Of a stretch of DNA of 5,994 bases, positions 1 to 5,994 are shown in pieces. Below the pieces are notes generated by a model. The model was not told where the DNA came from and searched no databases. It saw nothing but the letters and a program-made list of their open reading frames with translations. The translations under genes and the position numbers were made by a program. The DNA comes from a virus: positions 1 to 5,994 of IMG/VR virus record IMGVR_UViG_3300045988_001368. The stretch is one strand, 5' to 3'. Each line of letters starts with the position of its first letter. Positions within the stretch are counted from its first letter, which is position 1.

Positions 1-99
1 CGGACATTACGGAATTTCCGCAGAACATTCACGAGTATCATCGCATGCTCGCGACCGCACAGACAAACGCCATGAAGCTTGAAGAGCTGCAAAAAAAAG
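1..99. repeat. Terminal redundancy, first copy. It is identical to 5896-5994, which indicates a circular genome of 5,895 nt linearised with an assembly overlap.
   Basis: A base-by-base comparison of 1-99 (cggacattacggaatttccg...ctgcaaaaaaaag) with 5896-5994 shows identity over all 99 nt. An ORF reads continuously across the implied junction. Confidence 0.95.
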
Positions 100-149
100 C
101 AGCAGCAGAACCTAAAGCAGAACCTGAAGCAAAGGAGGAAGAAAAGTGA
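1..149 (+). CDS. VP3: Internal scaffolding protein VP3, C-terminal part. It continues the ORF that starts at 5646 and wraps the circular junction. The full protein is 132 aa.
   Basis: The frame with codons at 3, 6, 9... continues the 5646 ORF, because 5895 is divisible by 3. It reads ...DITEFPQNIHEYHRMLATAQTNAMKLEELQKKAAAEPKAEPEAKEEEK and stops at TGA 147-149. That stop overlaps the VP1 GTG start as GTGA. The acidic/lysine-rich tail and the position just upstream of VP1 are typical of gokushovirus VP3. Confidence 0.8.
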   Translation, partial: DITEFPQNIHEYHRMLATAQTNAMKLEELQKKAAAEPKAEPEAKEEEK

Positions 150-1843
150 ATCGAAACAATGAACGGCACTTTAACCAGATTCCGAAAATGAAGGCAAGTC
201 GAACACGATTCAACCGTGACCAGACCATTCTCACAACGTTTGATTCCGGCAAACTGATTCCATTTTACGTGGACGAAGTATTACCAGGCGACACGTTTAG
301 CGTGGACACGTCTGCAATTATCAGAATGACCACACCAAAGTATCCGGTGATGGACGATGCCTTCATTGACTTCTACTACTTCTACTGTCCGAACAGAATC
401 CTGTGGGATGACTTCAGACAGTTCATGGGAGAAGTAGAAGACACACCTTGGACGCCAACTAAAGAATACAAAGTACCAAAGTTAGTATTTAACACTGGAA
501 CGCAAAGCCAACCGTTTGAAGGAAGTATTTTAGACTACATGGGAGTACCGACAAAGGCAATCAACCCCCAAAAAAATAACAGAGTAGGAATAAACGCATT
601 GCCTGTCAGAGCATACGTCAAAATCTGGAACGAATTTTTCAGAGATGAAAACGTAGACAACTCAGCAACATTAAAAACGACAAGTGAAGATCAAAGCTAT
701 GAAGACGGGGGAGAAAATGAAACACTAGACGAAGTTTTAAAGCAAGCATGGAAAGGTGGCAGATGCTTGCCGGTAAACAAGTTCCACGACTACTTCACAA
801 GCTGTCTCCCATATCCTCAGCGCGGACCAGAAACGACATTGCCGATAACGGGCAACGCACCTATCAGATTGGGAAACCAAAACGCAACTTATCTAGAATT
901 TGGTGGACCAGTAGAAATGGTACTAGGAGCAACAAGTGCATCAGACAAACCCGGTTCTCTGGCATATACAAACAAAACGGGAAAGCCCGGAGATAGAAAA
1001 GCTATGCTTTTCACCGGAAAGGAAAAAACAAGCGGCGAAATAGGAGCGGGAGGATGGATGTATGCAGACCTAAGCGAAGTAACCGCTACAACCGTCAACG
1101 ACCTGAGAAAAGCCGTAGCAGTACAGCAGTACTACGAAGCACTTGCAAGAGGTGGCAGCAGATACCGCGAGCAGGTGCAAGCGCTGTGGGATGTGGTTAT
1201 CAGCGATAAAACCGTGCAAATCCCGGAATACCTTGGCGGTGGCAGATATCATGTCAACATGAACCAAATCGTGCAGACCAGCGGACAGCAGACGGACACA
1301 GACACACCTATAGGCGAAACCGGTGCAGTATCAGTAACGCCAGTCAATGAAAGTAGCTTTACGAAATCTTTTGAAGAGCACGGATTTGTAATCGGTGTCT
1401 GTTGTGTGCGACACAATCACAGTTACCAGCAAGGCTTGGAGCGTTTCTGGAGCAGAACTGACCGACTGGACTACTATGTACCGCAGTTCGCAAACTTAGG
1501 TGAGCAGCCTGTAAAAAAGAGGGAAATCATGCTCACAGGCGAAACAACAGACGAAGAGACGTTTGGATATCAGGAAGCCTGGTCAGACTACCGGATGAAA
1601 CCTAACCGCGTATCAGGCAAAATGAGAAGCAACGCAACCGGAACACTGGACTTCTGGCACTACGCGGACGACTACAAAGCCGTACCGACACTGTCACAAG
1701 AGTGGATGGCGGAAGGAAAAGAAGAAATTGCGCGAACGTTAATCGTACAGGAAGAGCCGCAATTTTTCGGTGCTATCAGGGTAGCAAACAAAACCACAAG
1801 ACGGATGCCGTTGTACAGCGTACCGGGCTTGTACAAACTGTAA
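146..1843 (+). CDS. VP1: Major capsid protein VP1 (Microviridae F-like capsid, gokushovirus type), 565 aa.
   Basis: The N-terminal signature is FNRDQTILTTFDSGKLIPFYVDEVLPGDTF. Other conserved blocks are LPVRAYVKIWNEFFRDEN, YYEALARGGSRY, IPEYLGG, FEEHGFVIGV and FGYQEAWSDYR. The GTG start at 146 lies 7 nt after a strong SD (GGAGG, 134-138). The size is typical of gokushovirus VP1. Confidence 0.95.
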   Translation: MNRNNERHFNQIPKMKASRTRFNRDQTILTTFDSGKLIPFYVDEVLPGDTFSVDTSAIIRMTTPKYPVMDDAFIDFYYFYCPNRILWDDFRQFMGEVEDTPWTPTKEYKVPKLVFNTGTQSQPFEGSILDYMGVPTKAINPQKNNRVGINALPVRAYVKIWNEFFRDENVDNSATLKTTSEDQSYEDGGENETLDEVLKQAWKGGRCLPVNKFHDYFTSCLPYPQRGPETTLPITGNAPIRLGNQNATYLEFGGPVEMVLGATSASDKPGSLAYTNKTGKPGDRKAMLFTGKEKTSGEIGAGGWMYADLSEVTATTVNDLRKAVAVQQYYEALARGGSRYREQVQALWDVVISDKTVQIPEYLGGGRYHVNMNQIVQTSGQQTDTDTPIGETGAVSVTPVNESSFTKSFEEHGFVIGVCCVRHNHSYQQGLERFWSRTDRLDYYVPQFANLGEQPVKKREIMLTGETTDEETFGYQEAWSDYRMKPNRVSGKMRSNATGTLDFWHYADDYKAVPTLSQEWMAEGKEEIARTLIVQEEPQFFGAIRVANKTTRRMPLYSVPGLYKL

Positions 1844-1853
1844 GAAAGGAGGA

Positions 1854-1880
1854 AGCCCGGAGAAATCCGGGCTATTTTTA
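1854..1880 (+). terminator. Rho-independent terminator or attenuator hairpin after VP1.
   Basis: The 8-bp stem pairs AGCCCGGA (1854-1861) with TCCGGGCT (1866-1873) around a GAAA tetraloop. It is followed by ATTTTTA (1874-1880). It sits between the VP1 stop (1841-1843) and the VP2 ATG (1882). Confidence 0.7.
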
Positions 1881-1881
1881 A

Positions 1882-2745
1882 ATGGGAGCATTATCAGGAT
1901 TCTTAACAGCACTCAACGTAGCCGGAAACATTGCAAATACAGTTGGAACATTTGCAAACGCCGGAAAACAAATCGCCGGAGCGTTTGGTGGATGGGGTCA
2001 GACGGGCAACAGCCAGAGCCAGGGCGGAAGCACAAGCCAAGGCGGCGGGCACTCAGAAAGCGGAAGCCAAGCGGGAACAAACATCCAACAGGTAAATGAC
2101 TGGCTTAAACAGGCATATGCATACCAAGGGCAAGAAGCAGCCATGCAAGGTAAATACAACAGTCAAAGCATGCTAAAACAGATGGGTTACAACACCTTAC
2201 AAGCAATCATGCAAGGCGTATATAATCACATTGAAAACAGCGTAGCAATGAACTACAACAGTGCAGAAGCACTAGCAAACCGTGAATGGCAAGAGCACAT
2301 GTCAAGCACAGCATACCAGCGAGCCGTTGAGGACATGAAAAAAGCAGGGCTTAACCCTATCTTAGCTTTTTCAAATGGTGGCGCAAGCACACCAGGCGGT
2401 AGTGCGGGAACAATCAGCGGTGCGAGTATGGGTCTCGCAAGCAGCAGTGCACTAGGAGTAAGCAGAAGCGGCGGATTCGTACCAAATGCATACTCAAGTT
2501 CAAGCTGGAGTCAAAGCGACTGGTATAATGCAGCGCAAAGCTGGCAACAAATGCTTAGTACGACACATATGACGCCATACGGACTGCAAAAAGCGCTTAC
2601 AGAAGTCGGAAACGACACAAGCAAAGCCATTACAGATGCAACAGCAAAGGCAGACAAAGGCGCAGGGCAGAACAGAAGCATGAAGCCACAAGACAAAACA
2701 GGAAGCTACGGAGAAAAACGAAAGCCAGGTGATTATTTAAAATGA
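1882..2745 (+). CDS. VP2: DNA pilot / minor capsid protein VP2, 287 aa.
   Basis: It carries the conserved microvirus pilot-protein block REWQEHMSSTAYQRAVEDMKKAGLNPILAF. The N-terminus is hydrophobic and Gly/Ala-rich (MGALSGFLTALNVAGNIANTVG). A G/S/Q low-complexity linker follows at about nt 1987-2076. Its position directly after VP1 fits. The TGA stop overlaps the VP4 ATG as ATGA at 2742-2745. Confidence 0.9.
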   Translation: MGALSGFLTALNVAGNIANTVGTFANAGKQIAGAFGGWGQTGNSQSQGGSTSQGGGHSESGSQAGTNIQQVNDWLKQAYAYQGQEAAMQGKYNSQSMLKQMGYNTLQAIMQGVYNHIENSVAMNYNSAEALANREWQEHMSSTAYQRAVEDMKKAGLNPILAFSNGGASTPGGSAGTISGASMGLASSSALGVSRSGGFVPNAYSSSSWSQSDWYNAAQSWQQMLSTTHMTPYGLQKALTEVGNDTSKAITDATAKADKGAGQNRSMKPQDKTGSYGEKRKPGDYLK

Positions 2746-3761
2746 GTTGTTACAAGCCATTAATAAGGCTGTACAACCCGGAAAACAAAGACATAAGCGG
2801 GCGGGTGTATTCACTTGCCCGCTTTTCTGAAATATCGGGAAAACAGCTCAAATATGAAGATTTGATGTATAGAAAAGATGTCATGCTAATACCATGCGGG
2901 CAGTGTATCGGATGCAGAATCAGACAGAGAGAAGACTGGACAACACGAATAGAATTAGAAGCACGAGACTATCCAAGAGAAGAAGTCTGGTTTATAACAT
3001 TAACATATGACGATGACCACGTACCAGGCATGATAGTAAGCACAGGCGAAATCATGCGAAAAGTACAGTATGTCTGGAAGCCGGGAGAGAAGCGCCCTGA
3101 AAGCGTCCAAACGTTGCTATATACTGACGTTCAAAAGTTCTTAAAACGTCTCAGAAAAGCTTATAGGGGCAAATTACGCTATTTTGTAGCAGGAGAGTAC
3201 GGAGAACAAACAGCCAGGCCGCATTATCATATGATACTGTATGGATGGCAACCAACAGACCTGGAGCACCTATACAAAATACAACACAACGGATATTTCA
3301 CAAGTAAATGGTTAGCGGACCTATGGGGCATGGGTCAAATCCAGATAGCACAAGCAGTGCCGGAAACCTATAGATATGTTGCGGGATACGTTACGAAAAA
3401 AATGTACGAAATTGACGGTCAAAAAGCAAACGAATACTACGAACTAGGGCAACAAAAACCTTTTGCATGTATGAGCCTAAAGCCAGGTTTAGGAGATAAC
3501 TATTACCAAAAGCACAAAGCAGAAATCTGGAGACAAGGCTATATCCAATGCACAAACGGCAAACGCGCACAAATTCCGCGCTATTATGAAAAAATGATGG
3601 AAGCTGAAAACCCACAAAGATTATGGAGAATTAAACAGAACAGACAAGCAACAGCAATTGCAGAAAACCGGCTAAAGTACGAAAACACAAACTTTGCAGA
3701 ACAATGCAAGACGAAAGAAAGGGTCATCAAGAAGCAGATGAAGAAGAGAGGGACACTTTAA
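2742..3761 (+). CDS. VP4: Replication initiation protein VP4 (HUH rolling-circle endonuclease, phiX174 A-like), 339 aa.
   Basis: A Cys cluster (PCGQCIGCR) and motif 1 (FITLTYDD) are present. The HUH motif PHYHMILYG has its HYH codons at 3222-3230. The two-tyrosine catalytic motif YVAGYVTKK compares with YVAKYVNK in phiX174 A. Confidence 0.95.
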   Translation: MSCYKPLIRLYNPENKDISGRVYSLARFSEISGKQLKYEDLMYRKDVMLIPCGQCIGCRIRQREDWTTRIELEARDYPREEVWFITLTYDDDHVPGMIVSTGEIMRKVQYVWKPGEKRPESVQTLLYTDVQKFLKRLRKAYRGKLRYFVAGEYGEQTARPHYHMILYGWQPTDLEHLYKIQHNGYFTSKWLADLWGMGQIQIAQAVPETYRYVAGYVTKKMYEIDGQKANEYYELGQQKPFACMSLKPGLGDNYYQKHKAEIWRQGYIQCTNGKRAQIPRYYEKMMEAENPQRLWRIKQNRQATAIAENRLKYENTNFAEQCKTKERVIKKQMKKRGTL

Positions 3762-3780
3762 CAGTGTCATGGTGTCACCT

Positions 3781-3812
3781 AGCCCAGTACCTATCAAGTA
3801 AGGTACTGGGCT
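3781..3812 (+). other. Perfect 12-bp stem-loop 20 nt downstream of the VP4 stop. Its function is unknown. It could be an ssDNA structural signal (origin or priming site) or a T-tract-less terminator.
   Basis: AGCCCAGTACCT (3781-3792) and AGGTACTGGGCT (3801-3812) are exact reverse complements around an 8-nt loop, ATCAAGTA. No T-run follows; the next bases are ATTGTCGTC. Confidence 0.6.
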
Positions 3813-3873
3813 ATTGTCGTCTAAAGACTCCATGTATCACACTATTCAGTCTATCAAATAGCTATTCTCTTAT

Positions 3874-3916
3874 CGCGCGTGCGCACGCGCGCGAAACGCA
3901 CACGCGCGCACGCGCG
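3874..3916. repeat. GC-rich island made of two 20-nt alternating pyrimidine-purine tracts, with an internal 18-nt perfect palindrome and a direct repeat.
   Basis: Bases 3874-3893 (cgcgcgtgcgcacgcgcgcg) and 3897-3916 (cgcacacgcgcgcacgcgcg) each show perfect Y-R alternation and are separated by AAA. Bases 3874-3891 are their own reverse complement. GCGCACGCGCG occurs at both 3881-3891 and 3906-3916. Bases 3875-3883 are also complementary to 3907-3915, which allows an alternative fold. Confidence 0.85.
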
Positions 3917-3931
3917 GCCTTTTAGGCGCTA

Positions 3932-3961
3932 TTGTTCGCAAGCTCACAAGCGCCGTATAAT
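3932..3961 (+). promoter_or_regulatory. Weak candidate sigma70-type promoter.
   Basis: A perfect TATAAT lies at 3956-3961, but the -35 is poor (TTGTTC, 3932-3937, 18-nt spacer). No ORF lies directly downstream. This is a low-confidence call. Confidence 0.25.
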
Positions 3962-3993
3962 ATTAACTTGTTGTAGGAGTAGTAGTAGGCAAT

Positions 3994-4167
3994 GTGGAAA
4001 AGTTGAAAAGTACTAAAATTTAACGTTAGAACGTAAATAAAAAGCAAAAAACACTGTTGAAAGTTTTGTTGAAAAATTGTTGAATTGTTGAAAGTTCGTT
4101 AAAATGACGGAAACCTTTGTGCAACATTTTGTTGAAAACCTGTTGAAAGTGTTGAAAGTGTTGAAAA
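3994..4167 (+). repeat. Iteron-like, one-directional array of (T)GTTGAAA repeats in non-coding DNA.
   Basis: Perfect GTTGAAA copies start at 4002, 4056, 4068, 4087, 4131, 4142, 4151 and 4160. Seven of these are preceded by T. One-mismatch copies lie at 3994 (GTGGAAA), 4079 (GTTGAAT) and 4098 (GTTAAAA). The last three perfect copies form a 9-nt tandem, TGTTGAAAG x3, at 4141-4167. All copies share one orientation, mostly spaced 8-12 nt apart. An A-rich tract at 4035-4054 sits inside the array. Confidence 0.85.
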
Positions 4168-4308
4168 CGCGCACAGCGCTAAAAAGGAATGGATTTAGCC
4201 GAATTCCGCTGCGCTCCATACGGCAAGGCGCTAAAGCGCCCTCAAAACAAAGGAGCAAAACCGGGTTACAAGAGAAGGTTACAATTTTATTACAAAACAG
4301 CAAAATCA

Positions 4309-4337
4309 TTGAAAAACCTATTGACAAGTGATATAAT
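4309..4337 (+). promoter_or_regulatory. Strong sigma70-type promoter with an extended -10, driving the accessory ORF cluster.
   Basis: The -35 is TTGAAA (4309-4314). An exact 17-nt spacer follows. The TG extension is at 4329-4330 and a perfect TATAAT is at 4332-4337. The predicted transcription start is near 4344, about 25 nt before the SD-preceded ATG at 4369. Confidence 0.6.
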
Positions 4338-4368
4338 AAGGTCAAGGAAAGAAAGGAAGGTGCCCAAA

Positions 4369-4530
4369 ATGACACAGAAAAGCTACAGAGTCGAAATGAC
4401 AAACACAAAAACAGGCAAGAAAGAAGTACGCCACACATTAGCAGAAAGCAAAGAACTCGCAAAGCGTCTCATCTGGGTAAGAAATGACATCGAAAGCCAA
4501 TGGAAGATAAACAAAATAGAAGAGGATTAA
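4369..4530 (+). CDS. Hypothetical small protein, 53 aa, first ORF of the accessory cluster.
   Basis: ATG 4369 lies 8 nt after AGGAAGG (4355-4360 region) and downstream of the 4309-4337 promoter. The sequence is MTQKSYRVEMTNTKTGKKEVRHTLAESKELAKRLIWVRNDIESQWKINKIEED. The track ORF begins at 4189, but that extension would contain the promoter and has no usable SD. I recognise no family. Confidence 0.5.
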   Translation: MTQKSYRVEMTNTKTGKKEVRHTLAESKELAKRLIWVRNDIESQWKINKIEED

Positions 4531-4545
4531 GGAGGGTTGACAAAA

Positions 4546-4935
4546 ATGCTTAAAAGCTATATCATGGACACAGAAGCAAACGAAAAAGTCGGACAGCACT
4601 TCAAAGTAAAGGAATTCGCTTGCAAAGACGGTTCACAGGTAGTTTTTATAGACAGTTACCTAGTGTCAATCCTAGACATCCTCAGAAACGAAGTCGGAAA
4701 ACCTGTAATCATCAACAGCGGATACCGGACACCGACAAGGAATAAAGAAGCAGGCGGTGCAAAATACTCATACCATATGCGCGGTATGGCCGCAGACATT
4801 CGAATAAACGGAATGAGCTCAAAAGAAATTGCCGGCAAACTGGATAAAATCATTCCGTATGAATGCGGCATTATCGTATACAAAAACTGGGTGCACATAG
4901 ACACGCGCACCAAAAAATACAGAAAGGGGGTATAA
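4546..4935 (+). CDS. Zinc metallopeptidase of family M15 (Peptidase_M15_3 / DUF882 / VanY-like LAS fold), a candidate peptidoglycan peptidase, 129 aa.
   Basis: The motifs are FKVKEFACKDG, INSGYRTPTRNKEAGGAKYSYH and MRGMAAD, followed by NWVHIDTR. The zinc triad is H77 (CAT 4774-4776), D84 (GAC 4795-4797) and H117 (CAC 4894-4896), with H-x6-D spacing as in VanX/VanY-type enzymes. ATG 4546 lies 10 nt after GGAGG (4531-4535). The track's TTG at 4537 is too close to the SD. There is no N-terminal signal or TM segment. Confidence 0.85.
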   Translation: MLKSYIMDTEANEKVGQHFKVKEFACKDGSQVVFIDSYLVSILDILRNEVGKPVIINSGYRTPTRNKEAGGAKYSYHMRGMAADIRINGMSSKEIAGKLDKIIPYECGIIVYKNWVHIDTRTKKYRKGV

Positions 4936-4936
4936 A

Positions 4937-5059
4937 ATGGCACTGATTTCCATTAAAGACGTCAAACAGGCAATCCGCATTATGATGCAGATTCTCGAAA
5001 AGCTTGACGAAATCTACCACGCACTGCACGATAGCATCAACGAAAACGAAAAGGAGTAA
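4937..5059 (+). CDS. Hypothetical small protein, 40 aa. It is not in the supplied ORF track, presumably because it is below the length cutoff.
   Basis: ATG 4937 lies 6 nt after GGGGG (4926-4930) and 1 nt after the peptidase stop. It reads MALISIKDVKQAIRIMMQILEKLDEIYHALHDSINENEKE and ends at TAA 5057-5059. It fills what would otherwise be a 128-nt gap in a compact genome. It looks like an amphipathic helix, not a TM segment. Confidence 0.45.
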   Translation: MALISIKDVKQAIRIMMQILEKLDEIYHALHDSINENEKE

Positions 5060-5063
5060 AGCC

Positions 5064-5291
5064 ATGATGAACAAAACATGGAACGTAAGAGACCAGACCA
5101 AAGAAGCACTGGAAGATTTACTCGAACGAAAGTACAAAGAAATTGACGGCAATTACAAGATGCTTAAAAAAGTATCAAACATCGGAGACGCTAAAAAGCT
5201 AGTAGAAGAGATTTGGAAAATGAAAAGCTTTGCAAACGCCATCGAAATGGAACTAATCAGAAGGGAGTACAACAATGGCACGACATCGTAA
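5064..5291 (+). CDS. Hypothetical protein, 75 aa, hydrophilic and predicted helical.
   Basis: ATG 5064 lies 7 nt after AAGGAG (5051-5056). The track start at TTG 5004 has no SD and would overlap the 40-aa ORF. The sequence is MMNKTWNVRDQTKEALEDLLERKYKEIDGNYKMLKKVSNIGDAKKLVEEIWKMKSFANAIEMELIRREYNNGTTS. I recognise no family. Confidence 0.55.
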   Translation: MMNKTWNVRDQTKEALEDLLERKYKEIDGNYKMLKKVSNIGDAKKLVEEIWKMKSFANAIEMELIRREYNNGTTS

Positions 5292-5397
5292 AACAATGAA
5301 CGGCGCAAAAGACCGGCGAATGTTCAACGTAACCGCAAGAAAGACGAAAGCTATCAACCTTAGCCAGAAGCCCATGCGCGGCGGCATCCGGCTGTAA
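5275..5397 (+). CDS. Small, highly basic DNA-binding/packaging protein (phiX174 J-like, gokushovirus ORF8-like), 40 aa. It is not in the supplied ORF track.
   Basis: ATG 5275 lies 7 nt after AAGGGAG (5261-5267). The sequence is MARHRKTMNGAKDRRMFNVTARKTKAINLSQKPMRGGIRL, with 12 K/R against 1 acidic residue. The C-terminal PMRGG(I/F/Y)RL-type ending is common in small basic microvirus proteins. It overlaps the upstream ORF by 17 nt in another frame. Confidence 0.7.
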   Translation: MARHRKTMNGAKDRRMFNVTARKTKAINLSQKPMRGGIRL

Positions 5398-5413
5398 AAG
5401 AAAGGAAAAGACA

Positions 5414-5653
5414 ATGGAGCATCTGTATTATGGACTGTGGGACAATGTAGCAAAGTGTTACGCATGGGTAGGCGAAAGCAAGAACGACGCAACCTTTGCA
5501 CGGATGTGCAATGTTATGGCAAAGGACGGAAAAACCTTTGTAGGGCAGGCGCCGGGGGACTACGTCGGCTACAAGCTGGCAAAGTTCAACGATGAAACCG
5601 GAGCCTTCGCCAACGACAAAGAGAAAGCATGGGAGGGCAGGCCTAATGAATAA
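5414..5653 (+). CDS. VP5: VP5-like conserved gokushovirus non-structural protein, 79 aa.
   Basis: The pattern is Y..WDNVAKCY......NDATFARMC.......F...PGDYVGYKLAKFNDETGAF. This matches my memory of the gokushovirus VP5 signature (..D.k...y..PF....A.R.F....PEDY.LY.iG.yDd.tG.f). An AGGA SD lies 7 nt upstream. Its stop overlaps the VP3 start as ATGAATAA. The position before VP3 is canonical. Confidence 0.65.
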   Translation: MEHLYYGLWDNVAKCYAWVGESKNDATFARMCNVMAKDGKTFVGQAPGDYVGYKLAKFNDETGAFANDKEKAWEGRPNE

Positions 5654-5994
5654 GCGATACGAAGAGGGGCGAAAGCCCTTCTTTTCTGAATCGGGCGAAA
5701 AGATGCGGAAACAATATGTCTGGACAAAGAACGAAAAAGGACAGGAAGTGCTGCAAGAAACAGCACCAATCGACATCCAACAGGAAATTGAAAGCTATGC
5801 AGACGAGTGTGATATCAAAAGCATTGTCCGAAAAGCAAGTTTTGACCCGCAGTTTCTGAAAAGCCTGTCACAAGGAGCATTAGATGACACATACACGGAC
5901 ATTACGGAATTTCCGCAGAACATTCACGAGTATCATCGCATGCTCGCGACCGCACAGACAAACGCCATGAAGCTTGAAGAGCTGCAAAAAAAAG
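5646..5994 (+). CDS. VP3: Internal scaffolding protein VP3, N-terminal part. The ORF runs off the window end and continues at 1-149 on the circle.
   Basis: ATG 5646 lies 9 nt after GGAGG (5632-5636). It reads MNKRYEEGRKPFFSESGEKMRKQYVWTKNEKGQEVLQETAPIDIQQEIESYADECDIKSIVRKASFDPQFL... The IQ.EI.SY...CDI..I block is typical of gokushovirus VP3. There is no stop before the window end. Confidence 0.8.
   Translation, partial: MNKRYEEGRKPFFSESGEKMRKQYVWTKNEKGQEVLQETAPIDIQQEIESYADECDIKSIVRKASFDPQFLKSLSQGALDDTYTDITEFPQNIHEYHRMLATAQTNAMKLEELQKK
5896..5994. repeat. Terminal redundancy, second copy. It is identical to 1-99.
   Basis: Exact 99-nt identity with the window start. Confidence 0.95.

Follow-up and report, generated by a model that had tools for sequence, protein, structure and literature searches.

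The window analysed here is a stretch of 5,994 nt that represents a single gokushovirus genome, circular and 5,895 nt long, with bases 1-99 repeated at 5896-5994. It raises the question of what the roughly 1.5 kb between the VP4 gene and the J-like gene (3762-5274) is for, in a genome in which the genes are tightly packed, either overlapping or separated by gaps of at most 38 nt. A sequence-only reading took this interval as an accessory insertion, with its own promoter, into a typical gokushovirus gene layout. The six core genes are located as this reading assumed (Table 1), but the layout that it called typical is only one among several gokushovirus gene orders, that of Chp2 being VP1-VP2-VP3-ORF8-VP4-VP5. 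The interval was compared with that of its close relatives, defined as 80 contigs with VP4 at least 89% identical, with a wider set of about 170 microvirus contigs (171 for the count of the loop motif) and, for promoters, with 50 circular genomes. The nearest record, KT264791, is 86% identical across 84% of the genome. We favour, with moderate confidence, the reading that a control region and the first genes of a single long operon together make up the interval in this gut gokushovirus of ~5.9 kb, and that the control region carries an oriC-like module.

Table 1. Positions of the core genes and of the features of the VP4-J interval in the window
Feature	Position	Strand	Description
VP1	146-1843		core gene
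VP2	1882-2745		core gene
VP4	2742-3761		core gene
Control region	3762-4368		single large non-coding region of the genome; 607 nt, no gene-like ORF
HP1	3780-3813	+	hairpin with 13-bp stem and invariant 8-nt loop ATCAAGTA (repeat and folding analysis)
HP2	3874-3916	+	CG-alternating imperfect hairpin
AT-rich stretch	3956-3973	+	TATAATATTAAC (3956-3967), then TTGTTG; candidate duplex-unwinding element
DnaA-trio-like triplets	3974-3988	+	five triplets, TAG GAG TAG TAG TAG; 5'-TAG-3' is 3'-GAT-5'
DnaA-box-like array	3993-4166	+	about 11 co-oriented 9-mers; trio-proximal box TGTGGAAAA, others TGTTGAAA(A/G)
E element	4167-4250	+	conserved non-coding block, always directly upstream of the promoter; contains GGCGCTAAAGCGCC
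P1	4309-4337	+	extended -10 promoter, TTGAAA-17-TG-n-TATAAT
orf53	4369-4530	+	53 aa; small gene of sporadic occurrence, in the variable slot that separates P1 from M15
M15	4546-4935	+	129 aa; M15_3 (LAS-type) zinc peptidase, Pfam PF08291 at 4.3e-22
orf40	4937-5059	+	40-aa helical protein, highly conserved
orf75	5064-5291	+	75-aa helical-hairpin protein
J-like gene	5275-5397		core gene
VP5	5414-5653		core gene
VP3	5646, wraps to 149		core gene

The competing view is that the interval is a modular accessory cassette, separately transcribed, with functions in lysis, takeover, exclusion or anti-defence. It is consistent with the large size of the genome for its subfamily, with the sporadic occurrence of orf53 and the other ORFs of its slot, and with the horizontal acquisition of microvirus M15 peptidases (PMC3394797). 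In addition, E-P1-(orf53)-M15-orf40 is 68-98% identical in viruses of a second clade (clade 2) with VP1 and VP4 identities of only about 40%, and this high identity on divergent backbones indicates that the module moves between backbones. However, the non-coding blocks and the M15 (77/80, two of the three negatives being truncated contigs), orf40 (77/80) and orf75 (75/80) genes are clade-core and in fixed order, and a relative with an empty site is not found among the about 170 microvirus contigs. The RSCU distance to the remaining core genes is 3.32 for the cassette, as compared to 3.54 for VP4 and 3.64 for VP2, so that the codon usage does not set the interval apart, and a compositional signature of insertion is likewise not detected. 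The patchy presence of a moron-like cassette is seen for orf53 and the other slot ORFs only, and not for M15, orf40 or orf75. Moreover, P1 is the sole strong promoter, the genes downstream of it continue unbroken into J-VP5-VP3-VP1, and orf40 and orf75 occur also without M15. An accessory cassette is therefore regarded as improbable. The region is nevertheless real and under selection, as had been proposed.

The stretch of about 600 nt after VP4 had been described as repeat-rich non-coding DNA. The ORFs that can be drawn in it lack the three-base periodicity of substitutions. Its variability is 0.05-0.08 in all three phases, which is 3-4 times less than that at the third codon positions of the neighbouring genes (0.18-0.29), and blocks A-E of the control region are 89-93% identical among relatives. 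These results show that this stretch is non-coding and under strong constraint. Its repeats are real and non-random. A view of this stretch as filler is not supported, since no other DNA of the interval is as constrained, and it has the appearance of a module for replication control. Rfam models give no match to 3762-5274 at E<=1, and a tRNA search of this interval finds none. The E element does not form a strong structure (folding z = -0.35), and is 95-98% identical in two contigs (L009 and L010), though VP4 there is only 37% identical.

The region 3770-3935, which contains the two hairpins HP1 and HP2, folds as DNA with z = -6.4. The 3785/3808 pair of HP1 is compensatory (CG in 57 relatives, AT in 13 and TA in 1), and its loop, which reads TACTTGAT on the opposite strand, is unchanged in 69 of 71 relatives. 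This loop motif is present on unrelated stems in 119 of the 171 contigs, at a median distance of 16 nt after VP4. Two pairs of HP2 are also compensatory: 3880/3910 (TA 48, CG 11) and 3883/3907 (GC 47, AT 14). HP1 is a candidate for the Rep nick-site hairpin, for the 3' hairpin of a long mRNA, or for both, while HP2 may possibly serve as a hairpin signal on single-stranded DNA. The origin of phiX174 contains CAACTTG/ATATTAAT, and the HP1 loop has ACTTGAT(A) in its reverse complement. In Chp2 and SpV4, ACTTGAT and ACTTGTT are found in the loops of hairpins. The HP1 motif differs from the phiX174 origin and the microvirus hairpins in that it is located on the strand opposite the genes. To our knowledge, the nick site has not been mapped for any gokushovirus. 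Conserved loops with compensatory stem changes are reported for intergenic hairpins of other microviruses (PMC9865509).

The promoter at the downstream end of the control region is borne out. It is the best match in the window (11/12 plus TG), has the hexamers, the 17-nt spacing and the TG at -15/-14 of a sigma-70/sigma-A extended -10 promoter, and has a strong counterpart at the same position in 48 of the 50 circular relatives. It does not, however, look like a promoter of the cassette's own, because strong sites are found only here in the 50 circular genomes: sites with a score of at least 11.5 number 64 in the 34 kb of control region and slot versus 0 in the other 254 kb, and those with a score of at least 10.5 occur at 2.08/kb versus 0.031/kb elsewhere. 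At a score of at least 9.5, there are 117 sites, and hence weaker promoters are possible elsewhere in the genomes. Consensus and conservation show P1 as the only strong predicted promoter of the genome, and as the sole such site it would seem to serve all of the co-oriented genes rather than a separate cassette. No terminator is found between orf75 and the J-like gene, and 85 of 86 relatives have a terminator-like hairpin downstream of VP1. P1 would drive orf53-M15-orf40-orf75-J-VP5-VP3-VP1, and the hairpin after VP1 would let only part of the transcription through, from which VP2 and VP4 would be expressed.

The four back-to-back ORFs downstream of P1 are present as the sequence-only reading had them, and each is preceded by a purine-rich SD 7-12 nt upstream. 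A small correction concerns the 75-aa ORF, which has its start at 5064 and shares 17 nt with the J-like gene. Judging from its distribution, orf53 is the only truly optional one of the four. It is present in only two of the 80 close relatives (L026 and L070), and in two clade-2 contigs at 83% identity. P1 and M15 are either 21-52 nt or 191-518 nt apart, a bimodal distribution; about 33 genomes, or about half, have nothing in the slot, and the filled slots contain six unrelated families of small ORFs, including that of orf53. The claim of a sporadic component therefore stands for orf53 and its slot but not for the rest of the interval. Family searches with orf53 give no match, and its model consists of a β-hairpin and a long helix (pLDDT 79). 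This slot is the only truly variable piece of the interval, holding in this genome a small hydrophilic protein.

The M15 ORF scores 78.7 bits with PF08291, for which the curated cut-off is 23.2, and it also matches phrog_894 (endolysin), at 4e-42. Its sequence YSYHMRGMAAD aligns to the D-Ala-D-Ala carboxypeptidase 1LBU across SxHxxGxAxD, and the zinc-binding H-x6-D is accompanied by a C-terminal His in WVHID, near the C-terminus. M15 is therefore a probable cell-wall hydrolase. It is a zinc peptidase that the lineage gained long ago and now carries as a core gene, and it would most likely cut peptidoglycan cross-links at lysis. No holin or other membrane-spanning partner is found in the interval or among the slot ORFs, orf53, orf40, orf75 and all slot ORF families being hydrophilic (maximum 17-residue hydropathy of at most 0.45), and inspection reveals no signal peptide in M15, which leaves this peptidase with no evident route to the wall. 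M15 peptidases of gut gokushoviruses were reported in 2012, with a proposed endolysin role and Firmicutes (Faecalibacterium-like) origin (PMC3394797). The human-gut Gokushovirinae with an M15_3 peptidase (PMC3394797; KT264791, KX513868, MG945xxx) share with the present genome the gene family, the host environment and the genome size class of 5.2-6.1 kb. In the description of Roux et al. 2012 (PMC3394797), however, the peptidase is a rare horizontally acquired gene, and the control region, the single promoter, the variable slot, orf40 and orf75 are absent from it.

In each of M15, orf40 and orf75, the substitutions among more than 75 relatives follow a coding-type pattern. The median aa identity of orf40 is 95%, which is higher than those of VP5 and VP3, and its variability at the three codon positions is 0.062/0.032/0.219. 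The AF2 model of orf75 consists of two long helices (pLDDT 85). In the fold search with orf75, the single significant match (E <= 0.001) and the next best one are uncharacterised proteins. Of these two, one carries an organism name, Microviridae sp. Because orf40 is found without M15 in L008 and L073, and orf75 without M15 in L007 and L073, all of them distant relatives, these two ORFs are assigned to the J/VP5/VP3 block and not to M15. They would be old small helical proteins of this block.

The repeats lie between the hairpins and the E element. Within the AT-rich stretch, AACTTGTTG (3965-3973) is near-invariant; the element is at least 90% conserved across 71 genomes, and its sequence is kept also in the distant lineages L006-L010. 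The median AT content of the 22 nt upstream is 68% across relatives, which is a compositional measure only. DnaA-trios are called when at least three of them (3'-NAN-5', consensus 3'-GAT-5') are present on the correct strand within 16 bp of a box (PMC8287927). Here five triplets are located 4 nt from a box, with the same polarity as those of C. difficile and of the Clostridia contig described below. The trio-proximal box TGTGGAAAA, which is TTTTCCACA (3993-4001), is the sole perfect match to TTWTNCACA in the genome; four further boxes have one mismatch, and most have two. Boxes with at most one mismatch are not enriched genome-wide (13 found versus 13.6 expected), whereas TGTKGAAA occurs in eight copies, all on the + strand within 3993-4166, versus 0.63 expected. 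The array is about 93% identical among co-oriented relatives. A box that matches the consensus or a species-specific motif, and an AT-rich element beyond the trios, are thus both present. The arrangement of AT-rich DNA, trios, 4-nt spacer and boxes is, in its sequence, the layout of a bacterial oriC unwinding module. It does not lie beside dnaA/dnaN, as a chromosomal origin does, but between VP4 and M15 of a phage, and is therefore a mimic or a captured copy rather than a chromosomal oriC.

This module is present in at least 80 microvirus contigs with VP4 identities of 29-96%, in either orientation. The strict module call, with criteria from PMC8287927, is passed by 73 of 91 loci, and a run of at least three TAG triplets 4 nt from a DnaA box is found in 71 loci. 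The box array is inverted in place in seven relatives and relocated in clade 2, in which the module is upstream of VP4, ~1 kb from P1. Such a module would be functional in either orientation and at another intergenic site, because it would act on duplex DNA. That viruses with such divergent VP4 have the same motif speaks for a host factor and against a site specific to Rep, and the module would most likely recruit host DnaA. On the other hand, a rolling-circle phage has no obvious need of DnaA. In a Clostridia MAG contig (L123) without microvirus genes, 15 TGTTGAAA boxes and the TAGTAGTAGTAGTAG-GGGGG junction adjoin a gene for a 453-aa DnaA, and further boxes are located upstream of dnaA, so that the same dialect is found on both sides of this gene. 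The DnaA-box dialect is defined from this one metagenome-assembled contig; in two Ruminococcus loci with arrays, no dnaA adjoins within 8 kb. Capture from a host and convergence are indistinguishable, because the alignment with L123 is driven by the repeats. A search for a prophage or host genome carrying these viruses found none.

The TGTTGAAA repeats and the TAG triplets could instead be iterons for VP4 or another phage protein, forming a phage-specific origin unrelated to DnaA. In pMV158-type rolling-circle plasmids, a nick-site hairpin is accompanied by nearby direct repeats to which Rep binds, and HP1, 140 nt upstream of the repeats, gives a similar arrangement; most repeats also deviate from the DnaA consensus at two positions. 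However, iterons normally co-vary with Rep, whereas identical repeats and triplets are found here with VP4 only 29-44% identical. The same repeats flank dnaA in the bacterial contig that has no microvirus genes, and it is specifically the trio-proximal position that retains the canonical GTGGAAAA core. We therefore consider iterons quite unlikely.

Alternatively, the boxes may bind DnaA or Spo0A without being an origin, either as a sink that blocks initiation on the host chromosome or as a growth/sporulation sensor that tunes P1. The Spo0A box TGTCGAA is one base from TGTTGAA, and phage phi29 makes use of such Spo0A boxes. The array stops 143 nt before P1, and the -35 region of P1, AAAACCTATTGA, resembles the repeat AAAACCTGTTGA. 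Plasmids carrying the incC box region of B. subtilis inhibit initiation on the chromosome (PMC6669920). Nevertheless, the trios, the spacer and the AT-rich stretch, which would be superfluous for a pure sink or operator, are as tightly conserved as the boxes, and the distance of the clade-2 module from P1 weakens a promoter-specific role. A sink or sensor is thus unlikely, though it deserves consideration. The in-place inversion in the seven close relatives is precise, with short CGCCGT/ACGGCG junction repeats in L003, as expected if the 212-nt block 3956-4166 acts as an invertible switch, changing its orientation in the course of infection. Inverted copies are, however, only 77-82% identical, versus about 93% for co-oriented ones, and are therefore old, stable alleles; the genome has no recombinase gene, and long flanking inverted repeats are absent, the junction repeats being only about 6 nt. 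Such a switch is scarcely credible.

In comparison with these alternatives, the oriC-like module is the reading that we retain. In its mechanism, host DnaA would bind the module on the double-stranded replicative form and open the adjacent AT-rich DNA, the host helicase would then be loaded, and copying or maintenance of the replicative form would keep pace with the host; the module would also soak up DnaA. It is conceivable, though we put forward this larger proposal only tentatively, that a large, widespread group of gut gokushoviruses has captured or evolved a complete DnaA unwinding module of the chromosomal type, and that their double-stranded replicative form is a DnaA-controlled minichromosome, which the initiation machinery of the host opens and copies independently of, or ahead of, Rep. 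If this is the case, dividing cells could carry these viruses as they do plasmids, and the host range would be encoded in the DnaA-box dialect. We know of no cultured member of this abundant group of human and animal gut viruses. The dialect (TGTTGAAA, without TTATCCACA) points to Clostridia such as Ruminococcus- and Oscillospirales-like bacteria, in agreement with the earlier peptidase-based guess of Faecalibacterium. The module could also account for the way in which microviruses persist in individuals over the long term, and for the carrier state of the one revived gokushovirus. For annotation, what looks like junk plus cargo in 5.5-6.1-kb genomes would be a control region with one promoter, and the hot spot of gene turnover would be the slot of roughly 200-500 nt directly after P1.

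DnaA boxes are known from several plasmid and phage origins, namely P1 oriR, pSC101, F, R6K and the ABC primosome A-site. P1 oriR, pSC101, F and R6K likewise belong to mobile replicons that borrow the host initiator through DnaA boxes beside their own origin, but their boxes are few and act as helpers to their own initiator. We know of no DnaA-trio array in origins of this type, and none of them is from a microvirus. A literature search for Microviridae together with 'DnaA box' found nothing connecting microviruses to DnaA boxes. The basal unwinding system of bacterial oriC is said, in the work of Richardson from 2016 and 2019, to consist of DnaA boxes, DnaA-trios and an AT-rich element. The phage module shares with this system (Pelliciari 2021, PMC8287927) also the short spacer, the canonical box beside the trios and the several additional boxes. 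It differs in that it is located in a 5.9-kb single-stranded DNA phage and not beside dnaA, and in that its boxes are all co-oriented and mostly two mismatches from the general consensus. Its box dialect is, however, that of the Clostridia oriC in L123. In its order of elements and strand polarity, the phage module is the same as oriC2 of C. difficile, the trio sequence of which is given in PMC7561715, and L123 likewise shows this order and polarity.

The window consists of one circular gokushovirus genome of 5,895 nt and a 99-nt assembly overlap, and a single coding strand carries every gene of this genome. The features are listed in the table. The sequence-only reading of the interval between VP4 and the J/VP5/VP3 genes (3762-5274) is right in every material point of observation, namely the gene-free stretch, the promoter, the four small ORFs and, among these, a 129-aa Peptidase_M15_3 (M15). 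Its interpretation of the interval as an accessory cassette with its own promoter holds only in part. Rfam (E ≤ 1) and tRNA scans of the interval gave no matches. Two candidates for a hidden gene, a 75-aa ORF at 4104-4331 and a 113-aa extension of orf53 from 4189, are also seen in relatives, but are rejected because codon periodicity is absent from them.

Features of the circular genome, with the occurrence of the four small ORFs in 80 close relatives
Feature	Position	Description	Close relatives
VP1	146-1843		
Terminator-like hairpin	1854-1873	AGCCCGGA GAAA TCCGGGCT, then T tract	
VP2	1882-2745		
VP4	2742-3761		
Gene-free stretch	after VP4	607 nt	
HP1 (hairpin)	3780-3813	13-bp stem, invariant loop ATCAAGTA; compensatory CG/AT exchange in stem	
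HP2 (hairpin)	3874-3916	CG-rich; compensatory pairs	
oriC-like block	3956-4166	212 nt	
Five triplets	3974-3988	TAG GAG TAG TAG TAG	
First box copy	3993-4001	TGTGGAAAA	
E (conserved non-coding element)	4167-4250	always just upstream of promoter	
P1 (extended -10 promoter)	4309-4337	best promoter match in window	
orf53	4369-4530		2/80
M15	4546-4935	129 aa	77/80; truncated contigs account for two of the three exceptions
orf40	4937-5059		77/80
orf75	5064-5291		75/80
J-like DNA-binding protein, VP5, VP3	after the four small ORFs		

About 50 related genomes in GenBank, 5.2-6.1 kb long and derived from the guts of humans, pigs and monkeys, have parts of the interval in common, and KT264791 is 86% identical across 84% of the genome. 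A scan of IMG/VR with VP4 gave 80 loci with VP4 identities of 89-96%, of which 44 can be shown to be circular (median unit length, 5,698 nt). Three related IMG/VR contigs of 7.5-10.9 kb (L011, L014 and L043) were left out of the statistics; they exceed one genome, have no terminal overlap, and may be concatemers, misassemblies or large-insertion genomes. The order M15-orf40-orf75-J-VP5-VP3 is constant in the 80 loci, M15, orf40 and orf75 are present in nearly all of them, and no relative with an empty site is found among approximately 170 microvirus contigs. These results indicate that the interval is clade-core and not an accessory insertion, in the very terms in which the sequence-only reading would have had it core. 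In GC content and codon usage, the four ORFs differ from the core genes no more than VP4 or VP2 does. Substitutions in M15, orf40 and orf75 are concentrated at third codon positions (variability of 0.062, 0.032 and 0.219 at the three positions of orf40), indicating that these ORFs are real genes under purifying selection. The median amino acid identity of orf40 (95%) is higher than those of VP3 (86%) and VP5 (78%). Genes similar to orf40 and orf75 are also located upstream of J in viruses without M15 (L007, L008 and L073).

Promoters of the sigma-70/sigma-A type were scored on the coding strand of 50 circular genomes of the clade. The control region and the slot, which is the variable stretch between P1 and M15, together account for 34 kb and contain all 64 sites with a score of at least 11.5, whereas the other 254 kb contains none. 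At a score of at least 10.5, the densities are 2.08 and 0.031 sites per kb, respectively. A strong site is present approximately 500-550 nt past the VP4 stop codon in 48 of the 50 genomes, and the P1 position is filled by several promoter sequence types among relatives. The genes downstream of P1 overlap or are separated by 38 nt at most. The only good terminator-like hairpin, with a GAAA loop, is that after VP1; it is shared by 85 of 86 relatives and is likely an attenuator that sets the ratio of VP1 to VP2 and VP4. The simplest reading is that there is one operon, in which transcription would start at P1, be attenuated after VP1 and read through to VP2 and VP4. Thus, the promoter proposed by the sequence-only reading is real but does not belong specifically to the cassette. 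Both the extended -10 element and the strength of the SD sites are consistent with a Firmicutes-type host. A second promoter-like site, TTGACA-17-TATCAT at 4537-4565, overlaps the M15 start codon and recurs in relatives with a filled slot. It is probably a by-product of the coding sequence, or a relic, because it would start transcription inside M15 and recurs only where that coding sequence is conserved.

The spacing between the -10 element and the M15 start codon has a bimodal distribution. It is 21-52 nt, accommodating only a leader, in approximately 33 genomes, and 191-518 nt in approximately 32 genomes. The long slots contain one or two SD-preceded small ORFs of at least six unrelated families, none of which is hydrophobic. 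The idea of an accessory cassette is therefore retained for these sporadic small ORFs between the promoter and M15, but not for the rest of the interval. The orf53 family is one of the slot families and is found in the window, L026 and L070. In two contigs that belong to a second clade, M15 is also directly preceded by an orf53 of 83% identity; in this clade, VP4 is only 37% identical, E is 95-98% identical and M15 is 72-84% identical to those of the window. This result indicates that the stretch from E through the promoter, slot and M15 to orf40 has been exchanged between divergent backbones.

M15 is a clear Peptidase_M15_3 with the LAS-type zinc motif, and most likely acts on the cell wall at lysis; a role at entry is possible. 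No holin-like partner is found in the interval. Peptidases of this family were already reported in human-gut gokushoviruses in 2012, when they were attributed to horizontal transfer from Faecalibacterium-like Firmicutes and proposed to be endolysins (PMC3394797). Exchange of peptidases between microvirus families was noted later (PMC9239249). Pfam, PHROGs and NCBIfam searches gave no usable matches for the other small ORFs, including orf53. The predicted structures of orf53 and orf75 are a beta-hairpin with a long helix and a helical hairpin, respectively, and orf40 is, by inspection, a single amphipathic helix. The single significant match in a fold search with orf75 is a UniProt entry without a name, and the next best is an uncharacterised Microviridae sp. 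protein.

The gene-free region is functional and can be divided into HP1, HP2, the oriC-like block and E. Many positions of 3956-4250 are nearly invariant in 71 aligned genomes, and the variability of this stretch is 0.05-0.08 in all three phases, as compared to 0.18-0.29 at the third positions of the flanking genes. E was considered as a structured RNA or DNA and rejected, because its fold is no better than those of shuffled sequences. It is 95-98% identical between clades with proteins of 37-84% identity (window 4167-4250; L009 990-1086; L010 1421-1522). A 28-bp dif-like palindrome, as expected of a dif/Xer site, was not seen on inspection by eye.

The block preceding E has the architecture of a bacterial oriC. 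Its repeat, TGTTGAAA(A), reads TTTTCAACA on the opposite strand. The first copy is equivalent to TTTTCCACA, a perfect DnaA box (TTWTNCACA) and the sole perfect one in the genome. Exact TGTKGAAA occurs eight times in 174 nt, on one strand only, against an expectation of 0.63. On its 5' side, the first box directly adjoins a 4-nt spacer and then the five triplets, which resemble DnaA-trios, and these are preceded by the invariant AACTTGTTG and, 5' of it, the AT-rich TATAATATTAAC. That the repeats are instead Spo0A boxes is one of the main alternatives. The -35 region of P1 (4309-4326, AAAACCTATTGACAAG) resembles a box repeat unit (4135-4146, AAAACCTGTTGAAAG), and therefore DnaA might also contact a promoter of this type, which is found in approximately 24 relatives.

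Strict criteria identify the module in 73 of 91 loci, with a spacer of 4 nt in 71 of these, and the trio-proximal box retains the canonical GTGGAAAA core. It is also present in the distant lineages L006-L010. A scan of IMG/VR for the trio-box junction gave at least 80 microvirus contigs with VP4 identities of 29-96%; the non-microvirus matches listed number 32 and are nearly all single chance matches. The repeats may alternatively be Rep iterons, another main alternative, but the same motif serves very different VP4 proteins, which argues against it. Two distant microviruses with the junction (L230 and L235; VP1 35% and VP4 29% identical) have a four-fold-site AT skew of -0.65, opposite to the others, and the ATCAAG hairpin was not found in them.

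The block is inverted exactly in place in seven close relatives (L003 1212-1422, L026, L054, L057, L062, L063 and L074). The second clade carries an inverted block as well, relocated to the VP2-VP4 spacer approximately 100 nt upstream of VP4 (L009 5379-5575). HP1 and HP2 are never inverted. Inverted copies are 77-82% identical to the window block, as compared to approximately 93% for co-oriented copies, indicating that they are old alleles and not the product of a flipping switch. Action on duplex DNA would be expected of an element that functions in both orientations and at two locations, which is in line with DnaA and speaks against a signal confined to one strand. The VP1 four-fold-site AT skew is positive whether the module is co-oriented (+0.52) or inverted (+0.43), and therefore does not support the possibility that module orientation sets the packaged strand.

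These properties are consistent with a mechanism in which host DnaA would bind the box array on the replicative form and oligomerise onto the trios, so that the AT-rich stretch would open and provide an entry point for the host helicase. The replicative form would then be amplified or maintained under host control, with DnaA titration as a side effect. Judging from the sequence, the array is probably bound by DnaA, and an origin-type function of the module is proposed tentatively. A module that is purely a DnaA sink or a promoter sensor is a further main alternative. A search of an incomplete literature library for Microviridae or microvirus in connection with DnaA boxes, or DnaA and oriC, found no microvirus paper; for gokushoviruses and DnaA it gave one paper, which concerns plasmid origins of ssDNA viruses, and the module may already be described elsewhere. 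The peptidase cassette has been described before; what is new is the DnaA module of oriC type, the layout with a single promoter and the variable slot next to that promoter.

Read on the complementary strand, the HP1 loop is TACTTGAT, similar to the phiX174 origin core, ACTTGATA. In 119 of 171 contigs, a hairpin with this loop follows VP4 at a median distance of 16 nt, and the stems that carry it are of at least two unrelated kinds. Chlamydia phage 2 (L243 2904-2941) and SpV4 (L241 512-544) have hairpins with ACTTGAT and ACTTGTT loops on the coding strand, whereas in the gut clade it is the non-coding strand that carries the motif. In each of the three viruses, four-fold sites are T-rich on the strand with the motif. 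The clade could thus nick and package its antisense strand. GC skew, however, shows no corresponding pattern, and the ordinary process of purine loading of the mRNA strand is an alternative explanation. Chlamydia phage 2 also has two tandem perfect DnaA boxes, TGTGCAAAA, 12 nt apart in the VP3-ORF8 spacer (L243 2820-2840), approximately 65 nt upstream of its hairpin and without TAG trios. DnaA boxes beside a hairpin may be a wider gokushovirus trait.

Among cellular origins, the trio of Clostridioides difficile oriC2, read on the complementary strand, is TAGTAGTAATAGTAGTAGG, and the polarity of trios relative to boxes is identical to that of the phage module (PMC7561715). A scan of 185,579 genomes with a triple-box pattern gave 38 loci, most of which are 9-nt tandem repeats. 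Microvirus genes are absent from all 38, and the scan revealed no prophage or host carrying these viruses; no plasmid homologues of the module were found. Two Ruminococcus metagenome-assembled genomes (L100 ~800-1200; L103 2620-2990) contain 14-16 TGTTGAAA or TGTGGAAA boxes per 400 nt in intergenic regions, with no dnaA adjoining within 8 kb; these could represent additional DnaA-box clusters in the probable host group. The scan also revealed L123, a Clostridia metagenome-assembled contig, in which 15 TGTTGAAA boxes and interspersed TGTGGAAA boxes lie directly beside a 453-aa DnaA gene, with the junction TAGTAGTAGTAGTAG-GGGGG-TGTTGAAAC-TGTTGAAAA and further boxes upstream of the gene. The E motif GCGCTAAAGCG occurs twice beside this array (515-575), and TTATCCACA is absent throughout 8 kb. 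The alignment score between the two modules is driven by the repeats, and they may or may not be directly homologous. The boxes and the junction beside dnaA indicate that the box dialect and architecture of the phage module are those of a genuine chromosomal origin.

Follow-up and report, generated by a model that had tools for sequence, protein, structure and literature searches.

A portable, invertible cassette of gut gokushoviruses as a probable mimic of the bacterial chromosome origin

A gokushovirus genome carries, between VP4 and the small ORFs, a 213-bp cassette that, judged by its sequence grammar, probably mimics a bacterial chromosome origin as a self-contained unit for DnaA-dependent opening of the double-stranded replicative form. 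The window, by which we mean the whole 5994-nt stretch of DNA that was analysed, is a circular gokushovirus genome whose closest GenBank relatives are gokushoviruses of human and pig gut, 86–87% identical across most of the genome. Ten boxes read in the same direction lie in three clusters within the cassette and are preceded by a run of DnaA-trios and an AT-rich stretch (Table 1). This sequence grammar, its conservation among relatives and its identity with that of host origins are direct observations. A strong promoter-like site lies ~140 nt downstream of the array.

Table 1. Genes of the window and parts of the cassette with its flanks.
Feature	Position	Strand	Remarks
Major capsid protein VP1	146-1843		Pfam Phage_F, E = 4e-137
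Pilot protein VP2	1882-2745		PHROG 8742
Rep/VP4	2742-3761		REP_ORF2-G2P
Left flank: GC-rich alternating purine/pyrimidine imperfect palindrome	3874-3916		Unmoved when cassette inverts
AT-rich stretch TATAATATTAAC, then conserved TTGTTG	3956-3973	+	83% A+T
DnaA-trio run TAG GAG TAG TAG TAG	3974-3988	+	Best conserved block of the alignment
4-nt spacer GCAA, trios to first box	3989-3992	+	
Boxes 1 and 2: TGTGGAAAA overlapping AGTTGAAAA	3993-4009	+	
Spacer 1, A/T tracts	4010-4054	+	Length fixed; sequence A-rich or T-rich among relatives
Boxes 3-6: TGTTGAAAG, TGTTGAAAA, TGTTGAATT, TGTTGAAAG	4055-4094	+	Start steps 12, 11, 8 nt
Spacer 2, holds semi-conserved TTGTGCAAC	4095-4129	+	Extra box here in one clade
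Boxes 7-10: TGTTGAAAA cc TGTTGAAAG TGTTGAAAG TGTTGAAAA; right cassette end	4130-4167	+	Start steps 11, 9, 9 nt
Right flank: GC-rich CGCGCACAGCGC	4168-4179		Unmoved when cassette inverts
M15 peptidase	4537-4935		
VP5	5414-5653		

A preliminary description of this DNA had recorded eight perfect and three one-mismatch copies of GTTGAAA in a single orientation, and all are present. The perfect copies begin at 4002, 4056, 4068, 4087, 4131, 4142, 4151 and 4160, on the + strand only, and the one-mismatch copies within the array are GTGGAAA (3994), GTTGAAT (4079) and GTTAAAA (4098), the 11 copies running in the same direction and all lying inside 3994–4166. The confinement supposed at that time holds on a genome-wide count, with zero perfect copies outside the array in the 5994-nt window, one-mismatch copies outside it at chance level and the reverse complement, TTTCAAC, absent from the entire genome. 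Eight GTTGAAA copies were reached by 0 of 200 dinucleotide shuffles, the shuffle mean being 1.3. Seven of the array copies read TGTTGAAA, the closing tandem is TGTTGAAAG repeated 2.9 times at 4141–4166 with 100% matching (Tandem Repeats Finder), and the A-rich stretch reported at 4035–4054 is confirmed. The coordinates first assigned were right for the repeats but missed the left third of the element, 3956–3992, with its AT-rich stretch, TTGTTG and (TAG)n run; the full conserved, invertible cassette spans 3956–4168 and the repeat array forms its right two thirds. By its layout the array is an ordered, one-directional set of predicted protein-binding sites of the replication-origin type. A coding function for the array was considered and rejected, as the ORF at 4104–4331, which overlaps it, has no PHROG family match and carries 1-nt indels among relatives. 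DNA curvature, an earlier alternative, may apply to the A/T-tract spacer only.

The cassette is conserved as a single architecture. Searched sensitively at the DNA level, the entire intergenic region matched 50 phage records, in many of which ~3956–4170 of the window is the sole similarity; KT264790 matches nowhere else. In alignments of 13 and later 121 genomes the elements occur in one order, an A/T-only stretch, TTGTTGTAG, TAG triplets, a short spacer, two boxes, a ~45-nt spacer, four boxes, a ~36-nt spacer and three or four boxes. Relatives have 12–30 nt of pure A/T at the position of the 3956–3973 stretch, TTGTTGTAG is almost invariant among them, the trio run extends to as much as (TAG)6, and the box 1 position is occupied by TGTGGAAAA, TGTTGAAAT or AGTGGAAAA. 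Distances within the 121 elements are equally regular: 19 nt from trio start to box 1 in 119, 62 nt (96 elements) or 61 nt (22 elements) from box 1 to box 3, together 118, 12 nt from box 3 to box 4 in 119, 11 nt from box 4 to box 5 in 120, and 42–45 nt across spacer 2 in 120. Spacer sequences drift although the box and trio distances stay fixed, and the repeat motif is limited to the cassette in each relative examined. Conservation of the array in relatives with related VP4 proteins, proposed earlier as a check, was found in at least 77 of 80 genomes chosen by VP4 similarity only. One apparent module-less relative (L293) was set aside as a chimeric assembly containing tailed-phage portal and terminase genes. 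The only k-mers common to all genomes in gene orientation are words resembling ribosome-binding sites and the module itself. Boxes and trios are both absent from the reference gokushoviruses Chp2, phiMH2K and SpV4 and, because these phages do without it, the module is not required for the basic cycle of the family. Among plasmids, the cassette has no match in PLSDB.

Both the position and the direction of the cassette vary. Among 115 near-complete genomes with the left-end motif, the cassette runs with the genes in 88 and against them in 27. Where VP4 is ~37–40% identical, the cassette of that clade is inverted and relocated, lying between VP2 and VP4, and some close relatives (VP4 93–96%) show inversion in situ. 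One of these genomes (L067) has flanks collinear with those of the window, and the segment reversed between its GC-rich palindrome and CGCGCACAGCGC is precisely 3956–4168, the inversion breakpoints being 3956 on the left and 4168 on the right. Orientation could be assigned under a strict test in 70 of the 80 VP4-chosen relatives, 63 one way and 7 inverted in situ. The cassette is thus a portable, invertible unit, borne by hundreds of gut gokushoviruses. Its use in both orientations fits a function on duplex DNA, which is suggested because the module occurs either way round in near-identical backgrounds.

The repeats had been taken to be iterons beside a nick site, of the kind through which HUH Rep proteins recognise their origins. 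The part of that proposal which stands is a conserved binding-site array of the origin type; VP4 as its binder and a nick-site hairpin do not. Iteron-plus-nick-site origins are common among HUH replicons, and the array is directional, non-coding, conserved and downstream of VP4, but iterons for VP4 or for another phage protein are very unlikely on several counts. The co-variation with VP4 that was to be looked for is missing, as the TGTTGAAA consensus is the same in genomes with VP4 37–47%, 55–57% and 80–100% identical, the motif being identical over the whole 37–100% range. Bacterial dnaA-dnaN origins, where no VP4 is encoded, share the motif along with its variants, its spacing and the trio ending, and the cassette is relocated and inverted in one clade. 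A hairpin is found neither in the cassette, where there is no conserved pairing, nor abutting it; the nearest, at 3874–3916 and 3780–3813, are at least 40 nt outside and stay put on inversion. The 3780–3813 hairpin was rejected as a family-wide origin, occurring only in the clade with VP4 at least 72% identical, in which it is invariant.

The folding results bear equally on a structured single-strand element, whether a complementary-strand origin, a packaging signal or a small RNA. Such single-strand signals are found between the genes of phiX174, G4 and M13, and the region is strongly conserved here; however, RNAalifold predicted 0 pairs for 40 diverse aligned copies, shuffles fold at least as well as the cassette does as ssDNA (z = +0.73), and there is no inverse copy of the box that could place a box in a stem. 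Nor did Rfam (E≤1) give a match or ARAGORN a tRNA or tmRNA in the region, and the cassette occurs in both orientations, which together render such an element extremely unlikely. Nothing was found in favour of the packaging signal offered as an alternative in the preliminary description. Single-sequence folds of 4165–4275, on both strands, were also no better than shuffles.

Natural variation of the boxes indicates which protein they would bind. At homologous box positions in the 121 elements the sequence toggles between TGTTGAAAA, TGTGGAAAA and TGTGGATAA, the last of which complements the DnaA box consensus TTATCCACA exactly. In 22 of the 121 relatives this perfect DnaA box stands at box 4, and in 41 of the 121 box 7 reads TGTGGAAAA. 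Across the 1,200 aligned boxes, position 4 is T in 83%, G in 16% and C in 1%, and G at this position is the DnaA consensus. TTTTCAACA lacks a C that is normally invariant in the box as defined in E. coli; it is read as a putative DnaA box because of its position in origins of uncultured genomes. From this variation and from the host comparison below, the protein bound by the array is very probably the host initiator DnaA rather than the phage Rep, VP4.

The same figures weigh on an operator array for Spo0A, through which the phage would sense sporulation in the manner of phi29. TGTTGAA is one mismatch from the 0A box TGTCGAA, B. subtilis oriC has 0A and DnaA boxes that overlap, and many Oscillospirales sporulate. 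The C that a 0A box needs at position 4 is, however, present in only 1% of the aligned boxes against 16% for G, and the perfect DnaA box recurs among the elements whereas the perfect 0A box does not, so that this alternative, also raised in the preliminary description, is highly improbable.

The arrangement around the boxes corresponds to the basal unwinding system of oriC, in which boxes are laid out with trios and AT-rich DNA (PMC8287927, PMC6669920, PMC10201434) and for which the published search rule asks for at least three central-A trinucleotides with the consensus 3'-GAT-5' (PMC8287927). In the cassette the box beside the trios, TGTGGAAAA at 3993–4001, is one mismatch from the DnaA box TGTGGATAA, where up to two mismatches from consensus, or else the box typical of the species, are allowed; the run at 3974–3988 supplies at least three central-A trinucleotides, 5'-TAG-3' being the trio consensus 3'-GAT-5'; and the box-trio spacer, for which as much as 16 bp is permitted, is 4 nt (GCAA). 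On the strand that reads TGTGGATAA, the trios precede the box on its 5' side and are themselves preceded by AT-rich DNA, a strand arrangement shared with 10 dnaA-dnaN spacers and with B. subtilis 5'-CTACTATTACTTCTACTA-3' (complement of trios). The B. subtilis trio strand TAGTAGAAGTAATAGTAG was derived from the complement quoted in PMC10201434. The complement of the phage trio run, CTACTACTACTCCTA, has TnnT motifs and resembles the B. subtilis DnaD recognition element, and 3956–3973 is a candidate duplex-unwinding element as well as the left cassette end. As to location, chromosomal oriC lies beside dnaA/dnaN and the cassette lies in a phage genome. The published rule is loose, with 8 matches observed against 4.4 ± 2.1 in genome shuffles, and because it is unspecific our case leans on conservation together with the host-origin comparison. 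When a box is required no more than 8 nt after (TAG)≥3, a stricter pattern, the window gives one match and 300 shuffles give none.

For that comparison one genome per species, from 185,579 bacterial and archaeal species, was scanned with the pattern TGTTGAAA-N1-12-TGTKGAAA-N1-12-TGTKGAAA, which yielded at least 120 loci. The pattern is the phage motif, so presence of the motif in matched loci is by construction; dnaA adjacency, co-occurrence of canonical-type boxes, box density and the trio ending are independent of it. Among the matches listed, dnaA adjoins the array in 16 of 120 loci (13%), with ~0.3% expected for an 8-kb block. DnaA was located by tblastn with an approximate probe sequence used as a detector only (33–46% identity over ~430 residues), and in two loci (L146 and L169) Pfam identifies DnaA and DnaN (beta clamp) flanking the array. 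Forty of the 120 matches listed are gut-sample genomes of Oscillospiraceae, Ruminococcus, Ruminococcaceae or other Clostridia and, again among the matches listed, most dnaA-adjoining loci likewise come from these groups, chiefly Oscillospiraceae and Ruminococcus.

The dnaA-dnaN spacers of those loci are dense in TTTTCAACA/TTTTCCACA, with up to 21 boxes per 400 nt. The 112 boxes counted in 12 spacers are TGTTGAAA in 79% and TGTGGAAA in 20% of cases, and the phage mix is the same. Just before dnaN the spacers end in two boxes, GGGG, a trio run and A/T-rich DNA, and read on the other strand this ending is AT-rich-(TAG)3-5-GGGG-box-box (L146, L169 and L174). A trio run is present in these three bacterial origins and in L243, and the trio-box spacer is also 4 nt in L146, L169 and L174, being GGGG or GGGC in bacterial origins. 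The ending of L146 reads ...TATATATGTT TAGTAGTAGTAGTAG GGGG TGTTGAAAC TGTTGAAAA and that of the phage window ...TATAATATTAACTTGTTG TAGGAGTAGTAGTAG GCAA TGTGGAAAA GTTGAAAA; furthermore, TGTGGAAAAGTTGAAAG, which covers boxes 1 and 2 of the phage, is found in the oriC of L146. Recent capture of a host origin was considered and discarded, as blastn of the cassette against the listed bacterial loci (n=120) gave box-length matches only, and the resemblance between phage and host is one of grammar rather than of extended homology. A scan for canonical boxes (TAGTAGTAG...TGTGGATAA) returned 66 matches, nearly all of them large contigs that possibly include host oriC, with one distant microvirus having two boxes only; use of the same device with canonical boxes by other microviruses was rejected on this result.

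Shine-Dalgarno sites are strong in the phage genome, with AAGGAGG ahead of VP1, which is compatible with a Firmicutes-type host. Because of box type, trio layout and these strong Shine-Dalgarno sites, the evidence points to Oscillospirales or related Clostridia as the likely hosts.

Binding of host DnaA might serve purposes other than initiation. As a sponge or sensor, the array would titrate or sense host DnaA, blocking host initiation or tying phage transcription to DnaA-ATP, and would not be an origin. Much DnaA would be tied up by a multicopy replicative form with about ten boxes per copy, datA-like clusters of DnaA boxes and multicopy box plasmids titrate DnaA in E. coli and B. subtilis, and the promoter-like site downstream of the array would suit a sensor. 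A pure titration site, however, would have no need of the best conserved features, namely the AT-rich stretch and the trios, which keep an exact register of 19 nt to box 1, and we regard a sponge or sensor as improbable. For the cassette, we favour with reasonable but limited confidence an origin or unwinding role.

From the grammar of the cassette we predict DnaA binding, duplex opening and the cycle stage concerned. In the origin mimic, host DnaA-ATP would fill the three box clusters on the double-stranded replicative form, the fixed-length A/T-tract spacers allowing the clusters to cooperate. A DnaA oligomer would then grow from boxes 1-2 onto the (TAG)n strand, melting the neighbouring AT-rich DNA. 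Entry for helicase loading would follow, with DnaD on the CTA strand and then DnaB/DnaI in Firmicutes; TnnT motifs for DnaD are found on the complementary CTA strand (PMC10201434). The outcome would be a DnaA-dependent, orientation-independent start of duplex replication, beside rolling-circle synthesis of progeny strands by VP4. A more far-reaching version, which we hold only tentatively and consider doubtful, is a complete portable DnaA-only origin, its grammar copied from Clostridia oriC, that would replicate or maintain the duplex as a minichromosome and leave VP4 rolling circle reserved for progeny. If true, replication would be theta-type, coupled to the cell cycle and possibly accompanied by a plasmid-like carrier state, and such a two-origin life cycle would be new for Microviridae. 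We know of no microvirus that needs DnaA, and phiX174-type phages do not.

Melting at the trios could instead assist rolling circle replication, exposing a VP4 nick site in the conserved (A)ACTTGTTG beside the trios and making the cassette the plus-strand origin. HUH nucleases require a single-stranded substrate. AACTTG, which resembles CAACTTG^A, the site cleaved in phiX174, has its sole genomic occurrence directly 5' of the trios, and TTGTTGTAG is almost invariant in the phages and not present in the bacterial dnaA-dnaN origins compared. Against this, the word varies to AATTTG, TATTTG, TACTTT or TTATTG in loci picked without requiring AACTTG, and the coding strand of Chp2 lacks it. With reference to the phiX174-type origin, only AACTTG of CAACTTG^ATATTAATAAC matches, its C is variable in relatives, and it lies outside the VP4 gene. 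A nick site within the cassette would make inverted variants package the other strand, and the sign of the skew should then differ; however, the extreme four-fold-site A>T skew relative to genes is equal, +0.54 in 116 same-orientation and +0.57 in 38 inverted genomes, a comparison that presumes the skew to reflect the packaged strand, transcription or codon use being equally possible causes. AACTTG as a phiX-like nick site is weakened by the word variants and the equal skew, which are modest evidence that the VP4 nick site lies outside the cassette, and rolling circle assisted by DnaA in this manner is unlikely.

Known systems share parts of this design. With the basal unwinding system of B. 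subtilis incC (Richardson 2016/2019, Pelliciari 2021) the phage cassette has elements, order and strands in common, but it lies in a 6-kb ssDNA phage encoding a rolling-circle Rep rather than beside dnaA/dnaN, comprises 213 bp only with all boxes one-directional, is portable, being found at two genomic positions and in both orientations, and has a phage-specific TTGTTG between trios and AT-rich DNA. The Oscillospiraceae dnaA-dnaN origins resemble it in the 4-nt trio-box spacer, which is G-rich there and GCAA in the phage, and the further upstream box clusters of chromosomal origins are also represented in the cassette. P1 oriR, RK2 oriV, pSC101 and F combine a few DnaA boxes with iterons for an initiator that the plasmid itself encodes and requires, DnaA being auxiliary. 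Like these mobile replicons, the phage places boxes for host DnaA beside an AT-rich region; unlike them, it has no second repeat family and its whole grammar, trios included, is chromosomal. The phiX174 origin, 30 bp inside gene A, has phage family, HUH Rep and AACTTG in common with the present case, whereas, compared with phiX174 and HUH-hairpin origins, the cassette is outside the Rep gene and without a hairpin, its AACTTG is unconserved and its repeats do not track VP4. At the A-site of the ABC primosome of Masai and Arai, a DnaA box in a single-strand hairpin reportedly primes complementary-strand synthesis. Use of DnaA by a single-stranded replicon is common to both, but the A-site box is in a stem whereas the phage boxes are all direct repeats with no reverse-orientation box and no fold. 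Lastly, datA and other DnaA-titrating clusters share dense boxes outside oriC, yet have no registered trio run or unwinding element, both of which the phage cassette has.

Full-text literature, with few subscription journals covered, contains no pairing of gokushovirus with DnaA or of Microviridae with DnaA box and, within the same coverage, no link of Gokushovirinae to iterons, DnaA or oriC. In titles and abstracts, the literature on Microviridae with DnaA and on DnaA-trios with phage describes no such module, and in the literature searched TTTTCAACA appears in primer sequences only. If DnaA acts here, the textbook account of microvirus replication, Rep nicking plus host priming free of DnaA, fails to cover a major gut lineage, and the 213-bp cassette would be a testable minimal DnaA-dependent origin for hard-to-study Clostridia. 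It also suggests a possible route by which phages without an integrase persist in gut bacteria. The box type TTTTCAACA together with the trio layout would provide a sequence-based prediction of Oscillospirales hosts for hundreds of uncultured gokushoviruses whose records name no host, and annotation of origins in Oscillospirales would have to treat TTTTCAACA as a DnaA box. The same word also forms arrays in some Bacteroidales, Spirochaetales and other phyla, a point against the origin-mimic reading.

In about 10% of close relatives, the 213-bp cassette, which comprises an AT-rich stretch, a TAG run and ten DnaA-box-like repeats, is inverted in situ while its flanks stay the same. The cases inverted in situ are L067, L103 and L017, together with 7 of the 70 relatives selected by VP4. 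In most relatives the cassette is bordered by GC-rich blocks resembling the imperfect palindrome listed below, and the inversion boundaries fall at such blocks. As single-stranded DNA the palindrome is predicted to fold with a free energy of -24 kcal/mol (z = -1.9). The cassette is also inverted in L008 and L009, members of the deep clade whose VP4 is ∼37–40% identical to that of the window, where it is placed between VP2 and VP4.

Features near the cassette (window coordinates)
Feature	Position	Details
Perfect hairpin, 13-bp stem	3780-3813	arms TAGCCCAGTACCT / AGGTACTGGGCTA, loop ATCAAGTA
GC-rich imperfect palindrome	3874-3916	43 nt, alternating purine/pyrimidine
Second exchangeable module	4167-4269	95-98% identity to MT121961 and KX513876
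Promoter-like site	4309-4337	TTGAAA-17 nt-TATAAT + TG extension, 11/12 matches

Across 154 related genomes, strand composition is unusually biased in the genes for VP1 and VP4, coding-strand four-fold degenerate sites being 43–50% A and about 12% T, an AT skew of about +0.55. In the same genomes, this skew showed no dependence on cassette orientation.

The perfect hairpin, located directly past the VP4 stop, is unchanged in relatives with a VP4 identity of at least 72% and missing from deeper clades. The motif ACTTGAT is common to the phiX174 cleavage site and TACTTGAT, the reverse complement of the hairpin loop. The hairpin could be either a terminator or an origin signal. In the 8.8-kb contig L293, a gokushovirus genome is fused to genes of tailed phages (portal, Mu-F-like and terminase) with the junction directly past this hairpin; L293 is an assembly chimera.

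The two records matching the second module barely match the window outside it, and its counterpart in MT121961 lies on the other strand at a different place in the record. The module, in which a folding signal was absent, runs into the start of ORF 4189-4530, which matched no known family. The promoter-like site scored highest in the region, and an ATG with a GGAAGG ribosome-binding site is observed downstream of it, at 4369.

At L258:2040-2313, GTAGTAGTAG and a stretch rich in A+T occur together with GTTGAAAA/TGTTGAAAA arrays that run in either direction, and these elements adjoin a phage-type nucleotidase-like ORF. L258 is a 23.6-kb IMG/VR contig, not a microvirus; a cassette-like DnaA-box/trio module may be carried by a different phage type. 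In L416, a distant microvirus (VP1 37% identical), positions 566-591 read TTACCCACA-gggc-TAGTAGTAG-acatgccc-TGTGGATAA, a TAG run between two DnaA-box-like words in inverted arrangement, which may have arisen by chance because just two boxes are present. Six large IMG/VR contigs (L359, L372, L408, L420, L393 and L378) carry the canonical AT-rich-(TAG)3-GGGC-TGTGGATAA-TGTGGATAA, and as many as 10 DnaA boxes lie close by. Either these 'viral' contigs contain host oriC, or they belong to large phages or plasmids that carry oriC-like modules.

Short intergenic arrays of 3–4 TGTTGAAAA, with inverse copies nearby, occur at L184, L219, L179, L165 and L194, loci of Alistipes, Bacteroides and other Bacteroidales. 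dnaA was not beside these arrays within the 8-kb block around each. They may be DnaA-box clusters or Bacteroidales origins without dnaA linkage.

Follow-up and report, generated by a model that had tools for sequence, protein, structure and literature searches.

Gokushoviruses are among the most abundant phages of the human gut, and the lysis of their hosts is still a puzzle. The genome investigated here raises this question in a particular form: the whole stretch of DNA analysed (5,994 nt, referred to as the window) codes for a putative M15 zinc peptidase, for which the original prediction had noticed neither an export signal nor a holin partner, and it has to be asked how such an enzyme would get to the cell wall. 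The presence of M15 genes in gokushoviruses is textbook-level knowledge for the field; only the route to the wall remains puzzling. Roux et al. (2012, PLoS One, PMC3394797) described peptidases of the M15_3 type in five gokushoviruses from the human gut and in six alpaviruses. They linked the gokushovirus enzyme to Faecalibacterium and noted that holins adjoin its bacterial homologues; in their proposal, infection ends with the wall being dissolved by this enzyme, and the hosts would be Gram-positive. Later surveys repeat microvirus peptidases as lysis-associated accessory genes (PMC9239249, PMC7062461, PMC11499846). Relatives of the gene in GenBank carry the annotation 'peptidase M15' (KX513868, KX513876, KX513877, MG945xxx), and an identical protein is found in NR as 'peptidase [Microviridae sp.]'. 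With the gene, its origin and a proposed endolysin role in print since 2012, the finding as such is already known, and the expectation that it would be new biology for an ssDNA phage has to be given up. A clade with a fixed, borrowed endolysin but no holin is a tractable entry to gokushovirus lysis, and this system could reveal a membrane-breaching function other than a holin, or lysis directed at wall precursors.

Genome organisation

Both termini of the window carry the same 99 nt, which indicates a circle of 5,895 nt. All recognisable genes (Pfam, PHROG) lie on the + strand (Table 1), and the set comprises VP1 (Phage_F), the VP2 pilot protein, VP4 Rep, VP5 and a VP3 scaffold of the Chlamydia-phage type, on one strand of a circle of ~6 kb, as is characteristic of Gokushovirinae. 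The window represents an entire gokushovirus genome with terminal redundancy, and the microvirus context assumed for the peptidase is hereby confirmed. Gokushovirus WZ-2015a from human faeces (KT264791) shares 86% nucleotide identity with it, and many Microviridae from pig and human gut also match.

Table 1. Features of the window, with positions counted from its first nucleotide
Feature	Position	Strand	Basis or remark
VP1 major capsid	146-1843	+	Phage_F, E=4e-137
VP2 pilot protein	1882-2745	+	
VP4/Rep	2742-3761	+	
Conserved non-coding spacer, VP4/Rep to accessory slot	3762-4360		no codon periodicity
Candidate promoter	4309-4337	+	consensus scan
Window-specific 53-aa hydrophilic ORF	4369-4530	+	accessory slot just upstream of M15
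Shine-Dalgarno AAGGAGGG	4529-4536	+	read from sequence
M15 peptidase ORF, 129 aa	4546-4935	+	Pfam, PHROG, alignment, AF2, Foldseek, codon-position test
40-aa amphipathic ORF, heptad pattern	4937-5059	+	third-position ratio 4.5
75-aa hydrophilic ORF	5064-5291	+	third-position ratio 2.4
40-aa highly basic ORF	5275-5397	+	PHROG 10695
VP5	5414-5653	+	
VP3 scaffold	from 5646, across junction	+	

The absence of codon periodicity in the spacer downstream of VP4/Rep extends to every frame; its substitution rate per 60-nt block is 0.03-0.14 up to 4298 and 0.21 over 4299-4358. Within the spacer lie a perfect hairpin of 13 bp (3780-3813), a palindrome rich in (CG)n (3874-3916) and roughly eight iterations of TGTTGAAA (4048-4163), and an Rfam scan of the whole window gave nothing near gathering score. 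The candidate promoter consists of TTGAAA, 17 nt and TG-TATAAT (11/12 matches, with a near-consensus extended -10) and could serve ORF4369, the M15 gene and the genes downstream; as the count of such sites is not above shuffle expectation, it is regarded as a candidate only. The ORFs at 4104-4331 and 4189-4530 were rejected as genes, both showing no coding periodicity (ratios of 1.05 and 0.75, respectively).

The gap between VP4 and M15 also contains, on the minus strand (4013-4462), a very hydrophobic ORF of 149 aa, which was considered as a hidden holin; a complementary-strand ORF beside one of the peptidases has been mentioned before (Roux et al. 2012, PMC3394797). This candidate was rejected on several grounds. 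Its codon-position ratio is 1.25 vs 2.4-5.2 in real genes, and its most hydrophobic part, the N-terminus, lies opposite hypervariable, window-specific DNA. Over 45 genomes, the longest antisense ORF of the spacer has a median length of 67 aa, which equals the dinucleotide-shuffle expectation, and it exceeds the shuffles at p<0.05 in only seven of them (7/45). Every minus-strand frame looks hydrophobic because the + strand is A-rich, and the 149-aa ORF is a composition artefact and no gene.

The M15 peptidase and its predicted fold

The M15 ORF starts with an ATG at 4546 and ends with a TAA at 4933-4935, giving a product of 129 aa. Its frame is open upstream as far as a TTG at 4537, and relatives typically have 129 aa counted from the ATG. 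As originally proposed, the gene has a Shine-Dalgarno sequence of its own, AAGGAGGG, situated 9 nt ahead of the ATG. Over 44 related complete genomes, substitutions at the third codon position are in 2.8-fold excess, which characterises M15 as a real gene under purifying selection.

The protein contains the motifs S58-G-Y-R61, H77-x6-D84 and V116-H117-x-D119, from which an M15/LAS-type enzyme had been proposed, and profile searches bear this assignment out. Peptidase_M15_3 (PF08291) matches with 78.7 bits (cutoff 23.2, E=4.3e-22) over profile positions 2-108 of 108, and PHROG 894, 'endolysin', with E=4e-42. Of the other families that had been named for comparison, DUF882 (PF05951) gave a match weaker than PF08291 and of partial profile coverage (29.9 bits, cutoff 27, E=5e-7), while VanY (PF02557) and Peptidase_M15_4 (PF13539), and likewise VanX, had no Pfam match at an E-value of 0.01 or below; the likeness to VanY, M15_4 and VanX exists at the level of the fold only (TMq 0.39-0.45). 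With 45.5 bits, the score for the MepK L,D-endopeptidase (NCBIfam NF053624) stays far below the equivalog cutoff of 185. An identity of the protein as MepK, VanY or M15_4 was therefore rejected, the profile scores not being reached.

In an alignment with 22 microvirus and 39 Faecalibacterium-type homologues, the residues H77, D84 and H117, which form the zinc triad and had been proposed as catalytic, as well as W115 and D119, which flank the zinc site, are invariant in the 62 aligned sequences. A structure prediction, as recommended earlier, gives information on the fold: the AlphaFold2 model, which is of very high confidence (pLDDT 97.1, pTM 0.90), retrieves with Foldseek as top match 1LBU (E=5e-5, TMq 0.63, 22% identity), followed by VanY/VanXY, Ply500, ChiX, LysECD7 and hedgehog N-domains, which together constitute the LAS superfamily. 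A profile search of PDB sequences with M15 likewise yields 1LBU (E=9e-9), and the H-x6-D block aligns to the motif HMYGHAAD of this enzyme. The predicted fold is of the LAS / hedgehog type and, judged by profiles and model, the product of 4546-4935 is a single-domain Peptidase_M15_3 / MEROPS M15A putative zinc peptidase. A loop of seven residues just before the WVH motif, present in the forms of Faecalibacterium phages, is absent in the microvirus clade, and with its loss the substrate specificity of the microvirus enzyme could differ.

Search for an export signal or a holin

Segments were regarded as of transmembrane (TM) grade when the Kyte-Doolittle mean over 19 residues (KD19) amounted to at least 1.5. 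No + strand frame of the window contains such a segment. The M15 protein itself reaches a KD19 maximum of 1.22, which lies in an internal helix; its N-terminus (MLKSYIMDTEANEKVGQ) is hydrophilic, and N-terminal hydropathy gives no indication of a signal peptide or a SAR domain. The KD19 maxima of the three neighbouring ORFs are -0.26 (53-aa ORF), 0.95 (40-aa ORF) and 0.25, and none of the candidate membrane-active partners of M15 attains TM-grade hydropathy. A canonical holin-endolysin cassette, in which a small TM protein is encoded with the endolysin, is not present in the window.

Relatives were screened for TM ORFs in two sets, 45 complete circular genomes selected by M15 similarity and 46 further loci selected by capsid similarity, 25 of the latter being complete circles. 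Among these 70 complete relatives (45 + 25), no conserved + strand TM ORF was found, and neither a holin nor a signal peptide nor a SAR domain. The only mildly hydrophobic segment that recurs in the relatives is the N-terminus of VP2 (KD 1.1-1.7); the remaining hydrophobic hits are sporadic short overprinted frames and two oversize contigs, which probably are chimeric. Database forms longer than 129 aa were considered as signal-bearing variants and rejected, their extensions being hydrophilic read-through. The earlier negative observations, i.e. a peptidase devoid of signal peptide and TM helix, three hydrophilic neighbours and no + strand ORF resembling a canonical holin, thus stand and, with the 70 genomes examined and the antisense ORF rejected, are much better supported than before. 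By the same token, the wall-delivery step of an endolysin model is without support from sequence.

The region upstream of the peptidase (4360-4530) is a hypervariable accessory slot with almost no alignable relatives. In about one third of the related genomes it is empty, and in the others it is occupied by unrelated small hydrophilic ORFs, among which a family of 60-65 aa recurs; the 53-aa ORF is unique to the window. The variable upstream ORF was rejected as a partner of M15, since it is missing in about one third of the M15-positive genomes and always hydrophilic. The 40-aa ORF that follows M15 is highly conserved, with a median amino acid identity of 92.5% vs 82.6% for M15, and has no match in Pfam, PHROG or NCBIfam. 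A tblastn search of the phage collection with the 75-aa ORF gave 27 matches, every one of them to a Microviridae or gokushovirus record. Both ORFs occur in gokushoviruses only, and some of these genomes are without M15. A survey of co-occurrence, as suggested by the original prediction, consequently gave a divided answer: M15 and the small ORFs do occur together in relatives, but the small ORFs are also present in gokushoviruses lacking M15, and the 40-aa and the 75-aa ORF were rejected as dedicated partners and are to be seen as genes of the lineage. Further downstream, the highly basic 40-aa protein matches phrog_10695 (function unknown; E=3e-11) and has a third-position ratio of 4.1 and a pI of 12.0; its size and charge would suit a small DNA-binding protein comparable to J of phiX174.

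Distribution and exchange among gokushoviruses

Relatives of M15 number 289 in IMG/VR and more than 1,500 in the protein database. A clade was defined by genomes picked by VP1 similarity alone (VP1 71% or more), and M15 is present in every one of its complete circles (25/25). Among the capsid-selected genomes, the M15 alleles share 47-92% identity while VP4 shares 80-99%; with M15 in all 25 genomes and a spread of alleles beyond that of VP4, the gene is fixed but exchanged. In a distant clade, whose VP1 is ~40% identical, M15 is found at 72-88% identity, in agreement with the recombination between lineages that Kirchberger et al. (2022, PMC9239249) reported.

In more distant gokushoviruses, with VP1 identities of 44-54%, M15 is absent. 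These genomes share the flanking small ORFs with the window; in the corresponding slot only small hydrophilic ORFs and no other hydrolase were found, and no conserved TM protein was found genome-wide. As these genomes are without M15, another hydrolase in the slot and a conserved TM ORF, the broader lineage presumably possesses a lysis route independent of M15, and judging from these gene contents we regard such a route as likely.

Origin of the gene and probable hosts

The closest homologues outside the microviruses (44-49% identity) are found mostly in genomes of Eubacteriales, Acutalibacteraceae, Faecalibacterium and Oscillospiraceae and in Faecalibacterium phages. In the phage FP_Toutatis, two TM proteins (KD 2.59 and 1.91) are encoded immediately behind a homologue of 137 aa, and a small same-strand TM ORF lies within 1.2 kb at 52 of the 68 cellular or prophage loci, a crude count with no background control. 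Gene sets of distant gokushoviruses are also located inside Clostridia contigs of 82-157 kb. As the homologues of Clostridia phages stand beside TM proteins and the microvirus has none, the enzyme seems to have been acquired and the holin not. The microvirus M15 thus appears to descend by horizontal acquisition from phages of monoderm Clostridia, and these bacteria are the likely hosts of the gokushovirus. For uncultured gut microviruses, the affinity of M15 to Faecalibacterium and Clostridia is a host clue.

A putative endolysin and its route to the wall

In our opinion, M15 is probably a single-domain peptidoglycan peptidase of the M15A group that depends on zinc, was acquired horizontally and is used by the gokushovirus as an endolysin. 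The soluble enzyme would build up in the cytoplasm late in infection and would gain the thick wall of Clostridia only after the membrane has been breached by a function other than a canonical holin. This function probably is common to the gokushoviruses lacking M15, which presumably lyse their hosts without a peptidoglycan hydrolase. Speculatively, the lesion could be made by one of two small downstream ORFs, the amphipathic one of 40 aa or that of 75 aa, or by the N-terminus of VP2, which is mildly hydrophobic. M15 would then cut stem peptides or cross-links, so that the sacculus would stop caging the virions. The context discussed above seems to favour such a true endolysin, weakens a role in the virion or at entry, and leaves a cytoplasmic activity on wall precursors as a minority possibility.

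Where a breach of the membrane is assumed, one may suspect a non-canonical partner that was simply missed, with the 40-aa amphipathic coiled-coil ORF or the N-terminus of VP2 as a holin surrogate. The ORF abuts M15, accompanies it into the distant clade, is better conserved than the peptidase itself, under strong purifying selection, and its N-terminal 19 residues combine the above-mentioned KD of 0.95 with a high helical hydrophobic moment, and the N-terminus of VP2 in relatives is at least mildly hydrophobic. Nevertheless, we hold such a surrogate to be rather unlikely: the 40-aa ORF stays below TM-grade hydropathy throughout, matches no known family and, having homologues in M15-less genomes, is no dedicated partner. 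Conversely, M15 may need no export at all if it remains cytoplasmic and cuts UDP-MurNAc-peptide, lipid II of the inner leaflet or D-Ala-D-Ala, whereby the wall would be starved and lysis would depend on growth. VanY and VanXY, which act on peptidoglycan precursors, are fold neighbours of the M15 model, the M15A type enzyme 1LBU is a muramoyl-pentapeptide DD-carboxypeptidase, the clade-specific deletion of the 7-residue loop by the active site could alter specificity, and an export signal or holin is absent in every relative examined. However, homologues with 44-49% identity, in which the catalytic and most of the conserved residues are kept, sit beside TM proteins in dsDNA phages, and there would be no use for such neighbours if activity in the cytoplasm sufficed for lysis. 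Furthermore, LysPM1 and ST79 were made recombinantly and purified, no lysis being reported for ST79 when it was induced for 4 h in E. coli BL21, and M15 has no Pfam match to VanY or VanX. Cleavage of precursors is therefore chemically plausible but unlikely. More broadly, lysis by M15 devoid of any membrane-permeabilising partner, be it by cleavage of precursors or by an undescribed holin-independent route to the wall in Clostridia, seems rather improbable to us; if true, it would be a new lysis strategy of ssDNA phages.

Roles outside of lysis from within fit the data far less. Many phages have virion-associated peptidoglycan hydrolases, and Ebor Gp7, a hydrolase of another microvirus, was seen in purified virions, which speaks for a packaged M15 opening the wall locally at infection. 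Gp7 was present there in traces only, the virions of Ebor consisting essentially of VP1, VP2 and Gp10, and, moreover, gokushoviruses whose capsid, pilot and scaffold genes are homologous manage without M15, whose alleles are swapped independently of the structural genes (47-92% vs 80-99% for VP4). We judge a virion or entry enzyme very unlikely. Just as little credit is given to M15 being a passenger gene, killing or stripping neighbour cells once it is released, or remodelling the wall so that superinfection is blocked. The M15-less lineages do imply that lysis proceeds without the enzyme, but its fixation in the clade together with purifying selection speaks against a mere passenger gene, and the characterised close family members are all endolysins.

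Comparison with known systems

Small lytic phages such as phiX174, Qbeta and phage M also are without a holin-endolysin pair. Their lysis proteins E, A2 and LysM are not enzymes but inhibit MraY, MurA and MurJ, respectively. The inhibition of cell-wall biosynthesis by phiX174 E is also referred to by Roux et al. (2012, PMC3394797). Unlike these three, the protein of the window appears, by its sequence, to be a homologue of hydrolases with an intact active site. In the searchable literature, we found no experiment on how, in this or another microvirus, a signal-less endolysin would reach the wall without a holin.

That characterised Microviridae do without muralytic enzymes, as had been assumed, is out of date since the description of Ebor Gp7 from a Tainavirinae microvirus, for which peptidoglycan degradation was shown and which is described as the first verified case for an ssDNA phage (mBio 2025, PMC11980548). 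Like M15, Gp7 is the product of an accessory peptidoglycan hydrolase gene in a microvirus, and only a trace of it is found in the virions. It differs in its best HHpred match, which is 6SSC_A and not M15, and in its host, an Alphaproteobacterium; Ebor furthermore encodes a predicted membrane protein of 45 aa, Gp1, for which the window has no counterpart.

LysPM1 of the Proteus phage Homer, the peptidase M15A of ST79, and Spp64 are biochemically verified single-domain Peptidase_M15_3 endolysins. They resemble the protein of the window in consisting of Peptidase_M15_3 only, in the H/D/H triad and the W/F-x-H motif, and in having 1LBU as best structure; they differ in being encoded by dsDNA phages of Gram-negative hosts, and are distant in sequence. 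ST79 also possesses a holin and LysB/LysC, whereas the window is without a holin. The zinc D-Ala-D-Ala carboxypeptidase of Streptomyces albus G (1LBU), the type enzyme of MEROPS M15A, is the best match of M15 by sequence as well as by structure, with the S-x-H-x-x-G-x-A-A-D motif aligned; its chain comprises 213 residues. The bacterium secretes this enzyme, which in addition possesses a peptidoglycan-binding domain at its N-terminus. The endolysin of FP_Toutatis (AUV56799; also in FP_oengus and Lelie) is a single-domain protein of 137 aa, ~44% identical and with all catalytic residues kept. It differs in belonging to a dsDNA siphovirus, in the two holin-type TM proteins encoded after it and in the 7-residue loop before WVH.

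The M15_3 peptidases of human-gut Gokushovirinae represent the same gene at the same position downstream of VP4, with 61-85% identity in GenBank and 100% to the NR entry; as in the window, an origin of Faecalibacterium type is inferred for them and a role as endolysin proposed. No essential difference to them is seen, and the window is a further member of this group, to which the present analysis adds the fixation of the gene in its clade (25/25), its absence in distant gokushoviruses and the observation that the TM neighbours of the Faecalibacterium phages were not acquired along with it.

M15 region among gokushoviruses

In a distant gokushovirus clade (L010, L020, L053, L059, L069, L070 and L078), VP1, VP2 and VP4 share only about 40% identity with their counterparts in the window, whereas M15 reaches 72-88%, the 40-aa ORF, found in all members, 68-76%, and the 75-aa ORF, present in most of them, 74-80%. 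The gene order of the region in this clade differs from that of the window. This indicates a swap of the M15 region between gokushovirus lineages.

The 40-aa ORF, which lacks annotation in nearly all GenBank relatives, is better conserved than M15 itself (median 92.5% amino acid identity, third-position ratio of 4.5); its hydrophobic residues follow a heptad pattern, and it can also be found in gokushoviruses without M15. The content of the slot upstream of M15, seen in the window and in L016, L026, L052, L057, L059, L062, L069, L071, L076 and L078, is hypervariable: in many relatives a family of hydrophilic ORFs of 60-65 aa (MKHTYELR...AEPKYAKERAK...PGLYSL) occupies it, and in others it holds a zinc-ribbon ORF or is empty. 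The 53-aa slot ORF of the window may be a distant member of this hydrophilic family. The promoter-like site covering the M15 start codon is probably due to chance, since such sites are no more numerous than expected from shuffles.

Gokushovirus gene sets (small basic ORF, VP1, VP2, VP4) were also observed within bacterial contigs, namely an 82-kb contig of a Candidatus Caccovivens faecavium MAG (L089) and 110-157-kb contigs of uncultured Clostridia MAGs (L090, L092). Their VP1 is 36-38% identical to that of the window, M15 is absent from all three sets, and they possibly represent gokushovirus prophages integrated in Clostridia. Two oversize 'microvirus' contigs (L177, 8,781 nt; L206, 7,207 nt) carry an additional 1.5-3 kb with many hydrophobic plus-strand ORFs; in both, some of the sequence is probably an inverted or chimeric product of the assembly.

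Genome structure and non-coding spacer

The first and last 99 nt of the window form an exact direct repeat, and the genome is therefore a circle of 5,895 nt. The spacer preceding the accessory slot gave no match in Rfam and may serve as an origin or regulatory region; its two ultra-conserved blocks have a substitution rate of about 0.03. The antisense ORF is unusually long when the window genome is considered alone (p ~0.01 against shuffles), but was rejected as a gene: being neither conserved nor showing coding periodicity, it is a chance outcome of the A-rich plus strand.

Coordinates of features in the window
Feature	Position	Remarks
Conserved non-coding spacer	3759-4360
Ultra-conserved blocks	3759-3818, 4119-4178	in spacer
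Perfect 13-bp hairpin	3780-3813	in spacer, directly past VP4 stop
(CG)n-rich palindrome	3874-3916	in spacer
Iterated TGTTGAAA motifs	4048-4163	in spacer, ~8 copies
Antisense ORF	4013-4462	minus strand, 149 aa, very hydrophobic
Hypervariable accessory slot	4360-4530	directly upstream of M15
Second promoter-like site	4537-4565	TTGACA, 17 nt, TATCAT; 11/12 matches
40-aa ORF	4937-5059	plus strand
VP3 scaffold ORF	5646 to 149	across circle junction
Terminal direct repeat	1-99, 5896-5994	99 nt

Comparison with Faecalibacterium-phage M15

In the alignment of M15 homologues, all microvirus sequences lack a 7-residue loop at residues 112-114 of the M15 protein encoded at 4546-4935 in the window, whereas the Faecalibacterium-phage forms carry it as PVKxGRP, directly ahead of the W-V-H zinc-ligand motif.
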